Shown here: positions 1 through 64,000 of the stretch, piece by piece
How positions within the stretch are numbered: the stretch's first letter is position 1
Layout of the letters: each line of letters starts with the position of its first letter
Sequence record: ON862890.1
Length of the DNA: 64,000 bases
Reading direction: 5' to 3' (one strand)
Source of the DNA: Escherichia phage A221
The notes under the pieces: model-generated
Databases searched by the model: none
What the model was told of the DNA's origin: nothing
What the model saw: only the letters and a program-made list of their open reading frames with translations
Made by a program: the position numbers and the translations under genes

Positions 1-90
1 GCCGACGCCTGGCGTGATGATTACGAAGCAGGCAAGACCCCTCGCCAGTCTTGGGAAGATGAATGGGGTTGGGAAGAACAAGAAGGATAA
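1..90 (+). CDS. 3' end of upstream gene (partial, acidic Trp-rich C-terminus)
   Basis: Open frame from window edge to TAA at 88-90; start lies outside window. Confidence 0.35.
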   Translation, partial: ADAWRDDYEAGKTPRQSWEDEWGWEEQEG

Positions 91-150
91 CAGTTTCAAT
101 AACGGGGCGAGAGGTATTATTGCCCCGTCTACTTATCCGAGGGTTGTACC

Positions 151-375
151 ATGTACTTGAAAAAGATCGTGAAGAAGCCGAAAGCCGGTGTTGCCGAGGT
201 GTGCCTCATCGAGGTTTACGTTGATTCTTGTAACAATGAGCAGTGTTACTTCATGGTCGAGACGATGGTGTATGTTCCAGCCTCTCACCTGAACCGTGAT
301 TTCGTCACAACCGAAAATGTCGTCCGCTGGGAGATTGCAACGCAGTCCGATATCGACGAACACAACATTCTTTGA
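151..375 (+). CDS. hypothetical protein (74 aa)
   Basis: ORF track; GAGGG 7 nt upstream of ATG; preceded by GC hairpin 102-128. Confidence 0.4.
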   Translation: MYLKKIVKKPKAGVAEVCLIEVYVDSCNNEQCYFMVETMVYVPASHLNRDFVTTENVVRWEIATQSDIDEHNIL

Positions 376-392
376 AAGGAAGGATCTATATC

Positions 393-836
393 ATGTGTGA
401 TAAGAATTTCATTTTCATTAGTCCCGCCAAGAAACAGTTCTTCCGTAGCTCCGTTGGGGACAAGGTGGAAGGTTTCCGTAAATTCAAAGATTATCGCCTG
501 GCATGCGGTGATGTTGATTTTCAGAGCTTCGACAATGATCGCCAGGATTTGAACGATGAGGGTTGGACAGAAGTTCCATCCCCACAGTTTATCGATGTCA
601 AGCTGTACTACATGAAGGACAGTGGGAAGTATTATTCAGAGGGTGTGATCAAAATCAACCGTGGGGAGGCCGAGGCCGAACCTGCTAAGTCCTGGATGGA
701 GACTGTGGATAAAATCCGCTATCTGCTCGACTCAGGCAATTTGCCTGGTTTGGTTAAAGGTGCCCGGTACGAGGTCTTCGTGACCGGAGAAGGGCATCCA
801 GGTGGTTATCCACAACTGTTCCGCATTAACAACTGA
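393..836 (+). CDS. hypothetical protein (147 aa)
   Basis: Internal ATG of ORF 372-836 chosen because it carries the conserved AGGA-TCTATATC-ATG initiation motif. Confidence 0.5.
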   Translation: MCDKNFIFISPAKKQFFRSSVGDKVEGFRKFKDYRLACGDVDFQSFDNDRQDLNDEGWTEVPSPQFIDVKLYYMKDSGKYYSEGVIKINRGEAEAEPAKSWMETVDKIRYLLDSGNLPGLVKGARYEVFVTGEGHPGGYPQLFRINN

Positions 837-844
837 GGTCAAAC

Positions 845-1081
845 ATGATTATCAAAAAGATCGGCGCAAGTCCTCTCACTGGTACTATATTCCAGGGCAG
901 GTTGAACACCAAAACCAGCATGTGGGTTGGTGAGAAGACCGACGTGACAGATGACTGTGTGGCAGCTGTAGCCGAACACTTGCGTCACATCAAGAAAGAC
1001 TATTGCTTCCCAACGACGGATGGTAAGTTTCTGGTGCTGAGCGCCGAGGTTCACGACACCCTTCCTGATCGCTTCAAATAA
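845..1081 (+). CDS. hypothetical protein (78 aa)
   Basis: ORF track; GAGG upstream of ATG. Confidence 0.45.
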   Translation: MIIKKIGASPLTGTIFQGRLNTKTSMWVGEKTDVTDDCVAAVAEHLRHIKKDYCFPTTDGKFLVLSAEVHDTLPDRFK

Positions 1082-1101
1082 ATTTTAAATTTATTCAATA
1101 A

Positions 1102-1130
1102 ACGGGGTTTAATTCTTCAATAAACCCCGT
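1102..1130 (+). other. GC-rich hairpin (9-bp stem ACGGGGTTT/AAACCCCGT) overlapping promoter
   Basis: Inverted repeat read directly; no clear T-run so terminator function uncertain. Confidence 0.45.
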
Positions 1131-1135
1131 ATACT
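1107..1135 (+). promoter_or_regulatory. sigma70-like early promoter (GTTTAA-N17-TATACT)
   Basis: Matches the recurring TTTACT-N17-TATACT family; followed by conserved leader element. Confidence 0.4.
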
Positions 1136-1282
1136 TCATTCCATAAGCAGCACAACACTGACTTGAAATGAAGGAACTATCACCACTCTCGTTACAAAGT
1201 AACATTGCAGCAATTTGTTCTAAACCTTTGAACAGGGTATGTTAACCACATACCCTATCCCCTACAAATAGAGGACTTTATC

Positions 1283-1603
1283 ATGGCTAACAGCATCCCG
1301 ATTTTAGAAGCGGTCGTAAAAGAGAACCCTCGTGCGCGCAAACCACGTCGCCGCCTGACCACCAAGCTGGATCTTCTGAAACAGAAGTTCGGCGACCACA
1401 GTGTGTTCACTCGCATTCGAAATGCAATAAAGGAAGGGCGAACTGAGCTGGAGCTATATCGACCGAACGGTTCGACACGCGCGTATCAGACCACTGACGG
1501 CTTACTGGAACTGATCCGCCTGAGCGGGATGACGATCGAACCTCGTTCGTCAGGTACTCCTCTGTGCTCCCTGTACGTAATCGGCAATCTTGGGGCGCTG
1601 TGA
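1283..1603 (+). CDS. hypothetical protein (106 aa, basic N-terminus)
   Basis: ORF track; AGAGGAC-TTTATC-ATG initiation region. Confidence 0.5.
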   Translation: MANSIPILEAVVKENPRARKPRRRLTTKLDLLKQKFGDHSVFTRIRNAIKEGRTELELYRPNGSTRAYQTTDGLLELIRLSGMTIEPRSSGTPLCSLYVIGNLGAL

Positions 1604-1607
1604 TTCT

Positions 1608-2030
1608 ATGAAGAAGTATATCGTTCTCATTACGGGTTCCCGCTCAATCACCGAGCGGGATAAGGTATTCGCCAAGCTGGACGAACTCTTGGATCCTCGT
1701 GAGGTCTATACACTGATTGAGGGTGAAGCCTCTGGTGTAGACAAGATTTGCCGTGATTGGGCTGAAATCAATTATGTTCATATCACTCCTATGCCAATAC
1801 CTCCGAGCTATTATGAAAAGTATGGGAAAGGGATGGGCAACAAACGCAATCAGGACATGTTAGACAAGGCATTGGATCTCGTCAGACAGACCAAGCTGGA
1901 AGTGTATCCGATTGCGATGTGGGATGGTTCGTCCACTGGCACCCTGGACATGATCAACCGTTGCAAGAAAGCTGGCCTCCCTGTGGATATCACTCTAATG
2001 GGTAAGCCGAAGACCAAGCGCCTTTTGTAA
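1608..2030 (+). CDS. hypothetical protein (140 aa), possible Rossmann-like nucleotide-binding fold
   Basis: Internal ATG just after upstream stop; motifs ITGSRS and GEASGVD are suggestive only. Confidence 0.45.
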   Translation: MKKYIVLITGSRSITERDKVFAKLDELLDPREVYTLIEGEASGVDKICRDWAEINYVHITPMPIPPSYYEKYGKGMGNKRNQDMLDKALDLVRQTKLEVYPIAMWDGSSTGTLDMINRCKKAGLPVDITLMGKPKTKRLL

Positions 2031-2070
2031 CATACCATAAATAATTGAATACACACAGCGGAGATACATC

Positions 2071-2241
2071 ATGTTTGTCGTCATCAATCTGTTCTGTTAT
2101 ATCTTCACGGCGTACTTCTTGGGCGCGGTAGGGATCGAGACCTACAATGACCTGAAGGATGGGGAATACGCCAACCGAATGGTTTATGTCAAGAAGTTTG
2201 TTCGTAAGTTCTGGTCCAACTTCGTTTACAAACTACCATGA
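2071..2241 (+). CDS. small hydrophobic protein (56 aa)
   Basis: Translated by hand: MFVVINLFCYIFTAYFLGAVG...; GGAG 8 nt upstream; stop overlaps next ATG (ATGA). Confidence 0.35.
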   Translation: MFVVINLFCYIFTAYFLGAVGIETYNDLKDGEYANRMVYVKKFVRKFWSNFVYKLP

Positions 2242-3008
2242 TCCCTAAATACCCCCATCATCCATGGGGGTATTTTCTTATGAACGCACAGATCTATGAC
2301 GCCCTATCACAGGGCAACGCCTTTACCAATCCTCTCCCGTCCCTCAGCAGCGCCTCACAGGGGTTAATCACCAGTGGTAAGGCGACTACAGCGTCACTGG
2401 CTAACACCGGAAATGCGCAGATTCAGGAAGCGCTGACGGCAGGTGGGTTGACTACAGCCAAACTCAACGAATCTACAGCAATGTTCAACTCAGCCAACAA
2501 CAGCATCACTACTTTGAACAACTATGGCGACCAGTCAGTGAAAGAGGCATATTCCCGCATCGGTACATCTGTGTCGTATAAGTCCGCCCTGAAGTCTATA
2601 GGTCGAGAACCGAACAACTGTGATCTGATCAATAATGCATTTGGGGTTATTCAGAACCTCGGCAAACAGTGGATCAACACCATGCAAAGTGTTCTCACAA
2701 CTATCACAAACAAGATGAATGAGCTGGCTGAGTTGGTAGCTCAGGGCGTCGGTGCTGGTCTTGATGCTATTCAGGCACTGGCTGCTGAAGTTACTCAAGC
2801 CATCGACACCGCTGTCGCATCAGTAGCCTCTATTGCTCAGGACATCACGAACGGTATTGCAGCAGAGTTAGCCCATATCCAAGACATGGTTGGTAAGTGT
2901 CTTAACTTCTCTTTTGCCAACGTGATCTCAGAGTGGGCGAAAGATATCTGCGCCGGAGGTGTCATCAACAGCATTGGTTCCGATAATCTGAAGAACGCAC
3001 TGAAGTAA
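2238..3008 (+). CDS. hypothetical protein (256 aa, Ala/Ser/Thr/Asn-rich)
   Basis: ORF track; translationally coupled to upstream small ORF. Confidence 0.45.
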   Translation: MIPKYPHHPWGYFLMNAQIYDALSQGNAFTNPLPSLSSASQGLITSGKATTASLANTGNAQIQEALTAGGLTTAKLNESTAMFNSANNSITTLNNYGDQSVKEAYSRIGTSVSYKSALKSIGREPNNCDLINNAFGVIQNLGKQWINTMQSVLTTITNKMNELAELVAQGVGAGLDAIQALAAEVTQAIDTAVASVASIAQDITNGIAAELAHIQDMVGKCLNFSFANVISEWAKDICAGGVINSIGSDNLKNALK

Positions 3009-3416
3009 TCAGTGCTCCCGCGCCGGAAGAACTCCCACTGGTTCGATGCCATCCAACAGCAGGGAGTTCACACCCACATTACTCAGTCTGATCAAGATCG
3101 TTCCCCCTGGGTTAACTTCAAAGATACTCATCCCATTTCCAACCGCGTCGTTGTTAACGAACACGCCCTGAGTTGCGATTCGTACTGGTTTATCTGTGTC
3201 ATTCATGATCTTGAACGTCACGATTATATCCGATGTTGTACCCAGTCGTCCAACCATGCGTTGCTTCAGCTTGGCGTAGAATGATGGATTAAAGGTGATA
3301 ATGATGCTGTTGTTCTGAGAGTAATAAATACTTGCTGAAATGTATGGTATCTTCCCTTCATCGCCATGCCGCAGGAGAGGAATTGTGGTCTTCCAGTATG
3401 GCTTGAGGGTGCTCAT
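3009..3416 (-). CDS. hypothetical protein (135 aa)
   Basis: C-terminal 135 codons of minus ORF 3009-3824 look protein-like; start chosen at internal Met (alternative 3488); upstream part looks like antisense junk. Confidence 0.3.
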   Translation of the reverse strand: MSTLKPYWKTTIPLLRHGDEGKIPYISASIYYSQNNSIIITFNPSFYAKLKQRMVGRLGTTSDIIVTFKIMNDTDKPVRIATQGVFVNNDAVGNGMSIFEVNPGGTILIRLSNVGVNSLLLDGIEPVGVLPAREH

Positions 3417-3687
3417 GTTCTCATCAAAGCAACCTAAAGGTACGAGTTTCTGGAAGGGCTGGAACTCTTGCACGATGATGTCCAGCATACCCTTGTCACA
3501 AGTAGGAACGCTGGCCGACAACGTCACAGGTACAGTGCGCACTTCTGGGTTCCAGAATTCGGAAACAGAAATTATTGGCGTGACAAAGATGCGACAGCTC
3601 GTAAACAAGAGCATCGAGCATGCCAACAACAATCTACTGATCCCGCGCATCAGGGTCACAACATATCTCCACAGCAAAGGTGCTATT

Positions 3688-4200
3688 ATGTCCAACGTAC
3701 AATTCAAGAACGAAAACCCTAATTTCGCGGCGTCCGATAAGTGGCGTCTGACTATCGGAGACCTTATACTCCTAACCCGTAACATACACGACTTCAGTAT
3801 ACCAGGAGTGTACTCCGAAGGCATCGATGGTCCGTCTCCTGGTGACGTGTTGGTTTCTATACCTTCAGAGCGTTTAACCTATGACCCCGTAGTATTTACT
3901 TTCGTTATAGACGAGGACTGGAAATCATGGTTACAGATCCACCAATGGATTACCAGCAACGTCGGCAAGGATTTGCCTGTCAGCAAGGACATTACCATTG
4001 AATTGCTGGATAACCTCAACCGACCGATTGGCCTCACTCTCGTGCTGGAGGAAGCCCGCCCGACTGCTTTGGACAACGTACTGGTGGACGTAGACGCGGC
4101 TGTACCTCAGCTGGTGACGACAGTGACCTTCAAGTTCCAACAGCTGGTTCCACTATCTGGTGGGAAGGCGATTGATTCTAATCCGCAAAATGCGGTATAA
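3688..4200 (+). CDS. hypothetical protein (170 aa)
   Basis: Distal part of ORF 3340-4200 from internal Met (MSNVQFKNEN...); alternative start 3589. Confidence 0.4.
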   Translation: MSNVQFKNENPNFAASDKWRLTIGDLILLTRNIHDFSIPGVYSEGIDGPSPGDVLVSIPSERLTYDPVVFTFVIDEDWKSWLQIHQWITSNVGKDLPVSKDITIELLDNLNRPIGLTLVLEEARPTALDNVLVDVDAAVPQLVTTVTFKFQQLVPLSGGKAIDSNPQNAV

Positions 4201-4230
4201 TTCTATGACATTGACAAGCTGGGATATTTT

Positions 4231-4683
4231 ATGAAAGAACAACTACAGACAATGGCTACCGAGGACATCATGAACGAACTGGAGCCGCTGATCACAGTGG
4301 ACCCAGAAGACATGAACCTTGACCAGATCTCACTGAAAATCGGGCGCTCTTGGATGGCTGTGCAGCGGCATTATCTGCGCGAGGGGCGTTATCTTGAATT
4401 TCTCAACGGGCGCTTCCGCCAGATCGATCTCTATCTGCGCCGCTACTATGCAGGGGAGTTACCCCCTAACATCTACGCAGAGCGCCCCCTGAAGGTTCGC
4501 CCCCTGAAGTCTGACCTAGATACATGGGTCAAAGCGGACGATGACTATGTGGAGTTGTCTGTTCTGTTACAAGAACAAAAAGCAAAAGTCAAGTTCATAG
4601 AGACTTGTTTGGATCGCCTAAACAAACTGGGATACGAAGTGAAAAATGCTATTGAGTGGAGAAAATATATTGATGGTGTATAA
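4231..4683 (+). CDS. hypothetical protein (150 aa)
   Basis: ORF track. Confidence 0.5.
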   Translation: MKEQLQTMATEDIMNELEPLITVDPEDMNLDQISLKIGRSWMAVQRHYLREGRYLEFLNGRFRQIDLYLRRYYAGELPPNIYAERPLKVRPLKSDLDTWVKADDDYVELSVLLQEQKAKVKFIETCLDRLNKLGYEVKNAIEWRKYIDGV

Positions 4684-4698
4684 CGAGGATCACACATA

Positions 4699-5445
4699 AT
4701 GGCATCTCTCCAGGATCTACGCAAGCTGAATGACTTCGAAAACCGTCATTACACATTTCAGCAATACGAACTTCCTCATAAGGAACTGGAGTGTGTTACG
4801 ACGGAGAATGGTCGTCATTACGTTTCACCGTCTGGTGTAAAACTGACATCCGTCACGACTATGCTGGGGCGCACTGGAGATCATGAATGGCTTGAGTCTT
4901 GGAGGAAGAAGCTGGGCGCAGAGGCCGCTGACCTTGAGACCATGCGCTGTGCTGACCGAGGGGAGAAGCTGCACCTTGCGTGTGAACTGTATCTAAAGAA
5001 CCGCCCAATGAAAGAAGTGTTGGAAGCGGCTGGCGAATACATGTTCATGTTCAAGCAGCTGTTCCCTTACCTGAACAAGATGACAAAGATCTATGCTCAG
5101 GAGATCCCATTATATAGTGAGGTGCTTGGTCTTGCAGGTCGTGTAGACCTTATCGGGGTTTATGAGGGTAAACCTGCTGTCATCGACTTCAAGACATCGA
5201 ACACCATGAAGACGCGGGGCATGATCGAGGATTACAGTATCCAGCTGTGCTTATATTCGGTCATGTTCCAGCAGATGTTCGGCGTCAAGATCACCCGCCT
5301 CATCAACGTGATTGCCAACGAGTCTTCCCCTCTACCAACCGTCATTGAGTTCAACCGTGATGACATTCTGACAAAGATGTTTGAGCGTGTTCGTCTGTAT
5401 CATCGCATGGATAAAGAACAAAACGGAGTCTGGCCGGATCACTAA
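4699..5445 (+). CDS. PD-(D/E)xK-type nuclease (RecB/Cas4-like fold)
   Basis: GAGGA RBS; motif GRVDLIG...VIDFKTS resembles D...(I/V)DxK nuclease core. Confidence 0.5.
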   Translation: MASLQDLRKLNDFENRHYTFQQYELPHKELECVTTENGRHYVSPSGVKLTSVTTMLGRTGDHEWLESWRKKLGAEAADLETMRCADRGEKLHLACELYLKNRPMKEVLEAAGEYMFMFKQLFPYLNKMTKIYAQEIPLYSEVLGLAGRVDLIGVYEGKPAVIDFKTSNTMKTRGMIEDYSIQLCLYSVMFQQMFGVKITRLINVIANESSPLPTVIEFNRDDILTKMFERVRLYHRMDKEQNGVWPDH

Positions 5446-5473
5446 ATACCCCATAATCCTTGGGAGATTTTGT

Positions 5474-6982
5474 ATGGCAGACATTCAGATTGTTAAGGTT
5501 AACGAAGTCCGCATGCGTTGCATCGCAGATCTTTCTATCAGGGAAGAACTTAATGACTACTTCAAATTCGAAGACCCGAACTTCGTTCCCAACCCCTTCT
5601 CTAAATGGGACGGGGTTGTCCGCCTATTTACCAAGTCATCTGGTCTAATCGATATCGGTCTGCTGTTTGAGGTATTTAAGTTCTGTAAGAACAACGGATA
5701 CACCATTGAACTGGATCCGGCACTGAAGTACATTCAGGACATCCCAGATGAAGAAATCCGTGAATTCATCGACAGTCTGCATCCAAAGATCCGTACCGAA
5801 AATCACGAATATATCGATGCCGAGACTCGTGACTACCAGTATGACACCATCGCCAAGGCTATGCGTCAAACCAGATGCGTCTGTGAACTGGCTACGAGTG
5901 CCGGTAAGTCCTTTATTCTGTATGTCATGGCGCGGTACTACAGGCGGCGCAGAGAAGCTCTCGAAAGTCCTCTGAAGACGCTTATCGTGGTGCCGTCAAT
6001 CCACTTAGTCACTCAGCTGTACGACAACTTCGAAGAGTATGCGCATGGCAGTGATTGGAAGCCCGTTGTTAACACCCAGCTGATTTTTGAGGGCGCGACA
6101 AAGGAGATCAGCAAACCAATCGTCATCAGTACATGGCAAGGCATTCAAGATCAGCCGAAGGAATGGTTCCACCAGTTCGGTGATATCGTGGTGGATGAAG
6201 TGCACACCTCCAAGTCTGAGAAACTGTCTTACATCCTAAACAACTGCATCTATGCCGACCAGCGCCTGGGGGTTACAGGTACGCTGGCGAATACCAAAGT
6301 TGCCGGGCTTCAGGTGGTGGCTCACTTCGGGGCGTACCATAAGATCATCACGGCTCGCGATCTCATCAATCTCGGGTACGCCACTGACATCAAAGTGAAG
6401 ATGATTCAGCTGAAGCACACTCCGGCGGATGCTGTTGGTCTGGACGGGGATTATTCCAAGGAAATAGAATACCTCATTACACACCAGTCCCGCAACGAAC
6501 TGATCGCCAAGATGGCACTGAATCTGAAAGGAAACGTGGCCATCATGTTCGAGCGTATTGATGGTCACATGATGGTCGTGTATGATATGCTGAGCGCAGT
6601 CAAGCCCAACGTGTTTGTCATCAACGGGGAAGTGAAGATCGAAGACCGCCGCCGCATACAGAAAGCGATGGAGGATGGAGAGGACATCACCCTGTTGGCA
6701 TCATACGGGACAATGCAGCAGGGAGTGTCGATCAAGAAGCTACACCACCTTGTACTGGCACACCCGAGCAAGTCATATATCCGCGTCATACAGACATTGG
6801 GTCGTCTGATGCGTCAGCACTCCTCTAAGGACGTCGCGTGGATATGGGACTTAGTGGATGATGCATCGTACAACGCCAGCACGAACCACGCTCTTAGGCA
6901 CTCTCACGAGCGTTACAAGTTTTACCTGGCAGAGCGCCACCCTGTGGAATTCATGAAGGTGGCGCTGGGTAATCACGATTAA
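5474..6982 (+). CDS. uvsW: UvsW-type SF2 DNA helicase
   Basis: Internal ATG with GGGAG RBS; motifs WDGVVRLF, TSAGKS (Walker A), VVDEVH, KKLHHLVLAH, VWDLVDD match T4 UvsW. Confidence 0.85.
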   Translation: MADIQIVKVNEVRMRCIADLSIREELNDYFKFEDPNFVPNPFSKWDGVVRLFTKSSGLIDIGLLFEVFKFCKNNGYTIELDPALKYIQDIPDEEIREFIDSLHPKIRTENHEYIDAETRDYQYDTIAKAMRQTRCVCELATSAGKSFILYVMARYYRRRREALESPLKTLIVVPSIHLVTQLYDNFEEYAHGSDWKPVVNTQLIFEGATKEISKPIVISTWQGIQDQPKEWFHQFGDIVVDEVHTSKSEKLSYILNNCIYADQRLGVTGTLANTKVAGLQVVAHFGAYHKIITARDLINLGYATDIKVKMIQLKHTPADAVGLDGDYSKEIEYLITHQSRNELIAKMALNLKGNVAIMFERIDGHMMVVYDMLSAVKPNVFVINGEVKIEDRRRIQKAMEDGEDITLLASYGTMQQGVSIKKLHHLVLAHPSKSYIRVIQTLGRLMRQHSSKDVAWIWDLVDDASYNASTNHALRHSHERYKFYLAERHPVEFMKVALGNHD

Positions 6983-7350
6983 TCTTGATTCACATAGGCG
7001 GGGGTGGCCTCGCCTTCATCAGTTACTACACCGAACAATTTGTCCAGAGAAGCCAGACATTGTGAGTTCAGGTGTTCACTGATCGTATCCTTCAGCATTT
7101 GTTCGCTACCCAATTTGAATGGCAGAACCTTCGCTTCGATGCCGTTTTCAAACGTCACAACGCCAACATACAGACCAACTTTCAGGCCTGTCATCAAGCC
7201 AAGGGGGACAAATCGCGGCTCCGATGGTAAGTGCTTGTCTGACGCCAGCTGTGTCAGATAAACTGGGGTGCCTGTGATAAATTGACCTGTGGTGAGGTTG
7301 GCGTCTGGCTTACTACACCCGACTGCGTATAATCCTACGAACTGTTTCAT
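6979..7350 (-). CDS. hypothetical small protein (123 aa), possible lipoprotein
   Basis: Minus ORF more protein-like than overlapping plus ORF 7004-7261; N-terminal MKQFVGLYAVGC. Confidence 0.4.
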   Translation of the reverse strand: MKQFVGLYAVGCSKPDANLTTGQFITGTPVYLTQLASDKHLPSEPRFVPLGLMTGLKVGLYVGVVTFENGIEAKVLPFKLGSEQMLKDTISEHLNSQCLASLDKLFGVVTDEGEATPAYVNQD

Positions 7351-7541
7351 ATATTACTCTCGTGTGTTGGTTAACATGACATACATATTATTTCGCGTGC
7401 ATGTTTAGACCAAATAAATTATTTTTGCTGTTGAATAAAAACTGCTTTCTTGTTGAACAATGGCGTGGTATTATACGAGTTGTGAGCGTTAGCGAACAAC
7501 GAGTATTTGTTTTATGAGCGAAGCGAATAGGATTAATAAAG

Positions 7542-7598
7542 ATTATTATCTTTAATAAAGGTTATTATCTTTAATAAAGGTTATTATCTTTAATAAAG
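7542..7598. repeat. 3 tandem copies of a 19-bp unit GTTATTATCTTTAATAAAG with palindromic core CTTTAATAAAG
   Basis: Read directly; unit starts at 7543, 7562, 7581 in the 380-bp AT-rich region upstream of gp45. Confidence 0.8.
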
Positions 7599-7731
7599 TC
7601 CATAAATGCCGAAGGCATTTATTAATAACGCGTAGCGCAATTTGCCACTTGTTCTATAAGCAAAACACAGCGATACTAGATTGCGTCAAACATGACTTGA
7701 ACCCCCCACTATATTTTGAGGATACATACAA

Positions 7732-8400
7732 ATGCAAGAGATCACTCTCTCCGAACGTACACTTCAGTTGCTGGCCAACTTTGAGACCATCAACCCATCT
7801 ATCGTTCTGACACCGGGCAAGATGCTGCGCAGTATTAATGATTCTTCTACTGTGATCGCCGTGGCGCAGATCGAAGAAGACTTCCCGTTTGAGTTCCCGA
7901 TTCTGGACCTGACCAAACTTCTGGCCATCCAGCGCCTACCTTCCTTCAAAGGTGCCAAAGCCGAATTCCATCAGGACTACATCCTGTTGAAAGGCGAAAG
8001 TTCTCAGCTGCAATTCTGGCGTTCTGCTAAAGAACTCACTGTTGTTCCGGCTGACACCATTGAACTACCGTCTGTCGACTTTGAAGCGATCATCACTCCA
8101 GAGAAGATGAAAGAACTGACCCGCGCCTGTTCTACCCTCGGACACAAGACTGTGCGCCTGGTTGCTCAGGGTGGCAAAACTCGCCTGGTTGCAACCACCA
8201 CTACCCTGGACAACTCCAACAACTACACTGTTGAGCTGGGTGAAACCGCGCTGCCGGACTTCGTAATGCCGCTGGATGTTGCCAACCTGAAAATGATCGA
8301 AGGCAACTACACTCTGCGTGCATGTGCTGATCTACAGATGGTGAACTTCCAATCATCCGACGCGACGATCAATTACTTCGTCGGCGCACAGATTGAGTAA
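7732..8400 (+). CDS. 45: sliding clamp (gp45 family)
   Basis: 222 aa; N-terminal LLANFETINPSIVL and C-terminal ANLKMIEGNYTL resemble T4 gp45; sits before gp44/gp62. Confidence 0.85.
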   Translation: MQEITLSERTLQLLANFETINPSIVLTPGKMLRSINDSSTVIAVAQIEEDFPFEFPILDLTKLLAIQRLPSFKGAKAEFHQDYILLKGESSQLQFWRSAKELTVVPADTIELPSVDFEAIITPEKMKELTRACSTLGHKTVRLVAQGGKTRLVATTTTLDNSNNYTVELGETALPDFVMPLDVANLKMIEGNYTLRACADLQMVNFQSSDATINYFVGAQIE

Positions 8401-8481
8401 TCAATCTCCAGCCTGATGCTATAATGTGTGGGCGGGGGCGTTCCCCGCCTATTTGAAATGATTCTTCTACACGAGGCTGAA

Positions 8482-9471
8482 ATGTCTAATATCACAATTG
8501 TAAAAGACCAGTACGCTTGGGAAAACCGCTTCCGCCCTGACAACCTGGACGAGATTATCATCCCTCAAGACGTCCGCGCTAAAATCCATGGCTACATCAC
8601 CAGCGGTAACGGCAACATCCCGTCTATGCTGTTTTACTCCCCTCAGCCTGGTACTGGCAAGACCACTTCTGCTTTGGCCGTGTGTAATGAAATCGGTTGT
8701 AAGCAACCACTGATGATCAACGCATCCCTGGACAACAGCATTGACGTTATCCGTGACCGCGTGATTCAGTACTCTACTGGTGTGAGCGTATTCGGTGGCC
8801 GCAAAGTCGTTATCCTCGACGAAGTAGAGCGTCTGTCTATGGCGGCACAGGAGTCGCTGAAGGGTATTGTGGAGAAGGTCTCCAAGAACTGTTCATTCAT
8901 CCTGACCACCAACGCCAAGCAACGTGTGAACGAACCTCTGCGCTCTCGTTGCCGTGAAATCGACTTTATCTGGAATGAGACCGAGGCTGATGAGGTCAAA
9001 CTTCAGTTCATGCGCCGCTGTGCTGAAATCCTTCGCAGCGAAGGTGTTGAGTATGACCCTCCTGTGTTGGCTGCTATTGTCAAGCGCCATTTCCCTGATA
9101 ACCGCCGCATCATGGGTGTTCTACAGGATAACGTCACCACTTACGGCAAGATCGACGAACGTGCACTGGCTGTGTTAAAATCGGCCGATATGGGCATGTT
9201 GGTGAATATGTTGAAGGATAATGACTGGGCTGGGATGAAGCAGTGGGTGACCGACAACCAGAACTATATCACTGAAGACTTCTATTCCCGCTTCTTCCAG
9301 TTCTGTGTACCACAGGATAAAGAGAAGCAAATGTTGGTTCAGAATGAGTCTATCCCTGATCTGGTATGCGTGTGTGGTCAGTCTCAGATTGAACACCGTC
9401 AAGTCGGCGATGTCTGGCTGCATGCTGTGTTTTTCCTGACCAATGTCATGCTCAACATCAAGTGGAAGTGA
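8482..9471 (+). CDS. 44: clamp loader large subunit (gp44 family, AAA+)
   Basis: Internal ATG with GAGG RBS; Walker A PQPGTGKTT, Walker B VVILDEVE; follows gp45 as in T4. Confidence 0.85.
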   Translation: MSNITIVKDQYAWENRFRPDNLDEIIIPQDVRAKIHGYITSGNGNIPSMLFYSPQPGTGKTTSALAVCNEIGCKQPLMINASLDNSIDVIRDRVIQYSTGVSVFGGRKVVILDEVERLSMAAQESLKGIVEKVSKNCSFILTTNAKQRVNEPLRSRCREIDFIWNETEADEVKLQFMRRCAEILRSEGVEYDPPVLAAIVKRHFPDNRRIMGVLQDNVTTYGKIDERALAVLKSADMGMLVNMLKDNDWAGMKQWVTDNQNYITEDFYSRFFQFCVPQDKEKQMLVQNESIPDLVCVCGQSQIEHRQVGDVWLHAVFFLTNVMLNIKWK

Positions 9472-9475
9472 TATT

Positions 9476-9898
9476 ATGGCCGCCCTTGGATTGTTCGATT
9501 ACCTGGCTGCTCTGAACAGCAGCAAAGAAAACCTTTTGCGGTCTGATGACCCAGAAGTGTTGAAAGGATTCGACCCGTTTATGACGCGGCGTGGTTTAGC
9601 TCAGAGCAAAGACACTCTAGTGGCTGCGCAACAGATGAATAAGCTACATGCTATCACTCCATGGATGCAATGGTCATATGCCTTTTACACCATTCCGGCT
9701 CGGAAACGCTACGACAAATGGTCTAAGAAAGGTCCGATTGATCCTGACGTGAAGTTACTCTCAGAGTACTTCTACATCAGCATGGAGAAGGCATCGGAGT
9801 ACGTCCGTTTCTTGCCGAAGGAAGTCCTGGCCGAGATACGCGAGAAGATGAGACGCACTGAGCTGAACGCCAAAGCGAAACCGCGCAAGGCTAAATAG
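9476..9898 (+). CDS. 62: clamp loader small subunit (gp62 family)
   Basis: Start 5 nt after gp44 stop; motif PARKRYDKWSKK resembles T4 gp62 PRGKRYGKWAK; synteny. Confidence 0.65.
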   Translation: MAALGLFDYLAALNSSKENLLRSDDPEVLKGFDPFMTRRGLAQSKDTLVAAQQMNKLHAITPWMQWSYAFYTIPARKRYDKWSKKGPIDPDVKLLSEYFYISMEKASEYVRFLPKEVLAEIREKMRRTELNAKAKPRKAK

Positions 9899-9927
9899 TT
9901 CAAACTATTGTAAAAGGGGAATGAGTC

Positions 9928-10392
9928 ATGGCGCGTAATACGCTAGACATATTGAATATTTCAGCAGTCAACGATGAGGCCAGCATCGTTGATTGTATGG
10001 TTGAAGTTCAATTGAACCAAGATCGGCCAGGTATATTCCTGGGGATCAAGGAAACACTGAGTCGAATTGGGGTAAACACGCGCCAAGAGCCGAATACTCT
10101 GTATCAGACTTGCCATATTCTTCATAAGTGTGGCAAGTATTATATCGTCCACTTTAAGCATCTATTTATGCTGGACGGGCATTACAACGGATTTAACCGC
10201 GAAGATGTCCTGAGGATGAACCGAATCATCAAACTGCTGGAGCAGTGGAACATGGTGAAGGTCATTCATCCTGAACAGGTCACCGAAGCAGCCGATATGT
10301 CTCGCATTAAAGTGGTTAAACACGATCAGGTTCCTGAATGGAAACTGGTTCCAAAATACATCATCCGGCCTACGAAGGCAAAAAGCGAATAA
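9928..10392 (+). CDS. regA: RegA translational repressor
   Basis: LYQTCHILHKCGKYYIVHFKHL and C-terminal EWKLVPKYIIRP match T4 RegA; AAGGGG RBS; alternative start at 9997. Confidence 0.8.
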   Translation: MARNTLDILNISAVNDEASIVDCMVEVQLNQDRPGIFLGIKETLSRIGVNTRQEPNTLYQTCHILHKCGKYYIVHFKHLFMLDGHYNGFNREDVLRMNRIIKLLEQWNMVKVIHPEQVTEAADMSRIKVVKHDQVPEWKLVPKYIIRPTKAKSE

Positions 10393-10408
10393 CTGGAGTC
10401 GCTAAATC

Positions 10409-11281
10409 ATGACAACTACATTTTCCAAGAACGTGAATCTGAATCTGGCTTTCGGTAATGCAAAGGGCGACGTCACATCGCCCGACTTTGGTAAGATCCG
10501 CAATCAGGCGAAACTGGTGCTGGAAGAAACCCGTGAACTGCTGGAAGCGGCGTATTTCGACCACGAGGTGAAAATTGAGTTCACTGCATCTCCGCGAGTC
10601 CTGAAAGAACCCGTTGTTGTCGACATCAAAGACATTATGCGCCAGATCATGGATGCCCAGGGCGACATCACAACAGTCAACGACGGTGTGGCTCATATTG
10701 CTGGTTTCGACGGTGACGAATGTCTACAGCGCGTGTATGCCTCTAACATGAGCAAGTTCATCCGTAATGAAGGTGAAGTTGTGCCAGCACTGGATTACTA
10801 CTACAACAAAGGATTCCCACGCGAAAGTCTGCGCATCGAAGGGGAATTCCCTCAGGTGTGCATCAAAGTGGTAGACACCATCACTGTCGACGGCAAAGAG
10901 TACCCGGCTGGCAAGTTCCTGAAGAACATGGCAACCTTCAAAGAGCCTGACTTCTCTGATATGTTGACCGTCGAGCCTAAGCGCCAGATCACCGAAATCA
11001 TTCTGACGGGCACGGCCATTCCAGGCCAGCTCGGATGCAACGAACACGCTGGTGTTGCCTTCGCTCCGTTCGATTTTATTGACGAGATCATGGGATACAC
11101 CAAGATGGGCTTTCAGGCGTTCTCTGGCGAAACAGTCGAGAGCTACATTCCCGTGTTTGTTTTCAATGAAGACAACTTCCCAACTCTGCCGTTGATCTGG
11201 GGTGAATGGAAAGCCAACGTCCGTATCTATGTGGCCAGCCCAGTGCAATCATCTATCACCCAACTGACCCGTATCGATTAA
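10409..11281 (+). CDS. hypothetical protein (290 aa); weak all-alpha NTP-pyrophosphohydrolase-like N-terminal motifs
   Basis: ORF track; LEETRELLEA and DAQGDI are suggestive only. Confidence 0.5.
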   Translation: MTTTFSKNVNLNLAFGNAKGDVTSPDFGKIRNQAKLVLEETRELLEAAYFDHEVKIEFTASPRVLKEPVVVDIKDIMRQIMDAQGDITTVNDGVAHIAGFDGDECLQRVYASNMSKFIRNEGEVVPALDYYYNKGFPRESLRIEGEFPQVCIKVVDTITVDGKEYPAGKFLKNMATFKEPDFSDMLTVEPKRQITEIILTGTAIPGQLGCNEHAGVAFAPFDFIDEIMGYTKMGFQAFSGETVESYIPVFVFNEDNFPTLPLIWGEWKANVRIYVASPVQSSITQLTRID

Positions 11282-11349
11282 GATATACAGTTATTCACTA
11301 AACAACAGAGGCTATAATGGCCTCTGTTTTCGTATTCTAAGAGGATACC

Positions 11350-12570
11350 ATGAAAGATAAAGCCCTAGACGTCCCGTACTGCGGTGTCCGTGAAGAAAAG
11401 ATAAAGTCGGCCAAACCGGTTCTCAGTCCGACCCATACCAGCCTGTCTTACGAATGGATGCGCGATCGTTATCAGATCCACGTCAAGAAGGACGTCCAGC
11501 GCCTTCCTGCTCCTTGGACTGATAATCCCATATTACGGCAGGTCAAGTTCTGTAACGTCCGGAGAGAGCACGACAGGCAGTCTCTCAACCTGATCAACAA
11601 CATCGTCAACAACGATGCTCTGGGTATGGCCGACAAGATGTTCAACTGCGTGATGTTTCGCATGTTCAACCTCTGGGATCCAATCCAGGCTATCGGCGGC
11701 GCGATGACGATCAAAGAATTCGCCGAGATCAACCTCGATGCAACCCGCGAACGACTTCAGAAGTTCGAGGCCGACGGCGGTAAGGTATTCACCAATGCCT
11801 TCAACACGGGCGGCCTGAAGCAATGCCTGGCTTTCCCTGAGCTGGTTGTCAACCACAAGGAGCAGCGCTTCGGTGGGATGATGGTGAATCTGATCTGTAA
11901 AGATGGTTCAACCCAGAACATGGATTATAAAGAAGCCAAGGCGATAGCCGAAGCAGAACCGGACTTCTACACCATCGAAGGTTGGGAACCGTACATGCCA
12001 ATGCGTGTCATCCGCTCCCTGAAGGCATTCGTCAACAAGTATCCAAATTACTTCCATGACCTGCTGCGCCTTGGTACTCCTTTGGAAGTATACCAGCGCA
12101 TGTATGACGACATCGAAGGGCTTGGTCCATTCCTGGCCTATCAGATCTGGGTAGACTTCACTTACATTCCTGAATATCCTTTCAGTGAGAACCACTTCAC
12201 GGTTGCTGGACCAGGCTGTCGCGCAGGGATCGACCTGATGTTCCAGGACAAAGATGGCATGACGCATGAAGAATGCATCTTCTGGTTGCGGGACAATCAG
12301 GACGCGGTTTATGGCCCTCTTGGGTATAACAGGGAAGAATTTTGGTCTGCGGAAGAGCCTTGGGATCAGTGTATGAATGTGATGAGCATCGAGAATATGG
12401 CATGTGAATTGTCGAAATATACTCGTTGTGTAGAGGCCATACAGCAAGGTAAAAAACCGCGCGGGAAGGTTGGATATGACGGCGGTGGGGAATACAAAAA
12501 GCGCTGTGATGAAGTCGTGCTCAAACGTGGTTCCGTCAATTTGCTGGACCGTTTGAAGAAACCTGAATAA
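11350..12570 (+). CDS. hypothetical protein (406 aa)
   Basis: ORF track; AAGAGGA RBS; no family recognised. Confidence 0.55.
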   Translation: MKDKALDVPYCGVREEKIKSAKPVLSPTHTSLSYEWMRDRYQIHVKKDVQRLPAPWTDNPILRQVKFCNVRREHDRQSLNLINNIVNNDALGMADKMFNCVMFRMFNLWDPIQAIGGAMTIKEFAEINLDATRERLQKFEADGGKVFTNAFNTGGLKQCLAFPELVVNHKEQRFGGMMVNLICKDGSTQNMDYKEAKAIAEAEPDFYTIEGWEPYMPMRVIRSLKAFVNKYPNYFHDLLRLGTPLEVYQRMYDDIEGLGPFLAYQIWVDFTYIPEYPFSENHFTVAGPGCRAGIDLMFQDKDGMTHEECIFWLRDNQDAVYGPLGYNREEFWSAEEPWDQCMNVMSIENMACELSKYTRCVEAIQQGKKPRGKVGYDGGGEYKKRCDEVVLKRGSVNLLDRLKKPE

Positions 12571-12684
12571 AGATTCCCTTTACTTCGTTCTTCAATAACT
12601 CAATCCAGCGTATATTGACCTCACTTAAACGAAGCGCCCTGGCAAACGGGGCGCACATTTGAACTGAAACAGGAAGATTACATC

Positions 12685-14703
12685 ATGTCAGATTTTAAGC
12701 CCTTCGCAGTAGCTGTCAACAATAACGTGCTGGCCATGTCAGCAACTGGTCTGTTCATGACCAACATCGATAAAGATGCTCTGTGGGATCTGTATCTGTC
12801 TTCTTTCCCTGCTGGCACTAACCCGCTTTATCGTGAGCGTACCGAGCACGACTGCACCTGCTGTAAACAATTCATCCGTAACATCGGCGGTGTGGTCACC
12901 ATCGACTCCGACCTGAACGTGATCTCTATTTGGGATAACATTCAGCTGGGTAACGAATACGACGTTGTCGCTGCGGCGCTGTCAGCGTATGTTAAGCAGC
13001 ACGCAATCGTCGACGTGTACTTCAACGACACCAAGAAAGTTGGTGTTGAGTCGAATCACGAAATGAAAGACGGTATTGTCCGCACCTACAACCACTTCCA
13101 CACCGACCTGCTGGGCAGCTATGTTCTGCGGGCAGATACCATCGCTTCTAAGAAGGGTGAAATCCGCCAGGCGATTGAAGTGTTTGAGCGCGGCCTGCGT
13201 GAACTGTCTCTGGAATCGGCTGAAATCGTTCTTGAATTGATTGACCAGAATTCTCTGTATCGCGGTGAAGAGCACAAAGAGGCAGTGCAGGCGTTCGTGG
13301 TGAACAAGACCCTGTACGAACAAACTGCAGAAGAGAAACGCGCTCTGTGGGCTTGGCGCACTGGCTACCGTGCAAACGGTCATACCCCTCACGGCATTCG
13401 TAATACCGTGATTGGCTCTCTGCTGGTAGACCTCAATGAAGGCCGGGATCTGGAAACCGCCGTGAAGTCCTTTGAAGCCAAAGTCGCTCCGACGAACTAC
13501 AAGCGCCCAACCGCGCTGGTCACGAAGTCGATGATTGAAAACGCGCAGAAAGAAGTCGAAGCGCTGGGTCTGACTGATTCACTGGGTCGCCGTTATGCCG
13601 TGTATGACGATCTGACCATCAACAACGTTCTGTTCGCCGATCTGGCAGCTCAGAAGAAGATGGACCCGTTTGCTCAGCTGGCGTCTGAAGTGAAGACTCC
13701 GACCAAGTCCCTGGACAAGGTTGAAGAGATCACGATCGACGACTTCCTGACCAACGTGTTGCCAAAGGCGCATTCCCTGGAAGTACTGGTTGAAAACTCT
13801 CACATTGGCAACCTGATGTCCCTGATCGCTCCGGCTACCGCAGGCGCTCCTAACCTGTTCAAGTGGAACAACGGCTTCAGCTGGTCTTACAATGGCGAAG
13901 TGGCCGACTCTATCAAAGAGCGCGTAAAGACCGCAGGCGGCAATGTCGACAGTTTCCTCCGTGTGTCACTGGCTTGGCATAACAACGACGACCTGGATCT
14001 GAGCATGAACGATCCTCTTCACAACCACGTGTATTATCACAACCGTCGTTCGACAACTGGCGCAACTCTGGACATCGACATGAACGGTATGGACGGCATT
14101 GATCCAAACCGCCGTCCGGTGGAGAACATCTTCTTCAGCGATGAACGCAAGCTGCGTGATGGTCTGTACGAGTTCTATGTCACTAACTTCAGCCAGCGTG
14201 AAACCTGTGATATGGGATTCGAAATCGAAGTTGAATACAAAGGCCAGACCAAGCGTTTTTCGCATCCTGGCCTGAAGCACAAAGATCGCACTCTGGCTGT
14301 TGTGATTGATGTCCGCGCTGGACAAGTGGTAGACATCCGTTCTACCCTGAAAGACGACGCTCGCTCTCAGGAAATCTGGGGCATCAAGACCTCCGTCTTC
14401 CAGAAGGTACAGCTGGTTCTGAACTCACCAAACCATTGGGACGGCGAGCAGACTGGCAACAAGCACGTGTTCTTCATCCTGGAAGGTTGTGCTAACCCTG
14501 TCGGCACCCGTGGTTTCTATAACGAATATCTGAAGCCGGAACTTGATAAACACCGCAAGGTTTTTGAAATGTTAGGTGGTAAGATTAAAGTACAGCCAAG
14601 CACTGAGCAGCTGTCCGGTCTGGGCTTCTCTACCACCCAACGCAACCACGTGTTCGTGAAGGTGAGCGGCTCGTTCAACCGCACTGTGAAAGTTGTGTTC
14701 TAA
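12685..14703 (+). CDS. hypothetical large protein (672 aa)
   Basis: ORF track; AGGAAGATTACATC-ATG initiation motif; no polymerase, ligase or ATPase motifs seen. Confidence 0.6.
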   Translation: MSDFKPFAVAVNNNVLAMSATGLFMTNIDKDALWDLYLSSFPAGTNPLYRERTEHDCTCCKQFIRNIGGVVTIDSDLNVISIWDNIQLGNEYDVVAAALSAYVKQHAIVDVYFNDTKKVGVESNHEMKDGIVRTYNHFHTDLLGSYVLRADTIASKKGEIRQAIEVFERGLRELSLESAEIVLELIDQNSLYRGEEHKEAVQAFVVNKTLYEQTAEEKRALWAWRTGYRANGHTPHGIRNTVIGSLLVDLNEGRDLETAVKSFEAKVAPTNYKRPTALVTKSMIENAQKEVEALGLTDSLGRRYAVYDDLTINNVLFADLAAQKKMDPFAQLASEVKTPTKSLDKVEEITIDDFLTNVLPKAHSLEVLVENSHIGNLMSLIAPATAGAPNLFKWNNGFSWSYNGEVADSIKERVKTAGGNVDSFLRVSLAWHNNDDLDLSMNDPLHNHVYYHNRRSTTGATLDIDMNGMDGIDPNRRPVENIFFSDERKLRDGLYEFYVTNFSQRETCDMGFEIEVEYKGQTKRFSHPGLKHKDRTLAVVIDVRAGQVVDIRSTLKDDARSQEIWGIKTSVFQKVQLVLNSPNHWDGEQTGNKHVFFILEGCANPVGTRGFYNEYLKPELDKHRKVFEMLGGKIKVQPSTEQLSGLGFSTTQRNHVFVKVSGSFNRTVKVVF

Positions 14704-14747
14704 ACCTGATTTGAAATTGTAACCCATTCATCATTGAGGATAGTAAA

Positions 14748-15119
14748 ATGTTTGATAAAGCAACCCGTATGAAACTGCGCTTCGAGTCTAACAAAGGTCT
14801 GCTGTCTGTTGAGCAGGTCTGGGACCTGAGCCTGACTGCCCTGAACGAAATGGCGAAAGGTCTGAGCCGTCAGGTGAAAGCAGCAGAAACCGATGAAGAA
14901 GATTTCATTGGCACCAAAAGCAACGTTGACTCCGAACTGCAGCTGCGCTTCGACGTTGTCAAGCACATCATCGGCGTTAAGCTGAAAGAACGTGACGACA
15001 GCAGAGACGCGGCAGAGCGTAAGGCGAACAACCAGATTATCCTGGAGCTGATCCAGCGTAAGAAACAGCAAGAGCTGGAAAGCAAATCTGTTGAAGAACT
15101 GGAAGCGCTGCTGAAATAA
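14748..15119 (+). CDS. hypothetical charged protein (123 aa), codon-optimised
   Basis: GAGGA RBS; codon usage typical of highly expressed genes. Confidence 0.5.
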   Translation: MFDKATRMKLRFESNKGLLSVEQVWDLSLTALNEMAKGLSRQVKAAETDEEDFIGTKSNVDSELQLRFDVVKHIIGVKLKERDDSRDAAERKANNQIILELIQRKKQQELESKSVEELEALLK

Positions 15120-15141
15120 CCCTGTTGGCCTCGGCCTGAGC

Positions 15142-15168
15142 AACCCCGCCATGTGCGGGGTTTCTTTT
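15142..15168 (+). terminator. rho-independent terminator
   Basis: Stem AACCCCGC/GCGGGGTT followed by TTTCTTTT. Confidence 0.55.
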
Positions 15169-15179
15169 GGACAAAGAAT

Positions 15180-15590
15180 ATGAAACCTGTTATATGTGAT
15201 TACTGCGGCCTCCCAGCCGAATTCGTCGGTGGTGATGTTCTCTACCCTCATCGCCCTGACCTCCGCAATCTGAAGTTCTGGGTGTGCACTCCATGTGATG
15301 CCCGTGTCGGTTGCCATACCCATGGCGACGGCAGACAACCTTTGGGAAGGATGGCGAATGCCGCTCTCCGTGCTGCTAAGCAGGAAGCCCATAGATCGTT
15401 TGACCCATTGTGGAAAAGCGGAGAGAGGAGCAGGAGCGACGCTTATAGTTGGCTGGCGCATAAGCTGGGGATAAAGAAGCGTGAGTGTCATATTGGCTTG
15501 TTCGATATCGACATGTGCCGTAAAGTAGTTGTTGTCTGTCAACAATACGAGGCACATATCAATGTCAAAGGAAATACAAGAAGCGTTTGA
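15180..15590 (+). CDS. zinc-ribbon protein (137 aa)
   Basis: CDYCG...CTPCDARVGCH four-Cys motif; start chosen after terminator. Confidence 0.5.
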   Translation: MKPVICDYCGLPAEFVGGDVLYPHRPDLRNLKFWVCTPCDARVGCHTHGDGRQPLGRMANAALRAAKQEAHRSFDPLWKSGERSRSDAYSWLAHKLGIKKRECHIGLFDIDMCRKVVVVCQQYEAHINVKGNTRSV

Positions 15591-15867
15591 GAATCTAACT
15601 CAGGCGCTCACCAACTGCAACCGTCTCAACTATTGCAACGACCCATTGCAAAAGCTGAAGTCCCTGGTAGAATCAGAACTGGCTAAACTGGCCGAATACA
15701 ACGCCATCCAAGAAGACGTGGCGTTCATGTCGGACACGGTCGTAGACACCCTTCCGCGCGAAGTGTACAATGTCTTGGGCCGCATCACAAAGGTGGGTTT
15801 CCGTGAACCACAAGACGCCAAACCCACCCCCGAAATTCTTACATCCATCGTTGACTCGTTTAAGTGA
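15562..15867 (+). CDS. hypothetical protein (101 aa)
   Basis: Internal ATG with GAGG RBS; overlaps upstream gene by 29 nt. Confidence 0.4.
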   Translation: MSKEIQEAFENLTQALTNCNRLNYCNDPLQKLKSLVESELAKLAEYNAIQEDVAFMSDTVVDTLPREVYNVLGRITKVGFREPQDAKPTPEILTSIVDSFK

Positions 15868-15873
15868 GACGCC

Positions 15874-16107
15874 ATGTCTAAAGAGATTATCTTTACCGGG
15901 GCGGCGCTTGACACCATGTATGCCCTGTACAATCGTGGTCCACTGAGCATTGGCGATATCCCGTCTAAGTCAGGTCTGGACTTCCTGTTACGACATAAGC
16001 TGGTTGTGGCTGTGGTGGTCAGGGGTGAAACGCAATACGCCGGGTCGATGGCCATGGCTTCCCACTACAAACGTCAGACATGGAAGGGTGCTTCCTCCAA
16101 ATCCTGA
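15874..16107 (+). CDS. hypothetical protein (77 aa)
   Basis: ORF track. Confidence 0.4.
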   Translation: MSKEIIFTGAALDTMYALYNRGPLSIGDIPSKSGLDFLLRHKLVVAVVVRGETQYAGSMAMASHYKRQTWKGASSKS

Positions 16108-16261
16108 GTTTGTCAAAACCTTTTCAATATCAATAACGTCCAGTGTAAATGCTGGGCGTTTCAATTAACTCTTCGCAGTATAATATGCCATGACTAACAA
16201 ACAGAGGCCTGGCCCATGTCCGTGAAATACCTGGTGTTACTGAAGTGAAGGTCGACTAACC

Positions 16262-16432
16262 ATGACAGAACCATTCAAGAAAGCTGGTCTAGACACCATC
16301 GACCTCAGCTTTAAACCGAGCGAAACGCTGATGAGTCAGATTGAACTCAATCGCGACTTCCTTGAATATATGCTGGTCAAGCCGGAAGGTGAGGCCGAAG
16401 ACAACCCTGAAGAAGGCAATAACGATGATTGA
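16262..16432 (+). CDS. small acidic protein (56 aa)
   Basis: Translated by hand (MTEPFKKAGLDTIDLSF...EEGNNDD); stop overlaps vWA start. Confidence 0.3.
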   Translation: MTEPFKKAGLDTIDLSFKPSETLMSQIELNRDFLEYMLVKPEGEAEDNPEEGNNDD

Positions 16433-18626
16433 ATCATTAGAATTTAAGAATGCGGTTGCGACTGCTGCCCCGTCCAACCATGTAATCGTTGTAGACATTT
16501 CTGGCTCTATGTACCGTGCACTCCCTGAAGTCCGTAAGCATCTGAAGGAGAACCTGCCTTCCCTGGTGAAACCGGAAGACACTGTGAGTGTTCTATACTT
16601 CTCATCTCGTGGCGACTTTGGCACTGTGTTCGCTGGTCGCCAGGTTAGTGCTGCGTCTGACCTGAGCGAGCTGAACAAACTGATCGACCGCTTCCTACAA
16701 CCATCTGGCTGTACTGGTTTTGTTGAGCCGTTGAAACTGGCGATGGACACTGCTCGTGGCCTGAAGAAGCCTGGCTATGTCAACAACCTGGCGTTCATGA
16801 CTGACGGGTATGACAACTGCTGGCGTACCAACGAAATTCTACTGGTTGCTGAGACCCTGCCATTTGCTTTCGATAACATTACATTTATCGAATATGGCTG
16901 GTACTGTAACCGCGAACTGCTGGCGCAGATGGCCGAACGCTCTGGTGCTACTCACGTGTTTGCCGAAGGTCAGACCGAATACCAGACCGAGCTGGAAAAC
17001 GTGCTGAAGTCATCAGTGCCGAAGGTGGTTGTTGATGTGCCTCTGTTATACACCCATGCTATCTATGTTGAAAACGGCGTAGCAACTGTTCTGGCGGTAC
17101 AGCCGGATGAAGACCATCCTATCGGCCACGTGAGCATCCCTGAGAGCGTCACCAAGCTGTGGGTTGTAAACCCTAACATGATCGACCAGATGGATAGCCT
17201 GACGGACATCCAGGCGGCATACGTGCTGGCGTTCTACGGCGTACACATCATGGACGCGGACCTGGTGTGGGCTGCACTGAAGAAAACGGGTGACGTTCGC
17301 TTCATCAAACAGTACAGCAACTGCTTCACCAAGCAGGACTACTCCAACATCAAGAACGATCTGGTTCAGGCGATTGTTGACGACCAGCTGCGCGGCGTTG
17401 ACGGTATTGACTATGACCTGGTTCCAGCTGAAGATGCGACCACCGTCGTTGATGTGCTGACGTACCTGGCTGAAGCTGGTGTGCCTGTTGCTACCAAGCA
17501 TCCGATGTTCTCCTATAAGAGCATCGGGCGCGGTACTGTGCAGAAAACCGACGACACCGAAGACAAGCTGGCAGAACAGATCGCGAATGCTCAGTCCAAA
17601 GAAGAGCGTAAAGCCCTGGCTCTCAAGCTGGCAGAGCACGAAGAGTGGAACCCGACGTTCGAACCTACCAACGACCTGGGTGTTGTGCCAATCAGCGATT
17701 TGGTCTATAACTCCGAGCGCCCGAACATCAGTGTGCGTACAATTCAACACGGTACTGTGGCTGTGCCTGAATTCGCACAGAAGAAGTTTGGCCTGCCTGA
17801 AGAACTGGATACTTTCCAGTGGCGCAACTACACCATCGTCAAAGACGGTATCATTAACGTGAAGACTCTGCCGTTCAAGGCTGATATCGAAGTTGTACAG
17901 AAGCTGATCGAAATGGGTGTCCACGTGTTTGGTGGTCCGGAAGTGTTCATCCTGAACCTGGAAAGCGTACCGCTGGTCAACCGCGCCATGGTCAAAAACA
18001 TCAGTGCTGCTCAGTTCTTTGCGGATAATGTCCGTCTGGAAGCCCTGAAAGGCAAGCAGAAGGTGCTGAAGTTCTATCGAGACGCCCTGGTTGGTAAGGG
18101 CAACGCCAAAGGCCTGGCAGTACAGTACGGCGCTGAGGCGGCCGAGTTCCTGTCCTCCTACGGCATCCGCGATTACGGCTTCTCACCGAAGACTGAGACC
18201 AAAGAGTCTACCGACTTCTACATGAGCCGTGAGCTGAACGTGAAGATCGCTGGCGCTTCTTCTCTACCGTCTATCGCAGCGGTACAGAAGAAGATTGCCG
18301 AGAACAAGAAACTCAATGCTGGTGACTTGTTCATCGCCAATGCGCTGAAGGAGTACGAAGCATTCGTGAAGTCTCCTATGATCACTGCCGTGCCTGAAGC
18401 CTTACAGAAACAGCTGATCGAAAACTGGATCGACGCTGCTGCCAAGGCGGCCATCACCGAAGTCCGTGCCCTGAACAAGACACTGTCTAAAGTGGTGTAT
18501 GGTATCGTTGCTGGCCACGGCTGGTTCACCGACCTCGACCTGGAAGAGTCCACCATGGAAGTTGAAGTGGATGGCGTGAAGTACAAGGTCACTGCCGAAC
18601 TGACAGAGAAAGAAATCAAAATCTAA
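16425..18626 (+). CDS. large protein with N-terminal von Willebrand factor A (vWA) domain (734 aa)
   Basis: MIDAS-like VVDISGSM and downstream FMTDGYDN; about 500 aa C-terminal region unassigned; start at internal ATG. Confidence 0.7.
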   Translation: MIESLEFKNAVATAAPSNHVIVVDISGSMYRALPEVRKHLKENLPSLVKPEDTVSVLYFSSRGDFGTVFAGRQVSAASDLSELNKLIDRFLQPSGCTGFVEPLKLAMDTARGLKKPGYVNNLAFMTDGYDNCWRTNEILLVAETLPFAFDNITFIEYGWYCNRELLAQMAERSGATHVFAEGQTEYQTELENVLKSSVPKVVVDVPLLYTHAIYVENGVATVLAVQPDEDHPIGHVSIPESVTKLWVVNPNMIDQMDSLTDIQAAYVLAFYGVHIMDADLVWAALKKTGDVRFIKQYSNCFTKQDYSNIKNDLVQAIVDDQLRGVDGIDYDLVPAEDATTVVDVLTYLAEAGVPVATKHPMFSYKSIGRGTVQKTDDTEDKLAEQIANAQSKEERKALALKLAEHEEWNPTFEPTNDLGVVPISDLVYNSERPNISVRTIQHGTVAVPEFAQKKFGLPEELDTFQWRNYTIVKDGIINVKTLPFKADIEVVQKLIEMGVHVFGGPEVFILNLESVPLVNRAMVKNISAAQFFADNVRLEALKGKQKVLKFYRDALVGKGNAKGLAVQYGAEAAEFLSSYGIRDYGFSPKTETKESTDFYMSRELNVKIAGASSLPSIAAVQKKIAENKKLNAGDLFIANALKEYEAFVKSPMITAVPEALQKQLIENWIDAAAKAAITEVRALNKTLSKVVYGIVAGHGWFTDLDLEESTMEVEVDGVKYKVTAELTEKEIKI

Positions 18627-18632
18627 TCCAAC

Positions 18633-18657
18633 GGGCGGGGCAACCCGCCTTTCTTTG
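18633..18657 (+). terminator. rho-independent terminator
   Basis: Stem GGCGGG/CCCGCC, loop GCAA, then TTTCTTT. Confidence 0.5.
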
Positions 18658-18668
18658 GGAGAAGTAGC

Positions 18669-18992
18669 ATGAGCAGTAAACCAACATATGTTGAAGTCAT
18701 GCGTCATCTGGCTCAGTACGCCACCGACAATCTGAATATGGATCTGTGGCGTGACGATGACAAGCGCAAATTGCTGGACGACGTGGCATCTCAGAACGAG
18801 GACGCCCTGGACAAGCTGGCTGGCCTCCGTACCAAGAAAGACCTCGGTGGTGACGAACTGGATGCCATCGAAATCGTAATGGAACTAGAAGAAGAGTTTC
18901 AGGTCGAAATCGACGACGGGTGGCTAGGTAGTAAAGGCGATGACCCGACCATGGGTGAACTCGCTGAACTCGTGGTTGCCCTGCGCAAATAA
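18669..18992 (+). CDS. acyl-carrier-protein-like protein with Glu in place of the phosphopantetheine-attachment Ser
   Basis: DLGGDELDAIEIVMELEEEFQVEID parallels ACP [24 protein letters not shown]; GGGAG RBS. Confidence 0.55.
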   Translation: MSSKPTYVEVMRHLAQYATDNLNMDLWRDDDKRKLLDDVASQNEDALDKLAGLRTKKDLGGDELDAIEIVMELEEEFQVEIDDGWLGSKGDDPTMGELAELVVALRK

Positions 18993-18998
18993 CAGAAG

Positions 18999-19029
18999 TC
19001 CCCAACAAACGTTGGGGATTTTTACTTTT
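18999..19029 (+). terminator. rho-independent terminator
   Basis: Stem TCCCCAAC/GTTGGGGA followed by TTTTTACTTTT. Confidence 0.65.
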
Positions 19030-19034
19030 AGGGG

Positions 19035-19063
19035 TTTACTTCCTCTAAGGAATGTCCTATTAT
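19035..19063 (+). promoter_or_regulatory. sigma70-like early promoter (TTTACT-N17-TATTAT)
   Basis: Exact 17-bp spacing; directly downstream of terminator. Confidence 0.45.
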
Positions 19064-19114
19064 TCAATAACTGGCGAACGATGGGTTCACCGGGTTGAAA
19101 GGTAAGATTATATC

Positions 19115-19354
19115 ATGAAGAACAAAATGGTCGAAACTTCAGTAGAGATTGATCGCAATTGGGGATTGCTCCGCGCTAAAGGGTTCCGTCGTGTGTATGC
19201 GACCAAAGAAGTCTACGCACAGCGCCGTGACGTTATCATCAGCAAGAAAGGCAAAGAGTGGGTTGCTGAAGAAGTTGATGTCGAGACAGGCATCGTAGGA
19301 AAGGTAAAGGCCAAGGCCGTGATCCTCTTCGCTCTTCTGAAGCACATCAGTTAA
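19115..19354 (+). CDS. hypothetical protein (79 aa)
   Basis: TTGAAAGGTAAGATTATATC-ATG initiation motif. Confidence 0.45.
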   Translation: MKNKMVETSVEIDRNWGLLRAKGFRRVYATKEVYAQRRDVIISKKGKEWVAEEVDVETGIVGKVKAKAVILFALLKHIS

Positions 19355-19413
19355 TTCTATAACTTTGGGCGGGGTATGATTACCCCGTCTATTTGAAACC
19401 AAGAGACTATATC

Positions 19414-19788
19414 ATGAAAAAGTTAATCCTCGCTGTTGCCCTGCTGGGCGCTTCCTTTGCTGCTGTTTCCGCCCCTCCTGTCATCACCGGAGTGTCTACC
19501 AACGGTGTTTATGCTTTCAAGGCGTATGGCCAAGACCTCGTTCTGTATAAGAACGGGAAGATGATTGAGCGCTGCGTATCAGACGACGTGAATCGTGGGA
19601 TCGACAATCAGGGTAGCCCATACGTCCTGGACATCTATTCCTGCTCCAACGGGACGAAGTCCTTTGGCGTCAAGACCTTTGGCAACGTCGCCGACGGTGG
19701 CTGGGGCTTCATGTTCGAAACCCGCAACCACCACCCGGTCAAGACCATGCAAGAAGAGTTCTTGATCTCTGTCGGGGGTACGTTATGA
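19414..19788 (+). CDS. secreted protein (signal peptide)
   Basis: N-terminal MKKLILAVALLGASFAAVSA; conserved AGAGACTATATC-ATG motif. Confidence 0.5.
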   Translation: MKKLILAVALLGASFAAVSAPPVITGVSTNGVYAFKAYGQDLVLYKNGKMIERCVSDDVNRGIDNQGSPYVLDIYSCSNGTKSFGVKTFGNVADGGWGFMFETRNHHPVKTMQEEFLISVGGTL

Positions 19789-20072
19789 CACCATCAGAGA
19801 GAAGTTCTATCAAGGAGATGATCAGAGACAAGGCGTGTGTTGGTCATACTCAGTCAGAGAACATCTTGCGCCTGATGGTAATAAAGAACGATATCGATAA
19901 CAGCCGATTCCAATCAGCGCTCTACGGGCTTCTCGAGTTCGTTCTCCGCCAGGCTGATCTTGGTCCTGTCGGTACTCTTGATGATCTAATCAAGCTGTTG
20001 AACACGGGCGGGGAAACTTTCGACACCGCTCGTATCCTGATTGACGGTGGACCTGAAGAAGACGAGGTATAA
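19785..20072 (+). CDS. hypothetical protein (95 aa)
   Basis: ORF track; start overlaps upstream stop. Confidence 0.4.
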   Translation: MTPSERSSIKEMIRDKACVGHTQSENILRLMVIKNDIDNSRFQSALYGLLEFVLRQADLGPVGTLDDLIKLLNTGGETFDTARILIDGGPEEDEV

Positions 20073-20073
20073 T

Positions 20074-20232
20074 TTGGATAAAGAATTGGTTTGGGAAATT
20101 GTGAAGGGTGTCCTAGTAATAATCGCGGTGGTTTTCATCTTGGGTGGGAACTTCTTCTATTGGTTATTCCGATCCGACCAGAAACGTCGCGAACGCAAGG
20201 AGAAAGAGAGAAAGGATCGATGGATGCGCTAA
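20074..20232 (+). CDS. small single-pass membrane protein (about 52 aa), possible TTG start
   Basis: GAGGT 5 nt upstream of TTG; hydrophobic IVKGVLVIIAVVFILGG then basic tail; start uncertain. Confidence 0.3.
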   Translation: MDKELVWEIVKGVLVIIAVVFILGGNFFYWLFRSDQKRRERKEKERKDRWMR

Positions 20233-20264
20233 CTAAGGGATAACCCTATATCCCGAGGTGTGTC

Positions 20265-20714
20265 ATGTTCCTTACATCTTTTATTGACTGGTTGAACATC
20301 ATTAACGGCCTGAGGATTCCTGTTGGGAACCTCGGGCTTTCTCGTTCTTCTATGCCGCAAATCGATGCCGACAAACAAGAAGATTTTCACAAATATCTTG
20401 AAGACAACGGCGTGTCCATAGATGCTGTGCAAGTGCCCATCAAAATGCTTCGTCTCACCCAGAACGAAATCAACAAGATGAAGGTCTGGAAGATCATGAA
20501 GAACATCAGAAATAAGAAACCTATGGGTCGAGTTTGGGTGTCTTCTGACAATTACGTTGTTGACGGTTCTCACCGATTTGTCGCTGCGTTGAACATGGAC
20601 GGCAAACAGCGCATGAAGGTCTACAAAGTTGATTTGCCAGCGATGGAATTTGTTAAACTCGCTAAACAGTTTCAGGGTGTGCGATACAGAACGGTCTCAG
20701 ATTCGAGATACTAA
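20265..20714 (+). CDS. hypothetical protein, possible ParB-like nuclease domain
   Basis: GAGGTG RBS; motif VVDGSHRFVAAL resembles ParB/Srx DGxHR; weak. Confidence 0.45.
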   Translation: MFLTSFIDWLNIINGLRIPVGNLGLSRSSMPQIDADKQEDFHKYLEDNGVSIDAVQVPIKMLRLTQNEINKMKVWKIMKNIRNKKPMGRVWVSSDNYVVDGSHRFVAALNMDGKQRMKVYKVDLPAMEFVKLAKQFQGVRYRTVSDSRY

Positions 20715-20715
20715 T

Positions 20716-21549
20716 ATGGACGTCTATTCAGAACTTATCGAAATAGGAGCGAAACGTCATTTCGTAAACAAATATCTTTCGCTCATTTCTTCTTTTAGTC
20801 ATTACCAAGGCGTCGGGGAGAAGCATCACATATTACCTGTGGCATTGTTCCCCGAATATGCCACGGAATACGAAAACATCGTCAAACTGCCTCATAGGGT
20901 TCATTATATTGCCCATGTGTGTCTTGCTCTTGCGTTACCAGGTTCATGTATGGTAAATGCGATTATGATTTTGAAGCGGTTAGATAGTAGAGTCAACTCA
21001 CACCTGTTTGCGAAAATGCGCAAGAGATTCGCCGAAAGGCTTTCTGTGGTGAATGCAGGGGAAAATAATCCCATGTATGGCAAGAAGAGATCCCAGAAGG
21101 CAAAGAAAAAGACCTCGGAGTCTCTTAGAAATTTTTATAAATCTAAAAGAAAAGAAGATCCAGATTTAAAAGAATTTTTCTCGGAAAGGAATTCTAAAAT
21201 AAAACGGGGAAAAGATCACCATTCTTATGGGAATAAATTGACCAATAATCTTACTCCAGAACAAGAACGATGTAGAATAGAATCGGTCACCAAGACTTCC
21301 CGTGAAACCATGCCCTGGGAGAAGCCAAGATGGAAACCAGAAAGGGACAAATGGTGGTGTTGGGCTGCACATATACACTATCACATATTGAAAGGTAAGA
21401 CGAGAGGGGAAGCCCTGAAACAAGTATTCGGTTCCAATGACGCAGAAATTTGGGCACAGGTTCGGCCAATTATTCTACGGTTGGATAACGGTTGGGACCC
21501 TTTAACTTGCGAAAAATGGGTTAATCGTTATGGGGTGGAATACCAGTAA
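20716..21549 (+). CDS. HNH-family homing endonuclease with NUMOD-like repeats
   Basis: HHILPVALFPEY...LPHRVHYIAH HNH core; ENNPMYGKK and HHSYGNK repeats; AT-rich segment around 21100-21260. Confidence 0.65.
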   Translation: MDVYSELIEIGAKRHFVNKYLSLISSFSHYQGVGEKHHILPVALFPEYATEYENIVKLPHRVHYIAHVCLALALPGSCMVNAIMILKRLDSRVNSHLFAKMRKRFAERLSVVNAGENNPMYGKKRSQKAKKKTSESLRNFYKSKRKEDPDLKEFFSERNSKIKRGKDHHSYGNKLTNNLTPEQERCRIESVTKTSRETMPWEKPRWKPERDKWWCWAAHIHYHILKGKTRGEALKQVFGSNDAEIWAQVRPIILRLDNGWDPLTCEKWVNRYGVEYQ

Positions 21550-21643
21550 ACCACCCGTTTCTGAATACGATAGTTTATTGAATCCCTTTACTCATCATGG
21601 TGAGCCGCCTATCATTTCATCCAATGAAATAAGGAGAATCACC

Positions 21644-22330
21644 ATGAAACGTTTAATCCTCGGGGTTGTGCTGGCTGGTCTGGCATTACCCGCCGCTACC
21701 AAGCTGAACTCCACAGGTGATAAACTGTGGTCCGACCTTTCCTATTGTGCTGGGTTCTCCCAGGCGGTTGCCATCGACAAGTCTGGTTCCATAGAGAACT
21801 TCGCTGAACTCTGGAACACAGGCAACGTCTCCACCGCTGTCGTCAATGCCGGAATTGAGTTCAACCGTTACAAACAGGGAGCCTATAACCTCAAGGGCTA
21901 CCTCAATGACGAAGAATTTAACCGTGGAGGCATGGAGGCTGGCGATTTGATCATGACTGGGCGTATGGGCACCCAAGGCCGAATGACAGTCAGACAGTGC
22001 CGTTCGCTCCCTTCTCCGGCATTACAGAAGGGGGTGCAGATAGGCCGCCGCCACCTGAACCTTATCAACGATGGCAACCAGTGCGTCAAAGTATTCGAAT
22101 ACAGCGCTACGCAGACCTCTGATCGCGTCCTGAAGAAGGAATGGCGCACCCGCGCTCTTGGTCTCAGGGCATGGTTGGTGGAGAACGATTATTACTTTGA
22201 AGACAGGGTTCAGAACGGTCTGAAAGACCTGGCCACGAATCTGAGCGTGAACCTTGATGATCCTCGCATGTCGCGCGAACTCCAGCAGACTCGTGTTGAC
22301 TGCGACAATATGATGAAGGAGAACGAGTGA
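21644..22330 (+). CDS. secreted protein (signal peptide)
   Basis: Internal ATG with AAGGAG RBS; MKRLILGVVLAGLALPAA. Confidence 0.5.
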   Translation: MKRLILGVVLAGLALPAATKLNSTGDKLWSDLSYCAGFSQAVAIDKSGSIENFAELWNTGNVSTAVVNAGIEFNRYKQGAYNLKGYLNDEEFNRGGMEAGDLIMTGRMGTQGRMTVRQCRSLPSPALQKGVQIGRRHLNLINDGNQCVKVFEYSATQTSDRVLKKEWRTRALGLRAWLVENDYYFEDRVQNGLKDLATNLSVNLDDPRMSRELQQTRVDCDNMMKENE

Positions 22331-22656
22331 TGAAATGTAAAATCCTGCTCTTGTTGGTACTGATAGCCGGGTGTGTAAATGCCGCGCCACCGTCTAAACT
22401 GAACACATGTGTGGCATGGATGGAGACGTATCAGCAGTTCCACCCAGATGACAAAGACACATCTATCCTCCTGTCCGACTTCGAGGGGGAGCTGAAGCGC
22501 CTTGATCTGTTCAGTGTTGATCAGATAGAGAATGCGCTGGATCTTCCCATGATGCTGACTGCGGCTGATAACAGTCCACAAACGAAGAAAGACCTGATGT
22601 ATTGCCGGGGAATTGCCCAGGACTTTGTCGGATTTCAAAATAAAGTTTCGGGTTAA
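22330..22656 (+). CDS. putative lipoprotein
   Basis: MKCKILLLLVLIAGC lipobox-like; start overlaps upstream stop. Confidence 0.5.
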   Translation: MKCKILLLLVLIAGCVNAAPPSKLNTCVAWMETYQQFHPDDKDTSILLSDFEGELKRLDLFSVDQIENALDLPMMLTAADNSPQTKKDLMYCRGIAQDFVGFQNKVSG

Positions 22657-22692
22657 AATTTAGCCCTACATTGTGAACTGAAGGAATACACT

Positions 22693-23562
22693 GTGATGCT
22701 CCTGACCAAAACAATCGCTGCGGCGATTATCGAAAAGAATAAGGCTTTTGCCCCCAACGCAGCCAAAGTTATGTTGGTACACGAAGACGCTCGCGTGATC
22801 TTCGCCGAGAAGTTCGAGATGGGCGCGAAGTTCTGGTATGCCGACAACTTACGTGAGAGCAAACTTCAGGGTATCATCCACAAACTGACTCTGGTCGCCA
22901 AGCGTAATGACCAGGGTGACTGGGTCGGCGTTTCTGACTTCAGTACGAAGATCACCCCAAAGGCTCCGCTTTCTCGTCAAGAGCGCATTCTACAAGCCCA
23001 GGAAAAGCTGCGTGCGGCTCGGAGTACTCCAAAGGCGAAACCAGATGCAAGCCCTGTCATCAAGCCAGCGGTTGTTCCTAAGTCCAAATACCTCCCTCCC
23101 GTGAGTCAAAAGGCTGTGGAGCAATTGGTTGAGAAGCGCAAGGGTGACGTTGTGATGAAGTCTGACTCTTCAGTGGAGCCGTTCAAGCCGGATCCAGCAG
23201 AAGTACAGGCACTAGCAGAAAAGGTAAAGAATTCACAATTCATTTCCCTGCGTGAACTTGAACCGCCTACTCGCCGTCGTGTCGCCAACGAGCTGTTTGT
23301 GTCGTTCAGGTCGGATGGCAAGATCGTCCTGTGCAAAGCCCTGCGCGATGCAATCCCTTGGACAACTCTGAACATGATGGTCACTCGCGACTTCAAGCGT
23401 TTTGGTATCATGCAAGGCAAGGACTACAACGTCAACCAGAGCGGGACTTATGTTAATCGCGCCATGTGCGACAAATTGACCTTCCCAGAAGACACCGGAA
23501 CGATCCGTGTCGTTCTGAATTGGGATGACAATCTGAACATGTATGTTGGCGATTTCCAATAA
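22693..23562 (+). CDS. hypothetical protein (289 aa)
   Basis: ORF track; GTG/ATG start region with AAGGAA upstream. Confidence 0.5.
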   Translation: MMLLTKTIAAAIIEKNKAFAPNAAKVMLVHEDARVIFAEKFEMGAKFWYADNLRESKLQGIIHKLTLVAKRNDQGDWVGVSDFSTKITPKAPLSRQERILQAQEKLRAARSTPKAKPDASPVIKPAVVPKSKYLPPVSQKAVEQLVEKRKGDVVMKSDSSVEPFKPDPAEVQALAEKVKNSQFISLRELEPPTRRRVANELFVSFRSDGKIVLCKALRDAIPWTTLNMMVTRDFKRFGIMQGKDYNVNQSGTYVNRAMCDKLTFPEDTGTIRVVLNWDDNLNMYVGDFQ

Positions 23563-23618
23563 TCAATAACCTCGGGCGGCTTATCATAAAGCTGCCCTTT
23601 CATTTGAGTGACTATATC

Positions 23619-24281
23619 ATGGAAAAACTTTATTCTATTATCGTCGGTCCTGATCCTGACGGATTATTCTTCGCCCCGTTGTCTTATATTGCCCACGCCC
23701 GTATCGGTAGCTATTACGCATATTGCACACGTGGCCACGACGGTTCCAATATCCTCCATTATAGCCGCCTGAACGATTTCCTGGCACTTCAACCAGAAGA
23801 TGTTGTGCTGGCGCGTCGCGTGTTCATCGACTTCAACGCGATGCACAACAACGAAATCGACGCTCGCTATCATGCCATGCGTTCTATGGAAGGGGGAGAC
23901 TGCATTTATCGTATCGACCATTTTAGTGAGTTTACCGAATGTATTGATTGGTTTATCTCTGATAAAGTGATGGGTGAAAGAATCGTCACAACTCCGTGGG
24001 CGCATGCGGAACAACTTCGTGTGTCTACCGATGCGTACAAAGAAGTCGAAAATCTGTGCAACAAGTTCCGCATCTCGGTGGCCTGTAATCAAGACCTGGG
24101 CGAAGAGATACAATGGACAGCTGAGTCTCCTCATTTCAGTGGCCTGGTGATGACGGCCGAAACCCGTTCCCGTGCTGTTGTCCAGTTAGTACTCTGGGCG
24201 TTCTACCAGCGCACCCCGTTCTCATACATGGGGCAGAAAGAGATTGATGAACTCCTGAAGTCTCATGCGGTGGAGGTGTAA
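23619..24281 (+). CDS. hypothetical protein (220 aa)
   Basis: Internal ATG carrying GTGACTATATC-ATG motif. Confidence 0.5.
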   Translation: MEKLYSIIVGPDPDGLFFAPLSYIAHARIGSYYAYCTRGHDGSNILHYSRLNDFLALQPEDVVLARRVFIDFNAMHNNEIDARYHAMRSMEGGDCIYRIDHFSEFTECIDWFISDKVMGERIVTTPWAHAEQLRVSTDAYKEVENLCNKFRISVACNQDLGEEIQWTAESPHFSGLVMTAETRSRAVVQLVLWAFYQRTPFSYMGQKEIDELLKSHAVEV

Positions 24282-24282
24282 T

Positions 24283-24723
24283 ATGGCTGGCGTATGGTGT
24301 GATGTCTTGCTGGTTCGTTACAGCGTAAATGGGGGTGCCCAAGTTCGTTCCGCCTTCTATCCAGTACCGTTCTCCTCTGGTGGCCTTACAGCTCAGAGGG
24401 TGTTAAGTATCGAAGCAGAACTGAACGCGAAGACATATATCGGCGATACACAAGTGTTGGGATACGATCTTCTGAACGAAATGTTGATCGATGAAGATAA
24501 GGTAGAAACCATTATTGTTAGCCGTCAAGAAATGGAGGTCTTGATGAAACTGGAAGGCACCGAAAAGACTGAAGTTCAAACGGTGTCTGTGCCTGTCGCA
24601 CCAACACAGGAACACCTTGATGCCATTGCTGGATTATTCACGCATGGATTTTGTGATGATCGCATGGCTCGTGGTATCTATGCCGCCGCACTGGGCGTTG
24701 AGAAACAAACGGAGCAAATATGA
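24283..24723 (+). CDS. hypothetical protein (146 aa)
   Basis: GGAGG RBS; starts 2 nt after upstream stop. Confidence 0.45.
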   Translation: MAGVWCDVLLVRYSVNGGAQVRSAFYPVPFSSGGLTAQRVLSIEAELNAKTYIGDTQVLGYDLLNEMLIDEDKVETIIVSRQEMEVLMKLEGTEKTEVQTVSVPVAPTQEHLDAIAGLFTHGFCDDRMARGIYAAALGVEKQTEQI

Positions 24724-24848
24724 GCACAAAGACTGTAATCGTGGTGAAAGGCTATTAATTCCGCTTTATTCAATAAAATTTGTTAGTTAAACTGTAGTCC
24801 TCTTGTAGTGAACATGAAAGTAAACATTAACCCAACGGAGAAATCCAG

Positions 24849-25127
24849 ATGAATCGTACTGAATTTGTTGCCCACATTGCTTCGACCCAGAATATCACCA
24901 AAGGCGAAGCGGAGAAAGTAGTGGCATCCTTTATCGACGGTGTTAAAACTGCAGTTGCTGCAGGCGCATCTGTACAGCTGGTCGGCTTCGGTGCGTTCGA
25001 AGTGAAACACCAAGAAGCGCGTGAAGGCCGCAACCCTCTGAACGGCCAGACCATTCAGATTGCGGCGAAAAACGTTGTGAAATTCAAAGTGGGCGAAGGT
25101 CTGAAGAACGCTGCCAACGGCAAGTAA
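24849..25127 (+). CDS. HU/IHF-family DNA-binding protein
   Basis: 92 aa; VQLVGFGAFEV...REGRNPLNGQTIQIAAKNVVKFKVG is a typical HU arm signature. Confidence 0.8.
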   Translation: MNRTEFVAHIASTQNITKGEAEKVVASFIDGVKTAVAAGASVQLVGFGAFEVKHQEAREGRNPLNGQTIQIAAKNVVKFKVGEGLKNAANGK

Positions 25128-25169
25128 TTCTATCTGACGCGCGGCCAGGCTCTGCAATCAGGGCATGGC

Positions 25170-25200
25170 AAAAGAGAAAGCCGGAGCATTGTACTCCGGC
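25170..25200 (+). terminator. rho-independent terminator
   Basis: Stem GCCGGAG/CTCCGGC followed by TTTTTCGTT. Confidence 0.65.
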
Positions 25201-25255
25201 TTTTTCGTTCTTGGGGATCGGGTAAACTATAGGCGAATCCCATAGGAGGAAGAAA

Positions 25256-26974
25256 GTGACAGCATTCAACCAATATACCAAGGCGCTTGACGGCGTCGGA
25301 CCAGTCAGCATAGACCGCATCAAGTCTCTTGCCACTGAGTTCTTCCCGTATGACACCGCCAACCCCGGCCAGATGGAATGCATCGTTGAAGCCATTGATG
25401 CCCTTGTGAATAAGAAATTCAAACACGTGATCATCGAGGCTCCGACTGGTGTAGGTAAATCCCTCATCGGCACTACCATCCATAATGTGCTTCGCCATTT
25501 GGTTCTTGAGCACAACCCGTATGGTCAGTTCCGCACGTCTATCACGACGCCGACCAAAGGTTTACAGGATCAGTATGCAGCAGAGAAAGCCGTGGCGATA
25601 GATATCCTGAAGGGCAAGAAGAACTACCGTTGCCACATCAGTCCCGACCTATACTACAACGCCATTCAGTGCCGTATGGCATGCCGTGATGGCCACTGTA
25701 GTAAGAATCGTTGCCCATATGTTCAGGCGCGTCGACAGTGGACCGACGTCTCCTCCCTGCGCTGCACCAACGCCGCCATGATGGTGGAGATGTGCACGAC
25801 GATCTGTATGAAGCCGGAAAACCGCGCCGATATGCTGATCCTTGACGAGTGTCATAAGATGCCCTCTACGCTGCTAGAGCATACTATCATGGAATACAAC
25901 ATAAAGGCTGTGGAAGGGTTGCTTACGATCCCCGAGGGAGTGCCTATCGTGGAGACCATCAAGGATATCATCATCCGCACAGAGAACTATGAATTGGGCA
26001 AGCTGTATTCCCTGTCTGGTGAGATGCATGCGATATTTGATGAACTGCACGGCAAGGTTGAAGCCCTGTTGGAAACTCTTGAGGAACTGGTAGAGGACGA
26101 GCGCCTGACTGAAGCCCAGGTGATGAAGCTGTCTGATATTATTGATACTCTTCACAACCTCAGCGACTACTGTGGTATCATGGGGCAGACCAACGCCAGC
26201 ACTTTCATCGTACAGGAGAAGGACAAGGGTATGATTCAGTTCAAGCCTGTCATCGCCTCTGATGTATCCCAGTTCGGCCTGTTCCGCAAGGGTGACTACC
26301 ACGTCCACATGTCGGCTACCATTTGTGGGATTGACTCGTACGCCCGGTCACTGGGTATCCGCGAGGGTGAGTACCACAAGATACAGATCGGCAACCCTAT
26401 CCCGATTGAGAACCGGAAAGTCAACTACATGCCCATCATGAAGATGACAGCGAACATGGGTGACTACGAGATGAAGAAGCTGGCTGAATACGTGGATGAA
26501 ATTATCGCGTTCCACCCTGGGCAGTCTGGCATCATTCACACAGTCAGTTATGACCGCGCCCTGGCTCTACAAAAGTTCAGTAAGTACCGGAATATGATTC
26601 ACGTTCCTCGTACTCGTAAGGCTCTGATGGACATCATGGAACACGCGTTCAGGACGAAGACACCTTGTGTCATCGCCAGTCCGGCCATGGAAGAGGGGTA
26701 TGACTTCAAAGGCGATTATAGTCGATTTCAGATCTTGATCAAGGTGCCATATGATTACCTTGGTGATCCTCTGGTGGCCCACGTCAACAGTGTGGACCCA
26801 TCGGCGTACTTCAGGATGGCGGTACTGCGTATCGTTCAGATGTGTGGGCGTTCGGTCAGGGGTGTGAATGACTGGGCTGCGACGTACATCCTTGATTCTT
26901 CTTTTGAATCACTGATGATGCGCAACCCAGAGTTCTTCCCCGCTTGGTTCACTGATGCCGTGTTTGAGGTTTAG
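25256..26974 (+). CDS. XPD/DinG-like SF2 DNA helicase with Cys-rich insert
   Basis: GTG start with AGGAGGA RBS; Walker A APTGVGKS, DECH box LILDECH, Cys cluster between them. Confidence 0.65.
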   Translation: MTAFNQYTKALDGVGPVSIDRIKSLATEFFPYDTANPGQMECIVEAIDALVNKKFKHVIIEAPTGVGKSLIGTTIHNVLRHLVLEHNPYGQFRTSITTPTKGLQDQYAAEKAVAIDILKGKKNYRCHISPDLYYNAIQCRMACRDGHCSKNRCPYVQARRQWTDVSSLRCTNAAMMVEMCTTICMKPENRADMLILDECHKMPSTLLEHTIMEYNIKAVEGLLTIPEGVPIVETIKDIIIRTENYELGKLYSLSGEMHAIFDELHGKVEALLETLEELVEDERLTEAQVMKLSDIIDTLHNLSDYCGIMGQTNASTFIVQEKDKGMIQFKPVIASDVSQFGLFRKGDYHVHMSATICGIDSYARSLGIREGEYHKIQIGNPIPIENRKVNYMPIMKMTANMGDYEMKKLAEYVDEIIAFHPGQSGIIHTVSYDRALALQKFSKYRNMIHVPRTRKALMDIMEHAFRTKTPCVIASPAMEEGYDFKGDYSRFQILIKVPYDYLGDPLVAHVNSVDPSAYFRMAVLRIVQMCGRSVRGVNDWAATYILDSSFESLMMRNPEFFPAWFTDAVFEV

Positions 26975-27738
26975 TAACCCGCAACGAAGGACAGATGGCA
27001 CTTGACATTCGGTTCCAACGACGTCACAGAAACCGTCATATTGTCCGTATCTTGGCTGAAGTCAATGGTGGCGAGAGGTTTGGTCTGAATATGGTTGTAG
27101 ACACTGTAGATCAGATCCTCGCCACGATACCCTACCTTCCCGTCGGTGTCTTGCCAATGACCCAGTGTCTCATCGTAGACATGCACTCTGAACTCGATCA
27201 TATGGAAGAGTGCCTTGGGGATGTCCTTGAGTACGCTGGTGCCAACCACGGGAATTTCTATGCTGGAATCATTGGAGTTCCCTTCATAGACCGAAGCCCA
27301 TGCAAAGGTAGGATCACCCCCAGCAACAGGGGTTCGCTTCCAGTATTGGAATTCTGGGTTGCCCGAAGCGTTCTTCTGAAGTAGAATGACCTCACCACCT
27401 TTGAAGTTCGAGGTATCGATGTCGCCTCGCTGAAGTTCATCTGCTGGAGATCCAATAAATTTCCAGCCTTCGCGATCCAGTAAAGACTTATAATAGTCGG
27501 TGAACACGTTGCTGTCTTCTGCATCGTTGATGGCATCTTTGAGACCTTGGCCTGTCACCATCTCGTTGAGCTTCAACCACATGTTCTTGACAGCAGAAGC
27601 TGCTGCGACTTGTCCAGCAGTCCCACCTGCAGCATAATCATAGATGATATCTTCTGACTTGATAGCATCATAGATAGAGAGGAGCAATTGCTCAATCTGC
27701 GGGGCGGTGAGACTGAAACGATATGCGCGGGGTGCCAT
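26971..27738 (-). CDS. hypothetical late protein (255 aa)
   Basis: Start at internal Met with AGAGGAA RBS; exact TATAAATA 35 nt upstream on minus strand. Confidence 0.5.
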   Translation of the reverse strand: MAPRAYRFSLTAPQIEQLLLSIYDAIKSEDIIYDYAAGGTAGQVAAASAVKNMWLKLNEMVTGQGLKDAINDAEDSNVFTDYYKSLLDREGWKFIGSPADELQRGDIDTSNFKGGEVILLQKNASGNPEFQYWKRTPVAGGDPTFAWASVYEGNSNDSSIEIPVVGTSVLKDIPKALFHMIEFRVHVYDETLGHWQDTDGKVGYRGEDLIYSVYNHIQTKPLATIDFSQDTDNMTVSVTSLEPNVKCHLSFVAGY

Positions 27739-27773
27739 AGTTTCATTCCTCTTTCTATAAAACCAGTTTGGGA

Positions 27774-27781
27774 TATTTATA
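27774..27781 (-). promoter_or_regulatory. T4-type late promoter core TATAAATA
   Basis: Exact octamer on minus strand upstream of minus gene 26971-27738. Confidence 0.45.
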
Positions 27782-27783
27782 TC

Positions 27784-28311
27784 ATGATAGAAATTTATTC
27801 TGACGGGGGTTCTAACCCGAAGACCAACCAGGCCGCAGGATGGGCATTTGTCATCAGGCCAATAACGGGTATGCAATGGAAGGTGTTCTTCGGTCATCTA
27901 CCTCCCCCGTCCACTAACAATATCGCCGAGTTGTTGGGTGTGACCAACGCATTGAAGCTACTGTGGGCATTCTCAGGAAAGGGTGAGCGCAGAATACCAA
28001 AGGCAACAATTTGGTCTGACAGCCAATATGCTATCAAGAGCGTCACCGAATGGCGAGCGAAGTGGGAGTATCAGGGTTTCCCAGAAAAGAACGTTGAACT
28101 CATCAAAGATCTGTTCAGAATCTATGATCTCGTTTGTTCAATTTGTGATGTTGAACTAAAATGGGTTAAGGGTCATGCGGGGCACGAAGGCAACGAACTT
28201 GCCGATGACTGGGCCACAGCAGCCAAAAACGACAGCAACTTCCTGATTGAGAATGACAAGATCTCGGTGAAGAAGGTTGTTGGATCTTTTGATGAATTTA
28301 TCGGTATCTGA
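27784..28311 (+). CDS. rnhA: ribonuclease HI (bacterial RnhA type)
   Basis: IEIYSDGG, TNNIAEL, WSDSQYAI, KWVKGHAGHEGNELAD match RNase HI catalytic motifs; TATATC-ATG start motif. Confidence 0.8.
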   Translation: MIEIYSDGGSNPKTNQAAGWAFVIRPITGMQWKVFFGHLPPPSTNNIAELLGVTNALKLLWAFSGKGERRIPKATIWSDSQYAIKSVTEWRAKWEYQGFPEKNVELIKDLFRIYDLVCSICDVELKWVKGHAGHEGNELADDWATAAKNDSNFLIENDKISVKKVVGSFDEFIGI

Positions 28312-28322
28312 GGGATTTCATA

Positions 28323-29114
28323 ATGGGAATGAACTTCGTGGACAGAGGGGAGAATGTCGTCAAATATTTCACAGACGAAGATAACGAGCGTGTCATCAGT
28401 ATCCTTCGTGATTGGATCCCTGCTCGTAAGAAGGCTCTGGCTGAAGGCACCAGGCTTCCAAAGATCCCCAACTATGTTGCTCTACAGGTCCAGCGCATCA
28501 TCACCAAGATGAGCACCCGCTACAACTATCGCGACTATCCCTTCCGTGAAGACATGGTCTCTGAAGCAATAGTCAACATCTTGCGCTACCTCCACACATT
28601 TGACGTCGAACACATTGGAAAGAAAGGGAAGATCAACTTCTTCTCTTGGGTGACAATGTGTGCTGATCGATCATTCGCTCGTAAACTGAATATCGAAGAA
28701 GAGCACACGTACATTAAATTGCGCTCATTTGAAGAGGCGGGTGGGTTCGCAGGCCTGGCAGACGATCCCGACTTCCAACAAGAGGTCTTTGTTGATGCTA
28801 CAGGAATTGGCATGGACTTCCGTGAACGTATCGGCAACTTTGAGAACAAAAAGGACGCTCAAAGGCAGAAGGAGCGAGAGAAGGTGGAGGCAGCTCGTCT
28901 CGCAGAATCGAATAAAAAGATTGCGAAAGGCATACTTCAATACATGGCGCAGGCTAAGAATACGGTAACAGCGCAGGCCGAAGACAATTCAGATCAAGAC
29001 TTCGGCAAAACCCAATTCAATCTGGAAGATGATATCTGTGCGATGGAACCAGATTGGGAAGCCCTCAAACAAAGATTAGAAGAACGGGAGAAAAAGAACA
29101 ATGGCGATTGCTAA
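28323..29114 (+). CDS. candidate late-transcription sigma factor (gp55-like)
   Basis: Position immediately upstream of gp47/gp46 as in T4; weak resemblance only. Confidence 0.4.
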   Translation: MGMNFVDRGENVVKYFTDEDNERVISILRDWIPARKKALAEGTRLPKIPNYVALQVQRIITKMSTRYNYRDYPFREDMVSEAIVNILRYLHTFDVEHIGKKGKINFFSWVTMCADRSFARKLNIEEEHTYIKLRSFEEAGGFAGLADDPDFQQEVFVDATGIGMDFRERIGNFENKKDAQRQKEREKVEAARLAESNKKIAKGILQYMAQAKNTVTAQAEDNSDQDFGKTQFNLEDDICAMEPDWEALKQRLEEREKKNNGDC

Positions 29115-30216
29115 AATTGGCGATCTGCATATCGGGAGCCGTAATGGTTCTCGATACGTTCGCGACTTCATCAAGAACTATCTCATCAATTATTTCATTC
29201 CTGAACTTGCCGACTCTGATATCAAAGAGGTCTGGCAGTTCGGTGATACGTTTGATGTCCGCAAATTCATGTACGGGCGCGACAAAGACTGGCTGAAGGA
29301 TGAACTCACCCCTGCGTTGAAAGCGGCTGGTATCAAGTGGAATGGCATCGTGGGCAACCATGACATCACCCTGGAAGAGTCCAACCGCATCAACTGGCCA
29401 TCCTACCTGAACGAACTCGACCCGGATGTGTACTGCTATTACAGCGAACCGACCGAAGTGATGATCGAGGGTGTCAAGACTCTGCTGCTGCCTTGGATCA
29501 ACAAGGAGAACTATGATGCGTCTATTAAAGCGATACAAGATACAGACGCCGAGTACTGTTTTGCGCATCTGGAGCTGGCGGGGTTCAAAATGTATCAGTC
29601 TTCTACTTGTGATCACGGTCAGATCGACGTTGCTCTGCTTTCCAAGTTTACCAGGGTCGACACGGGGCATTTCCATACCCGTTCGATGGAAGGTAACATT
29701 CAATATATTGGGACTCCATATCACCTGAACTGGGAAGACTACAAAGACGGCACCAACCGTGGCTTCTATGTGGACGACATGCGTGGTGGTGAGATCTTTA
29801 TCCCGAACGCCGAGCACCAGACGCTGTTCCGCTATGTGGAATATGATTACACCAAGTTGTCCTCTGATGAAGAAGGTAATTGGATCGACCCGGAATGGTT
29901 GAACACAGGCTTGGGTATTGAAGGGCAAATTGTTAAGGTTATTGTACAGAACCGTGACAATGCTAAGCATTATGAAAAGTTCTGTGATGCGATGAAGCGA
30001 TGCAAGTGTATTGACTACAACTTCATCGACCGGACGATTACTGTTGCTGCCGAGAAGGTTGAGGTCACCGAAGAGATGGTGGCGACCGATGCGGTGGAAG
30101 TCCTGAAGAAGGATATCCGCGCAGGGAACAACATTCAGCGCCCCGACAACGTCTGTAAACTAGCAGAGCACTTCTATAATGCTGCCCAACAACGCCTGAA
30201 CAAACTGGATGCATAA
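29101..30216 (+). CDS. 47: recombination/repair nuclease subunit (gp47, Mre11/SbcD-like)
   Basis: Phosphoesterase motifs GDLHIG, GDTFDVRK, IVGNHD, GHFH, YIGTP. Confidence 0.8.
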   Translation: MAIAKIGDLHIGSRNGSRYVRDFIKNYLINYFIPELADSDIKEVWQFGDTFDVRKFMYGRDKDWLKDELTPALKAAGIKWNGIVGNHDITLEESNRINWPSYLNELDPDVYCYYSEPTEVMIEGVKTLLLPWINKENYDASIKAIQDTDAEYCFAHLELAGFKMYQSSTCDHGQIDVALLSKFTRVDTGHFHTRSMEGNIQYIGTPYHLNWEDYKDGTNRGFYVDDMRGGEIFIPNAEHQTLFRYVEYDYTKLSSDEEGNWIDPEWLNTGLGIEGQIVKVIVQNRDNAKHYEKFCDAMKRCKCIDYNFIDRTITVAAEKVEVTEEMVATDAVEVLKKDIRAGNNIQRPDNVCKLAEHFYNAAQQRLNKLDA

Positions 30217-32554
30217 CATGACTCAGAGCACAGATATCTTGACCAAATTTGGTAATCTTTTGAAGGAAGCCGACGCCCCGGTCGAGGTTGAAGTCCCATT
30301 TGAAGTGCGTAACGTTGTTACACACAAACTGACCTTCCGTAAAGGCCGCGCCAAGAACTTCCGCTCCATCGGCAATCAGTTCATGGAGATTGATTATCAG
30401 CGCAACCCGGCCACCCTTGTCACGTCTGATGACAACGGCGCGGGTAAATCCACGATGCTGGTATGGCTGCTGTTTTTCGTACTGTACAACGACACATACA
30501 GCAAGAAGGAGAAGAAGGCAGGCCTGGTTAACTCACAGAGCCGCAAGGAATGTGTGGGTGAGGTAGAGTTTGCCTGCCGTGGTAGCGAATGGAAGGTTCG
30601 CCGTGGCATTAAACCTGACTTTGTTGAAGTCTACCAGATGGTGGACGGCAAGTGGTTGCAGATCGATAACGAAGCAGCCAAAGCCGACATGAACAAGTAC
30701 ATCGTGAATCTCATCGGTGTAGACCAGAAGATGTTTGAGAACTCTCTGGTGCTGGGTAAAGAGAAGTTCATTCCGTTCACGGAGATGTACACAGCCGACC
30801 GCCGCGCGATGGTGGAGACTATCTGGGACTTGGGCTTCTTCAGCCTGATGAACGAAGATGTCAAGGCCGCCATCAAAAGGACAAATGCAACTCTGGACTC
30901 TATATCTAACGAATGCGCACTGAAGGTTGTTGACCACACCAACAAGAAGACGCAGCTTCAGCAGATCGAGCAATCCAACGCCCTGATCCAACAGCAGTCG
31001 GCCGATATCCTTGTACAGCAACAGGAAGCCCTGAATTCCTTGGATGCCGACATCGCCGCCCAGAATGAAGAGCGCACCCGCCTCACGGCTGTGGAGTTTG
31101 AAGCCACCCAGGAAATGAAGACGGTGGAAAGCCGCCTGCATGATGAATCCATGGTAGAGATCGAGGCTGTCAAGAAAGACTTTGATACCAAGATCCAGGC
31201 GGTGAAGGACGCCGCGCAGGACAAGGCTGACGATTATGAGCGCATCGAAGTGTCTACTGCGGAGCATGATCTTCAGGTCTTGCGTGACCGCGCCTTTACA
31301 GTGGCCGAACGCAAGAACACCCTGCTCACCGAGCGCAACACAAACCTGGACGCCCTGAACGCTGCTATCCAGCGCCGTCAACAGGGTGAGAACTTCCGTA
31401 TCAAGTTCCAGACCGAAATGGATGGCCACCAGTCGGCTATCAAGCGCTTCCACGACATGGGGACTTGCCCAACATGTACCCAACTGGTGTCCGACGATAC
31501 CAAGGCGCGTATTGAAAGCGAGTACAATCCTCAGATCCAGGAACTACAGTCGAAGTTAGATCAACTGGACAAAGTTACCGCCGATATCAATGTCCTGATC
31601 GATGATCACAAGGCTCAGGACGATAAGTTGGTTGCTGACATTGCTGTGTTGGACGCTGAACTGGACGCCATGCGCAAGCAGGCCGACGAAATCGTTGACA
31701 ATATCAAGCAGCTACGCCGTGATATTCAAGGGTTCCATGATGCTGCCACGATTGAGTGTAATTCGCTGAACCGTGAATGCCAACAGAAGATCCTTGACAT
31801 CCGTAAGGCACTGAACGTTCGTTTTGAAGACATCACTGCTTCACTGCAACAGACGCGAGAGAATGCCGTCAGCGGGATTAAAGCCGTCGATGATAAGATC
31901 GCCGAGCTGAAAGCCCGTCGTGCTCCTCTCGTGGCGTCTATTGCCGATCTGGAGCGTAAACTGGCTGTACAGCCAACACCTACCACCGACCTAGAGAACT
32001 CTATCGCTGCGTTGGAGGGTGAACTGGAGGATCTATACCAGCGCCGCGAGGATGCCGACCAGGAACTCCAGGACTTACAGCACCTGCTGTTCTTCTTGAA
32101 AGATGACCAGACCAAGGCGCGTATCATCGCCCTGTATCTGCCATTCCTCAATAGCAAGATCAACGAGTATCTTGAAGCCCTCAACATGTTCTTGGACATC
32201 GTTGTTGACGATACCTTTGAGATCACCATGAGCGCAGCAGGCCGCAAAGGACAGAGTATCTTCTCCCTGTCTACTGGCCAGCGCAGTCGTCTGAACCTGG
32301 CTGTGACATTAGCTCTGCGCGATGTAGCTAACCTCAAGGCGTCTGTACAATGTAACCTGTTCGTGCTGGACGAGATCCTTGAGAACATGAGCGAGCGCGG
32401 GGTGCAGGAATCGGTTGAGATGTTGAAGCATAAGTTCGGCGGGAACAACCTGTTTGTCATCAGCCAGCGTGAGCAGGAGTTCCAGGAATACTTCCAACAC
32501 AATATTCGCTATGGCCTGCGCAACGGCCTGACCGAAGTTATCAAGAAGGATTGA
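30209..32554 (+). CDS. 46: recombination/repair ATPase subunit (gp46, Rad50/SbcC-like)
   Basis: Walker A DDNGAGKSTM, long coiled coil, CPTC hook, signature LSTGQRSRL, Walker B LFVLDE; start ambiguous (30209 or 30218). Confidence 0.8.
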   Translation: MHNMTQSTDILTKFGNLLKEADAPVEVEVPFEVRNVVTHKLTFRKGRAKNFRSIGNQFMEIDYQRNPATLVTSDDNGAGKSTMLVWLLFFVLYNDTYSKKEKKAGLVNSQSRKECVGEVEFACRGSEWKVRRGIKPDFVEVYQMVDGKWLQIDNEAAKADMNKYIVNLIGVDQKMFENSLVLGKEKFIPFTEMYTADRRAMVETIWDLGFFSLMNEDVKAAIKRTNATLDSISNECALKVVDHTNKKTQLQQIEQSNALIQQQSADILVQQQEALNSLDADIAAQNEERTRLTAVEFEATQEMKTVESRLHDESMVEIEAVKKDFDTKIQAVKDAAQDKADDYERIEVSTAEHDLQVLRDRAFTVAERKNTLLTERNTNLDALNAAIQRRQQGENFRIKFQTEMDGHQSAIKRFHDMGTCPTCTQLVSDDTKARIESEYNPQIQELQSKLDQLDKVTADINVLIDDHKAQDDKLVADIAVLDAELDAMRKQADEIVDNIKQLRRDIQGFHDAATIECNSLNRECQQKILDIRKALNVRFEDITASLQQTRENAVSGIKAVDDKIAELKARRAPLVASIADLERKLAVQPTPTTDLENSIAALEGELEDLYQRREDADQELQDLQHLLFFLKDDQTKARIIALYLPFLNSKINEYLEALNMFLDIVVDDTFEITMSAAGRKGQSIFSLSTGQRSRLNLAVTLALRDVANLKASVQCNLFVLDEILENMSERGVQESVEMLKHKFGGNNLFVISQREQEFQEYFQHNIRYGLRNGLTEVIKKD

Positions 32555-32556
32555 TC

Positions 32557-32721
32557 ATGAACTACGAACAAATTAAACTCGCAATCCTGGTCTTTGCATG
32601 CATCATTGACATCGTTGCGTTTTCTCGTGAAGTCGAAAGGAAAAACTACCTGAAAGCACTGGGGTATCTCGGGTTCTCTGTCTGCTTCTGTTATCTACTT
32701 GCAGGTCAAATCCTGAAATGA
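32557..32721 (+). CDS. small membrane protein (54 aa)
   Basis: Translated by hand: MNYEQIKLAILVFACIIDIVAF...; stop overlaps next ATG. Confidence 0.35.
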   Translation: MNYEQIKLAILVFACIIDIVAFSREVERKNYLKALGYLGFSVCFCYLLAGQILK

Positions 32722-33047
32722 AAGTCGTCCACTTCAAGAAGGAGCCATATGACGTCTACATTGGTCGGCCTGGTAAATGGGGAAACCCGTTTGAGGTCAA
32801 AGACCATGGACGAGGCGTCTGTATCGAACTGTTTGAGGACGACCTGTATGTGCGCCTGATTGAAGGGGATATCACTGAGGATGAACTCCTTGATCTTGAC
32901 GGGAAGGTATTGGGGTGCTGGTGTAAGCCGCGCCCCTGCCACGGAGATGTTTACGTCAAAGTCATTGGTCGTATTAAACTATTCCGCAAGCTGGGTAAAT
33001 CCTTTACTGAACATCTGAGACAAACGTATGTCAGAAAACAAAGATGA
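32718..33047 (+). CDS. hypothetical protein (109 aa) with GRP..WGNPF...CWC.P..CH motif
   Basis: ORF track; motif recurs in phage proteins of unknown function. Confidence 0.45.
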   Translation: MKVVHFKKEPYDVYIGRPGKWGNPFEVKDHGRGVCIELFEDDLYVRLIEGDITEDELLDLDGKVLGCWCKPRPCHGDVYVKVIGRIKLFRKLGKSFTEHLRQTYVRKQR

Positions 33048-33312
33048 AATTCAGGAATCCTGTGACATTGCTGTGGAGATATGGAATCACAGGAATCCTC
33101 ATTACCAAGTGACCGTCACTCCGAATCGTTATCTTGAGCAGGGTGGTCTGATTGTGGTTGATGCTGTACTCGCTTTCAACAAGTACCAAGATATGCAGAT
33201 CCTGGACGGCAACTTTACCGTCGCGACCAAGACGGCATGGGATGACCCTCTACAGTTCGTCTATGGCTGGCTGGAGTGTATCGAGGAATCCTACCACCTC
33301 ATCTACGAATGA
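33028..33312 (+). CDS. hypothetical protein (94 aa)
   Basis: ORF track; weak RBS. Confidence 0.35.
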   Translation: MSENKDEIQESCDIAVEIWNHRNPHYQVTVTPNRYLEQGGLIVVDAVLAFNKYQDMQILDGNFTVATKTAWDDPLQFVYGWLECIEESYHLIYE

Positions 33313-33317
33313 GGCTG

Positions 33318-33351
33318 AAGGGCACTAAATACCACGTGCCCTTTATCTTTT
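33318..33351 (+). terminator. rho-independent terminator
   Basis: Stem AAGGGCAC/GTGCCCTT followed by TATCTTTT. Confidence 0.55.
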
Positions 33352-33409
33352 AACCCCTGTCAGGAGGCTCAAGCGAGCTGCAAGTCGACAAAACATAAGG
33401 AACGCCATC

Positions 33410-34024
33410 ATGACGATGACAACGTTGAAGGCCATGGCCTTGTCCGTGACCTTTACCATTGCCAGCGGGAATGTGCACGCTTCCCAAAGTACCACCCAAT
33501 GTGATTATAATTTCTCCGAGCAACAACTTAATACGATGGCAACCGCCTATCACGTAGGCAAGACACAAGATCTTGGCTACACTCTGGCCGCCATATCTTG
33601 GCGTGAGAGCCGCGCTGGCGAAGATGTAGTGTCAATGCGATACGGCCTCAAGGCGGCCAACATGGGAGCCTTTCAGAACAAGGTGAAGACAGTTGGTGAT
33701 CGCGAAGGTTGTAAGAATCGCAAGTGCTATGCCAATGTCGCTATAAAGTTGCTGACCGACCAAGAATATGCCGCGCAAGCCGCCCTCGATGAGATGCAGT
33801 TCTGGCTGACCTATCACAATCAGAATATCCGCAAATCCCTCTCCTCTTACAATGCTGGCTTCGCCCGTAATCCTGCATCGAACGCTTATGCTGCCGACGT
33901 CGTGAAGAAAGCTAAATATCTTCAGAAATGTGTGTCCTTCGAAGGCCGGACCATCTCCGAGGTAGATCCTCAGGTGATCGCCATGAACAAGCACACAATA
34001 GAGAAACTGAAGAGGACAAGATAA
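33410..34024 (+). CDS. secreted protein, possible transglycosylase-like
   Basis: Signal peptide MTMTTLKAMALSVTFTIASGNVHA; ISWRESRAG motif is weak evidence. Confidence 0.5.
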   Translation: MTMTTLKAMALSVTFTIASGNVHASQSTTQCDYNFSEQQLNTMATAYHVGKTQDLGYTLAAISWRESRAGEDVVSMRYGLKAANMGAFQNKVKTVGDREGCKNRKCYANVAIKLLTDQEYAAQAALDEMQFWLTYHNQNIRKSLSSYNAGFARNPASNAYAADVVKKAKYLQKCVSFEGRTISEVDPQVIAMNKHTIEKLKRTR

Positions 34025-34662
34025 TGAACATCACTCCATCTCAGGCCGGATATGAACATATCTTGGTCTTCATTGCTCTACAGGGTGCGAAGGAAGGCAT
34101 CATCGTATCCGAGTACTCAGGTACGGTTCGCCTTGCTGATTATGTCGCACCGGAGGCATTTATCAAGAAGTGTATTGACGCATGGTGCCTCTATGCCCTC
34201 AGCACATACCCTGCTCCTCCTGAGGGTGAGCTGTTGTTTACTGTGCCGACTCCGGCTGTTGGCGATACAGACGCGATCTTTGCCGATATGCTGACCAAGG
34301 GGTATCTGGTGTATGACATCACCCACGATGTCTATTCCTTTACCTCACTGAACACCGTGTTTGGATTCACTATCACATCTGAAGCCAACATCCCTGACTG
34401 GGGCATCTTGGCTTGGGGTGTTGACGGCCTGGGTGCAACCTACGCATCGTCTGACGTCGGTGCGGTTCTGATTGATGAGGGTGTCACCATGGAGCAGTAC
34501 CTTGCCCAGTTCCCTCAGCACAATATCACAGGCAGCGACATCATTTTGGTCCAGCCTGGCGCTATCGCTCTCCCCCGTTTGGTGGATGGATGGAAGCCTC
34601 AGCTGAAGGACATCATCGCAGGTATTCGATCCCACATTCCGGTTGTGAATCTGACGCCGTAA
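34024..34662 (+). CDS. hypothetical protein (212 aa)
   Basis: Internal ATG overlapping upstream stop (ATAATG). Confidence 0.45.
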   Translation: MNITPSQAGYEHILVFIALQGAKEGIIVSEYSGTVRLADYVAPEAFIKKCIDAWCLYALSTYPAPPEGELLFTVPTPAVGDTDAIFADMLTKGYLVYDITHDVYSFTSLNTVFGFTITSEANIPDWGILAWGVDGLGATYASSDVGAVLIDEGVTMEQYLAQFPQHNITGSDIILVQPGAIALPRLVDGWKPQLKDIIAGIRSHIPVVNLTP

Positions 34663-34675
34663 AAATAATTCAATA

Positions 34676-34700
34676 AAAGGGGCTTTCGCCCCTTTACTTC
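34676..34700 (+). terminator. rho-independent terminator
   Basis: Stem AAAGGGGC/GCCCCTTT, loop TTTC; T-run overlaps next promoter. Confidence 0.6.
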
Positions 34701-34721
34701 TTCAATATCCTTCCCTATACT
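34693..34721 (+). promoter_or_regulatory. sigma70-like early promoter (TTTACT-N17-TATACT)
   Basis: Exact 17-bp spacing; conserved leader follows. Confidence 0.5.
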
Positions 34722-34769
34722 TCATTCCATAAGCAGTACGACACCGACTTGAATAGCAGGAACTATATC

Positions 34770-35045
34770 ATGAAAATTATCCTCGACGCATATATCCGCC
34801 ACGGTCAGAAATACCTGATGGCCAAGGTTTACGACGGCGAAGAATTGATCCACGCCCAGACCGCCCCAGCTGCCCAGCTGCGCGAAATCATGTCACGCGA
34901 CTTCCCTGGCGTTGAAATGGTAGAGCCTGCCAACCAGGCTGAAGTAGACAAAGAGTGGGAGCGCGAATGGAGTCCAGCGGCTATCGCTCGGGCTGAAAAG
35001 AATTGGTCTAACCGCGAAAACGCAAACCGCCCTTTCCGCCGTTAA
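34770..35045 (+). CDS. hypothetical protein (91 aa)
   Basis: CAGGAACTATATC-ATG motif. Confidence 0.5.
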   Translation: MKIILDAYIRHGQKYLMAKVYDGEELIHAQTAPAAQLREIMSRDFPGVEMVEPANQAEVDKEWEREWSPAAIARAEKNWSNRENANRPFRR

Positions 35046-35067
35046 TTTGAACCGAAGGAACTATATC

Positions 35068-35403
35068 ATGACACAACTCAAGAACTTCACCGCCGATGAC
35101 ATGTTTGCCTTCCAGGGTGCTGAGCACTTTGCTGACGGCTCCGTACCTCGCATCTACTACTTCTCCGACGAAGAAATGGAAGATTTCTTCTCCCTGATGG
35201 AAAAGGACTACGAACCAGACGACTTCGTTTATATCATCCATCACGCTGAAGGACTGACATTGGGTTGGACGGCCAACAACGAACCAGAAGAAGTAAACTT
35301 TCCTGAAGGTATCATGTCAGAGCGCGTCGAATATCTACTGGAAGCTCTGGACCCCCACACCCTCCCGCTCTGGGCGATGTCTGTAGCCCAAGTTCAAAAA
35401 TAA
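35068..35403 (+). CDS. hypothetical acidic protein (111 aa)
   Basis: AAGGAACTATATC-ATG motif. Confidence 0.5.
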   Translation: MTQLKNFTADDMFAFQGAEHFADGSVPRIYYFSDEEMEDFFSLMEKDYEPDDFVYIIHHAEGLTLGWTANNEPEEVNFPEGIMSERVEYLLEALDPHTLPLWAMSVAQVQK

Positions 35404-35478
35404 GATAAGGGGGCTGACGCTCCCTTTTGGTTTCGCTAATTAGAAGAAACCGCCGTTAATTCAGTCAGGAGATATAAA

Positions 35479-38199
35479 ATGTCAAAGCTAAGTTTCCTCC
35501 AGTTCATGCAGGAAAGAGATCAGTTGGACGAAGCGTTCAACTCCGCTCCGTATGAGCTGACCATGGGCAAGAAGAACGCAGGCGATGTGTTCTTCACCTT
35601 CATCGACGAAGATGAAAAGGAATACCGTATTCAGTTCTATACCCCTCAGGGGCTGGGTAAGAGTGTTCGTCAGGTTTTCATCGGCCAGAAGCGCGGCTCC
35701 GTCTATCCTGACGCCATCGCTCGCTTCAAGAACCCAATGCGCGTTATCGCTTCCATGATCGAAGCGACCAAACAATTCATGGCGACTCCTCTGGGTAAGA
35801 CCATCGATGGCTTTGCTGTCAACTTCTCTAAGAAAGCGCTGGATCGCGGTATGACCCTGATTCCTAAGATCATCCGCCAGTCCGGCCTGAAACAGAAACT
35901 GAATGTCATGGACCTGACCTACGCGCCTGTCCCCGACCGTGGTTATGTGTGGCTGGTCCGCAAGGGTAAAGATCCGGCGCAGGTATTTGACGGTCCGAAG
36001 ATGCAGGGTATCACCTGGGACGACCCAGACAAGGTCGGTGACGTTCCGGTTCAGAACAATACTCCGGATGTGGGTGTGTCATCTTCTGTTGATAATTCCA
36101 ACGGATGGAAATTAACTTCAAACGGGGATCAGCCCATGTTGTTATGGGCTGGTAAGGAGAGAGGCCGCATGAACACGGCAAATATCGCTCCCCACTACAA
36201 TGAGCCGGGCGTGTATGTTGGCGCATACATGAATGAGAAACCTGTGCGTGGGCAAAGTGCTGATTTCATTGCTCGTCAGTTGAAATTACCGCAAGTCCCT
36301 ATCAATATCCTGAATGATTTCACCATGGCGTCTACAAAATTTTGGAAAGGTTCTCAAAACAGTTCAGACAGAAATAACCCAGCCAACATTATCGGTTCTG
36401 GAACTGCTGTTATTGATGCCAAACGACTTGGTGCTCGAGAAGTAAACGTGGAACGATTCAAAAACGGTGTTCGCATGCGTTCTCAAAACGGTGACGTCGA
36501 CATCAGTATTTCCGACCCAGACTTTTCAAATGCAGCAAGTGCGACTGATGCTGCCACTGCCTCTGTTGTGGTCAAAAACGGGCGTTACGAAGGTGCCATC
36601 AATTCAAAGCGCAAGATTGCCCGCATCTCGAACGAGCAGGGTACTGAATGGGATATCATCGGTGTCAACGGGGAAACCCTTGTCTCTATCAAGTTGAACA
36701 AAGTGTCTAAATCCGCATCGGATTCGACCGAGGGTGCAACCAGTGTTGATCAATTACGTGACAGCGGTTTCATCGCTCGTGTTCTGGGTATCATTGATAC
36801 CAACGTTGGGCTGGACACTTCTATTCTTCCTGGTGAAAACATCCGTCGTGTGGGCGCTGGTCGTTACACGACAGCAGGCGGGTTGGTTATCGTTGTCAAC
36901 TTCACAAACGTCCTCGCTGGTTTCGTTCAATACTCAGTTTTCAGCGAAATTGCTGAAGAGGAGAGCGTGGCCAAAGGTAGCGCCCGTGACGTCGCCAATG
37001 CGGTAATTGCGTCCATCTTTGAGGTTGCCAAGACCCAGTACACTGGCAAATGGGAAATTAGCGCAGTGCCAACAAGCGCTCCATATCCTATCAAAGCCAT
37101 TCGCCGTTCTCGGGGCTGGGGTTATGTGGAAACCGCAAACTGGACTCTGACAGTGTCCGACGCTGTCCTGAATCGTGTGAAGCCAGGGAAAACTGCTCTA
37201 CTGGAACTCATCAAAGAACCTCCGCGTGGCAAGCACCCGCTGGAAATCATCCCAGAGAAGGGCGACAAGACCCTGATGCTGAAAGATCGTATTACCGGGG
37301 CCATCTATGGTTCTATCGACCTGAATGCCCAAGGCGCTGATCTGGTCAACTCTGGAACCCTGAAGATACCAAGCAACGCCATGGTGTTTGGTGAGACTGT
37401 CAACGGTATGTCCATCACTTGGTCTGGCGTCAATTTCCCGAAAACTGGGAAGTATGATGGTGCTGTATTGACCACGAATGTGACCTATTACTACGACAAA
37501 GGCAAAGTGGCGATCACGCCTATTGTATCCAATAAAGGTCGTACCCTGAACAATCCGAAGACATATGAACTTACTTTGAAGAAAGATATTGTTCAGGCCG
37601 TGATCGATGAAATTTCTTCTAAAATGGAAATGATATCTCGGAATATACAAACTCTGAAAAGCACGTCGTATAATCCGAAACAAGTATTTTTGGACGACAT
37701 TTCTGTTGACAACAACGGTTCAGTCCTTTGGCGCGGGTACGACATGGCGGATCGCCGCACTAATGAATTTATGTTGGGTATCCTGTCCAAAGAAACCGAG
37801 AGACTGGAGAAAGAGTCGAGTACTGCGAAGAAGACTGGTGCCGACCTTGCGGCATACGCCGACTCCATCCGCGACAACGCACCAAAAGGCCGCGACCTGG
37901 ATTGGCAGATCTATGCAAGCCGTGATGGTCAGACTCTGAACGTGGACTGGGATATCACCTTCCGCCGCAACACAACTGAAGGGGCATATCGCGAGTTCAA
38001 ATCTCAGATTGACCGCGCCAACCAGTACCTGCAGACTCTGTACCGGGATGCGAAGTCCAAGGGTTACAACCCGACTGAACCAAACCTGATGACTCTGGAT
38101 AGCGCCCAGCAGTCTGACCAGTGGGCACGAGACTACGGGGAAGGCGCATACAGCGAGTACGAGCAGTCCCTGGGTGGCAACATGCAGATTAAGATCTGA
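35479..38199 (+). CDS. large hypothetical protein (906 aa)
   Basis: AGGAG RBS; long uninterrupted ORF; no family recognised. Confidence 0.6.
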   Translation: MSKLSFLQFMQERDQLDEAFNSAPYELTMGKKNAGDVFFTFIDEDEKEYRIQFYTPQGLGKSVRQVFIGQKRGSVYPDAIARFKNPMRVIASMIEATKQFMATPLGKTIDGFAVNFSKKALDRGMTLIPKIIRQSGLKQKLNVMDLTYAPVPDRGYVWLVRKGKDPAQVFDGPKMQGITWDDPDKVGDVPVQNNTPDVGVSSSVDNSNGWKLTSNGDQPMLLWAGKERGRMNTANIAPHYNEPGVYVGAYMNEKPVRGQSADFIARQLKLPQVPINILNDFTMASTKFWKGSQNSSDRNNPANIIGSGTAVIDAKRLGAREVNVERFKNGVRMRSQNGDVDISISDPDFSNAASATDAATASVVVKNGRYEGAINSKRKIARISNEQGTEWDIIGVNGETLVSIKLNKVSKSASDSTEGATSVDQLRDSGFIARVLGIIDTNVGLDTSILPGENIRRVGAGRYTTAGGLVIVVNFTNVLAGFVQYSVFSEIAEEESVAKGSARDVANAVIASIFEVAKTQYTGKWEISAVPTSAPYPIKAIRRSRGWGYVETANWTLTVSDAVLNRVKPGKTALLELIKEPPRGKHPLEIIPEKGDKTLMLKDRITGAIYGSIDLNAQGADLVNSGTLKIPSNAMVFGETVNGMSITWSGVNFPKTGKYDGAVLTTNVTYYYDKGKVAITPIVSNKGRTLNNPKTYELTLKKDIVQAVIDEISSKMEMISRNIQTLKSTSYNPKQVFLDDISVDNNGSVLWRGYDMADRRTNEFMLGILSKETERLEKESSTAKKTGADLAAYADSIRDNAPKGRDLDWQIYASRDGQTLNVDWDITFRRNTTEGAYREFKSQIDRANQYLQTLYRDAKSKGYNPTEPNLMTLDSAQQSDQWARDYGEGAYSEYEQSLGGNMQIKI

Positions 38200-38223
38200 T
38201 CATCGAAAGCCCCTTCGGGGGCT

Positions 38224-38231
38224 TATAAATA
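38224..38231 (+). promoter_or_regulatory. T4-type late promoter core TATAAATA
   Basis: Only exact plus-strand TATAAATA found; 24 nt upstream of ATG 38255; preceded by UUCG-loop hairpin. Confidence 0.45.
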
Positions 38232-38254
38232 ACTGAAATCCCGAGGAGATTAAG

Positions 38255-38560
38255 ATGAAACCGTTTATCGAATATTTTAAAGAACAAGCCGCTAAACCTC
38301 AGACCCATGCTGGTGTCCAGGGTAAGACCGTATCCATCACCAAGCAAGCTGACGGCACTCAGTGGTGCTCCGGTGCTACCGTGACCCAGATCACCCCTGA
38401 CAATCAGGCGGATGTCTACAACCTGGAGTTAACCAACGGCAACACTATCAAGGTGAAACTGACCCCAGACCAGACTCACGGTATCTCCCAAGGTCAGGAA
38501 GTCGTTGCTGTCCATGACGGTTTCGAATTCTTCTTTGGCAAGTCTGCCGACAAAGACTAA
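38255..38560 (+). CDS. hypothetical late protein (101 aa)
   Basis: GAGGAG RBS; late promoter upstream; strong terminator downstream. Confidence 0.5.
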   Translation: MKPFIEYFKEQAAKPQTHAGVQGKTVSITKQADGTQWCSGATVTQITPDNQADVYNLELTNGNTIKVKLTPDQTHGISQGQEVVAVHDGFEFFFGKSADKD

Positions 38561-38600
38561 GTGAAACCATCAAGATGACTCTGGTCAAACAGTGATTACA

Positions 38601-38632
38601 ATCCCCCTAAATACAGGGGGATTTCTTTTTCT
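38601..38632 (+). terminator. rho-independent terminator
   Basis: Stem ATCCCCCT/AGGGGGAT followed by TTCTTTTTCT. Confidence 0.7.
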
Positions 38633-38645
38633 GAGGAAACAAATC

Positions 38646-38999
38646 ATGGTTAACGCGAGTATTTTCATCAACCGTGGACTGCTTGCTATAGCCCACTCTC
38701 ATGCCTTACACTTCGTTACAACGTCCTATGCCAAGCACAAGGCACTCGGGGAGTTCTACGGGGAACTGGAGGGCTTGCTGGACACGTTTACCGAAGCATA
38801 CATCGGTGCGGGTGGTCAGTATGTTCCATCATTCGAGAATATTAAATTGTACAACCCAGACCCTATCTCCTATATTAACAGTGTGGTGATAGACGTCGAT
38901 GGCATCTACAAGCAGTGTGACTCCCACCTTCAGAGCACTCTTGACGATATCAAGACACTGTGTTATCAGACGATCTACAAACTGAAGCAGCTGTCGTAA
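38646..38999 (+). CDS. hypothetical protein (117 aa)
   Basis: Start after terminator with GAGGAA RBS. Confidence 0.4.
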   Translation: MVNASIFINRGLLAIAHSHALHFVTTSYAKHKALGEFYGELEGLLDTFTEAYIGAGGQYVPSFENIKLYNPDPISYINSVVIDVDGIYKQCDSHLQSTLDDIKTLCYQTIYKLKQLS

Positions 39000-39242
39000 G
39001 TCAATACGAAATAAAGGCATATAATTTGCTCATTATTCACCGAAAGGAAAGGACAATGAGCAAAATCTTTATCCCGTCACATGCGCAGCTACATGAATCT
39101 CTTGGACAACTTCGCCCACTTCGAGCACAACACGGCTGGTAAACAAATATTTTGTATAGAGGGCTTGTCGACCACTGTGTATAGCTCAAAGTCGTGATGT
39201 AGACTATACTGTGACCGAAGTGTTCCAGAGGCAGAAGATCTA

Positions 39243-40301
39243 ATGAAATTTCTTGATGAACAATTCATAAATTACGTTGCTCCCAGACTCGATAAATTCA
39301 AGTGGGAGCGCGTTGGTGCTGTCGCAAACTTCCGTTGTCCCCTGTGTGGAGATTCTCTCAAAAGTGCTAATAAGCGACGCGGTTATTTTTTCTTCGATCG
39401 AGATAATGACTGCTTCCGGTTTAAATGTCACAATTGCCATAACATGAATGGCTGGTCATTTGAGTTCTGGCTGAAGAAGTTCGACGAACGCCTCTCAACA
39501 GAGTACAACATGGAGAAGTTCCGTCTGCTGGGTGATACGTCGGGCAGACCACTTCCTTCCCTGAAGCCGTTGCCAAAGCTGACACAGACCGCCCGTATTG
39601 GCTCAGTGGCGGCGAAACGCGACGAGAGCCTCCTCGGCAATATGCTACGGCTTGATCTGCTACCGCCTGACCATAAGGCTCGACAGTACGTACAGTGGCG
39701 TGGACTGCCGGAGAGCGCTTTGTCCCTCCTGTATTACACACAGCACTTCCGCCAGGATCTACTCCAGTTCGAAACGAACCCTGAGAAGCAGCTGAAAATT
39801 CCCGATGACGAGCGCCTGGTAATCCCATTCTGGACTCAGGATGGTCGCATGAAGATCGTTCAGGGGCGTGCATTCGACAAGAATGCGACACTGCGCTACG
39901 CAACAGTCAAGCCCAAGGATGAAGACACTAAGGTGTATGGTGAAGACCGGGTGAACATTCACAAGACCAAGCTGGTTGTGGAAGGTCCGATTGACAGCCT
40001 GTTCCTACCCAACTGTCTTGCATCGGCCGACGCTGATCTACTGAGCGTGAAGGGTGACATTTATATCCCTGATAATCAGTACCGGAACCCGCAGGTGTGT
40101 GACAGTATTCAGAAGATGATAGATAAAGGTGTCAAAGTTGTACTGTTCCCACCAGACGTTCCTTGGAAGGATATCAACGACATGGTCATGCCATCAAAGG
40201 GCAACATGTCCATACAAGACCTCCTGAAACTGATCGCCAAGAACGTTTACCAAGGTATGGCTGCATCATTACAATTCGCTGAACTGAGGAAAGTGCGATG
40301 A
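39243..40301 (+). CDS. 61: DNA primase (gp61 family, zinc ribbon + TOPRIM)
   Basis: N-terminal CPLCGDSLKSANKRRGYFFF...CHNCHN and TOPRIM-like VVEGPIDSLF. Confidence 0.75.
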   Translation: MKFLDEQFINYVAPRLDKFKWERVGAVANFRCPLCGDSLKSANKRRGYFFFDRDNDCFRFKCHNCHNMNGWSFEFWLKKFDERLSTEYNMEKFRLLGDTSGRPLPSLKPLPKLTQTARIGSVAAKRDESLLGNMLRLDLLPPDHKARQYVQWRGLPESALSLLYYTQHFRQDLLQFETNPEKQLKIPDDERLVIPFWTQDGRMKIVQGRAFDKNATLRYATVKPKDEDTKVYGEDRVNIHKTKLVVEGPIDSLFLPNCLASADADLLSVKGDIYIPDNQYRNPQVCDSIQKMIDKGVKVVLFPPDVPWKDINDMVMPSKGNMSIQDLLKLIAKNVYQGMAASLQFAELRKVR

Positions 40302-40504
40302 CGTTAGAAGAACTGAACAAACTGGACGACGGAGAGATCGTGCGGGGGTACTTGAAATCTCGTGAGGGGTATGTCTTATCTGGGGAAGAATCTCCGAGTT
40401 TCATCCACGGCTGGAAGAATGGTCAGGCGGACTTCCATGGGGTTCCCATCAGTGATGAGCAAGCCGAATTGGCTCACGAGTTTGTAAGATTTCGCCCGAA
40501 CTAA
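40298..40504 (+). CDS. hypothetical protein (68 aa)
   Basis: GAGGAA RBS; start overlaps primase stop. Confidence 0.4.
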   Translation: MTLEELNKLDDGEIVRGYLKSREGYVLSGEESPSFIHGWKNGQADFHGVPISDEQAELAHEFVRFRPN

Positions 40505-40532
40505 AACTTTTTACTTCACATTACTTCCCTCC

Positions 40533-40556
40533 AGGCCTCATTCGACGAGGCCTTTT
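40533..40556 (+). terminator. rho-independent terminator
   Basis: Stem AGGCCTC/GAGGCCT followed by TTTT. Confidence 0.55.
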
Positions 40557-40569
40557 AAAATACTTCAAA

Positions 40570-40589
40570 AATAATTTTTAAAAATTATT
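40570..40589. repeat. perfect 20-bp AT palindrome AATAATTTTTAAAAATTATT
   Basis: Self-complementary, between terminator and promoter. Confidence 0.8.
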
Positions 40590-40598
40590 GAAAAAGAC

Positions 40599-40627
40599 TT
40601 TACTCTTCAATAATGATGCACTATTAT
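40599..40627 (+). promoter_or_regulatory. sigma70-like early promoter (TTTACT-N17-TATTAT)
   Basis: Exact 17-bp spacing, upstream of a codon-optimised gene. Confidence 0.5.
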
Positions 40628-40700
40628 AGTTCACATAGGGCGGCAACACACCGCCGAATGAAAAGTGAAACGCACCAACTACATTATGAGGAATTACATC

Positions 40701-41189
40701 ATGGCTACTACCAAAACTCTGATCACCAACGGCACCATCTCTTTCGAACTGAACACCGAAGTTGCTAAAGTTGAAATGTTCCGCATCGCTCAGGCGGCTG
40801 GCTTCACTGGTGGCAAAACTTCCTTCATGAACCTGCTGAACGGTAAAGTGAAATCGACTAACGGCTTCACCCTGGTAGAGCAGGTTGTGGTTGACAAAGC
40901 TGTGGTTGCTAAGACTGCTGACAAAGTTGGTATGCTGAAAAACCTGGGTCACGACATCCACATTGTCGAAGCAAGCACCGAAACTTACGGCACCATCGTA
41001 GTCGGTAAAGGTCGCATCCAGCTGAACCCGCTGAACAACGGTTCCTTCTCTGTGATGGTCTTCCCTAAGAAGGGGTATGACAACACCGACATCGTGAAAG
41101 CTGTTGGCGGCGAAGCAAAAGCTCAGTACGTCAAAATGGGTAAACTGAGCACCGACGCAGTTGAAGCTCTGGTGAGCAAACTGGCCTAA
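40701..41189 (+). CDS. abundant small protein of unknown function (162 aa)
   Basis: GAGGAATTACATC-ATG motif; codon choice typical of highly expressed genes. Confidence 0.6.
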   Translation: MATTKTLITNGTISFELNTEVAKVEMFRIAQAAGFTGGKTSFMNLLNGKVKSTNGFTLVEQVVVDKAVVAKTADKVGMLKNLGHDIHIVEASTETYGTIVVGKGRIQLNPLNNGSFSVMVFPKKGYDNTDIVKAVGGEAKAQYVKMGKLSTDAVEALVSKLA

Positions 41190-41338
41190 TCCATACGTGT
41201 AACATAGGGGAGGCAACTCCCCCTATCAGGTCTTGGGAGGAGATCACAGTCATTCAATCCTCTTTAGGCGCTCTCTGGGTTGCTGACACATTCAGAACAA
41301 AGTCTCCCCCAGCTCCTCGAGTAGTTCACTTTCACTTT

Positions 41339-41369
41339 AAATACCTCTGCATTCATTGTGGAGGTATTT
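41339..41369 (+). promoter_or_regulatory. hairpin sequestering the endolysin Shine-Dalgarno
   Basis: 9-bp stem AAATACCTC/GAGGTATTT; GGAGG at 41360-41364 lies largely in the 3' arm. Confidence 0.45.
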
Positions 41370-41373
41370 TCTT

Positions 41374-42168
41374 ATGGCCATTCTAAAACTTGGCAACCGT
41401 GGCACTGAAGTGAAGGCACTTCAGGATAGCCTCAACAAAATCGGCTTCACCCTCGTCGCTGATGGTGTCTTTGGCAAGGCAACAGAGAACGCCGTCAAGA
41501 CTGTTCAGGCGGGCGCGGGGCTTGTCATTGATGGTATCGTGGGTCCAAAGACCTCCTATGCTATTCGCAACGCCGGAGACGCCCATCAGGATCATCTAAC
41601 TGAGTCAGACCTGATTGATGCTGCTAACGATCTGGGTGTTGACCTTGCCTCTGTCAAGGCGGTGAATCAGGTTGAGTCGCGCGGCACGGGCTTCACCAAG
41701 TCAGGTAAGATCAAGACATTATTTGAGCGCCACATCATGTATAAGAAGCTGATGGCGAAGTTCGGACAGGCTCGGGCGAATGCCATGGGGCATATGTACC
41801 CGACGTTGGTCAACCCTTCTGCAGGCGGGTACACGGGCGGCGACGCGGAGTTGGATCGACTTCATGCGGCCATCAACATCGATGAGGATTGTGCGTACGA
41901 GAGCGCCTCTTACGGTCTCTTCCAGATCATGGGATTCAACTGCCAGGTCTGTGGATATGCCAACGCCAAGGAGATGTTCAACGACTTCCTGACAGGAGAA
42001 CGTGCTCATTTGATGGCATTCGTGAAGTTCATCAAGGCTGACGCCAAGCTCTGGCAGGCTCTGAAGGACAAGAACTGGGCTGAGTTTGCGCGGCGCTATA
42101 ATGGTCCGGCGTATGCCAAGAACCAGTACGACAAGAAGCTCACAGCAGCATACAAGAGTTTCAGTTAA
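41374..42168 (+). CDS. endolysin: N-terminal peptidoglycan-binding domain + C-terminal muramidase/transglycosylase-like domain
   Basis: LKLGNRGTEVKALQDSLNKIGF...DGVFGKATENAVKTVQ, then SYGLFQIMGFN. Confidence 0.75.
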   Translation: MAILKLGNRGTEVKALQDSLNKIGFTLVADGVFGKATENAVKTVQAGAGLVIDGIVGPKTSYAIRNAGDAHQDHLTESDLIDAANDLGVDLASVKAVNQVESRGTGFTKSGKIKTLFERHIMYKKLMAKFGQARANAMGHMYPTLVNPSAGGYTGGDAELDRLHAAINIDEDCAYESASYGLFQIMGFNCQVCGYANAKEMFNDFLTGERAHLMAFVKFIKADAKLWQALKDKNWAEFARRYNGPAYAKNQYDKKLTAAYKSFS

Positions 42169-42171
42169 CTC

Positions 42172-42197
42172 AAAGGCCGGAAACGGCCTTTTCTTTA
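42172..42197 (+). terminator. rho-independent terminator
   Basis: Stem AAGGCCG/CGGCCTT, loop GAAA, then TTCTTT. Confidence 0.65.
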
Positions 42198-42270
42198 TCC
42201 AATCCTCAGGTATGCTGGGGTTGTCACCTTAATTAGAGGTGATGACACCCTGAGATATAGGAAGGTTCCC

Positions 42271-43113
42271 ATGCAATCTGCCACCAAAGTTGTAAGTAAG
42301 AAGCCAGCGGGCAAGACCAAGTCAGCACGTAAGAAAGAGACAATCCAGAAAGAAGATGAATGGATGAAGTTCTCTAAAGGTGACTTCAGAATCGCTCCGT
42401 TCAATGGCCTCTCAGAAAATCAGAACCTCGCGTATCAATCTGCTCTTGAAGAAAACCTCACCATCGCAATCGGTCCGGCAGGCACAGGTAAATCGTATTG
42501 TGGTGCCTCAGCCGCCGCCAAGCTCCTGATCGATAAAGTGGTCAGTAAGATCGTCATCACGCGCTCTCCGCTGCCAACAGGCCAGACTGCAGGCTTCCGC
42601 CCTGGCGACACATACGAAAAACTGATGCCATATCTGATGCCCCTGATTCAGACACTGAAGAAGGTGCTGAAGACTGACACAGGCAGCGACGGTTTCTTCA
42701 ACTATCTGTGGGAGAAGCGGATCATTGAGATCCAGGATCTGGAGACCATCAAGGGAATGACCTTCGACGACACCTTCCTGATCATTGAAGAAGCGCAGGA
42801 ATGTGATATGGAGCAGCTGAAGAACCTACTGACCCGCGCATCCGACTCGACTTACATCTTCGTCAACGGTGACATCAAACAGTCCAACAAGCGCCTGCGC
42901 GACAGCGCCCTTGAAAAGTACGTCAGTTCCTTCCGCGACTTCAACGCCAAGCTGGAGACCGGAACCCTGAAGATCGATGGTGTTGGCGTCGGTGATGAGT
43001 ACCCTGAATGGGTTCAGCCGTTCAGTATCATCGAGTTCGACAAGTCTGACCGCAACGGGCGCGGCGACTTCACCCGCCTGATGCTGGAAGTCAACGATCT
43101 GTACGACATTTAA
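42271..43113 (+). CDS. phoH: PhoH-like ATPase
   Basis: Walker A GPAGTGKS; overall PhoH-family layout; AGGAAGG RBS. Confidence 0.8.
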   Translation: MQSATKVVSKKPAGKTKSARKKETIQKEDEWMKFSKGDFRIAPFNGLSENQNLAYQSALEENLTIAIGPAGTGKSYCGASAAAKLLIDKVVSKIVITRSPLPTGQTAGFRPGDTYEKLMPYLMPLIQTLKKVLKTDTGSDGFFNYLWEKRIIEIQDLETIKGMTFDDTFLIIEEAQECDMEQLKNLLTRASDSTYIFVNGDIKQSNKRLRDSALEKYVSSFRDFNAKLETGTLKIDGVGVGDEYPEWVQPFSIIEFDKSDRNGRGDFTRLMLEVNDLYDI

Positions 43114-43196
43114 GTAACTCGCCAACCCTCCCCGCCGCCTTCAATCTACGAGGGCGGCGTATAATAAAACCTGCGTAAACAAACCCGAGGAACACC

Positions 43197-45479
43197 ATGA
43201 TTAACGTTATAAAACGTGACGGATCTTCTGTCCCATTTGATATTGAGAAACTACACGCAGTCGTAGACCGCGCCTGTGATGGCCTGTCTGGTGTGTCAAT
43301 GTCAGAGGTGATCGCTGCATCGAAGATTCAGTTCACCGACAACATGAGAACAGATCGCATTCAGGATATCCTCATCCAGGCTGCGGCTTCACTGATCTCT
43401 GTAGACAAACCCAATTACCAGTATGTGGCTGCTCGTCTGAAGTCGTATGATCTGCGCAAGGCTGTCTATGGCCAGTACAAGCCGCCTCACCTGCTGGATA
43501 TCTTCGTCAAGAACATCAAACAGCGCGTGTATGATCGTGAGTTCCTTGATCTCTACACGACCGAAGAGTTCAACGAGCTGAACGATGTCATCAACCACAA
43601 ACGCGATAAGAACTTCACGTGGGCGGCCATGGGCCAGCTGACAGAGAAGTATCTGCTGCGCGACCGTTCCAAGAAAGACAGCAAGATCTACTACGAAACC
43701 CCTCAGGTCATGTACATGGGCATCTCCATGGCGTTGTTCTCTAACTGGGACAAAGACAGCCGCCTGGAGATGGTGAAAAAGTTCTATGAATATGCCAGCA
43801 CAGGCAAGTTCAGTCTTCCCACCCCGATTATGGCAGGTGTTCGTACTCCTACCCGTCAGTTTAGTTCCTGTGTGTTAATCAAGACTGATGACACCCTGAA
43901 CTCTATCAACGCAACAGCCAAGACCATCGTTGACTATGTGTCCAAACGTGCGGGTATCGGCTTCGACGTCGGGGCAATCCGTGGGATTGGTAGTCCTATT
44001 CGCGGTGGAGAGATGGTTCACACAGGCCTGATCCCGTTCATCAAGTATCTCACTGGGGCACTCAAATCGTGCTCTCAGGGCGGCATTCGTGGTGGTGCAG
44101 CAACAGCGTACATCCCTCTGTGGCATTACCAGTTCGATGACGTCGTTGTTCTGAAGAACAACCGTGGTACTGAAGAAAACCGCGAACGCCGTATCGACTA
44201 TGGCATTCAGATCAACCGCGTGATGTTTGAGCGCCTTGTTGCCAAGCAGCCTCTGTATCTGTTCGACCCGAAAGACAACCGCGAAATGTATGAAGCATAC
44301 TTCGCTGACGTTGACAAGTTCCGTACTCTGTATGAGAACATGATCAAGGCCGCTGATGCTGGTTTGGTTCGTGCTAAAAAGTTGCAGGCAGAAGAGGTGT
44401 TCCAGATGCTGTTGGACCAGCGTTCAGACACAGGCCGCATCTACATCGCGTTTGTCGATCACATGAATGAATATAGTCCATTCAACCTAGACACGATTTA
44501 TTCTTCAAATCTTTGTTTAGAAATCGCCCTACCGACCCGTGAGTTTGAGCAGTACAACGATGAAAACGGGCGCGTGGCTCTGTGCACCCTGGCTTCCTTC
44601 AACCTGACGGCGTTCGAAGATCCTACGGAAATGGAAGACGTGGCGTTCGTGTTGGTGTCTGCGCTGGACATGCTGTTGGAATATCAGGACTATCCAGCGA
44701 TTCAGGCTCGTAAAGCTGTTGAAGACTATCGTCCTCTGGGTGTTGGTATCGTGAACGTGGCTCACTTCTTGGCCAAGAACTTCACGGGCTATGGCTCACC
44801 AGCTGGTCTTGAAATGCTGGATGCGTGGATGGCACACCTGCACTTCTATCTGGTCAAGGCGTCCAACCGTCTGGCTATGAAGTTCGGGGCGTGTAAACGC
44901 AGAACCATCCATAATAATGGGCAGGTCACCGCCGACCTTCAGCCGCTTCCACTTGATATCCTACCAAATGGCAAGAAGCCAGAAGGGATGGCATACGGGC
45001 TGGATTGGGATGGGTTGAAGGATAATCTGAAGACCTATGGTATCCGCAACGCCACCCTGCTGGCAGTAGCCCCTACCGAAAGCTCCTCACAGGTCCTCAA
45101 CGCAACGAACGGCATTGAGCCACCGAAGGGCTTGGTGAGCATCAAGGGTAGCAAGGACGGCACTTATAAGCAGGTCGTCCCGGACGTTGAGACCCTTGGA
45201 CCGATGTATGACCTCAAGTGGGACCTGGACTGTATTGAGTACCTGAAGACCGCTGCTGTCATCCAGCGCTGGGTTGACCAGTCCATCAGTACCAACACGT
45301 GGTATGACCCAGAGAAGTACCCTGACAGCAAGATCCCTCGCGCCAAGATGATGCAAGATATCCTGTCGTTCTATATGTGGGGTGGCAAGACTCTGTATTA
45401 CAACACAAACAAGGACGCCAAGGAAGACGAAGAGCTGAAGCAGGCTGAGGAAACTCAGTGCGATAGTTGTGTTGTATAA
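43197..45479 (+). CDS. nrdA: ribonucleotide reductase class Ia large subunit
   Basis: N-terminal VIKRDGS ATP-cone; PTPIMAGVRT, SCVLI; 760 aa. Confidence 0.9.
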   Translation: MINVIKRDGSSVPFDIEKLHAVVDRACDGLSGVSMSEVIAASKIQFTDNMRTDRIQDILIQAAASLISVDKPNYQYVAARLKSYDLRKAVYGQYKPPHLLDIFVKNIKQRVYDREFLDLYTTEEFNELNDVINHKRDKNFTWAAMGQLTEKYLLRDRSKKDSKIYYETPQVMYMGISMALFSNWDKDSRLEMVKKFYEYASTGKFSLPTPIMAGVRTPTRQFSSCVLIKTDDTLNSINATAKTIVDYVSKRAGIGFDVGAIRGIGSPIRGGEMVHTGLIPFIKYLTGALKSCSQGGIRGGAATAYIPLWHYQFDDVVVLKNNRGTEENRERRIDYGIQINRVMFERLVAKQPLYLFDPKDNREMYEAYFADVDKFRTLYENMIKAADAGLVRAKKLQAEEVFQMLLDQRSDTGRIYIAFVDHMNEYSPFNLDTIYSSNLCLEIALPTREFEQYNDENGRVALCTLASFNLTAFEDPTEMEDVAFVLVSALDMLLEYQDYPAIQARKAVEDYRPLGVGIVNVAHFLAKNFTGYGSPAGLEMLDAWMAHLHFYLVKASNRLAMKFGACKRRTIHNNGQVTADLQPLPLDILPNGKKPEGMAYGLDWDGLKDNLKTYGIRNATLLAVAPTESSSQVLNATNGIEPPKGLVSIKGSKDGTYKQVVPDVETLGPMYDLKWDLDCIEYLKTAAVIQRWVDQSISTNTWYDPEKYPDSKIPRAKMMQDILSFYMWGGKTLYYNTNKDAKEDEELKQAEETQCDSCVV

Positions 45480-45549
45480 ATTGGTCTAAACATACTACCG
45501 TTATATCATCAGGGGTGAGAGATCACCCCTTATTAATCAGGAAAGAAAC

Positions 45550-46653
45550 ATGAGCGAACAGAAACAATTCTCCGTATTCGACCCAAGCTCGGACAACACT
45601 GGTCTACCGTTCTTCGGTGACCCAGTGAGCATTCAGCGTTACGATGTCGTGGCCTGGCCATTCGTACAGAAGTGGTATGAGAAAGGTCTCAGTCAGTTCT
45701 GGCGTCCTGAAGAGGTGGACATCACCAAGGACAAGGCAGACTTTGCTACCCTGAACGAAGCCGAGAAGCATGTCTACTTCAGCAACCTGAAGCGCCAGAC
45801 CATGCTGGACTCTATCCAGGGTGCGGCTCCGTTCGAGGCGTTTGGTCCATGGGCGTCTACCCCTGAAATGCAGTTTGCTGTCCTTGAATGGACGCGCCAG
45901 GAAGCCATTCACTCTTTATCGTACACCCACATTTTGCGCAACACTGTGAACGATCCAGGTATCGTGTTTGACCACGTACTGGATGTTGCAGAGATCGTGG
46001 ACTGTGCTCACCAGATCAGTGTGTACTACGATGACATGGTACAGTACAGTGGCATGCGTATGGCTGGACGCATCTTCACCCGAGAAGATCTGATGAATGC
46101 CAAACGCGCATTCTGGCGTGCTCTGTTTGCTGCCAACACACTGGAAGGCATCCGCTTCTACGTGTCCTTTGCATGCTCTTGGGCATTCACACAGTTTCAG
46201 AAGAAGATGGAAGGCAATGCCAAAATCATTCGACAGATCGCCCGTGATGAGCAGGATCACCTGATCCTGACCCAGACGCTGCTAAACCGCCTGCCTGGTA
46301 TGGACCCCGACTTTGCAATCATCCGTGAGGAACTGCGTGGTGAGATGACCCAGATGTTCCTGGACGTGGTCCATCAGGAGAAGGAGTGGGCGAACTACCT
46401 ATTCAAAGACGGTTCCATCCTGGGGCTGAACGCCAAGATCCTTCATCAGATGGTAGACTGGCTGGCAACCCACCGGATGGGCGCTATCGGGCATCCATAT
46501 CCCGGTGAACCTCGCAAGGAGAACCCAGTCCCATGGATTAATGACTGGCTAGATAATAAGGCAATGCAGTACGCGTTGCAGGAAGCGGAAGCTCCTGATT
46601 ATCTGATGGGTGTACTGACTGGTTCGGTATCCGATGGCCTCAAATTCGCTTAA
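45550..46653 (+). CDS. nrdB: ribonucleotide reductase class Ia small subunit
   Basis: 367 aa directly after nrdA; ferritin-like layout. Confidence 0.85.
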   Translation: MSEQKQFSVFDPSSDNTGLPFFGDPVSIQRYDVVAWPFVQKWYEKGLSQFWRPEEVDITKDKADFATLNEAEKHVYFSNLKRQTMLDSIQGAAPFEAFGPWASTPEMQFAVLEWTRQEAIHSLSYTHILRNTVNDPGIVFDHVLDVAEIVDCAHQISVYYDDMVQYSGMRMAGRIFTREDLMNAKRAFWRALFAANTLEGIRFYVSFACSWAFTQFQKKMEGNAKIIRQIARDEQDHLILTQTLLNRLPGMDPDFAIIREELRGEMTQMFLDVVHQEKEWANYLFKDGSILGLNAKILHQMVDWLATHRMGAIGHPYPGEPRKENPVPWINDWLDNKAMQYALQEAEAPDYLMGVLTGSVSDGLKFA

Positions 46654-46662
46654 AGGTGAGAA

Positions 46663-46887
46663 ATGATTACGATCTATTCCAAACAAGGTTGCGCTCAGTG
46701 TGTAACAGCCGAAAATCTGTGCAAAATGAAAGGGCTGGAACACAAGATCCTCAAGCTGGACAAAGATTACCGGCTGGAAGAACTTCAGCAGTTGACGGGT
46801 AAGCCGCGCGTGTCGATGCCTGTAATCGTCCTCGCTGACCAGACCGTGACCGACGTTAATGGACTCGCCGCCAGCATTAAACGCTGA
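46663..46887 (+). CDS. nrdH: NrdH-like glutaredoxin
   Basis: MITIYSKQGCAQC (CxQC redox motif); 74 aa; adjacent to nrdAB. Confidence 0.7.
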   Translation: MITIYSKQGCAQCVTAENLCKMKGLEHKILKLDKDYRLEELQQLTGKPRVSMPVIVLADQTVTDVNGLAASIKR

Positions 46888-46893
46888 CAAGCC

Positions 46894-46920
46894 AAAGCCC
46901 CTCATTGAGGGGCTTTACTT
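46894..46920 (+). terminator. rho-independent terminator
   Basis: 10-bp stem AAAGCCCCTC/GAGGGGCTTT, 3-nt loop; T-run overlaps next promoter. Confidence 0.65.
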
Positions 46921-46942
46921 CTATAATCCCTGCGCTTATACT
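46914..46942 (+). promoter_or_regulatory. sigma70-like early promoter (TTTACT-N17-TATACT)
   Basis: Exact 17-bp spacing. Confidence 0.5.
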
Positions 46943-46992
46943 TCCCAGTAATTCATTGGCATTCGCCACAAATTGAAAGCGGGAACTATATC

Positions 46993-47454
46993 ATGACAAA
47001 CAAAGTACTCACCAACCCACTGCACAACTTCGGTTACATTCAACTCCCTCTGGTGATCGACACCCTGTACGCCGACGACAAAGAAGAGATCTGCTGGTCA
47101 CCCACCGCACTGATTGAACGCGAAATCTTCAAGTCTGTTGTTGATGTCATGTTCCGTATCGGTCGCAATGGACCTCTGGTCTACCTCGGCAAGGTGACTG
47201 AGTTGAAGACAAGCCACAACGAACGCTTCCTTCGTATCGATACAACGGGGTGCTCTCATCAGGACTTCAACACATTGCGCAATTATGTTCTGGTCAACCG
47301 CCCGGTCAGTCAACACCGCCCGTATCTGACTTCAATGCACATCGACAATTTCATCACCGACGTGCACCTCCGCGCCGAAACCCTCCATGAAGAGGAAACA
47401 GGCCGAGCTATCGACACAGTCTTAAATATGGTTGTGATCACCCTGGCGGAGTAG
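46993..47454 (+). CDS. hypothetical protein (153 aa)
   Basis: CGGGAACTATATC-ATG motif. Confidence 0.5.
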   Translation: MTNKVLTNPLHNFGYIQLPLVIDTLYADDKEEICWSPTALIEREIFKSVVDVMFRIGRNGPLVYLGKVTELKTSHNERFLRIDTTGCSHQDFNTLRNYVLVNRPVSQHRPYLTSMHIDNFITDVHLRAETLHEEETGRAIDTVLNMVVITLAE

Positions 47455-47459
47455 TCCTC

Positions 47460-47810
47460 ATGCAAGATTACAAAGAGTTGAGAATGCAGCTGGCAGTCCC
47501 CATACCAGACAAAGGTTTATACCAAAACCTGCATCATCTGATGTCTGAAGGGCATATGCTGCCTTTGCGGTCTGAGGATGGATCTCAGATCGGTTATGCC
47601 ACCAGTTGCGTAGTCTACGACAAACCAGGAGACGAAGAGCGCGGACAGGTCAGTGTGGGTTCCAGATTTGTGTTGAACAAGAAGCTGGAGGGATCAGTGG
47701 TTGACGTCAGGCCGATGATTATCCTCTACCAATTCAACGGTAAAGAGATGTTCAGGTTATTGAGCCACTTCATGTTAGTCGTGGCTCAGGCATTCAGGAC
47801 GAAATTCTAA
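47460..47810 (+). CDS. hypothetical protein (116 aa)
   Basis: GGAG RBS; stop overlaps convergent gp25 stop. Confidence 0.45.
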   Translation: MQDYKELRMQLAVPIPDKGLYQNLHHLMSEGHMLPLRSEDGSQIGYATSCVVYDKPGDEERGQVSVGSRFVLNKKLEGSVVDVRPMIILYQFNGKEMFRLLSHFMLVVAQAFRTKF

Positions 47811-48187
47811 TTCGTCCTTTTCAACCACACGGTGTCTGTTATTGGATCTGGATTGTTGACCACATAGAATGTGATGGTCACGCCCAGAGAATGGTAATCC
47901 TCTGACAGACTCACCGTGACTTCTTCTACCTCTGCTCTGGGTTCATACAGGGCGATGGCGTCCTCTACTTTGTTCTTCACATCTACCTGGATAGTCGGTG
48001 TCGTGTTTTCACCCAGCAGCCCATAAAGCCCCGCGCCGATCCCAGGATAAGTGGGCCAGTCCCCGACTGAAGACATGACGATATTCCGCACGGATTGTAA
48101 GACAGCATACACACCTGATTTCATGGTGACATCTTTGGTCACTGGATGCATGCCGAACTTCAGATCGACATCTTTATACTCTTTCAT
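47807..48187 (-). CDS. 25: baseplate wedge protein (gp25/GPW family)
   Basis: 126 aa; ALYEPRAEVEEV and NNPDP resemble T4 gp25; GAGAGGA RBS. Confidence 0.7.
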   Translation of the reverse strand: MKEYKDVDLKFGMHPVTKDVTMKSGVYAVLQSVRNIVMSSVGDWPTYPGIGAGLYGLLGENTTPTIQVDVKNKVEDAIALYEPRAEVEEVTVSLSEDYHSLGVTITFYVVNNPDPITDTVWLKRTN

Positions 48188-48260
48188 TTCGCGATCCTCT
48201 CAGGATGCCTATAAGGAGCAGAGAGACGTGCTGCCCCTCTGCCACTAAACTTATACCAAC

Positions 48261-49871
48261 TTACTCTTTGGTGCCGAAATTACCACCATTGTCTTTTAAT
48301 TCTGCCTTGATGTCAATCTCACCCGGACCCGTAGGGGATGCAGGGGTTGCACCTGACAGAGAAGAAGCGCGACCAGCACCTTCGGCATATATGATGTTAC
48401 CATTGATCGTCTGAGCGACAGTCAGTTTGTCAGCGATTATCTCAGTCGTTAGAATCTTAGGAACCTTCAATGTCCCGCCGACCTCCAGAGTCTCGCAGAT
48501 AATGCGTAGAATATTCTGCGCTTGCATTTCCGCTAGGTCACTGAATTTCATCAGCGCTGTGCCCGCAACCACGTTGGAGTAATTGTTGGAATGCAAATGA
48601 TAGACCTCACCTGTCTTGCGCTGAACTTCAGTTCCTTTGACCGTCAGGTTGTGGTCCCCGCCGACATAATAACGCTTGTTGAACATCGTCAGGTCATAGT
48701 GGTCTTTGACGGACTTGTTGACCACATCACCATCCGGCAACATTTGCTTGTAAGACCCAGACTTATGCATCCAATGAAGACGTTCACCACCAGGGGTGTC
48801 ATCCACTTCCATAATATGCCCAGCTCGGGACACCATGACGTTATTGTACGGGTATTTAGAGCCACCCGCAGCCGGAACCATGGTTTCTCCAGTGTTGTCA
48901 ATATCCTGTACTCGTCCAGTAGGAGCCGGAGTCGGTTGTTCCTTTGGAGTACGATCTGGGATAGGTTCTGACCATTTACCATTCTGCTGCGCAGGCACGG
49001 CTGTGGCTGTGTTAGCAGGACCAGGCCAACGATATCCCAAGACCGAAGAACGTCTGAAACGACTAACCTTCACTGAATCGGATTGGTTGCCACCAATACA
49101 CCAGACATAGTTTGCATCGAACTTCTGCACAAACGCTACGTGTCCAAATGTAGGGTTGTTACCACGCCGGAAGACTACGATAGCGCCATATTGTGGTGCT
49201 GACAGTGGAGTGCCCCATGTAAGGTAAGATCGGGCAAGAGCGGAGCGTGTAGACGTGTATCCAGCCTGTATCATAACCCAACCCACGAACGCCGCACACC
49301 ACGACACTTCATCTTCAGAAGCACCAAGGGAGGTTGTCTTGTGATATTCTATAATGCGCGGGTTGTTGTTGAACTTTCCGGCATACTCCTTGATACCTAA
49401 TTCGCCACGAGCGATTGTCATCCACTTCTCTGGATCATACCCGCCAACAGGTGGTTGTGGATCTGGTTGTGGTTCGTCTTCTTGTTTCACAGGAACGTCA
49501 GTGACAGCGTTGTACGCCTGACGTTCTACAGATTGAACGACCTGCCCGAGAGCCAGTGGGTTTGTGTCGGCACCATCAGTAGGACTTGAACCAGTCCAAG
49601 TCCAGGTGATGCGTAAATTCTGGTATGCTTCGTCAAGGGCGAACCCCATAACCTCAGTGCCAGGAATGATACCCGTTGGAGACCAACCTAAACCAGCAGA
49701 GGAGGCATTTGAAGCAGGCATCAGTACCTTCGCCCATGGGAGTTTGTCTGTAGGCAGGAGGACGGGATCGTCGGTGTGTACGCCATATATGCGAACAGCA
49801 ACTCGCCCGTTTTGGTCTGGATCGTTGACATCTTCAACGGTGCCGTAAAACCATCTCATATTGTCTAACAT
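48261..49871 (-). CDS. baseplate central spike (gp5-like) with CHAP peptidoglycan hydrolase domain
   Basis: N-terminal RWFYGTVEDVNDP...GRVAVRIYGVH; CHAP Cys (SWCAAFVGW) and His (FGHVAFV); C-terminal repeat region. Confidence 0.7.
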   Translation of the reverse strand: MLDNMRWFYGTVEDVNDPDQNGRVAVRIYGVHTDDPVLLPTDKLPWAKVLMPASNASSAGLGWSPTGIIPGTEVMGFALDEAYQNLRITWTWTGSSPTDGADTNPLALGQVVQSVERQAYNAVTDVPVKQEDEPQPDPQPPVGGYDPEKWMTIARGELGIKEYAGKFNNNPRIIEYHKTTSLGASEDEVSWCAAFVGWVMIQAGYTSTRSALARSYLTWGTPLSAPQYGAIVVFRRGNNPTFGHVAFVQKFDANYVWCIGGNQSDSVKVSRFRRSSVLGYRWPGPANTATAVPAQQNGKWSEPIPDRTPKEQPTPAPTGRVQDIDNTGETMVPAAGGSKYPYNNVMVSRAGHIMEVDDTPGGERLHWMHKSGSYKQMLPDGDVVNKSVKDHYDLTMFNKRYYVGGDHNLTVKGTEVQRKTGEVYHLHSNNYSNVVAGTALMKFSDLAEMQAQNILRIICETLEVGGTLKVPKILTTEIIADKLTVAQTINGNIIYAEGAGRASSLSGATPASPTGPGEIDIKAELKDNGGNFGTKE

Positions 49872-49905
49872 ATTGAATTCCGGTTGTCAAACAAGGATTT
49901 GAAGG

Positions 49906-49913
49906 TATTTATG
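49906..49913 (-). promoter_or_regulatory. late-promoter-like element CATAAATA (one mismatch to TATAAATA)
   Basis: 34 nt upstream of gp5-like start, same spacing as the exact minus-strand sites. Confidence 0.3.
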
Positions 49914-50210
49914 CGCAGCTGATTTTGCCTTATATACTATAGGAAGCTCTGCTTCCGTTCATTTTATTTGTTTTATTCGATCCTATTCGCTTCGCTCATC
50001 AAACCGCCCTATGCGGGCAGCACCATTCCAATGCCATGGAGGCATAAGGGCGAGTCAATAACTGTACACCCCAGAACACTCCTTGAAAAATGGTATTTTA
50101 CTGACAATCTGATTCAAAACAGACAAACACCAACAAATGACTCGGGAACAAGCCCATTATAGCAATTTCAGGTAAAGAGAGTGCGTGTTAACCGATTTTA
50201 CAGTTAAGCC

Positions 50211-50240
50211 AATAAAAATCCCGCCGAAGCGGGATTACTG
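50211..50240 (-). terminator. rho-independent terminator (minus strand)
   Basis: Stem AATCCCGC/GCGGGATT, loop TTCG, then TTTTTATT on minus strand. Confidence 0.65.
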
Positions 50241-50383
50241 TTTCTTAGACAACCTGACCTTGAGGGCTTCGGTTAACAAGTCAAGATGCCATGGCATCGA
50301 CTCGTTGATTTCAAATATGCTATAGCCGTGTAACTTCAATTCATCACACATCACGAAGTAGGATAATAAATCAGTTTCAAACA

Positions 50384-51190
50384 TTAAATGAAAATTTCAT
50401 TAATACTATTGAATTCGATTTTGTGCTCCTTACCACATTTCGGACACTTGATCGAACTCTTGTAGTGGATGCGCGGTATTTTGTGGAAGAAGTTCTTCGT
50501 AATGCTGTCAATAACATCTGATTCGATGTTATCCTTCACCCATTCAACAAACGCTTCTTTCACACGGCGGCGCTCAGTAGCCTCTTCCGGAGTGATTCCG
50601 ATTTCTTCAGGATTCTCAACCTTCCACACCTGACCGTCATCATCGTACAGACAGTCGATAAAGGTGGCCAGCATCATCTCAACGCTTGCAGCATCAGACA
50701 GTGCCGTAGCGTCCGAGAAGGAAGGTTGGCGCATCTTGAGGTGATATCCACCTGGCAGGTCAAACGTCTCCCGGAAGCCGTCCTGAGCAATGCATTTGAC
50801 GTTGTTCAACGGGATAGGTAGAGTCAGTTCCTGCTCACAGGGAACCATCTGGTGCTTTTCTTGACCATCTCCCAGATCGATCATTTCTTCAATCTGATTA
50901 TTGCACTTATAACGAATCTTCATCAATTCACCGATGGAGATCATGCGCATGCGGATGAACACTTCCTCAACAACGCCGATTGGCAGTTTACTGAAAGGTG
51001 CGCCTGCATTTACACACTCGCTAAAGAGACTCTCCATCATGGCCGCGCGTTCTTCAATCGGCGTTTGCGGATCTGACACCTGAAGTAATAAAGTTTGTTG
51101 CCCCGCAGTAAAGGCGCGATATTTGATCACAGTAGGCCAAAAGTCGCTTTTATATGTCTTTTCTGTTCTGGGCAATGATGGTAAATTCAT
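50384..51190 (-). CDS. hypothetical protein (268 aa) with C-terminal zinc ribbon, possibly baseplate-associated
   Basis: Start at internal Met with GGAGAT RBS; C-terminal CPKCGKEH; context only. Confidence 0.45.
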   Translation of the reverse strand: MNLPSLPRTEKTYKSDFWPTVIKYRAFTAGQQTLLLQVSDPQTPIEERAAMMESLFSECVNAGAPFSKLPIGVVEEVFIRMRMISIGELMKIRYKCNNQIEEMIDLGDGQEKHQMVPCEQELTLPIPLNNVKCIAQDGFRETFDLPGGYHLKMRQPSFSDATALSDAASVEMMLATFIDCLYDDDGQVWKVENPEEIGITPEEATERRRVKEAFVEWVKDNIESDVIDSITKNFFHKIPRIHYKSSIKCPKCGKEHKIEFNSINEIFI

Positions 51191-51239
51191 AATGTATCTC
51201 CACGGTATATTGTAAGAGTAATTATAACGAGGAATGAAA

Positions 51240-51764
51240 ATGCGCGGATTTTGTTTTAGTGAAATAGGCAAAGAACTGTCTATACAATATCCCGATCCCA
51301 ACACAGACTTCTTTATCTTCCTGACCGATTATGCCAAGAAAGAGAATATCCTCCATGTGGCAATGAAACACGAAGATTATAAGTTCTGCCGGCTGGGTGT
51401 CAAAGACCTGCTGCGTTATGGTCTACAAGTGGTCATCGTAGACCCATACTACAGCCCTATCGACGATGAAGAAGTTCTGCCCGTATATGTTCACCGCAAC
51501 ATCAATACATTGGAAAAGCATTATCCAGATTGTATTGTCATCGGCGAACTCATCTCGTATTATCATCGTGTGCGAAAGCTGGAACAGATTAAAAGTTATT
51601 TTCAAGAGGGTGTTGGTCAATATAAGATGAATGCCCTTAGTAGTGGATGGATGGTGCTGTCTTCAGCAGGCAGTGCTGACTATATTAAGATGCGTGTCTA
51701 CCAATACGTTGTGGAGCGCGATTATGAACTGGAGAAAAGTAATGCAAAACGAAAAACCCGTTGA
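51240..51764 (+). CDS. hypothetical protein (174 aa)
   Basis: Second ATG chosen for 6-nt spacing from GAGGA. Confidence 0.45.
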   Translation: MRGFCFSEIGKELSIQYPDPNTDFFIFLTDYAKKENILHVAMKHEDYKFCRLGVKDLLRYGLQVVIVDPYYSPIDDEEVLPVYVHRNINTLEKHYPDCIVIGELISYYHRVRKLEQIKSYFQEGVGQYKMNALSSGWMVLSSAGSADYIKMRVYQYVVERDYELEKSNAKRKTR

Positions 51765-52233
51765 ACGTGCTCCGATTGAGGAAGTACAACAACACGTCCT
51801 GGACCTTATGAAACACACAGTTTCTGATGCCGAAGGTAAAGTGCCGGATGAGTTCATCGGTGCGTTCGATCAGGTGGCTTTCGATACCGAGGGAGTTCCT
51901 TTGATCCAGACGATCGCTGGTATGGTTTTGTTTGAACCGAAAGCAGTAGAAAATGGCGTAATCGTCTACTCAGCCAACATTGGTGTGGACGGTGAGTCCC
52001 TGTCTCTCGAAGTTAGCAACATTGCTAAGTACCTGATCAAGTGTGGTTATGATCTGCAGGTTGTGACAGCCCACTATATCGATCCTCAGGGGCAGATCTC
52101 CTACGGTGATGAAGCGCGCAAAGTGAAACGCCACATCGACACTACCGTGATCCTGCAGAGTATCCAACAGATGCAGAAGAACCTGGACCACCCTGGTCTG
52201 ATCCTGCCTGACAGCAAAATCATCACTCGTTAA
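51742..52233 (+). CDS. hypothetical protein (163 aa)
   Basis: Internal ATG with GGAGAAAAG RBS. Confidence 0.45.
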   Translation: MQNEKPVERAPIEEVQQHVLDLMKHTVSDAEGKVPDEFIGAFDQVAFDTEGVPLIQTIAGMVLFEPKAVENGVIVYSANIGVDGESLSLEVSNIAKYLIKCGYDLQVVTAHYIDPQGQISYGDEARKVKRHIDTTVILQSIQQMQKNLDHPGLILPDSKIITR

Positions 52234-52239
52234 CCCAGC

Positions 52240-52284
52240 GTAAATAGCCCATACACCAATGAAACTTTGTTATGGGCTATTTAC
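52240..52284. other. perfect 14-bp inverted repeat GTAAATAGCCCATA/TATGGGCTATTTAC with 17-nt spacer
   Basis: Right arm ends 1 nt before ATG 52285. Confidence 0.8.
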
Positions 52285-52875
52285 ATGAAATATTGCGGAA
52301 TCGACTACTCCTATGGTTGTCCATCCCTGTGCTTCTGGGATGATAAAGACCCTCTTGATTTTGATCATCTGCGCTTCTACGCATATTATACTGTGGAGAA
52401 GTACTGCACTCAGATTCGTCAGAACATCCTTATCATGAAGCAACCGAAGTGGGAGACCCCAGAAGAACGCTTCTATAACATCTGTAAATGGGCTGAGGCT
52501 GTCCTGTTGACTGAGAAGCCGGATGCGATCACTCTTGAAGGGTATGCTATGGGCAACTCTAAGAACTCCAACAACATATGCCAGACCGCAGAGAACACCT
52601 CACTGTTGAAGCAAGCCCTGCGCCGTAACAATTTCGACTTCCAGATCGTGACGCCATCCCATGTGAAGAAGATGTTCACCGACAAGGGCAACGCCGATAA
52701 ACACGCCATGATCGCTCACTTCGAGTCACTGTTCAATGTTAGCATGCGCGGTATAATGGATATGTTGGAAGTTAAGGATCCTAAGCCAATCGATGACCTC
52801 GTGGATTCGTTTGCAATAATGGCTTGTGGCTCTTACTTCATTGAGAATAATCCAGACTTCAACAGAGGTGTATAA
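52285..52875 (+). CDS. possible RuvC-like Holliday-junction resolvase
   Basis: N-terminal MKYCGIDYSYG, later TLEGYAMGNS and DSFAIMACGS resemble RuvC-fold acidic motifs; weak. Confidence 0.4.
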   Translation: MKYCGIDYSYGCPSLCFWDDKDPLDFDHLRFYAYYTVEKYCTQIRQNILIMKQPKWETPEERFYNICKWAEAVLLTEKPDAITLEGYAMGNSKNSNNICQTAENTSLLKQALRRNNFDFQIVTPSHVKKMFTDKGNADKHAMIAHFESLFNVSMRGIMDMLEVKDPKPIDDLVDSFAIMACGSYFIENNPDFNRGV

Positions 52876-53186
52876 TGGTCGATTACTGGTTGTTGGCGAA
52901 CTTCCTGACGTTCGCTTTGTTGTTAGTGGTTGTCTTGGTCTGGGTGAAGTCGTTCTTCACTCTGGTTCATGCGTATGTGTACCAGATCAACTTCTACACA
53001 CTGTCCCCACATCGTGACACGAACGTTCGTGCCGATCAACAGGCCGAGGCTATCCTCTCATATCAGTTCATCCACATGCGCGATAAAATGATCAAGCGTG
53101 TAGTGTTTTCTACAGTGATGTTGCTGGTTATCATTATGGTACGTTTCGTGCTGACAACCGTGGGGGTGTTCCATGCCGCTGTATGA
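52875..53186 (+). CDS. membrane protein (103 aa)
   Basis: Hydrophobic N-terminal and C-terminal helices. Confidence 0.45.
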   Translation: MVDYWLLANFLTFALLLVVVLVWVKSFFTLVHAYVYQINFYTLSPHRDTNVRADQQAEAILSYQFIHMRDKMIKRVVFSTVMLLVIIMVRFVLTTVGVFHAAV

Positions 53187-53418
53187 TTATCAATGCAAGG
53201 GCTGTGGTAACGCGATGACACTGCGTAAATCTATTGCAGATCGCCACGAGCCTGAATCCAACCCCTGTACTGAGTGCGGAGGGGAGATTAAAATGATCGT
53301 GGGTGCTCCCAAGATTGTCTCTGGGGTGAAGGGACCGCAATCAGCTCCAGACGGCTTCAAGGACGTCTTGCGTACGATAAAGAAGGGTTCGGGTAAGGGG
53401 AACACAATCGATGTCTGA
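53173..53418 (+). CDS. zinc-ribbon protein (FmdB-like)
   Basis: MPLYDYQCKGCG...CTECGG. Confidence 0.5.
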   Translation: MPLYDYQCKGCGNAMTLRKSIADRHEPESNPCTECGGEIKMIVGAPKIVSGVKGPQSAPDGFKDVLRTIKKGSGKGNTIDV

Positions 53419-53656
53419 CGAAAAACAGCCAGCGCTTGTGATGACACCAGAATTATTTTCTGAAATCGTCCTACTACGCGCTGCCCAAACCAAGGATAGT
53501 ATCCTTGAGACTCTGGCAGCTGTCTGTGAAGAGAACGACATAGACGAGACCAAAGTCAAAAAGATGATTACAGCACCATTGTTGTCACGACTGACAGCTG
53601 AGTGCTCCGATGCGCGCCTGATCAAAGACGCGCTAAAGTCCAAGAAATTAGTGTAG
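53411..53656 (+). CDS. hypothetical protein (81 aa)
   Basis: ORF track. Confidence 0.4.
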   Translation: MSDEKQPALVMTPELFSEIVLLRAAQTKDSILETLAAVCEENDIDETKVKKMITAPLLSRLTAECSDARLIKDALKSKKLV

Positions 53657-53663
53657 GTCTATT

Positions 53664-53903
53664 ATGAGCAAAGAATCAATTTACAGCGCAATGAAAGCCT
53701 CCGAGTTCCTTCCTGGCTCTATGCGCTGGCGTGTGGGTAGCCTGAACGAGCATGCCGACCAGACGGATCGTATTCGTTACGTTACCCCTGATGGTCGCTC
53801 ATATGTCGTTGAGTATCACACGCACGACGAAGGCAAGAAGACGTTTTCGGACGTGTTCGACATTATTGAAATTGACCCAGCAAATCAAGTGCTTAAAGGT
53901 TAA
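53664..53903 (+). CDS. hypothetical protein (79 aa)
   Basis: ORF track. Confidence 0.4.
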   Translation: MSKESIYSAMKASEFLPGSMRWRVGSLNEHADQTDRIRYVTPDGRSYVVEYHTHDEGKKTFSDVFDIIEIDPANQVLKG

Positions 53904-54002
53904 TTCAATGTAAGATCGGGGTATAATTACCCCGCTTTGTAGCAAACTGAAAATACATGTAACAGAATAGCCCTGAGGGGCGGAAACAGAGGAAATTAAG
54001 AA

Positions 54003-55019
54003 ATGGGTAATTTATTCGATCGTCTGAAAGCGTCCCGTGGCCAGCAAACTGAAGCTATGCAGGCGCGTCTTGCACAGCAAGGCCAGAAGTCCGGTTTCCA
54101 GAAGGATCCTCGCATCTGGAAATGGACTTGGAACAAAGATGGTATCTCCGAGAACATCATCCGCTTCCTGCCAGTCCCGCTGGTAGACCTCAAGGCACAG
54201 GAAGAAGGGACGATCGATAAAGATCAGATCCTCACCCCTTGTGCCATGATCATGAAACATCAGTTCCAGGGACCTGGTGGTTGGTACATTGAGAACTCAC
54301 CTCAGACGTTCGGCAACGACGATCCGGTGCGCGACCATGACCGTCCGCTGTGGGCGCAGCAGAAAGAAACGAACGACGAAAAGCTGAAGGACATCCTGAA
54401 GAAACGTCTACCCGACACCAAATACTACGCTAACATCCTGGTGATCAAAGATGTCAACGTACCGGAAAACAACGGCAAGGTCTTCCTGCTGGAATTTGGT
54501 AACGCCATCAAGAAAATCCTGGATCAGGCGCAGAATCCTAAGTTCCCAACCGACCCTAAATTCGATCCGTTCGATCTGTGGGAAGGTGCCAACCTGAACC
54601 TGAAGCTCTTTGGCGAGCAGAAGAAGTTTGGGAACTGGGAAGGTCTGGTGGCAAACTTCAGTAAGGTGGTGTGGGAGAACCCTGCCCCGCTGAGTGATGA
54701 CGAAGCGTATATGGAAGACGTCTGGTCTCGCGAGCACAGCCTGTTTGAATTCTTCAATCCGGCTAACTTCAAAGACTACGACTCCCTGGAAAAGCGCCTG
54801 CGCAAAGTTCTGGCAATCCCTGATGACCAGCCTCTGGTTGAAGGTGGTGCAGCCACGATGGCTCATGCTCCTAGCACCCAGACTACACATCAGCCAACTG
54901 CTCAAGACAGCCTGAAACAGCAACAGGCCGCGCCGTCGCAGGCTCAGGCTCAGGCTCAACCAGATGCCAGAAACACGGCTTCCATTGACGACTTCGAGCG
55001 GTATCTCAAGTCTAACTGA
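54003..55019 (+). CDS. 32: single-stranded DNA-binding protein (gp32 family)
   Basis: IRFLP, WYIE, YYANILVIKD...PENNGKVF, WEGANLNLK match T4 gp32; AGAGGA RBS. Confidence 0.8.
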   Translation: MGNLFDRLKASRGQQTEAMQARLAQQGQKSGFQKDPRIWKWTWNKDGISENIIRFLPVPLVDLKAQEEGTIDKDQILTPCAMIMKHQFQGPGGWYIENSPQTFGNDDPVRDHDRPLWAQQKETNDEKLKDILKKRLPDTKYYANILVIKDVNVPENNGKVFLLEFGNAIKKILDQAQNPKFPTDPKFDPFDLWEGANLNLKLFGEQKKFGNWEGLVANFSKVVWENPAPLSDDEAYMEDVWSREHSLFEFFNPANFKDYDSLEKRLRKVLAIPDDQPLVEGGAATMAHAPSTQTTHQPTAQDSLKQQQAAPSQAQAQAQPDARNTASIDDFERYLKSN

Positions 55020-55024
55020 TCAAC

Positions 55025-55052
55025 AAGCCATCTTCGGATGGCTTTTTATTTT
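55025..55052 (+). terminator. rho-independent terminator
   Basis: Stem AAGCCATC/GATGGCTT, loop TTCG, then TTTTTATTTT. Confidence 0.7.
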
Positions 55053-55990
55053 CCCAACACGTCTTGCAATATTCCCAACAGGCTTGTCTTCTCCGCCGCC
55101 GTCAGGTTATCGTTACCCATGATGTCACGAGAGATACCTACCGAGATGCGCTCGAAGTCCTGTATGCTTATCCCAGCCAGGTTGTTTACAAGTTGGTCAA
55201 GCTGTTTGTAAGCCAGGAGAGCCTCTCCTGTGAAGTTCCCTTCTTTCACCTTGCGATAAAGCTGTCCAGCTTTTGAGGCCGCAGTTTCCCAGTCACCACT
55301 GGTAAGAGCGTCAGCAATGCCGAGAGGAAGAAAATCGCTGGAAAGGCTGCGTGTTTCATATTCTGTCTCCGAAAGCACTTTGTTGTAAGAGAAAGAAATG
55401 TTGTACTGGTTGAACTGGTCTGTGGCACCTTTATCCAGCTCAATAGAACTGAAATTTATTGGGTGAGCCTCGACGATGTAGACGCGGTGGACCACTTGAT
55501 CTTCGGTGTCAAGCTGTTCAATGCATATGTCAGTCACGAAGTCTTCGTAATATCCCATTTTGGTGGTGTGTGGATCAAAGATCAGACTCTTCCACTTGTC
55601 CATCACAGACTTCTCATAATAGTCATTGGCTAATAAGAATGACAAGTCGAGGTCGACGTTGGACTTGTTGTTCGGCATCTTGATGTGATTACCGTTGTTT
55701 GTCATTGGAGTGGTGTCGATACCAACTCCTGGCAATGAGGCAACCATACACATCATCTGAAGGGAACGGGACGTCTGGTTTGTCCCTCCAAAGAAAGCGT
55801 TTACAATACGGGCTGACTGCTTAAACAAGTCACCGAAAGATGAATTGGTTCTATACGCCTTTCCGTCATTAGCCAGAGTGGCATTGGAGTCAAAGATCCC
55901 TGGTGGTAGAGGGATGGTCACTCTGAAGCGGTTCTTGCGCGACAAGCCCCGCTGTAATATCTGTGTGATAAAATTGCGATAGTCTTCCAC
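55046..55990 (-). CDS. late structural protein, possibly tail-tube/baseplate (gp48/gp54-like)
   Basis: GTG start with GGAG RBS; exact TATAAATA 34 nt upstream on minus strand; weak N-terminal resemblance to tail-tube family. Confidence 0.45.
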   Translation of the reverse strand: MEDYRNFITQILQRGLSRKNRFRVTIPLPPGIFDSNATLANDGKAYRTNSSFGDLFKQSARIVNAFFGGTNQTSRSLQMMCMVASLPGVGIDTTPMTNNGNHIKMPNNKSNVDLDLSFLLANDYYEKSVMDKWKSLIFDPHTTKMGYYEDFVTDICIEQLDTEDQVVHRVYIVEAHPINFSSIELDKGATDQFNQYNISFSYNKVLSETEYETRSLSSDFLPLGIADALTSGDWETAASKAGQLYRKVKEGNFTGEALLAYKQLDQLVNNLAGISIQDFERISVGISRDIMGNDNLTAAEKTSLLGILQDVLGK

Positions 55991-56024
55991 GGTGAGGACT
56001 CCACTTAAATAAAATAACTGTTAT

Positions 56025-56032
56025 TATTTATA
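56025..56032 (-). promoter_or_regulatory. T4-type late promoter core TATAAATA
   Basis: Exact octamer on minus strand upstream of minus gene 55046-55990. Confidence 0.45.
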
Positions 56033-56043
56033 GGAGTTGACAA

Positions 56044-56748
56044 ATGGCAAAGAATGCAGCTGGCGAAGAAGATCCGTTGCTGTTTCCGGCCGAGATGGAC
56101 GCCCCCGAGCTGGTCAAGCGTTACATCCGCAAGTACCGTCAACACTTCGGTCCAGAGGCGAAGCGTAACATCCGCCGTTCGCATGTGTGGTTCATGGAGC
56201 GTGTGTCTAAGGACGCCAACCTGAGTCCCAACCATATGAAACAGGCGTTTGCTGATCACAAACGTCCGGTACAAGGTGTGCGGTATATAGTCGGGCGTAT
56301 GTTCTATTTCAAATATGATGCTCTGACGAAGAATGAACTACCCTACTGGGATATGTACCCTCTGGTGTTCTTCTTCAACTTTGTCAAGGGTGATGGTATC
56401 ACCTTTGGAGAGAAGGGTGTGACATACCTCTGGGGGCTCAACATGCACTACCTGCCACCGAAGCTCAGGCTGTTGGTGTTTGAGGATCTGATCAAGTTGC
56501 GTAACGAACGGGCATACCGCTCAAAGACGCGTCTGAAGCTCACCTGGGAAGCCCTGAAGCGCTTCGCCAACCATCCGCTGTACAATCACTGTGTGAAGCT
56601 GTACCGCGCCGATCAGTTCCGTTCACAGCTTTACGAGATTGAGCCACAGTACTGGGAGATCGTTCTCTTCATGCGCACTGCCCGCTTCCAGAAACAGAGC
56701 CAGATGTCTGTGTGGAAAGATGCACGTCGTATGCATAAGAAGAAATAG
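56044..56748 (+). CDS. hypothetical basic protein (234 aa)
   Basis: AGGAG RBS. Confidence 0.5.
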   Translation: MAKNAAGEEDPLLFPAEMDAPELVKRYIRKYRQHFGPEAKRNIRRSHVWFMERVSKDANLSPNHMKQAFADHKRPVQGVRYIVGRMFYFKYDALTKNELPYWDMYPLVFFFNFVKGDGITFGEKGVTYLWGLNMHYLPPKLRLLVFEDLIKLRNERAYRSKTRLKLTWEALKRFANHPLYNHCVKLYRADQFRSQLYEIEPQYWEIVLFMRTARFQKQSQMSVWKDARRMHKKK

Positions 56749-56810
56749 TTCTATAACCCGTTCCGAGGGATAATTCGTGAACAGGTAATCCTAAATGATG
56801 AGGCTATAAC

Positions 56811-57560
56811 ATGTCACAAATTTATCGTATGTTCGGGTTAGAGTTTACCCCAGCTCGCCTTGATATGAAACTCCCAAATTTTGAAAAGAGTGGATTCGAA
56901 GTCGGTTGTGTTCTGGGTTTCGATCGAAACGGCAGATCCGTTCGTGAACAAAATATTTTCGATGTTCTGGGTGTGAAACCGGACAGTGAAACAGCAATCC
57001 GCTTCGAAGAGGACATCCGTTTTGGTCATTCCGACCTGTACGATTATGTCCGTGATGTGATCGCTGGTTATGAACACGCTAAAGCACACATGAAGATGGC
57101 CACCGATGCATGCCTGAAACTGGCGCATTGTCTATACTTCTTTGGTCGCAAGCGTCAGAATCTCGATATGGTATTCCCATCAGAACTGCTTGAACGCTTC
57201 TCTGAAACCGAATTTCTACTGAAGCAAGCCGACGGAGTTGCTGTCAAATCTAGTGAAGTATTCAAATACCCGATAAATCTGGTTTCTGGACATCTGCTGG
57301 TAGGGCGTGATCAGGTCGACCTGGCGATTCATCCGGATATGGAGTATGATCAGAACTCCTGTCGTGCCATCCACAACTACGTAGGTGTCATTCTAGAAAA
57401 CTTGTACTCAGCCATGGAAGAAGTGATGGCAGCAGAACAACAGGAAGAAGTGATTCGTCGTATCCGCGAAGATATCGAAGGGAAGGTGAAACAGGATGTT
57501 CTAGGGGAATATCCACCAGAGTATTTCCCTGAAGTTCCAAACTTCTACTTGTCCAAATAA
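56811..57560 (+). CDS. hypothetical protein (249 aa)
   Basis: ORF track. Confidence 0.5.
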   Translation: MSQIYRMFGLEFTPARLDMKLPNFEKSGFEVGCVLGFDRNGRSVREQNIFDVLGVKPDSETAIRFEEDIRFGHSDLYDYVRDVIAGYEHAKAHMKMATDACLKLAHCLYFFGRKRQNLDMVFPSELLERFSETEFLLKQADGVAVKSSEVFKYPINLVSGHLLVGRDQVDLAIHPDMEYDQNSCRAIHNYVGVILENLYSAMEEVMAAEQQEEVIRRIREDIEGKVKQDVLGEYPPEYFPEVPNFYLSK

Positions 57561-57574
57561 CTCCACTGTGAGAG

Positions 57575-57856
57575 GTGTGTATGAAACGTTATCTGAAGCT
57601 GACGACTGTCCTTGAGTCGATCATAGAGTATTTCATCATGCAACACCTCCGCGCCGACAACATGCATTTAGACGGTTGCCTGACGTATGACCACAAGATC
57701 ATTGTCCATTCTGTTGAAGTGGTGGATGATGATCTGATGATTGCAAATGTAGAACACTGTCTGTTTGATGAGTCGGTTGATGCGTACTGTCAACCACGGT
57801 TCGCAAAAGTCGAGCTAACAAATTGTTGGCCGCCGGAAATGGTTTTTCTATATTGA
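57575..57856 (+). CDS. hypothetical protein (93 aa)
   Basis: GAGAGG RBS. Confidence 0.4.
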   Translation: MCMKRYLKLTTVLESIIEYFIMQHLRADNMHLDGCLTYDHKIIVHSVEVVDDDLMIANVEHCLFDESVDAYCQPRFAKVELTNCWPPEMVFLY

Positions 57857-57948
57857 CGTAGAAAGTTAATATTCACGCAAGTTCGCGCTCCGCTTGGTCG
57901 CGCACCTTATAACACTAAGGTGTTAACTTTCTTTTCAATAAAAAGTAG

Positions 57949-57977
57949 TTTACATCTATGAAAATGCAGTATATTAT
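57949..57977 (+). promoter_or_regulatory. sigma70-like early promoter (GTTTACA-N17-TATTAT)
   Basis: Strong match to the recurring promoter family, upstream of a codon-optimised gene. Confidence 0.5.
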
Positions 57978-58045
57978 GTTCTCACTACACAGTCAGAACA
58001 ACAATATGCCGCGGATACGGTCTTAATAACGAAAGGGTTTTTATT

Positions 58046-58882
58046 ATGTCATATATTCTTCATGTGGAATCTGGAACCAAAATTGAAATTGAAGGCAAAG
58101 ACGTTGCTGCTATTCAGGCTGAAATCAAAGAAGCAGGTCTGATCATCGGAAACGTTACCCTGCGCCGTATGGTTGAAGGTGTTCTTCAGGCTGCCAACGG
58201 CTTCGAACTGATTGAAGGTCTGAGCGCCGAAGAGAAGGAAGAAACCCAGCAGGCTCTGGCGCAAGCCCAAGAGCAAGCCCAAGCTGAAGTATCCCTGAAA
58301 GTCGCTGAAACCGTTGATACTGAAGCACCGATCTCTGCCGATGCATGTGTAGCCCCAGTGTCCGACGCCCCGGTAGACGCGGTTGAAGATGCCGTCAACG
58401 CGGCGCTGGAAGAAGGCAATCAGCCGTCCGACGCGAAAATCGGTTCCTTGGCGTCTTCGATGCTGAAAGAAGCATCGAAGGGTAAGACCCTGACCCCGCA
58501 GGCAGCGCTGGTAGAGCGTAAACGCCGTCACACCAAACGTGAGGAAATGGTTGACTTGGCTCGCGCTTCTAATCACGGTCCGGTCTTGGCGGCGATTGAA
58601 GCTGGTGTTGTCCCCGGCGTGTTCCTGAGCTACGTGAACCCAGACATGCGTTGGTTCCAGTTCCCGGTCACCGAACTGGCTAACCCTGAAAACCTTCATG
58701 CTCGCACCAATACGTATGTCGACGTTGCGCCTATCGTTTCCGGTGGCTGGGGCTTCAGTCTGTACGTGAACGGCAAGTCCTTCACCAAACGTCAGAAGAT
58801 CAAAGAGTCTGATGCTGAGTCTCTGGTTAAGGCGATCAATGAATGGCTTCCACAGGCTCTGGCTGAAGCGAAAGCTGTGTAA
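58046..58882 (+). CDS. abundant early protein of unknown function (278 aa)
   Basis: Promoter upstream; codon-optimised; Ala/Glu-rich N-terminal half. Confidence 0.55.
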   Translation: MSYILHVESGTKIEIEGKDVAAIQAEIKEAGLIIGNVTLRRMVEGVLQAANGFELIEGLSAEEKEETQQALAQAQEQAQAEVSLKVAETVDTEAPISADACVAPVSDAPVDAVEDAVNAALEEGNQPSDAKIGSLASSMLKEASKGKTLTPQAALVERKRRHTKREEMVDLARASNHGPVLAAIEAGVVPGVFLSYVNPDMRWFQFPVTELANPENLHARTNTYVDVAPIVSGGWGFSLYVNGKSFTKRQKIKESDAESLVKAINEWLPQALAEAKAV

Positions 58883-58957
58883 ATTTAAGTTCAGAAACTG
58901 TTCAATAGATGAAGGGGTTGCTATAATAGCAGCTCCTTTTGTTTATCGGAGCAGTTT

Positions 58958-59617
58958 ATGTCCTACTCCCTGAAGGGGCTGATGAAGCGCCCCGTCCACA
59001 CATTCTTTAAACCACCCGTCGTAAAGGGGATCTACCCAGCACGAGGGCAAATCTACTACGTCAAAGGCTCCAATGGTAGCGGTAAATCCACTGTGCCGTC
59101 TCAGCTGGCGGAGAGGGATCCTCAGGCGTATGTCGTGACCCATAACGGCAAGGTAATGCTGACTGTCTGTCCTTCGTTCAACGTGGTCTGTATCGGTAAA
59201 TATGACAAGTCGAAGTCCAAGGGGGTTGATTCCCTGAAGGACACTGAGCAGATGTTGTTCGCGTTGTCTATTGCTGACCAACCAGAATACTTGAAATATG
59301 ATGTGATTTTCGAAGGTATCATTCCATCAACATTATTGAGTTCTTGGATCCCCCGCCTGACACGCCCACCACGTGAATTGGTTGTGCTCTTTATGGACAC
59401 TCCCCTTGAAACGTGTATCTCCCGCGTTAAATCACGTAACGGTGGTGTGGACTTCAATGAAGGTCTGGTGGTCGAGAAGTGGGAGAGAGTTCATGACCAT
59501 CGTCAACGACATAAAGACTTGTTCCCTACGGTAGCTGCGGGTATGATGAAGTCTCACGGCCTAACGGTAGACCAGGCTGTGATGGCATTCCTCTGTCGTG
59601 ATTTTGGGAGTATCTGA
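58958..59617 (+). CDS. P-loop kinase (nucleotide or modified-base kinase)
   Basis: Walker A GSNGSGKST; GGAG RBS; stop overlaps next start. Confidence 0.6.
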   Translation: MSYSLKGLMKRPVHTFFKPPVVKGIYPARGQIYYVKGSNGSGKSTVPSQLAERDPQAYVVTHNGKVMLTVCPSFNVVCIGKYDKSKSKGVDSLKDTEQMLFALSIADQPEYLKYDVIFEGIIPSTLLSSWIPRLTRPPRELVVLFMDTPLETCISRVKSRNGGVDFNEGLVVEKWERVHDHRQRHKDLFPTVAAGMMKSHGLTVDQAVMAFLCRDFGSI

Positions 59618-60663
59618 TGGAAATCAAAGCAATTAACAACAATGACATGCTGAAGCAGGCTGTCTTGGCTATCCGTGAATTCGGGATCGAATCTGATCCT
59701 GGTAATGCTGAAATAAATACTGATAGCACCCGCTTCCTTGATGGCGTGACCATAACCGTCGCCGACATCCGTGACCGCTGGCTATCCGTTGAAGGTCGTA
59801 ACTCATCGGCTATCGCTGCCATCGGCGAGACCTTCTGGGTTCTGTCCGGGCGCGATGACGTTCGCTTCCTGTCCCGCGTGTTGCCCCGCGCCGCCAACTT
59901 TTCCGACAACGGCCACACATGGCGAGCCGCTTATGGTCCGCGTCTGTACGCCCATGGCCAGCTGGATAGCGTTATCAACCGCCTGCGCAAGAACCCAAAC
60001 ACTCGCCAGGCGTACCTCACCATCTATGACCCGGCTCTAGATTCGGATGCTGGTCTGGCGAAGTTCAGCGAGAGCGGCGAAGCGAAGACCAAGGACATGG
60101 TGTGTAACTTGGCTCTGTTGTTCGCCATCGTTGAAGGTCGTCTGAACCTGACGGTCATCAATCGCTCACAGGATGTTCTTTGGGGGATGAGTTCAATTAA
60201 CTTCATTGAGTTCTCTATTCTTCAGGAAGTGATTGCTCGGGTGCTGGATGTTGATGTCGGTCAGTACAAGCTATTCTCTAATAATCTTCATTACTACAAC
60301 AATGAAGTCAGCCAGAAGCAGCTGGGCAAGATCACGAAGGACACCAAAGTAGAAGCTGGGTTCATCAACTCCATGATTCACTTCACGAACGTGACCAACC
60401 AGAACCATATCCGCAATCTGTTCACTGGTGTGCTTCATCACTGTGATATCGGCAGCCCGTGGGAAACTGTGGTCGCCCACCTGAAGGAATATGATGCTGA
60501 TCGTGGCCTGATTGTACAGATGGCGTACTGTCTGCACTGCAAACTGAACGAAAAGCTCATTAACCTGGACCTGATTCAGGATCATGGCTTGAACATCGCG
60601 CTCACCCATTCCCCGGTTGACCGCAAGATCGTTGATCCTAAGTTCCTGGAAGGTGTAGTATGA
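59617..60663 (+). CDS. thymidylate-synthase-family pyrimidine C5 methylase/hydroxymethylase
   Basis: NPNTRQAYLTIYDP; catalytic Cys in DMVCNLALLF; NRSQDVLWGMSSINF aligns to ThyA QRSCDVFLGLPFNIA with Asn retained; 348 aa. Confidence 0.75.
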   Translation: MEIKAINNNDMLKQAVLAIREFGIESDPGNAEINTDSTRFLDGVTITVADIRDRWLSVEGRNSSAIAAIGETFWVLSGRDDVRFLSRVLPRAANFSDNGHTWRAAYGPRLYAHGQLDSVINRLRKNPNTRQAYLTIYDPALDSDAGLAKFSESGEAKTKDMVCNLALLFAIVEGRLNLTVINRSQDVLWGMSSINFIEFSILQEVIARVLDVDVGQYKLFSNNLHYYNNEVSQKQLGKITKDTKVEAGFINSMIHFTNVTNQNHIRNLFTGVLHHCDIGSPWETVVAHLKEYDADRGLIVQMAYCLHCKLNEKLINLDLIQDHGLNIALTHSPVDRKIVDPKFLEGVV

Positions 60664-61229
60664 TGTACCCAAATCTTGAATTCTTTACGGGGCGCAAACG
60701 CTCCGGTAAGGACTTCTGTTTGGAGTCCCTCATCAGCTATCACCAACTACAGGGTGATATGGACATACAGCGCCTTTCTTTCTCTGATGAACTGCGCCGT
60801 GTAGCCAACTACATCTACCCATGGCTCCCAGCGGAGGTAGAGGATGCCGTGAAGGACGTTCCTTACGTGCACCCTGATAACCCCAAGGGCTTAACTCCAC
60901 GGCAGATCTGGCTTCATCTAGGCAGCGATACGGGCTTGCGTTACGTACAACCCGATCTGTTCCTGGCATTCTTCAAGCGCTTCCAGCTTCCTCTGGTAGA
61001 GCAGAACCCCCACGTCCATTATATCGTGAGCGATCTGCGTACCCCTCAGGAATATGAATGGGCGCTGAGTACGAAATGTCCTATCACCCGTATTTCAAAG
61101 GCCGACCGTGCTGGTATCATAGAGGATGATATAGAGGCTTTCATTGACCAAATGAAAGTGGACTACGAATTCCTCAATCCATTTGATGGTTGGGAACCGT
61201 TCGTTAAATTCTACGGAGAACGTAAATGA
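60660..61229 (+). CDS. deoxynucleoside monophosphate kinase (gp1-like)
   Basis: N-terminal FFTGRKRSGKD matches T4 gp1 LSGVKRSGKD P-loop. Confidence 0.6.
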   Translation: MMYPNLEFFTGRKRSGKDFCLESLISYHQLQGDMDIQRLSFSDELRRVANYIYPWLPAEVEDAVKDVPYVHPDNPKGLTPRQIWLHLGSDTGLRYVQPDLFLAFFKRFQLPLVEQNPHVHYIVSDLRTPQEYEWALSTKCPITRISKADRAGIIEDDIEAFIDQMKVDYEFLNPFDGWEPFVKFYGERK

Positions 61230-61780
61230 TCACAGCAGGGCATATCAAAAGCCTGCTCGAACTCCAAAAGGCCACCAACGTGGCCTACTTTGGGGAAGAG
61301 TGGAAGAATGTATGGAGTCAGAACGCAGTCATCAACTCTATCTATCGTGAGTGGGCAGAGTTCCTTGATGAAACCACCCGTGACTGGAAGGTCTATGGCA
61401 ACGACATCGGGTTTGACCATACGAACGCAGTTTATGAACTGGTGGACGTGGTACACTTCATGTTGTGCTTCATCCTTGTGGACCGCACCAAAGGTGAGAT
61501 CGAAGAAGAATTTGAAGTCCTTAGTAATCGCGAATTCACCCCATCTGCTTTGGGTGTTGTAGGGCATCGCAATGTTACGTACCGCCTTGGGCAATTCATG
61601 AACGATCCTTGCGTTGAGACTCTCATGTTCTTCCTGTCGTCTGCGTGTTCTTATATGGAGATCGACATTGAGACTTACATACTGGCACACAAACGCAAGA
61701 ACGATCGCAATCGCCTGCGTGCTGCTGGTGGCGCGGATTACGATAAGTCCGCAGAAACCCCTCTGACCCTGGAGTTCTAA
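61226..61780 (+). CDS. all-alpha dNTP pyrophosphatase (gp56-like)
   Basis: ELVDVVHFMLCF matches T4 gp56 ELVDIFHFVLNMF. Confidence 0.6.
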   Translation: MITAGHIKSLLELQKATNVAYFGEEWKNVWSQNAVINSIYREWAEFLDETTRDWKVYGNDIGFDHTNAVYELVDVVHFMLCFILVDRTKGEIEEEFEVLSNREFTPSALGVVGHRNVTYRLGQFMNDPCVETLMFFLSSACSYMEIDIETYILAHKRKNDRNRLRAAGGADYDKSAETPLTLEF

Positions 61781-62322
61781 TGTTTACAGTCGTCGTTTCA
61801 TATCATGCAGACAACGCGGCGAACGCATCCGCTAATTTCGCCGAGCACATCATCGGCGGCGGTCATAATGTATTCCTTACTGAATACACCAGGCCTGTTA
61901 AACCAGGCGACGGTCTTTCGGCGACTGTTACGCATAAGATCGCCAGCGAGCAACCAGAGTCTCTGTTCAGGATGATCGAAGAGTATGCCGGTGGTGGCAT
62001 CAAGATACCAGATGAACTGGTAGACGTCTATTTTGAAGGCTCGATCTATTACATCCACGCTATGCCAAAGGATGTAACCATTGAACAGATGATGTATATC
62101 CTGAATATAGCACTGAACACTGCGTGCATCAACCGCACGAACTACAACAATCTGCGCAATATGTACCTAACCGACCGGCATAATGACGCATCGTCACTTG
62201 TTGAGACAATGTCCCTGAAGAGCATCCAAGAGGCGGTTAACATTTTGTCCCAGAAGGTTATGGGTGTAGAATTATTAACGACGATCAACAATAAAGAGGA
62301 AGTGAAATGGCCAGTTCATTAA
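61780..62322 (+). CDS. hypothetical protein (180 aa)
   Basis: ORF track; ATG overlaps upstream stop. Confidence 0.45.
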   Translation: MFTVVVSYHADNAANASANFAEHIIGGGHNVFLTEYTRPVKPGDGLSATVTHKIASEQPESLFRMIEEYAGGGIKIPDELVDVYFEGSIYYIHAMPKDVTIEQMMYILNIALNTACINRTNYNNLRNMYLTDRHNDASSLVETMSLKSIQEAVNILSQKVMGVELLTTINNKEEVKWPVH

Positions 62323-63392
62323 TGGACCGCATGCTGAAGGTTGCTAAGAAACACGATGACCAGGCTTCAGTGCTGTCCAAATCCGACGCTCTGGAACCGT
62401 CTATCATCTGTTCTACTGGTATTCCCCTGATCGATATCGCATGGTCTGGGCGTATTGACGGCGGTCTGATCTCCGGTATCAAGATGATGGTGGGTGATTC
62501 CCGTACCTTCAAAACGATGTTCGGTCTGGTAGACGTCAAGGCGTACATGGACAAGTTCCCTGATGCTATCTGCGTCTTTGCGGACTCAGAAAAGGGTGCC
62601 AACGCCGATTACTGGACCTCTATGGGCATTGACATGGACCGCGTCCTGTACGTACCGATCGACAACGTTGAACAGACCAAGATCCGCTTGCTGCAGATCC
62701 TACAGGAAGTCAAGAAAGGTGACCATGTTATAATCTTCATCGACTCTATCAGCCAACTTCCCTCCACCAAGGAAGTTGAAGATGCGATCAAAGGGAACGA
62801 CACTCAAGACATGACCCGCGCCCGTGCCCTTAACAGCTTCTGGCGTGTCATGACTCCCGAAATCAACAGCAAAAATCTCGTGTGTGTTTGGATCAACTCC
62901 TATTACGATGAGATCGGCAACCAATATGCCGAGCCTAACATCAAAGGCGGCAAACAGGGCTTCTTATCCTCCAACTTGATCTGGTTTATCACCCGTTCTC
63001 AGGTGAAGGAAGACAAAGATCTGCTGGGTTGGAACTTCAACATAAGCATCATGAAAGGTCGCCATGTCAAAGAGAAAGCCAAGCTCCCTGTGACGGTACT
63101 GTACAACGGTGGTATTGATCGCTGGAGCGGCCTGCTTGAGATCGCTCGTGCTCTGGGTTATGTTGATATGCCGTCTTCCGGTTGGTATGTGCGTACAGCC
63201 AAGGGTGGTTTCGATCCTGAGAAGGAAAAGAAATATCAGAAGCGTCAGATGGATGATGATTTCTGGTATCCGCTGCTGGAGAATGTCAACTTCGCCGATG
63301 ACGTGAAGAAAATGTTCGGTGTTTCTAACGGTACTGTTATGCCTGCTAACATGCTGGAGCAAATGGACCATGTTATCAACACAAGCGAATAA
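62307..63392 (+). CDS. uvsX: UvsX recombinase (RecA-like)
   Basis: KTMFGLVDVKAYMDKFPDAICVFADSE, IIFIDSISQL, DMTRARALNSFWRVMTPEINSKN match T4 UvsX. Confidence 0.9.
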   Translation: MASSLMDRMLKVAKKHDDQASVLSKSDALEPSIICSTGIPLIDIAWSGRIDGGLISGIKMMVGDSRTFKTMFGLVDVKAYMDKFPDAICVFADSEKGANADYWTSMGIDMDRVLYVPIDNVEQTKIRLLQILQEVKKGDHVIIFIDSISQLPSTKEVEDAIKGNDTQDMTRARALNSFWRVMTPEINSKNLVCVWINSYYDEIGNQYAEPNIKGGKQGFLSSNLIWFITRSQVKEDKDLLGWNFNISIMKGRHVKEKAKLPVTVLYNGGIDRWSGLLEIARALGYVDMPSSGWYVRTAKGGFDPEKEKKYQKRQMDDDFWYPLLENVNFADDVKKMFGVSNGTVMPANMLEQMDHVINTSE

Positions 63393-63699
63393 CAGTGGAG
63401 GGGGAGGAGACTCCCCCAATAACTACACAATCATCGACCCTGGTGCTGATCAGCTGGCGATCATCAAGATCACTTCTGGCAAATTCCGTGGTGTTCAATT
63501 CCGGTTCGGCAAGGTGGCCATCAACGAAGTGGACTGCGAACCCCGCCTGTCTTTCGTGACTGATATATTGAAGAAACCATTGCGTCTGATGTTTGTGAAT
63601 TTGAAAGAAAATGACTTGTTCACTGAGGTGTCAGGGGATATCCTTGTAGACCTCATGCAGCGTAATGCTCAGGAATATAATAAATTTTTGGTGGGGTAA
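63319..63699 (+). CDS. small protein with hydrophobic N-terminus (start uncertain)
   Basis: Only in-frame ATG lies 74 nt inside uvsX; a GGAGGGGGAGGAG run at 63397-63410 has no canonical start after it. Confidence 0.3.
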   Translation: MFLTVLLCLLTCWSKWTMLSTQANNSGGGGDSPNNYTIIDPGADQLAIIKITSGKFRGVQFRFGKVAINEVDCEPRLSFVTDILKKPLRLMFVNLKENDLFTEVSGDILVDLMQRNAQEYNKFLVG

Positions 63700-63706
63700 G
63701 TGGCCA

Positions 63707-64000
63707 ATGTTACTCGAATCTGTCGTGCTTTCACAGTTGATTTACAATGAAGATTACCAAAGAAAGATCCTGCCGTACCTGAAAGCCGATTATTTTGACA
63801 ACGAAGGCGAAAAGGTCATCTTTGGTCTGATTGACAGTTATACCTCAGAGTACAATGCCCGCCCGTCTGTCGAAGCACTATCTATAATTCTTGAACGGAC
63901 AAAGCTGAACGAATATGTGTTTGACCAGGCGGTATCTGCCCTGGAGAACATCAACGACAACACCTTCAATGAAGAGTGGCTGGCGAAGGAAACCGAGGCT
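63707..64000 (+). CDS. 41: replicative DNA helicase (gp41 family), 5' partial
   Basis: N-terminal LSQLIYNEDYQRKILPYLKADYFD and EWLAKETEA match T4 gp41; runs off window end. Confidence 0.75.
   Translation, partial: MLLESVVLSQLIYNEDYQRKILPYLKADYFDNEGEKVIFGLIDSYTSEYNARPSVEALSIILERTKLNEYVFDQAVSALENINDNTFNEEWLAKETEA

Follow-up and report, generated by a model that had tools for sequence, protein, structure and literature searches.

An ancient duplicated cassette with a predicted promoter and leader at the borders of variable gene slots in Escherichia phage A221

The window analysed here is a 64,000-nt stretch of one strand of Escherichia phage A221 (ON862890.1), an Agtrevirus-like phage of the family Ackermannviridae, subfamily Aglimvirinae. 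It shares 98.7% identity over 6 kb with Escherichia phage vB_EcoM-RPN242, and other near relatives are PC3, YX22, AV101 and Shigella phage Ag3. The region is a rightward-transcribed block of replication, recombination and nucleotide-metabolism genes, including uvsY, uvsW, gp45, gp44/62, regA, gp55, gp46/47, primase and nrdAB; the RegA homologue is encoded at 9928-10392 (PF01818, E = 2e-34). A preliminary description of this DNA had pointed to an element of about 50 nt present in two places with roughly 88% identity, and this duplication is borne out. Without gaps, positions 1127-1180 (copy 1) and 34713-34766 (copy 2) align over 54 nt at 87% identity, the two copies being separated by 33.6 kb. 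An exact search for the 21-nt core TATACTTCATTCCATAAGCAG hits the + strand of the window twice, at positions 1130 and 34716; with three mismatches allowed it is still found at these two positions alone, and dinucleotide-preserving shuffles gave 0.00 matches. The repeat is real and exceeds chance. When one gap is admitted, the similarity reaches upstream past the -35 hexamer to TTCAATAA, a motif common to both copies (at 1094 and 34669). The shared ancestry of the two copies exceeds what a promoter and SD consensus would demand.

The copy 1 cassette (1082..1180, + strand) starts at the stop codon of DUF7446, the gene upstream of it, and runs to an orphan translation-start region. Its hairpin, ACGGGGTTTA / ATTCTTCAA / TAAACCCCGT (1102..1130, + strand; -14.2 kcal/mol, z = -3.9), encloses the -35 hexamer and the promoter spacer, and is followed by ATACTTCATT; when checked for the features of a terminator, it was found to have no clear U-tract. 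The sigma-70-like promoter predicted by consensus only (1108..1135, + strand) comprises a -35 hexamer TTTAAT at 1108-1113, a 16-nt spacer and a -10 hexamer TATACT at 1130-1135, with a predicted start near A1143. TTTAAT occurs in the window and in PC3, which is identical to the window over 1060-1180, while the remaining fetched relatives have TTTACT; the -35 of the window is weakened (3/6 matches) and its copy 1 promoter was not accepted by a simple scan. The leader (1143..1180, + strand) carries an SD, AAGGA, at 1171-1175 and ends in the orphan start region GGAACTAT at 1173-1180, from which the ATG has been deleted.

The copy 2 cassette (34663..34769, + strand) likewise starts at a stop codon, that of the upstream DUF7270 gene, and places the motif TTCAATAA in an A/T-rich stretch (34669-34676, + strand) before the hairpin AAAGGGGC/TTTC/GCCCCTTT (34676-34695, + strand; -13.5 kcal/mol, z = -4.4). 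The -35 hexamer TTTACT (34693-34698, + strand) is separated by a 17-nt spacer from the -10 hexamer TATACT (34716-34721, + strand), with a predicted start near A34729, and this TTTACT-17-TATACT arrangement was accepted by a sigma-70 promoter scan with 9/12 matches. The SD, AGGAA (34758-34762, + strand), belongs to a ribosome-binding region of the form AGGAACTATATC-ATG, and the cassette runs directly into the start codon at 34770, as previously described. The GGGGC/GCCCC stem is followed by TTTACTTCTTC, and a terminator scan calls the copy 2 hairpin on the minus strand only. Among copy 2 orthologues the stem is invariant and variation is confined to the loop.

A third, diverged copy (46897..46995, + strand) has the hairpin GCCCCTCATTGAGGGGC, a predicted promoter with -35 TTTACT (46914), a 17-nt spacer and -10 TATACT (46937), and the terminal sequence TTGAAAGCGGGAACTATATCATG; its mid-leader differs from that of copies 1 and 2, and the ending TTGAA...GGAACTATATCATG is the same. 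Across the 64 kb scanned there are three homologous copies and four further intergenic TTTAC-type promoter patterns, the majority of the latter behind a hairpin. TTTAC-N-TAnnnT patterns number seven on the gene strand and one on the other strand, against 0.7 expected from shuffles, and several promoter patterns of the TTTAC type lie directly behind hairpins. Across genera only positions 4 and 5 of the -10 hexamer vary (TATACT, TATAAT, TATTAT), with T1, A2, T3 and T6 fixed, a pattern that a working sigma-70 -10 element would tolerate. We infer promoter, terminator and early timing from consensus alone. The upstream hairpins and -35 hexamers, copy 3, a repeated start region at 35046-35070 and the orphan start region at 1173-1180 all lie beyond what the preliminary description had covered.

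A BLAST search with either copy matched 272-276 phage records, typically at two places per genome (range 2-3); nearly all are Ackermannviridae, and their hosts are Salmonella, Klebsiella, Escherichia, Dickeya, Shigella, Serratia and Enterobacter. The same two loci hold both copies in approximately 270 genomes of Agtrevirus, Limestonevirus, Kuttervirus and Taipeivirus. When 17 copies from 10 genomes were aligned, covering the non-Klebsiella genera, sequences clustered by copy and not by genome, mean identity being 0.90 among copy 1 sequences, 0.85 among copy 2 sequences and 0.75 when one copy is compared with the other; copy-specific bases (CAGCACAACACTGACTCTGAAATGA in copy 1 versus CAGTACGACACCAACTTGAAAAGCA in copy 2) recur across the aligned genera. 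Since the element occupies the same two positions in approximately 270 genomes and the copy-specific differences have been kept, the duplication is ancient. The earlier suggestion of a duplicated or recombined leader cassette can therefore stand in part: the cassette is duplicated, in the sense of shared ancestry, but with orthologous loci in so many genomes it is neither recent nor specific to this genome, and 'recombined' applies in another sense, in that the cassettes are the borders of gene-swap slots.

Conservation is higher in the non-coding copy 1 element than in its neighbouring genes. In most relatives its identity to the window (1082-1179) is 95-98%, whereas in the same relatives the upstream DUF7446 gene (845-1081) reaches 70-84% and the genes downstream 72-91%; AV101 is an exception, its element being 87% identical and differing in the A/T-rich stretch before the hairpin. 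At a threshold of at least 90% identity, 196 of 276 records qualify over positions 1060-1180, compared with 11 of 264 over the surrounding 6 kb. The spacer before the next gene, termed gene X (1215-1282), is 88-99% identical among relatives, and for copy 2 the corresponding values are 82-98% for the element and 70-96% for its flanks.

In the window, the first gene behind copy 1 is gene X (1283..1603, + strand), a conserved gene of 106 aa belonging to phrog_4663, whose N-terminal 25-35 residues are mosaic between relatives. The slot between copy 1 and gene X has at least seven different contents among relatives: a 93-aa ORF in Ag3 and LIMEstone1; a 109-aa ORF in AV101; 105-aa and 109-aa ORFs in L004; 88-aa and 113-aa ORFs in L014; a 98-aa ORF in L005, L009, L011 and L012; a 154-aa ORF in CBA120, L010 and L016; a 145-aa ORF in L018 and L019; and nothing other than a scar in the A221 window and PC3, the latter having no annotated ORF in the gap. 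A Pfam scan of the slot ORFs found no domain in any of them. For the flanking and variable ORFs, Pfam and PHROG yielded only families of unknown function, with no nuclease or integrase that would point to homing or site-specific recombination. The borders of the exchanged material are sharp. CBA120 matches L005 at 100% as far as the leader's end; from the ATG the two are unrelated over approximately 650 nt, after which similarity resumes. Between L005 and L009 the flanks are 60-75% identical, and a patch from -60 to +600, which has its left edge inside the cassette and continues across ORF and spacer into the start of gene X, is 92-100% identical; lying amid such flanks, this patch has moved between lineages.

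The contents of the slot also account for the distance between copy 1 and its downstream gene. It had been observed that the element is followed by about 100 extra nucleotides with a separate hairpin at 1234-1256 before the start at 1283; the extra length is exactly 102 nt, and the hairpin is real, a 71-nt stretch around it folding with z = -3.9. In Ag3, copy 1 is followed by GGAACTAT-ATCATG...(93-aa ORF)...TAA, and this ORF is intact in LIMEstone1 also. Three deletions set the window apart from Ag3: 50 nt were lost between the direct repeats GGAACTAT and GGTACTAT, and with them the start codon and 16 codons of the 93-aa ORF; 1 nt was lost; and 191 nt were lost between two ATTTGTT repeats. What remains is a relic of 39 nt (1181..1219, + strand; codons ~18-30, HSRYKVTLQQFV) and the right-hand slot spacer (1213..1282, + strand), with its 9-bp hairpin AGGGTATGT/TAACC/ACATACCCT at 1234-1256 and an SD, AGAGGA, at 1270-1275. 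The same hairpin-containing spacer stands behind intact ORFs in Ag3, AV101 and LIMEstone1. Judged by this comparison, the extra nucleotides do not belong to the design of the leader but are the scar of the deleted 93-aa ORF joined to the ordinary conserved spacer of gene X. A 25-codon upstream ORF in the composite leader (ATG at 1168) was considered and rejected as a gene, since it lacks an SD and arose as a by-product of the deletion. PC3 and RPN242 appear to share the scar, given the identity of PC3 to the window over 1060-1180 and its lack of an annotated gene in the same ~200-nt gap, and given that the alignment of RPN242 to the first 6 kb is unbroken. The lineage with the scar also has the weakened -35 and a 1-nt deletion in the leader; it is speculation that these reflect relaxed constraint after loss of the ORF.

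Comparable changes are found behind the other copies. Directly behind copy 2 lies a 91-aa ORF (34770..35045, + strand; phrog_5704); CBA120, Klebsiella phage May and L017 have this ORF too, and AV101, LIMEstone1, L007 and L020 lack it. In the window, L017 and May it is followed by a 111-aa ORF, which is missing behind copy 2 in CBA120. A second translation-start region, TTTGAACCGAAGGAACTATATCATG (35046..35070, + strand), repeats 34748-34772, so that the two start regions bracket the 91-aa ORF with a direct repeat unit of 298 nt. Exactly at the ATG of copy 3, CBA120 carries an insertion of 226 nt (orf096) relative to the window. Breakpoints relative to CBA120 or May fall at or beside the ATGs of cassettes or start regions at 19418, 35046 and 46992; among the replacements, one relative to CBA120 starts precisely at the ATG belonging to the conserved start region 19392-19416, and another, at 23654, begins approximately 30 nt into the gene behind the start region 23607-23621. 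Insertions, deletions and replacements between relatives are bordered by the cassette.

Built on the observed anatomy, orthology, excess conservation, deletion scar and swap breakpoints, the interpretation that we favour, and consider likely, is that these elements are ancient paralogous expression cassettes, with a diverged third copy, that restart transcription at gene-swap slots. From 5' to 3' each comprises an A+T-rich stretch with TTCAATAA, a hairpin, a predicted promoter, a leader of approximately 40 nt, and a strong ribosome-binding region, AGGAACTATATC-ATG. The G+C-rich hairpin would probably stop or attenuate transcription arriving from upstream, and the RNA polymerase of the host, with sigma-70, may then restart at TATACT early in infection; the promoter is probably an early one because it is of the host sigma-70 type (TTTACT, 16-17 nt, TATAcT). 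An unstructured, C/A-rich leader with fixed SD spacing would provide efficient translation of any ORF placed at the ATG. Being near-invariant across the family, the cassette could serve as the left-hand homology for exchange of accessory genes between co-infecting relatives, with the hairpin-containing spacer before gene X as the right-hand homology, and the repeated start region and other microhomologies would promote deletions. In slot 1 of the window the 93-aa ORF has been lost by two microhomology deletions, leaving gene X behind a 140-nt composite leader, and in slot 2 the 91-aa ORF, lost in other relatives, has been retained. We infer that the swaps are caused by homology at the cassette, and that this homology has not simply outlasted them; the coincidence of breakpoints with cassettes is no proof of this, since random illegitimate recombination combined with selection also yields breakpoints at gene borders.

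Two features of the cassette suggest a function beyond this. From the predicted start towards the SD, both paralogues have approximately 25 nt (CATAAGCAG-YAC-RAC-AC...) in common in all genera, and the promoter spacer TTCTTCAATAA is also conserved, which is unusual for a sigma-70 promoter; together, the invariant mid-leader and the conserved spacer exceed the needs of a plain sigma-70 promoter and SD. Serratia phage Kevin (Miltonvirus), the most distant relative fetched, keeps TTTACTTCTTCAATAAAC...TATTAT...CATAAAGCAG...CTTGAAATGAAGGAACTAC. One possible, if rather unlikely, account is that the leader, and possibly the spacer too, is conserved mainly as the putative binding site of a phage regulator under which the two or three operons would be co-regulated. 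The regulator might be a RegA-type translational repressor, for which the homologue at 9928-10392 is a candidate, or a transcription factor, and there is room for such a factor in that MotA and AsiA are lacking and the authors of the CBA120 genome leave early and middle control open (PMC3184105). Against this, inspection of the leader by eye brought out no operator-like symmetry or repeat, and the mid-leader of copies 1 and 2 is absent from copy 3 and from the other TTTACT promoters. In T4, moreover, RegA sites lie at the AUG and are A/U-rich, unlike the leader here, which is C/A-rich and upstream. Such a site would be compatible with the expression cassettes that we favour and does not exclude them. 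More tentatively still, the leader (CATAAGCAG-YAC-RAC...) and the -35/spacer block TTTACTTCTTCAATAA may together form the putative recognition element of an undescribed control step specific to Ackermannviridae, which could be a factor that redirects or times the host RNA polymerase, or one that acts on mRNA 5' ends. If so, the cassette, besides being a recombination anchor, would be the first member of that promoter class to be defined. A pattern scan of IMG/VR with the loose form CATAAGCAGNACNAC...GAA returned almost only unrelated contigs.

It is improbable that the element is a T4-type middle promoter dependent on MotA, or a promoter-primed replication origin resembling T4 oriF near uvsY. 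The depositors of LIMEstone1 did annotate copy 2 as a terminator and "putative middle promoter", but by pattern match only: the promoters in that record were called by similarity to T4 patterns, and the positions given for the features do not coincide with the motifs. A MotA box (TGCTT near -30) is absent, a -35-like TTTACT stands at the right spacing, and ViI-like phages are without MotA and AsiA (PMC3184105). As for an origin, copy 1 does lie in a replication and recombination block approximately 3 kb upstream of uvsY and uvsW, but it is not adjacent to uvsY, and GC skew has no inflection at either copy.

A leader that acts as a structured cis-regulatory RNA (a riboswitch, attenuator or thermosensor), or that encodes a small RNA, is more improbable again. 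Conserved non-coding sequence upstream of genes, and a real hairpin at 1234-1256 within the composite leader of copy 1, would fit such a role, and a conserved 5' UTR with regulatory function had been proposed at the outset. Conservation is amply confirmed; structure is not. RNA structure prediction, which had been suggested as a check, found none in the leader, either in single sequences or in a consensus fold: the copy 2 leader (~41 nt, C/A-rich) is less structured than its shuffles (z = +0.97), for the copy 1 leader proper the value against shuffles is z = -0.5, and the consensus fold of 11 homologous leaders contains 0 pairs. An Rfam search of both regions gave only a few weak matches at chance level, far below gathering scores. 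With no credible Rfam match and no consensus pairs a structured leader RNA is not supported, and the hairpin at 1234-1256 belongs to the spacer of the next gene, as its position behind intact ORFs in other phages indicates. The least credible explanation, a recent duplication or gene conversion within the A221 genome, or an assembly artefact, might be suspected from 87% identity over 54 nt at sites 33.6 kb apart, and from Klebsiella phage RCIP0012 (fetched separately), whose copy 1 leader carries the copy-2-type bases CAGTACGACACCAAC through either occasional conversion between copies or retention of the ancestral state, but it is refuted by the orthologues at the same loci in four genera and by the conservation of copy-specific differences across the aligned non-Klebsiella genera.

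Ancient expression cassettes at gene-swap slots would bear on a family in which transcriptional control is essentially undescribed, although its members (ViI, CBA120, Ag3, LIMEstone) see wide use in biocontrol and engineering. The authors of the CBA120 genome describe these phages as lacking MotA and AsiA and were unable to identify early promoters (PMC3184105). A 2024 review of the Ackermannviridae does not mention promoters, and our search of the literature found no transcriptome, start-site, termination or expression data for these phages. The cassette offers a concrete and testable consensus for an early promoter and leader. A pair of anchors conserved across the family, around a slot that tolerates any small gene, could be used for insertion of payloads by homologous recombination, and accessory or anti-defence genes might be sought in the slot itself.

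Conserved boundary or linker sequences at module junctions are familiar from the Susskind-Botstein modular model of lambdoid and other mosaic phages. As there, short conserved non-coding borders flank interchangeable modules in the Ackermannviridae, with sharp transitions from near-identity to none; the linker here differs in being a full predicted terminator-promoter-leader unit, 95-98% identical across genera. Early promoters of T4, reportedly described by Liebig and Rueger in 1989 (a work cited in PMC3184105), have a -35 of GTTTAC instead of TTGACA, an A-rich upstream region and a -10 of TATAAT. The predicted promoters resemble these in their -35 TTTACT, in TTCAATAAA within the A/T-rich upstream stretch, in their -10 TATA(C/A)T at 16-17 nt, and in that the cassettes precede pre-replicative genes. 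They differ in that the starts are predicted only, in the conserved spacer TTCTTCAATAA, and in that these phages are without Alt and ModA, which modulate early promoters in T4.

The closest parallel is with the promoter-early stem-loop (PeSL) cassettes of the T4-type phages RB49/phi1, T4/PST and KVP40/nt-1 (Arbiol et al. 2010, PMC2839356; Comeau et al. 2014, PMC4122927), which lie before small ORFs of unknown function and mediate modular shuffling. In both cases an intergenic composite brings together the upstream stop codon within A+T-rich sequence, an early promoter of sigma-70 type (here predicted), a stem-loop rich in G+C and the SD and start of a small ORF, and the borders of indels and replacements between close relatives lie at the cassette. 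The stem-loop of PeSLs may be upstream of, overlapping or inside the promoter; five subclasses are recognised, and both placements seen here are among them, copy 2 having it before or overlapping the -35 and copy 1 spanning -35 to -10. The promoter hexamers and spacing, the stem-loop, the SD with the start of a small ORF and the bordering indels that characterise PeSLs are all found in the Ackermannviridae, with the qualification that copy 1 orthologues have TTTACT-16-TATACT where the window has TTTAAT, and that copy 1 of the window is without its ATG. The differences are of phage family, the PeSLs belonging to Straboviridae; of number, with three homologous copies and a handful of looser hairpin/TTTACT promoter patterns in 64 kb here compared with approximately 50 PeSLs per RB49/phi1 genome, PeSL copies being concentrated in hyperplastic regions; and of extent, since homology here runs through a 40-nt leader that is invariant across genera. 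PeSLs have been studied by promoter and terminator assays and through mini-circles, and the Ackermannviridae cassette is known here from sequence alone, on which basis it appears PeSL-like in anatomy and breakpoint position, a known kind of element now documented in this family. Our search of the literature found no paper linking PeSLs to Ackermannviridae, and the idea of regulatory cassettes that drive modular shuffling would thereby be extended beyond the T4-type phages.

The translation-start motif TTGAA-N5-9-(A)GGAACTATATC-ATG is common to many otherwise unrelated genes of the window, with sites at 371-395, 19095-19117, 19392-19416, 23607-23621, 34748-34772, 35046-35070 and 46973-46995, and several of its ATGs are borders at which, or within about 30 nt of which, gene replacements or indels relative to phage CBA120 and Klebsiella phage May begin. 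Two genes upstream of copy 1 of the terminator-promoter-leader cassette, the ORF at 372-836 is unrelated to CBA120 orf179 (approximately 40% identity, which is chance level), and both flanks are conserved between the window and CBA120. Judged by sequence, this position is another replacement slot, beginning at the conserved start region 371-395.

Within the variable slot behind copy 1, the 154-aa protein of CBA120 (orf176) resembles the 105-aa slot ORF of the related locus L004, and the 145-aa slot ORF, in its N-terminal part (…ISVWAFNNF…IFKKNG…RKL…), and its C-terminal 35 residues resemble the 109-aa ORF of L004 (…DGLCDE(S/T)FTYDEYCDQCQDL). The protein therefore looks like a fusion, and the matching of its two parts to different slot ORFs suggests that domains, besides whole ORFs, are shuffled in the slot. 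Copy 1 of the cassette is mixed in Klebsiella phage RCIP0012, which is Taipeivirus-like: the mid-leader bases of this copy (1570-1626) are of the copy 2 type, CAGTACGACACCAAC, and the ending is of the copy 1 type, CTCTGAAATGAAGG, a pattern indicating that either the paralogues underwent conversion or this copy keeps the ancestral state. In LIMEstone1 (HE600015), the features deposited as 'terminator', 'minus_35' and 'minus_10' lie at 1533-1573 and are offset from the actual motifs, a hairpin at 1507-1526 and TATACT at 1547-1552. The annotated -10 would fall on TATACT if it were moved by about 21 nt.

Pattern matching located additional promoter-like sites of the form TTTACT-N16-18-TAnnnT at 19035, 21587, 40599 and 57949 (+), and at 12570-12620, several of them directly behind hairpins and several containing TTCAATAA. 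CBA120 and May each have an additional gene, about 400 nt long, immediately before the site at 12591. A divergent non-coding region of 380 nt (7350-7732), which separates an ORF on the minus strand from the gene for the gp45 sliding clamp (ATG at 7733), holds 3.5 tandem copies of a 19-nt unit, TTAATAAAGRTTATTATCT, at 7533-7598, followed by the hairpin AAATGCCGAAGGCATTT. The corresponding place in CBA120 is a gap of about 700 nt without annotation. These units could be operator or iteron-like repeats that bind a protein.

The translational repressor RegA of T4 has a clear homologue at 9928-10392 (+) (Pfam PF01818, E = 2e-34), and the conserved start regions are candidate RNA targets of this protein.

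Follow-up and report, generated by a model that had tools for sequence, protein, structure and literature searches.

The inverted 20-mer repeat of Escherichia phage A221 belongs to a covarying hairpin element of Ackermannviridae that most likely acts as RNA

The exact 20-bp sequence shared in inverted orientation by two distant intergenic regions of Escherichia phage A221 lies within a small hairpin, here termed D, which represents the last (3′) module of a larger element present in three paralogous copies per genome. As judged from sequence comparison, this element is a previously undescribed structured non-coding family common to all enterobacterial Ackermannviridae, and most likely acts as RNA, a reading that we hold with moderate confidence. 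We infer the RNA nature of the element, as well as its promoter and its 3′ end, from the nucleotide sequences only. The analysis was performed on a stretch of 64,000 nt from record ON862890.1, hereafter the window, considered at its full length.

An exact search of the 64-kb window retrieved ATGAGCGAAGCGAATAGGAT at nt 7514–7533 on the plus strand and at nt 49980–49999 on the minus strand, so that the positions reported for the 20-mer and its reverse complement in an earlier note on this DNA proved correct, with no miscount. The claim that a chance match is negligible also holds, given that shuffled windows contained a mean of 0.01 matches to ATGAGCGAAGCGAATAGGAT, with 0 of 100 shuffles reaching two, and that the expectation from the window length is about 0.004 exact inverted pairs of 20-mers. 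Searching for further copies, as the note had proposed, did not retrieve a third one in the window, even admitting up to three mismatches, and led to a third paralogous element upstream of gp6. The match grows to 25 nt with one mismatch (nt 7509–7533 vs 49980–50004) and is the top-ranking inverted repeat of the window. The source phage is placed in the family Ackermannviridae, subfamily Aglimvirinae, its nearest relatives being the Escherichia phages YX22, ZQ1, RPN242 and AV101, followed by Ag3 and SKML-39. About 45 independently sequenced phage genomes hold both copies of the motif at the same two loci, and the repeat is therefore not an assembly artefact, a possibility that the earlier note had raised.

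Site 1 is a divergent intergenic region, between a small minus-strand gene (nt 6979–7350) and the gp45 clamp gene. Site 2, on the minus strand, is flanked by gp5 and by a 49-aa gene that has a strong terminator (nt 50384–50211). Both copies had been assigned to non-coding regions (nt 7351–7731 and 49872–50383), but the second region holds the 49-aa gene (nt 50235–50384), which is conserved and corresponds to PHROG 9633 (E=3e-39), together with its terminator. Removing these, the true non-coding stretch at site 2 spans approximately nt 49872–50234. At both sites the motif reads ATGAGCG... toward the downstream gene (gp45 and gp5, respectively), and the arrangement of the copies appears inverted because the two units are transcribed in opposite directions. 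The features recognised at the two sites, in the order of the window, are the following.

nt 7437–7474, plus strand: putative promoter-like box of site 1, composed of an A-tract, CTTTCTT, 17 nt and TATTAT (nt 7469–7474)
nt 7473–7506, plus strand: hairpin A of site 1 (pair counts, RNAalifold)
nt 7509–7533, plus strand: hairpin D of site 1, with its core at nt 7514–7528 (exact repeat, holding the 20-mer)
nt 7533–7598, plus strand: A+T-rich tract 3′ of hairpin D, site 1 (TRF, duplex stability)
nt 7602–7622, plus strand: hairpin E of site 1, AUAAAUGCC-GAA-GGCAUUUAU (kept in Kuttervirus with a GUCA loop)
nt 7649–7677, plus strand: candidate sigma70-like promoter of gp45, TTGTTC-17-GATACT, downstream of the element (putative)
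nt 7732–8400, plus strand: gp45 sliding-clamp gene, downstream of site 1
nt 48261–49871, minus strand: gp5 baseplate hub/tail lysozyme gene, downstream of site 2
nt 49906–49913, minus strand: late-promoter-like CATAAATA of gp5, downstream of the element (read from the sequence)
nt 49942–49956, minus strand: hairpin E of site 2, GGAAGC-AGA-GCUUCC, between the element and the late promoter
nt 49957–49979, minus strand: A+T-rich spacer 3′ of hairpin D, site 2 (read from the sequence)
nt 49980–50004, minus strand: hairpin D of site 2, with the 20-mer at nt 49980–49999 (exact repeat, alignment of relatives)
nt 50004–50020, minus strand: hairpin C of site 2, CUGCCC-GCAUA-GGGCGG (pair counts, RNAalifold)
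nt 50023–50045, minus strand: hairpin B and pseudoknot of site 2, the hairpin being at nt 50045–50031 (pair counts, RNAalifold)
nt 50061–50099, minus strand: putative promoter-like box of site 2, composed of AAAAUACC, TTTTTCA, 17 nt and TACAGT (nt 50066–50061)

The 25-mer corresponds to a complete hairpin, in which a lower stem is followed by a tandem G·A/A·G and then by two G:C pairs, with a GAA loop at the top (GUUUUAU / tandem G·A / GC-GAA-GC / tandem G·A / AUAGGAU), with a predicted folding energy of −3.7 kcal/mol as sense RNA vs 0 kcal/mol as antisense. Agtrevirus, Limestonevirus, Kuttervirus and Taipeivirus all have the same core at site 1, GAGCGAAGCGA, and the flanking Y:R pair changes between genera from U:A (AUGAGC...GCGAAU) to C:G (ACGAGC...GCGAGU). 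The same U:A to C:G switch is found at site 2, where 100% of cells pair at the helix base. The loop of hairpin D reads GAA, GUA, AUA, AAC or UUCA among relatives and, at site 3 of YX22, RPN242 and CBA120, is replaced by a self-complementary stem-loop insert of 18 nt, the helix base being kept; in the divergent relative L172 (gp5 67% identical) the inner G:C pair is changed to A:U (AUGAAC-GAA-GUGAAU). Mini-hairpins closed by sheared G·A pairs and GNA triloops, such as the d(GCGAAGC) of Hirao and co-workers, are reportedly very stable also in DNA, and the same heptamer, GCGAAGC, occupies the centre of the 20-mer, with C-GAA-G closed by a G:C pair. However, since the loops of relatives differ (AUA, AAC, UUCA or a whole inserted stem), the conserved feature is, on this comparison, the stem with its tandem G·A/A·G and not the GCGAAGC mini-hairpin as such. 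Nearly every base of the hairpin appears to be constrained, which would account for the identity of sites 1 and 2 over 20 nt.

The composition of the element varies among its three copies: hairpins A and D are found upstream of gp45, the pseudoknotted hairpin B followed by C and D upstream of gp5, and all of A, B, C and D upstream of the baseplate-wedge gene gp6. The latter copy (site 3), located beyond this window, was found in 274 Ackermannviridae phage records. Paralogy of the three cassettes extends over more than 100 nt and takes in the promoter-like boxes. Hairpin A (AUAC-GA-GUUGU-GA-GC-GUUA-GC-GA-ACAAC-GA-GUAU) carries two tandem G·A motifs; all of its 121 cells pair (100%), with four pairs changed on both sides, vs 23–63% in controls in which the partners were slid, and hairpins A and D together reach −15.4 kcal/mol as sense RNA (z = −2.8). 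In hairpin B (AUGCC-UCCAU-GGCAU), the loop pairs with a downstream AUGG (nt 50026–50023), thus forming an H-type pseudoknot. Two compensatory pairs (AU/UA to CG/AU) were observed in helix 1 of hairpin B and an A:U to C:G change, in six sequences, in helix 2 of the pseudoknot, with all cells pairing in both helices. Hairpin C shows two compensatory pairs (C:G to U:A), besides U·G wobbles valid on this strand only.

Pair counting for hairpin B, the pseudoknot, C and D took in 19 distinct modules, and 342 of 342 cells were paired, with double changes affecting six pairs and 37 cells. Covariation scored 0.307, vs 0.122 in shuffles, none of 500 reaching 0.307, and sliding the partners by 1–3 columns left pairing in 27–52% of cells. 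As a whole, pairing was 100%, with ten double-change pairs and slid controls at 23–63%, as looked for in conserved structures generally; the independent compensatory events behind these counts are few, the sequences being related and several changes separating paralogues or whole genera. Hairpins A, B and C were independently recovered by RNAalifold. A covariance model trained solely on the site-3 elements of other phages gave only two significant hits in the window, with 49.8 bits for site 2 and 38.5 bits for site 1; its third-ranking hit had E=0.23.

No known family was recognised. Rfam 15 gave 0 hits over the whole window at the gathering threshold and, at E≤5 on both sites and a composite LIMEstone1 copy, unrelated sub-threshold hits outside the element; the tRNA/tmRNA search retrieved none. 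The hairpin A pattern had one match, at chance level, in 185,579 bacterial and archaeal genomes, and all of the 120 loci among the matches listed in a metagenome scan with the hairpin B/pseudoknot pattern were attributable to chance. Scanning IMG/VR with a degenerate 17-mer yielded mostly chance hits (about 90 expected), together with the third copy of LIMEstone1 and some odd arrays. In the distant Vibrio relative K452 the element is missing in front of the clamp gene. The literature searched contained no description of the element, and no work on transcriptomes, sRNAs or origins of Ackermannviridae.

The pairing pattern is strand-specific. U·G wobbles occur at one pair of hairpin C in 17 of 19 cases and at one pair of hairpin A in 5 of 11. 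Read on the strand of the downstream gene (sense strand), these wobbles and every G·A tandem are valid pairs; on the other strand they are not. The observed substitutions show that hairpins and pseudoknot are maintained by compensatory changes and that the predicted structure is confined to the sense strand. When DNA nearest-neighbour parameters were applied, hairpin D resulted unfolded on both strands, a weakly informative result since such parameters ignore the special stability of GNA loops. RNA is favoured because of the sense-strand wobbles and G·A pairs, the lack of a hairpin D with DNA parameters and the presence of a pseudoknot; sense-strand ssDNA, e.g., the displaced strand of an R-loop, may otherwise be the acting molecule.

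All three sites share the same layout, namely a promoter-like box, the hairpins, an A+T-rich tract, a small hairpin and the promoter-like sequences belonging to the gene itself. The box consists of an A-tract and a T-rich box (CTTTCTT, CTTTTCT or TTTTTCA) followed, with identical spacing at the three sites, by 17 nt and TAnnnT, a pattern found nowhere else in the window. The boxes of site 1 are conserved among the aligned relatives, and the equivalent in L172 reads TTTCTC-17-TATAAT, its hexamer being the consensus TATAAT. The box is thus putatively a dedicated sigma70-type promoter of the element. The proposed −10 hexamer of site 1 shares bases with the lower stem of hairpin A, so that either this stem or the promoter must be wrong there. 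The A+T-rich tract of site 1 is a 19-bp tandem repeat, TTAATAAAGGTTATTATCT, present in 3.5 copies according to TRF (1.5 copies in relatives), and ranks last in stability among the 50-bp duplexes of the window, approximately 5 SD below the mean; the spacer of site 2 is not among the 12 least stable duplexes of the window. Hairpin E of site 1 overlaps the late-promoter-like CATAAATG and was flagged as terminator-like on the minus strand, and that of site 2 is kept in Kuttervirus and missing in the Taipeivirus row, which represents the site-3 element of that phage. Further downstream, both hexamer blocks of the gp45 promoter candidate are invariant among the aligned relatives and the spacer is variable, a 'putative late promoter' is annotated in LIMEstone1 at the position homologous to CATAAATA, and the promoter-like sequence of gp6 itself is CTAAATA, according to the LIMEstone1 annotation. 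At the three sites the element comes before the promoter-like sequences that belong to the gene itself, and may therefore sit outside the main mRNAs.

In the explanation that we prefer, early transcription of the element by the host RNA polymerase would start from the promoter-like box of the element (A-tract, TTTYYN, 17 nt, TAnnnT), which sits immediately 5′ of the hairpins. The two tandem-G·A hairpins would be recognised by a protein of phage or host origin, or by the RNA polymerase itself, and would in this way influence the expression of gp45, gp5 and gp6. As to an RNA-binding partner, scanning the flanking small ORFs against Pfam and PHROGs retrieved nothing informative. As for the mode of action, our guess, possible rather than probable, is either a cis-acting leader of the nut/put type, changing how transcription elongates or terminates on its way into the downstream operon, or a regulatory RNA that is short and stable. 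In the genome paper of CBA120, early promoters were not identifiable, and MotA and AsiA are absent. The cassettes could be early control signals, working either as R-loop origins, with the hairpins marking the displaced strand or the primer RNA, or in a put/nut-like antitermination replacing the missing MotA/AsiA middle-mode switch, a proposal that we advance with little confidence. In unrelated viral contigs the same tandem-G·A mini-hairpin recurs as arrays, which suggests that it may be a broadly used recognition module. Ackermannviridae (ViI, CBA120, LIMEstone, Taipeivirus etc.) are widely used as therapeutic and biocontrol phages, and a covariation-supported element with three copies by the clamp, gp5 and gp6 genes offers a testable handle on their early/middle regulation and origins. 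It would also add an undescribed RNA motif, combining double tandem-G·A hairpins and a pseudoknot, to the catalogue of phage ncRNAs.

Among known systems, nut/put-type leader RNAs and the R-loop origins of T4 appear to be the closest functional analogies. The nut sites of lambda (boxA/boxB) and the put sites of HK022 are hairpin RNA sites, present in few copies in sense orientation just downstream of a promoter; copies in divergent units look like DNA inverted repeats, and boxB loops use sheared G·A pairs. Likewise, our element occurs in few copies, in sense orientation after a promoter-like box, and its hairpins contain sheared-type G·A. An 8-mer identical to boxA (CGCTCTTA) precedes hairpin B at site 2 of most Aglimvirinae, the window having CGCCCTTA, but this word drifts in other genera, a CGCUCUUA-like boxA being the criterion for nut, and the boxA-like CGCYCTTA is not statistically unusual. 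The differences are that the tandem G·A lies here inside a stem and is accompanied by a pseudoknot, that the hairpins are not boxB-like (GNRA-like pentaloop), and that terminators to be overridden are weak or putative. To our knowledge, no homologue of N, Q or Nun is known in Ackermannviridae. There is also a likeness to the translational operator of T4 gene 32, in which a 5′ pseudoknot precedes an A/U-rich tract that is unstructured and has UUAAA-like repeats. Here too a pseudoknot is followed by an A/U-rich tract, but the element is not at gene 32, lies 100–200 nt from the start codons with promoter-like sequences in between, and carries extra hairpins.

The best surviving alternative, which we nonetheless consider unlikely, is that the whole cassette is an R-loop replication origin. 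The transcript of the early promoter would stay hybridised in the adjacent A+T-rich unwinding element, hairpins formed by the transcript, or by the non-template (sense) strand once displaced, would stabilise the R-loop or mark it for replisome loading, and the three copies would be the three early origins of the phage. The order of the modules, with a promoter-like box, then hairpins, then directly an A+T-rich tract, agrees with this model, the box being present at the three sites, though putative and overlapping hairpin A at site 1. The site-1 tract is the least stable duplex of the 64 kb and has an iteron-like 19-bp tandem repeat, sites 1 and 3 are divergent intergenic regions adjoining replication genes (uvsW, gp45), and copies are only three per genome; moreover, a displaced strand would fit the sense-strand structure equally well. 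In T4, oriF and oriG are made up of a promoter, whose −10 is of the sigma70 type, followed by an A+T-rich DUE, oriE has an early promoter and iterons, and active origins are found at transcriptional divergence points (PMC3016281). Our cassettes resemble oriF, oriG and oriE in having a promoter-like box with a downstream A+T tract, in the location of sites 1 and 3 at divergence points and in the few copies per genome. However, the T4 origins have no common sequence motif and no conserved hairpins (PMC3016281), let alone covarying ones, and oriF and oriG need MotA, absent from the ViI-like family (PMC3184105). Furthermore, the extreme A+T tract is found at site 1 only, where its repeat expansion is lineage-specific; a candidate A+T-rich unwinding element, present at site 1, is not convincing at site 2, which has an unremarkable tract and lies inside a co-directional late-gene cluster. 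Hairpin D is not folded with DNA parameters, and a pseudoknot kept by covariation is more typical of an RNA function.

That the motif is bound as double-stranded DNA by a transcription factor, or is part of a promoter, is very unlikely. This explanation includes the T4-style middle promoter annotated in LIMEstone1 on the opposite strand, where the GCTT of the complement of the 20-mer would be read as a MotA-box-like −35. High conservation in regulatory intergenic regions, the −35/−10 annotated over the motif in LIMEstone1 and a core readable as two direct AGCGA half-sites are in its favour. The LIMEstone1 'putative middle promoter', which is the sole promoter published over the motif, however, was called in silico by similarity to T4 (PMC3296691), and ViI-like phages have no MotA and AsiA homologues (PMC3184105). 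A T4-type middle promoter requires a MotA box at −30, a sigma70 −10 and phage-encoded MotA/AsiA, and both proteins are absent, as is, at site 2, a correctly placed −10 on that strand; site 2 also offers no gene to be driven. The published 'middle promoter' over the motif is probably wrong. In addition, a scan with the sigma70 consensus, for which −35 and −10 hexamers should stand 16–18 nt apart, placed no promoter-like site over the motif, whichever strand was read. Compensatory pairs, a variable loop and an insert of 18 nt between the 'half-sites' are incompatible with a fixed spacing, and G:U wobbles are tolerated on one strand only.

Even less likely is a recombination or gene-conversion substrate, or a mobile cassette, in which the repeat would mediate, or result from, exchange between the loci. 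The cassettes, with their promoter-like boxes, are indeed paralogous over more than 100 nt and, in Aglimvirinae, sites 1 and 2 share a derived U:A pair and its flanks, site 3 keeping C:G, which suggests concerted evolution of sites 1 and 2 in this subfamily. Gene conversion could underlie the shared U:A pair, as a consequence of the repeat and not as its function. On the other hand, the loci are syntenic and stable across subfamilies, in core-gene and not hyperplastic regions, a crossover would invert 42 kb and no such rearrangement is seen among relatives, and purifying selection on the structure explains the identity with no need of exchange. The promoter-early stem-loop cassettes of T4-type phages (PeSLs), described by Arbiol et al. 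in 2010, are likewise repeated intergenic units of promoter and stem-loop, but are said to be numerous, located in hyperplastic regions and involved in gene shuffling, whereas here three copies with a complex fold occupy fixed positions of the core genome. As regards the suggestions of the earlier note, a non-random, shared element is confirmed, whereas its interpretation as dsDNA site, promoter or hotspot is poorly supported. A promoter element leaves compensatory changes and loop variation unexplained, the opposite-strand call of LIMEstone1 being in silico only. For a recombination hotspot we found no support, the two loci being syntenic and stable across the family. A protein-binding site is poorly supported in its double-stranded version and may hold at the RNA level.

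The chance that the 20-mer encodes a minimal hammerhead ribozyme or a tiny ORF (MSEANRI...) is practically negligible: the 20-mer of the window begins with ATG and site 2 of CAU_YEP3 reads CUGAUGA-GC-GAA-GC-GAA, like domain II, but Kuttervirus and Taipeivirus read UUACGAG at both sites, so that G5/A6 and the ATG, which is ACG in these two genera, are lost while the hairpin is kept. A hammerhead ribozyme has helices I, II and III around its core and a UH cleavage site. Of its core (C3-U4-G5-A6-N7-G8-A9...G12-A13-A14), CUGAUGA is found in one phage only; of its three-helix fold there is a stem-II-like helix alone, conserved stems I and III being absent from the alignments, with no cleavage site and no Rfam hammerhead match at E≤5. 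Hammerhead domain II, kink-turns and box C/D share with hairpin D a short G:C helix that carries a stacked tandem G·A/A·G and, in Aglimvirinae, UGAUGA...GA. Hairpin D is not a kink-turn, because its G·A tandem has Watson-Crick pairs on both sides and lacks the 3-nt bulge that a kink-turn has between its C and NC stems.

A composite third copy of the element, in which hairpins A, B, C and D occur together, was found beyond the window, upstream (5') of the gp6 baseplate-wedge gene (site 3), in 274 Ackermannviridae records. Its positions in three of these phages are as follows.
LIMEstone1 (L136), 1215-1400
YX22 (L138), 515-720
CBA120 (L139), 515-715
At this site, hairpin D, the one built on the 20-mer core, carries an 18-nt stem-loop in place of its loop in YX22, RPN242 and CBA120.

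Within the window, sites 1 (before gp45) and 2 (before gp5) are accompanied by the following features.
7533-7598: tandem repeat of a 19-bp unit, TTAATAAAGGTTATTATCT, 3.5 copies with 97% matches
7629-7638 (+): CGC-GTA-GCG(C), a mini-hairpin with a GNA triloop ('CGCG box')
50045-50052 (-): boxA-like word CGCCCTTA, directly 5' of the pseudoknotted hairpin B
50156-50164 (-): perfect extended -10, TGCTATAAT
50235-50384 (-): conserved 49-aa ORF (PHROG 9633)
The last of these contradicts the earlier description of the region around site 2 as wholly non-coding; the ORF has a weak match (E=4e-4) to the C-terminal part of a baseplate hub assembly catalyst (gp51-like). The extended -10 lies about 50 nt 3' of the terminator of the gp26 operon and about 57 nt 5' of the site-2 promoter-like box; its ATTGYTAT core is kept in Kuttervirus, and a related box, TTGYTRTTGAAT, stands ahead of sites 1 and 3. 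At the position of the boxA-like word, Ag3, LIMEstone1, EspM4VN and CAU_YEP3 carry CGCTCTTA, which is exactly the lambda boxA consensus. The word shows no statistical rarity in the window (3 seen, 2.1 expected). The CGCG box is located between the site-1 element and the gp45 promoter-like site, and at site 3, as well as in a divergent relative (L172), the element is followed by CGCG-rich boxes of like kind.

The 19-bp repeat is expanded in the lineage of the window phage, because Ag3, LIMEstone1 and others carry about 1.5 units. Of all 50-bp duplexes in the window, the one formed by this tract is the least stable, about 5 SD under the mean. The second lowest duplex stability was observed at 40552-40615 (7-13% GC), a segment containing a degenerate copy of the same repeat unit and sharing an imperfect inverted repeat of 25 nt with 7416-7440.

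Mini-hairpins that share the architecture of the 20-mer core and differ in their loops were detected in IMG/VR contigs without relation to Ackermannviridae (L116, at 2500-2790, and also L101, L117 and L127), where they are interspersed with TTTCCTTTAAATA repeats in intergenic arrays.
CGAGC-GAA-GCGAG
GGAGC-GCCA-GCGAC
GGAGC-GATA-GCGAA, four times in tandem
The 1192-aa protein adjoining the array matched only DUF5757. The tandem-G·A hairpin may be a recurring viral module. In another unrelated IMG/VR viral contig (L054, 58 kb), the degenerate 17-mer with which IMG/VR was scanned, AYGAGCGAAGCGARTWG, occurs five times at 4657-4909, with a period of about 63 nt.

Two other repeats were noted in the window. 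The (A/G)GRACTATATCATG family is found at six gene starts (19103, 19402, 23607, 34758, 35056 and 46981, all +) and could provide a common context for ribosome binding or for the initiation of translation; alternatively, it could be a promoter-proximal motif. A 54-nt direct repeat (1127-1180 and 34713-34766, +; 87% identity), ending with the GGAACTAT start-site motif, may be a further duplicated regulatory cassette.

Follow-up and report, generated by a model that had tools for sequence, protein, structure and literature searches.

An essentially phage-only family of vWA/MIDAS proteins with a predicted C-terminal module unlike any solved structure

Domains of the vWA/MIDAS type are well-understood metal-dependent binding modules, and characterised MIDAS domains are known from integrin I-domains, Rea1, and MoxR partners. 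The described systems nearest to the phage protein considered here are ArnB of Sulfolobus (PDB 8s05/5a8j), the Catenulispora protein 4fx5, and the COPII coat subunits Sec23 and Sec24, their common ground with it being a core of the Sec23/24 type. In ArnB, this "Sec23/24 core motif" consists of the vWA domain, a β-sandwich, and a helical domain (PMC12852372).

The phage protein is encoded in a stretch of 64,000 nucleotides from Escherichia phage A221 (ON862890.1; hereafter, the window), and the features of the locus are collected in Table 1. Its ORF is intact on translation, with 733 codons followed by a stop codon, and the predicted product (733 aa; mass of 81.2 kDa and pI of 5.1, both computed from the sequence) is devoid of a TM segment, no hydrophobic stretch being of membrane-spanning length. 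The longest ORF in this frame begins at TTG 16341; ATG 16425 was preferred over it as the start because all aligned homologs begin there (MIxxIEF...). The gene is 96.6% identical at the DNA level to that of Escherichia phage vB_EcoM-RPN242 and ~90% identical to that of Shigella phage Ag3, which identifies the window as Agtrevirus-like, within the Ackermannviridae. Downstream of the gene, at 18633-18650, lies a terminator-like hairpin, and in the record of phage LIMEstone1 a terminator is annotated at the equivalent place after the vWA ortholog.

Table 1. Positions in the window of the vWA/MIDAS gene, its domains and MIDAS residues, and the adjoining features
Feature	Position	Strand	Basis or remark
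Gene for 56-aa acidic protein, pI 4.1	16262..16432	+	phrog_8656; overlaps vWA start by 8 nt
Gene for vWA/MIDAS protein	16425..18626 (including stop codon)	+	ORF and translation, phrog_2426 match, homologs
vWA domain, residues 1-196	16425..17012	+	
MIDAS motif D24-I-S26-G-S28	16494..16508	+	Invariant in alignments A1 and A3
MIDAS threonine T97	16713..16715	+	Invariant in A1 and A3
MIDAS aspartate D127, inside FMTDGYDN	16803..16805	+	Invariant in A1 and A3
β-sandwich (residues ~197-250) and helical domain (~251-352)	17013..17480	+	With vWA, resembles ArnB / 4fx5 / Sec24 core
Family-specific C-terminal module, residues ~353-733	17481..18623	+	Two α/β sub-domains and long helices; without known fold
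Terminator-like GC hairpin and T-run	18633..18658	+	Consensus match only; 7 nt past vWA stop codon

An earlier note, made from the nucleotide sequence, had assigned an N-terminal vWA domain with a MIDAS to this protein from the motifs VVDISGSM (residues 22-29) and FMTDGYDN (residues 124-131), and this reading was borne out. The N-terminal region matches Pfam VWA (PF00092) with 26.8 bits (E 7e-6, residues 20-184), above the gathering cut-off of 23.8 bits, with matches to VWA_3 and VWA_2 backing up the assignment, and it has the Rossmann-like α/β vWA fold. The MIDAS is complete (DxSxS ... T ... D), and all five of its residues, D24, S26, S28, T97, and D127, are invariant both in an alignment of 103 sequences (A1) and in one of 46 sequences (A3) in which the AR9-type clade, with 20-25% identity, is represented as well, and hence are unchanged from 90% to 20% identity. 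The two points on which the earlier note had staked its reading, the presence of a vWA fold and the conservation of the MIDAS among homologs, thus both came out in its favor: the vWA domain is genuine, and its MIDAS is strictly conserved. By analogy with characterised domains of this type, the MIDAS most likely holds a cation, to whose coordination a partner protein contributes the final residue, acidic or phosphorylated. The label itself is not new: the gene and its vWA assignment are already in the databases, several phage records describing the product as a "vWFA/VWA domain-containing protein".

As in ArnB and Sec23/Sec24, the vWA domain of the phage protein is packed on a β-sandwich that is followed by a helical domain, and it is in this core that the likeness to ArnB and 4fx5 resides. 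Given that a vWA domain comprises only ~180 residues, the alignments extend beyond it, over the β-strands at residues 200-248 and into the helices after them. At the sequence level, identity to ArnB and 4fx5 is just 11-16%, and a PDB-sequence profile search yielded ArnB and ITIH1, each with E 6e-5, over the N-terminal ~200 positions only. Neither the zinc-finger element, which Sec23/24 carry in cis and ArnB receives in trans from ArnA, nor the FHA/kinase or gelsolin partner module of these systems was found for the phage protein. Furthermore, whereas ArnB is a protein of 380 aa, the phage protein adds ~380-480 residues without a known fold.

The C-terminal ~500 aa had been left unassigned in the earlier note. 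Pfam, NCBIfam, and PADLOC gave no match covering residues ~200-733, nor did any PHROG with an assigned function. Searches for a C-terminal domain by sequence (Pfam with the query and 10 diverse homologs, NCBIfam, PADLOC, PHROG with sub-segments, and PDB profiles) returned only the vWA domain and phrog_2426, the sub-segments matching no other PHROG. When structure prediction and Foldseek were applied to the C-terminal region, as the note had proposed, the predicted fold matched no solved structure, and a fold search of BFVD with the C-terminus recovered only family members and one weak relative in Bacillus phage SP-15. No likeness was found between the C-terminal model and known phage structural proteins, an observation that counts against a role in virion assembly or as a packaged protein. 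Of the Ku-like, TROVE-like, and chelatase-like arrangements that the note had suggested searching for, none was recovered: the vWA domain is followed neither by the β-barrel DNA-encircling core and C-terminal arm of Ku70/80 nor accompanied by the N-terminal helical ring of Ro60/TROVE (no TROVE Pfam match and no helical-ring fold match), and a linked AAA+ gene of the chelatase type is lacking. All that Ku70/Ku80 and Ro60 share with the phage protein is the presence of a vWA domain in a setting related to nucleic acids, and in Ro60 this domain is C-terminal, whereas in the phage protein it is N-terminal. The MoxR-associated vWA proteins (ViaA, CbbO, NorD, and BchD/ChlD) also differ from the phage protein in domain order and in the C-terminal module. 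Invariant residues of the C-terminal module include D290, R323, Y364, N434, S436, K546, D597, and Y599; because the MIDAS and the C-terminal module each have invariant residues, both halves of the protein are considered to be under purifying selection. Approximately two thirds of the protein is confidently predicted to form a module without a structural or sequence relative among solved structures.

The protein matches PHROG 2426 ("unknown function") over its entire length (E = 0, 1229.7 bits, residues 1-733 on profile positions 2-736), and at least 202 full-length homologs were identified. A HMMER search with the C-terminal part alone retrieved 1026 clusters at 50% identity, 406 of them below 1e-30. 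Nearly all of the 150 clusters listed, out of the 1026, are ~680-820 aa long, with the C-terminal match beginning near residue 200-320, indicating that the combination of vWA and C-terminal module is fixed; alternative domain fusions were sought with the AR9 C-terminus as the seed, and only the same architecture was found. Searches with tblastn matched 503 phage records, including Ackermannviridae, Slopekvirus and Pseudotevenvirus (both with 48-50% identity), Pseudomonas phage pf16, Bacillus phage AR9, Ralstonia phage RP13, and Rhizobium phages, and 80 loci were found in IMG/VR, on contigs of up to 512 kb. The genomes that host the family are almost solely those of large myoviruses (138-512 kb). 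Among cellular genomes, 8 loci were detected in 185,579 species (one genome each), at least one of which is clearly phage (a 178-kb contig, ~49% identical to the query). Overall, the family is essentially phage-only, huge, and rigid in architecture. Within the Ackermannviridae, the PHROG 2426 orthologs (for example, LIMEstone1 ORF108, ChubbyThor gp158, and Sajous1 gp185) are 83-97% identical, occupy the same place upstream of an ACP-like gene, and show no difference of substance; only the vWA part has ever been named.

The genomic neighborhoods were surveyed by calling ORFs in 81 loci and clustering them by BLAST, combined with iterative HMM searches using 21 neighbors from the window, and the loci were grouped into 29 lineages at 60% identity. 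No conserved operon partner emerged, with no neighbor family common to more than 4 of the 29 lineages and no AAA+ among the annotated families, and the families neighboring the gene in the window are confined to Ackermannviridae-type lineages. Consistent with the observation in the earlier note that no ATPase partner was apparent nearby, an AAA+/MoxR gene is absent within ±8 kb in each of the 29 lineages, and none is annotated besides the clamp loader in the whole genome of the relative CAU_YEP3, so that the linked MoxR/AAA+ gene typical of MoxR-vWA pairs and Mg-chelatase D is missing from both. Likewise, whereas the partners of ArnB are the FHA/zinc-finger protein ArnA and kinases, the phage gene has no conserved ArnA-, kinase-, or phosphatase-like neighbor. 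A gene for a DUF3268 zinc-finger protein, of interest because ArnB binds a zinc finger, lies near the vWA gene in 4 of the 29 lineages; as an ArnA-like partner this protein was rejected, its distribution (681 records, mostly small siphophages) being mismatched to that of the vWA family.

The 56-aa acidic ORF that had been noticed overlapping the start of the vWA gene proved to be real, a conserved phage gene, and the overlap suggests coupled translation. In LIMEstone1, the equivalent of the 56-aa protein is the C-terminal part of the 181-aa ORF109. Its conserved C-terminus (...EEGNNDD), together with the 8-nt overlap, made the protein an attractive candidate for a general ligand of the MIDAS. 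It was found by HMM in a single lineage (lineage 0), however, and an acidic-tailed ORF precedes the vWA gene in just 2 of the 29 lineages; on the latter ground, it was rejected in that role. The 56-aa protein is a lineage-specific neighbor, not a family-wide partner, and could be a lineage-specific MIDAS ligand.

Published data on relatives provide information on both virion association and expression. ORF108 of LIMEstone1, which is 92% identical to the query and likewise upstream of the ACP-like gene, is among the 39 virion proteins confirmed by MS, with 6 unique peptides and 11.4% coverage, compared with 1 peptide each for the proteins deemed unexpected or presumed carry-over, namely, rIIB, ligase, PhoH, and gp44 (PMC3296691). 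GenBank HE600015 flags ORF108 as a "confirmed structural protein". In CsCl-purified virions of Sajous1 (Kuttervirus), the vWA ortholog is represented by 1 spectrum, against 924 for the capsid protein, a count at the level of thymidylate synthase or dUTPase, that is, at the contaminant level (PMC10892097). AR9 g068, a full-length homolog (E 6e-38), is without a virion flag in a record where virion proteins identified by MS are marked as such; this and the single spectrum in Sajous1 both count against a role in assembly or packaging. In terms of transcription, AR9 g068 belongs to the late genes: a late promoter has been mapped for it, and its FPKM climbs from 0.96 at 5 min to 105.6 at 20 min and 431.5 at 40 min (PMC5312081, Tables S3 and S4). 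In four distant lineages, the vWA gene and the gp23 capsid/scaffold cluster are divergently oriented, and the T4-type late-promoter motif TATAAATA occurs upstream of the vWA gene in 3 of the 29 lineages versus 1.4% of background genes. A promoter scan found no TATAAATA near the vWA gene in the window, which is a further observation counting against an assembly or packaged role.

Having weighed the LIMEstone1 virion data, the late expression of the AR9 gene, and the contexts with a capsid cluster or late promoter against the virion data from Sajous1 and AR9 and the replication-type contexts, we favor, tentatively and at somewhat less than even confidence, an ATPase-independent MIDAS adaptor that acts late, in virion assembly and/or carried in the particle at low copy. 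The protein would be a soluble, acidic accessory factor, retained almost only in large contractile-tailed phages. We infer that its N-terminal MIDAS would hold a divalent cation and clamp a carboxylate or phosphate on a partner protein. The vWA domain forms, with the β-sandwich and the first helices, a scaffold core resembling those of ArnB and Sec23/24, and the remaining ~380-480 residues would supply a second activity or binding surface. Such a protein would work without a dedicated AAA+ (MoxR) motor and would come into play late in infection, either as a MIDAS-dependent adaptor in virion assembly or as a low-copy packaged protein, or both. A more far-reaching version, which we consider speculative and rather unlikely, is that the T4-like, ViI-like, and AR9-like large myoviruses share a hitherto unrecognized, virion-borne class of MIDAS proteins, a few copies of which are packaged and enter the host along with the DNA, or are incorporated into the particle, and seize a conserved target through a metal-dependent clamp and a ~400-residue domain of new fold.

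Intracellular vWA scaffolds include TFIIH p44/p34, Rpn10, Ku, Sec23/24, and INTS13/14, and the phage protein might similarly serve in the cytoplasm as a scaffold for the machinery of phage DNA replication or nucleotide metabolism, with any virion signal resulting from carry-over. In annotated relatives of the window, the gene belongs to a co-directional block that comprises the clamp loader, regA, a MazG-like NTP pyrophosphohydrolase, a 5-hmdU-kinase/aGPT-type enzyme, a 672-aa unknown protein, the DUF3268 zinc-finger protein, small ORFs, the vWA gene itself, the ACP-like protein, spanins, and a helicase. Elsewhere, it is located between frd/td and cd, right after a Dda-like helicase gene, or downstream of nrdAB; in RP13, it lies between dut and nrdAB, and in pf16, beside the genes for topoisomerase II and primase. 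The location of the gene in Ackermannviridae and T4-like phages, among replication and nucleotide-metabolism genes and on their strand, counts against an assembly or packaged role. As evidence for a replication scaffold this context is weak, because such genomes devote much of their gene content to DNA metabolism, and no single neighbor is conserved. Moreover, the AR9 homolog is transcribed late, the peptide number in LIMEstone1 exceeds that of gp44, ligase, and rIIB (6 versus 1), and the protein, being acidic overall, displays no evident surface for binding DNA. We regard this scaffold reading as improbable on balance.

Alternatively, the MIDAS could serve in host takeover or counter-defense, by sequestering or blocking a conserved host protein or as a decoy for vWA-based conflict systems of the host, in which cellular vWA proteins reportedly participate. 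Such a function would fit the location of the gene in Slopekvirus and Pseudotevenvirus, where it stands among many small accessory genes in a row, as is typical of hyperplastic early regions, and adjoins a DNA methyltransferase gene; furthermore, a packaged protein could reach its host target before any phage gene is expressed. However, typical anti-defense genes are small, patchy in distribution, and fast-evolving, whereas this 81-kDa protein has a rigid architecture and many invariant residues across phages of Proteobacteria and Bacillus, where the hosts were determined. There is no PADLOC match, and the late transcription in AR9 is a poor fit unless the protein is packaged. We therefore consider this function unlikely.

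A third possibility is that the protein is a co-chaperone, akin to ViaA, CbbO, NorD, and Mg-chelatase D, that recruits a MoxR-type AAA+ ATPase of the host, such as RavA, for remodeling or metal loading of a phage protein. However, an adjacent AAA+/MoxR gene was observed in 0 of the 29 lineages and none is annotated throughout the genome of the relative, the hosts are too diverse to share a single MoxR protein, and the nearest vWA relatives by sequence are ArnB and ITIH-type proteins rather than MoxR partners, making this mechanism very unlikely.

Finally, a role in thymidine hypermodification (5-NeOmdU) or another DNA-modification system is suggested by the match of the neighbor at 11350-12570 to HMUDK_hel and by the presence of a homolog in AR9 (dU) and a weak structural relative in SP-15, both phages with unusual DNA. 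This role was rejected and is largely refuted, with hardly any probability left to it, given that five ViI proteins (gp67, gp160, gp226, gp243, and gp247) rebuild 5-NeOmdU in lysates without the vWA protein, that ΦW-14, SP10, and M6, the other thymidine-hypermodifying phages studied, are absent among the tblastn matches listed (60 of the 503 records) and from the organism summary, and that linkage to the kinase-type gene is limited to Ackermannviridae-type lineages (PMC5889632 for the reconstitution and the phages studied).

What is new here is the scale of the family (>1000 clusters at 50% identity), its rigid architecture and restriction to phages, the failure of some two thirds of the protein to match any known fold, and the existence of a MIDAS protein without an ATPase partner or conserved neighbor. 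Should the virion-borne class of MIDAS proteins exist, it would be the first instance of a mechanism based on a MIDAS that operates in the infection or assembly of tailed phages without requiring an AAA+ motor. For the preferred reading, a late-acting MIDAS adaptor, as for the alternatives, the invariant MIDAS offers clean point mutants with which the role can be tested. Among the conserved proteins without an assigned function in phages of therapeutic relevance, namely, the Ackermannviridae and the Klebsiella Slopekvirus group, it ranks with the bigger ones, and, with the hints of virion association in conflict, establishing what it does would close a genuine gap in the biology of large phages.

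In four distant lineages of the vWA family (loci L072, L073, L078, L082, L084, and L087), the vWA gene is transcribed divergently from a conserved block that encodes a major capsid protein of the gp23 type, a scaffold-like protein that is very acidic, and two unknown proteins of ~170 and ~275 aa, and is itself followed by a glycosyltransferase gene. The intergenic region between the vWA gene and the capsid block contains the TATAAATA motif in L073, L084, and L082. Two other homologs, P0120 and P0101, encoded in loci L003 (a 294-kb scaffold) and L101, are surrounded by genes for ankyrin-repeat, ClpB-like AAA+, MBOAT, GDSL lipase, and T2SS ATPase proteins, with an EF-G gene also among the neighbors in L101; P0120 is recorded on a 1.36-Mb contig as well. 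This setting could represent either a bacterial symbiont that acquired the vWA gene or a very large phage.

Features surrounding the vWA gene in the window
Feature	Coordinates	Strand	Match
5-hmdU DNA kinase-type protein	11350-12570	+	5-hmdU DNA kinase helical domain (PF18723), E 3e-81
672-aa protein	12685-14703	+	phrog_1735
DUF3268 zinc-finger protein	15153-15590	+	
Region of the three features below	15874-16432		
77-aa ORF	15874-16107		
119-aa-gene remnant	about 16212-16259		
56-aa acidic ORF	16262-16432	+	
Acyl-carrier-protein (ACP)-like gene	18669-18992	+	PP-binding, E 1e-5
149-aa ORF	20265-20714	+	apparent counterpart of LIMEstone1 ORF101, by position

Upstream of the vWA gene, the 5-hmdU kinase-type protein is annotated in relatives as aGPT-pyrophosphorylase clade 1 and fits the 5-NeOmdU pathway, by which ViI-like phages are known to hypermodify thymidine. 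The 672-aa protein is, besides the vWA protein, a further large conserved protein with no assigned function: it had no match in Pfam, NCBIfam, or PADLOC, and the records of relatives label it "coil containing protein" in some cases and "putative DNA-directed RNA polymerase" in others. Sajous1 gp179 and gp180, which carry this RNA-polymerase label and may be orthologs, yielded a few spectra in virion MS. A tblastn search with the DUF3268 protein hit 681 phage records; most are siphophages of 40-60 kb that infect Pseudomonas, Vibrio, and Xanthomonas, and the DUF3268 gene is thus a widely mobile small phage gene without an assigned role.

Closer to the vWA start, the 56-aa acidic ORF corresponds to the C-terminal third of LIMEstone1 ORF109 (181 aa). 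In relatives, a distinct 119-aa gene lies immediately 5' of the counterpart of this ORF; in the window, that gene has shrunk to a remnant of ~15 codons ending in REIPGVTEVKVD and a stop codon, and its place is taken by the unrelated 77-aa ORF, which looks like a local gene replacement.

The ACP-like gene comes directly after the vWA gene, on the far side of a terminator-like hairpin. It scores below the NCBIfam ACP cut-offs, is conserved only in Ackermannviridae-type lineages, and has no obvious synthase or transferase gene near it. Farther downstream, the 149-aa ORF appears, from its position, to correspond to LIMEstone1 ORF101, whose annotation reads "unknown structural protein; confirmed structural protein." Should this correspondence hold, MS-confirmed virion proteins would be dispersed across an otherwise replication-type region.

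Follow-up and report, generated by a model that had tools for sequence, protein, structure and literature searches.

A serine-less acyl carrier protein look-alike encoded by Ackermannviridae phages

In the acyl carrier protein (ACP) of Escherichia coli, AcpP, Ser36 is the 4'-phosphopantetheine attachment site. The host's own unmodified protein, apo-ACP, was reportedly found to be inhibitory in E. coli by Keating, Carey and Cronan in 1995. This prosthetic-group-free ACP is described as inhibiting glycerol-3-phosphate acyltransferase (PlsB) and arresting the growth of E. coli (PMC3896788). Apo-AcpP stimulates the ATPase of MukB as much as holo-AcpP does (PMC8602292), and recognition of ACP by AcpS requires D35, E41 and E47/48 (bioRxiv 10.1101/2025.01.28.635281). 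The mitochondrial ACP (mACP) of Plasmodium has Phe in place of the attachment serine and works purely through Isd11-Nfs1 binding (PMC8547962). In our literature search, the concept of a phosphopantetheine-independent ACP was described only for apicomplexan mitochondria. Small phage-encoded proteins with the ACP fold are also on record (phrog_5934 and many IMG/VR contigs); these retain the DSL attachment motif and the canonical length of about 80 amino acids.

The window analyzed here is a 64,000-nucleotide stretch of Escherichia phage A221 (sequence record ON862890.1). It encodes an ACP-like protein without the attachment serine, and the placement of its gene in the initial annotation, which had been made from the DNA letters alone, was exact from start to stop (Table 1). 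Like AcpP, the phage protein has the acidic residues used for partner recognition, and the two are similar in net charge (-14, against -15 for AcpP) and pI (4.26 against 4.05). It differs from AcpP in three respects: Ser36 is replaced by Glu or Asp, which leaves no place for a prosthetic group; the N-terminal part of 53 residues contains a two-helix insertion of approximately 30 residues that canonical ACPs lack; and the helix III region is longer by 3 residues and carries an invariant Trp. Unlike apo-ACP, which is a host protein in its unmodified state, it is separately evolved, permanently unmodifiable and furnished with extra structural elements. With Plasmodium mACP it shares the ACP fold, the loss of the attachment serine and conservation as a protein, which amounts to a functional analogy with no specific common ancestry. 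The two losses are independent (convergent): apicomplexan mACPs have Phe, Cys or Gly at the site, making a hydrophobic contact, whereas the phage residue is always acidic (PMC8547962). The partner of mACP, the LYR protein Isd11, belongs to a eukaryotic setting and has no known phage counterpart. The serine-bearing phage ACPs, in contrast, resemble the Ackermannviridae protein in its C-terminal core alone; a D-P-T cap motif before helix IV is shared with the serine-bearing ACPs P0063, P0065, P0073 and P0103.

Table 1. Positions of the ACP-like gene, its parts and its flanking features in the window
Feature	Position	Strand	Remark
Gene for vWA-domain protein, 733 aa, complete MIDAS	16422..18626	+	Pfam VWA E 6.9e-6; phrog_2426, function unknown
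GC-rich hairpin and short T tract	18633..18656	+	Within the 42 nt that separate the vWA and ACP-like genes
Shine-Dalgarno sequence GGGAGAAG of the ACP-like gene	18657..18664	+	Read directly from the sequence; about 7 nt 5' of the ATG
ACP-like gene	18669..18992	+	107 aa, ATG to TAA, without the attachment serine; phrog_4154
N-terminal 53 residues of the ACP-like protein	18669..18827	+	Helix I and an insertion of about 30 residues, predicted to form two extra helices
Helix II ("recognition helix"), residues 57-81, DLGGDELDAIEIVMELEEEFQVEID	18837..18911	+	Most conserved part of the family
Codon GAA, Glu63	18855..18857	+	Position of AcpP Ser36
Family-specific loop, helix III and helix IV cap, D83-G-W85-x-G87-x-x-x-D91-D92-P93-T94	18915..18950	+	Invariant or near-invariant columns; AcpP alignment
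Intrinsic-terminator-like hairpin TCCCCAAC-AAAC-GTTGGGGA, then TTTTTACTTTT	18999..19029	+	Closes the transcription unit

Resemblance to acyl carrier proteins and the former serine site

Profile searches and structure prediction both placed the protein among the ACPs. It passed the curated cut-off of the Pfam PP-binding profile PF00550 (26.0 bits against 20.8; E 1.1e-5), and its entire length, residues 1-107, matched positions 1-108 of the 108 in the profile of phrog_4154, "acyl carrier protein", with an E of 2.4e-57. TIGR00517 matched with an E of 1.3e-8 at 34.6 bits, which is below its equivalog cut-off of 70.45; all NCBIfam ACP models scored the protein below their own cut-offs, and PF14573 gave 25.2 against a cut-off of 32. 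A profile built from the ACP-like family matched more than 100 solved ACPs, the top E being 3e-8. The AF2 model was of moderate confidence (pLDDT 75, with no residue at or above 90), and in a Foldseek search with this model the leading matches were nearly all ACPs, with a TM of at most 0.70 to E. coli AcpP. A four-helix carrier-protein fold is thus predicted, the absence of which had been named beforehand as grounds for giving up the assignment. The likeness to ACP, as judged from these matches, goes beyond chance, in agreement with what had initially been noticed in the sequence.

Outside the C-terminal core, the model has helices at residues 7-21, 30-40 and 44-51, and the N-terminal part carries a conserved family motif, Y7-x-x-V-M-x-x-L-x-x-Y-A-x-x-N-L. 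In the loop at helix III, both Trp85 and Gly87 are invariant, and the D-D-P-T cap ahead of helix IV is conserved in the family.

The resemblance to AcpP is strongest in helix II, where residues 57-81 align without gaps to AcpP 31-54, with identity at 16 of 24 positions; across the full protein, identity falls to 28%. The close alignment claimed by the initial annotation for this helix was borne out, and so was the replacement of serine by glutamate, since the GAA codon of Glu63 stands opposite AcpP Ser36. Columns D62, L64, I67, E68 and E74 are invariant in the family, D65, M71 and E76 are conserved in at least 90% of sequences, and E75 is near-invariant. In the alignment, these correspond to AcpP D35 (D62), L37 (L64), D38 (D65), V40 (I67), E41 (E68), M44 (M71), E47 (E74), E48 (E75) and E49 (E76). 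The AcpP recognition residues D35, L37, D38, E41, M44 and E47-E49 are therefore all kept, including the acidic set D35, D38, E41, E47 and E48, whose counterparts are D62, D65, E68, E74 and E75.

At the attachment site itself, serine is missing throughout the family, and the conservation of glutamate that had been put forward for checking proved to be conservation of an acidic residue, Glu or Asp, in all relatives, among them all 41 close homologs. Among 28 aligned full-length homologs that are 55-97% identical, drawn from 41 homologs found in a search of 5.8 billion proteins, 26 have Glu, two have Asp and none has Ser. More distant full-length relatives (P0042-P0047, P0049 and P0062; 31-50% identical), which were obtained by a profile search of 1.84 billion representatives, likewise always have Glu or Asp. 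That search returned no full-length family member with serine; the serine-bearing proteins in it were partial matches confined to the core. The serine of the D-S-L attachment motif is thus replaced by Glu63 in the window and by Glu or Asp in every full-length relative, and no conserved Ser or Thr was found near the site in the family alignments.

At the codon level, GAA was found at 11 of 19 loci, GAT at five, GAC at two and GAG at one, with no non-acidic codon. At least two base changes separate GAA from any serine codon, so a single-base error does not account for the replacement. Together with the acidic residue in all relatives and the use of four acidic codons, this rules out a sequencing error or strain variant, which the initial annotation had named as a way in which it could be wrong. 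The restriction to acidic codons is a mark of selection for negative charge at the former attachment site, beyond a mere loss of serine.

PPTases act on the serine hydroxyl, and no PPTase is known to modify Glu or Asp. With serine absent from the site, phosphopantetheinylation at the canonical position is excluded on chemical grounds. Taken together, the alignments indicate that the protein descended from an ACP of type II fatty-acid synthesis and is no longer a carrier, with the docking surface kept and the carrier chemistry removed.

Distribution of the family and of other serine-less look-alikes

In DNA comparisons the window is 97-98% identical to Escherichia phages including YX22, PC3 and AV101; for Salmonella phages such as Maynard (Ackermannviridae, Kuttervirus), identity is about 90%. 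It comes from a Kuttervirus-like member of the Ackermannviridae. A tblastn search with the ACP-like protein returned 271 phage records, and in 270 the match spans 80% or more of its length. The 270 are the Ackermannviridae-type phages of Salmonella, Klebsiella, Escherichia, Dickeya, Shigella, Enterobacter and Serratia that the DNA comparison had also returned; the remaining record, Pseudomonas phage HRDY3, gave a partial match to the core only. The contigs that encode the 31-50% identical relatives are also Ackermannviridae-like, being 54-138 kb in size with an HMUDK-type kinase and the same gene order. The full-length family is restricted to Ackermannviridae.

Many GenBank records label the protein "acyl carrier protein", at least one calls it "phosphopantetheine attachment site protein", and its family, phrog_4154, is placed in the PHROG category "moron, auxiliary metabolic gene and host takeover". 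The family is thus already known and named in databases as a carrier, and its missing serine appears to have gone unremarked in the literature that we found; our search for serine-less phage ACPs, or for a study of this protein, yielded no paper. The gene is present in approximately 270 sequenced phages, and among them are members of Kuttervirus, Agtrevirus, Limestonevirus and Taipeivirus that serve, or have been put forward, as biocontrol and therapy agents. We suggest that the annotation be corrected to a serine-less, acid-substituted ACP look-alike, for which a carrier function is chemically impossible. In virion proteomics of phage Sajous1, a "putative acyl carrier protein" was retrieved once, a single retrieval that is too weak to assign the protein to the virion.

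The nearest serine-bearing proteins align only to the C-terminal core (query residues from about 32 or 54 to 105) with 41-54% identity over approximately 50-70 residues. Several serine-bearing metagenomic ACPs (P0058, P0061, P0063, P0065, P0072, P0073 and P0103) have a D-(D)-P-T cap before helix IV. These may be a carrier-competent sister group and the source of the serine-less family.

Most of the ACP-like genes in a set of 80 viral contigs keep DSL. Glutamate is found at the attachment site in several unrelated contigs, namely L029 (7920-8156), L071 (7920-8162), L083 (7977-8213), L040 (8058-8300) and L044, and alanine in L033, L034, L038 and L039. The L083 protein resembles AcpP with just the S to E exchange. 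Short proteins of ACP length with the sequence DLGGDELD (P0052, P0054 and P0057) sit amid small phage-like genes. Sporadic Glu or Asp variants also occur in metagenomes, mostly as singletons on short contigs and one from Streptomyces, and their frequencies should not be over-read because the query profile itself favors acidic residues at this column. The neighborhoods of the other serine-less viral look-alikes contained small hypothetical genes only, with no common theme, and none had a vWA gene within 8 kb. The occurrence of Ser-to-Glu look-alikes that lack a nearby vWA gene points to an advantage that is independent of the neighbor gene in Ackermannviridae. As far as these sequences can tell, phage ACPs may have been converted to non-carriers repeatedly and independently, and the recurrence of the exchange in unrelated phage genes suggests that it is a general occurrence, not an isolated case.

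Neighboring genes and candidate modes of action

The ACP-like gene lies in the replication, early/middle region of the genome, near genes for a clamp loader, RegA, a helicase, RNase H and a late sigma factor. It had been described as having its own ribosome-binding site, which is present (Table 1), and as sitting between two terminators. The second description holds in part. Hairpins are found on both sides, upstream with a stem at 18633-18650 followed by TTTCTTT and downstream at 18999-19018 followed by the T run. The gene is nevertheless not an insulated unit, since the upstream hairpin ends only 18 nt from the ATG and leaves no space for a promoter. The gene has to be transcribed together with the vWA gene, by read-through. 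Our literature search found no Ackermannviridae transcriptome.

The spacer between the two genes (18627-18668 in the window) is 37-52 nt long across relatives and always contains a stable GC-rich hairpin, followed by a short T-rich tract and the ribosome-binding site. In single-sequence folds of the window and of L001, L003-L015, L084-L086 and L090, the hairpin has a dG of -13 to -19 kcal/mol, and its stem sequences vary by lineage. Possible functions of the hairpin are attenuation and mRNA stabilization. It looks like a conserved element that would set the ratio of the vWA and ACP-like products.

For the vWA protein, ATG 16422 agrees with the PHROG profile and the homologs; the TTG at 16341, which the list of open reading frames gives as the start, probably lies too far upstream. 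The MIDAS residues (DxSxS, T and D) are present, and the DxSxS motif is conserved. An AF2 model with a pLDDT of 87.8 matched PDB structures only through the generic vWA domain, residues from about 200 to 733 matched nothing, and no ACP-using enzyme domain was recognized in this comparison of the model with the PDB. Homologs were found in 503 phage records, which include Ackermannviridae, Straboviridae (Slopekvirus), Pseudomonas phage pf16, Bacillus phage AR9 and Rhizobium phages. In the three cases inspected (Slopekvirus, pf16 and AR9), no ACP-like ORF lies within 4 kb of the vWA gene. The two genes are decoupled outside Ackermannviridae, which rules out an obligatory link by co-occurrence.

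Judging from the sequence comparisons, the ACP-like protein most likely acts by protein binding. The reading that we favor, tentatively and with somewhat less than even confidence, is that, as a dead-end mimic, it takes the place of host ACP on a host protein that binds ACP. With the serine replaced by a permanently acidic residue, the protein can take up neither a phosphopantetheine arm nor an acyl chain, while the predicted fold, the strong negative charge and, residue for residue, the helix II surface that in AcpP meets the basic patches of client proteins are all preserved. After infection it would dock onto at least one ACP-binding host protein and block or redirect it; PlsB, AcpS, LpxA/D, MukB and the IscS machinery are candidate targets. 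The Glu or Asp might mimic the negative charge that the phosphodiester gives holo-ACP, and the conserved 53-residue N-terminal extension might make additional contacts that provide the specificity and affinity needed to compete with abundant AcpP. The inhibition by apo-ACP is a physiological precedent for such a decoy, and the effect of apo-AcpP on MukB and the purely binding role of Plasmodium mACP are further precedents.

Simple bulk titration is argued against by the amount of host AcpP, which ranks among the most abundant E. coli proteins (PMC3896788). Expression by read-through past a terminator-like hairpin also makes titration hard unless one target is bound far more tightly. Docking to AcpP clients is not guaranteed either, given the 3-residue insertion at helix III, the invariant Trp85 and the insertion of about 30 residues past helix I. 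If the mimic model is true, it would represent a new way in which phages stop or divert the lipid or chromosome metabolism of the host, and the protein would be a natural high-affinity probe or inhibitor of ACP-client interfaces, which are antibiotic targets. A bolder version, possible and in our estimate rather doubtful, is that Ackermannviridae and several other phage lineages independently made the host's ACP into a permanently unloadable "holo-ACP phosphomimic", in which an acidic residue takes the place of the phosphoserine linkage and which would specifically jam one ACP-dependent host hub, for example PlsB or AcpS, which serve membrane lipid synthesis, or the chromosome-handling MukBEF. 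This would be a previously undescribed form of host takeover built on mimicry of a cofactor protein.

The main alternative is offered by a partner within the phage, given the strictly conserved position of the gene next to the MIDAS-containing vWA gene. In integrin-type vWA domains, a Glu or Asp of the ligand completes the coordination of the MIDAS metal. The ACP-like protein could likewise be a dedicated subunit or ligand of the vWA protein, an exposed, invariably acidic side chain at the N-terminal end of helix II completing the metal coordination and the ACP fold serving just as a binding module. In all relatives examined, including those whose ACP-like protein is only 31% identical, the vWA gene immediately precedes the ACP-like gene, and the hairpin-bearing gap between them leaves no promoter space; the conserved DxSxS motif and the invariably acidic residue at the former serine site are also as this reading would have them. 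However, gene order is conserved over the entire genome region in these phages, and the adjacency therefore carries little weight. The vWA homologs of Slopekvirus, pf16 and AR9 do without an ACP-like neighbor, the serine-less look-alikes of other phages do without a vWA neighbor, and matches over most of the ACP-like protein are of Ackermannviridae type in 270 of 271 records, against the 503 records of the vWA protein. The vWA model also appears to lack a recognizable ACP-binding enzyme domain. We consider a role as vWA subunit or ligand unlikely, and the idea of an acidic residue plugging the MIDAS metal site is attractive but unsupported.

Less probable still is that the protein is a generic polyanionic decoy, such as a nucleic-acid mimic or an anti-defense protein, whose ACP ancestry is incidental. 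Its small size and high acidity, its location among early/middle replication genes and its PHROG category would all suit such a role, but conservation is centered on specific ACP helix II residues and not on overall charge, and known DNA mimics were absent among the fold matches. A PADLOC scan also gave no matches, PADLOC covering defense rather than anti-defense proteins. That the protein still serves as a carrier in a phage biosynthetic pathway, modified elsewhere or through a non-canonical linkage, would agree with its annotation in many GenBank records and with its passing of the PP-binding threshold. We regard this as very improbable, because all family members lack the serine and any conserved Ser or Thr nearby, no PPTase is known for the residues found there, and no acyl-ACP-using enzyme, PPTase or synthetase was recognized among the neighbors examined. 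The loss of the catalytic residue could also mark the gene as a relic, decaying and without function, of a phage ACP that once worked, which is scarcely credible: a full-length ORF is maintained in approximately 270 genomes and many metagenomic contigs, motifs are invariant down to 31% identity, and the former serine codon varies among acidic codons alone. This conservation pattern effectively refutes decay.

Sequences downstream of the terminator

Directly past the terminator of the ACP-like gene is a sigma-70-like promoter, TTTACT-17-TATTAT, at 19035-19063 (+). It probably drives the next unit at 19115..19354, which encodes a 79-aa protein (phrog_804, function unknown). A 131-aa ORF at 19393-19788 (+) belongs to phrog_5474, function unknown, and its probable start, MKKLILAVALLGASFAAVSA, resembles a signal peptide; its product would then be a secreted or periplasmic phage protein.

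The 149-aa protein encoded at 20265-20714 (+) gave a weak ParB-like match (phrog_1033, E 5e-4) and matched phrog_2859 with an E of 8.5e-45. A 306-aa ORF at 20629-21549 (+) overlaps the 3' end of its gene. Related genomes vary in length around 20265-21549, where the DNA matches are split into two to four pieces, and this variation suggests a mobile insertion.
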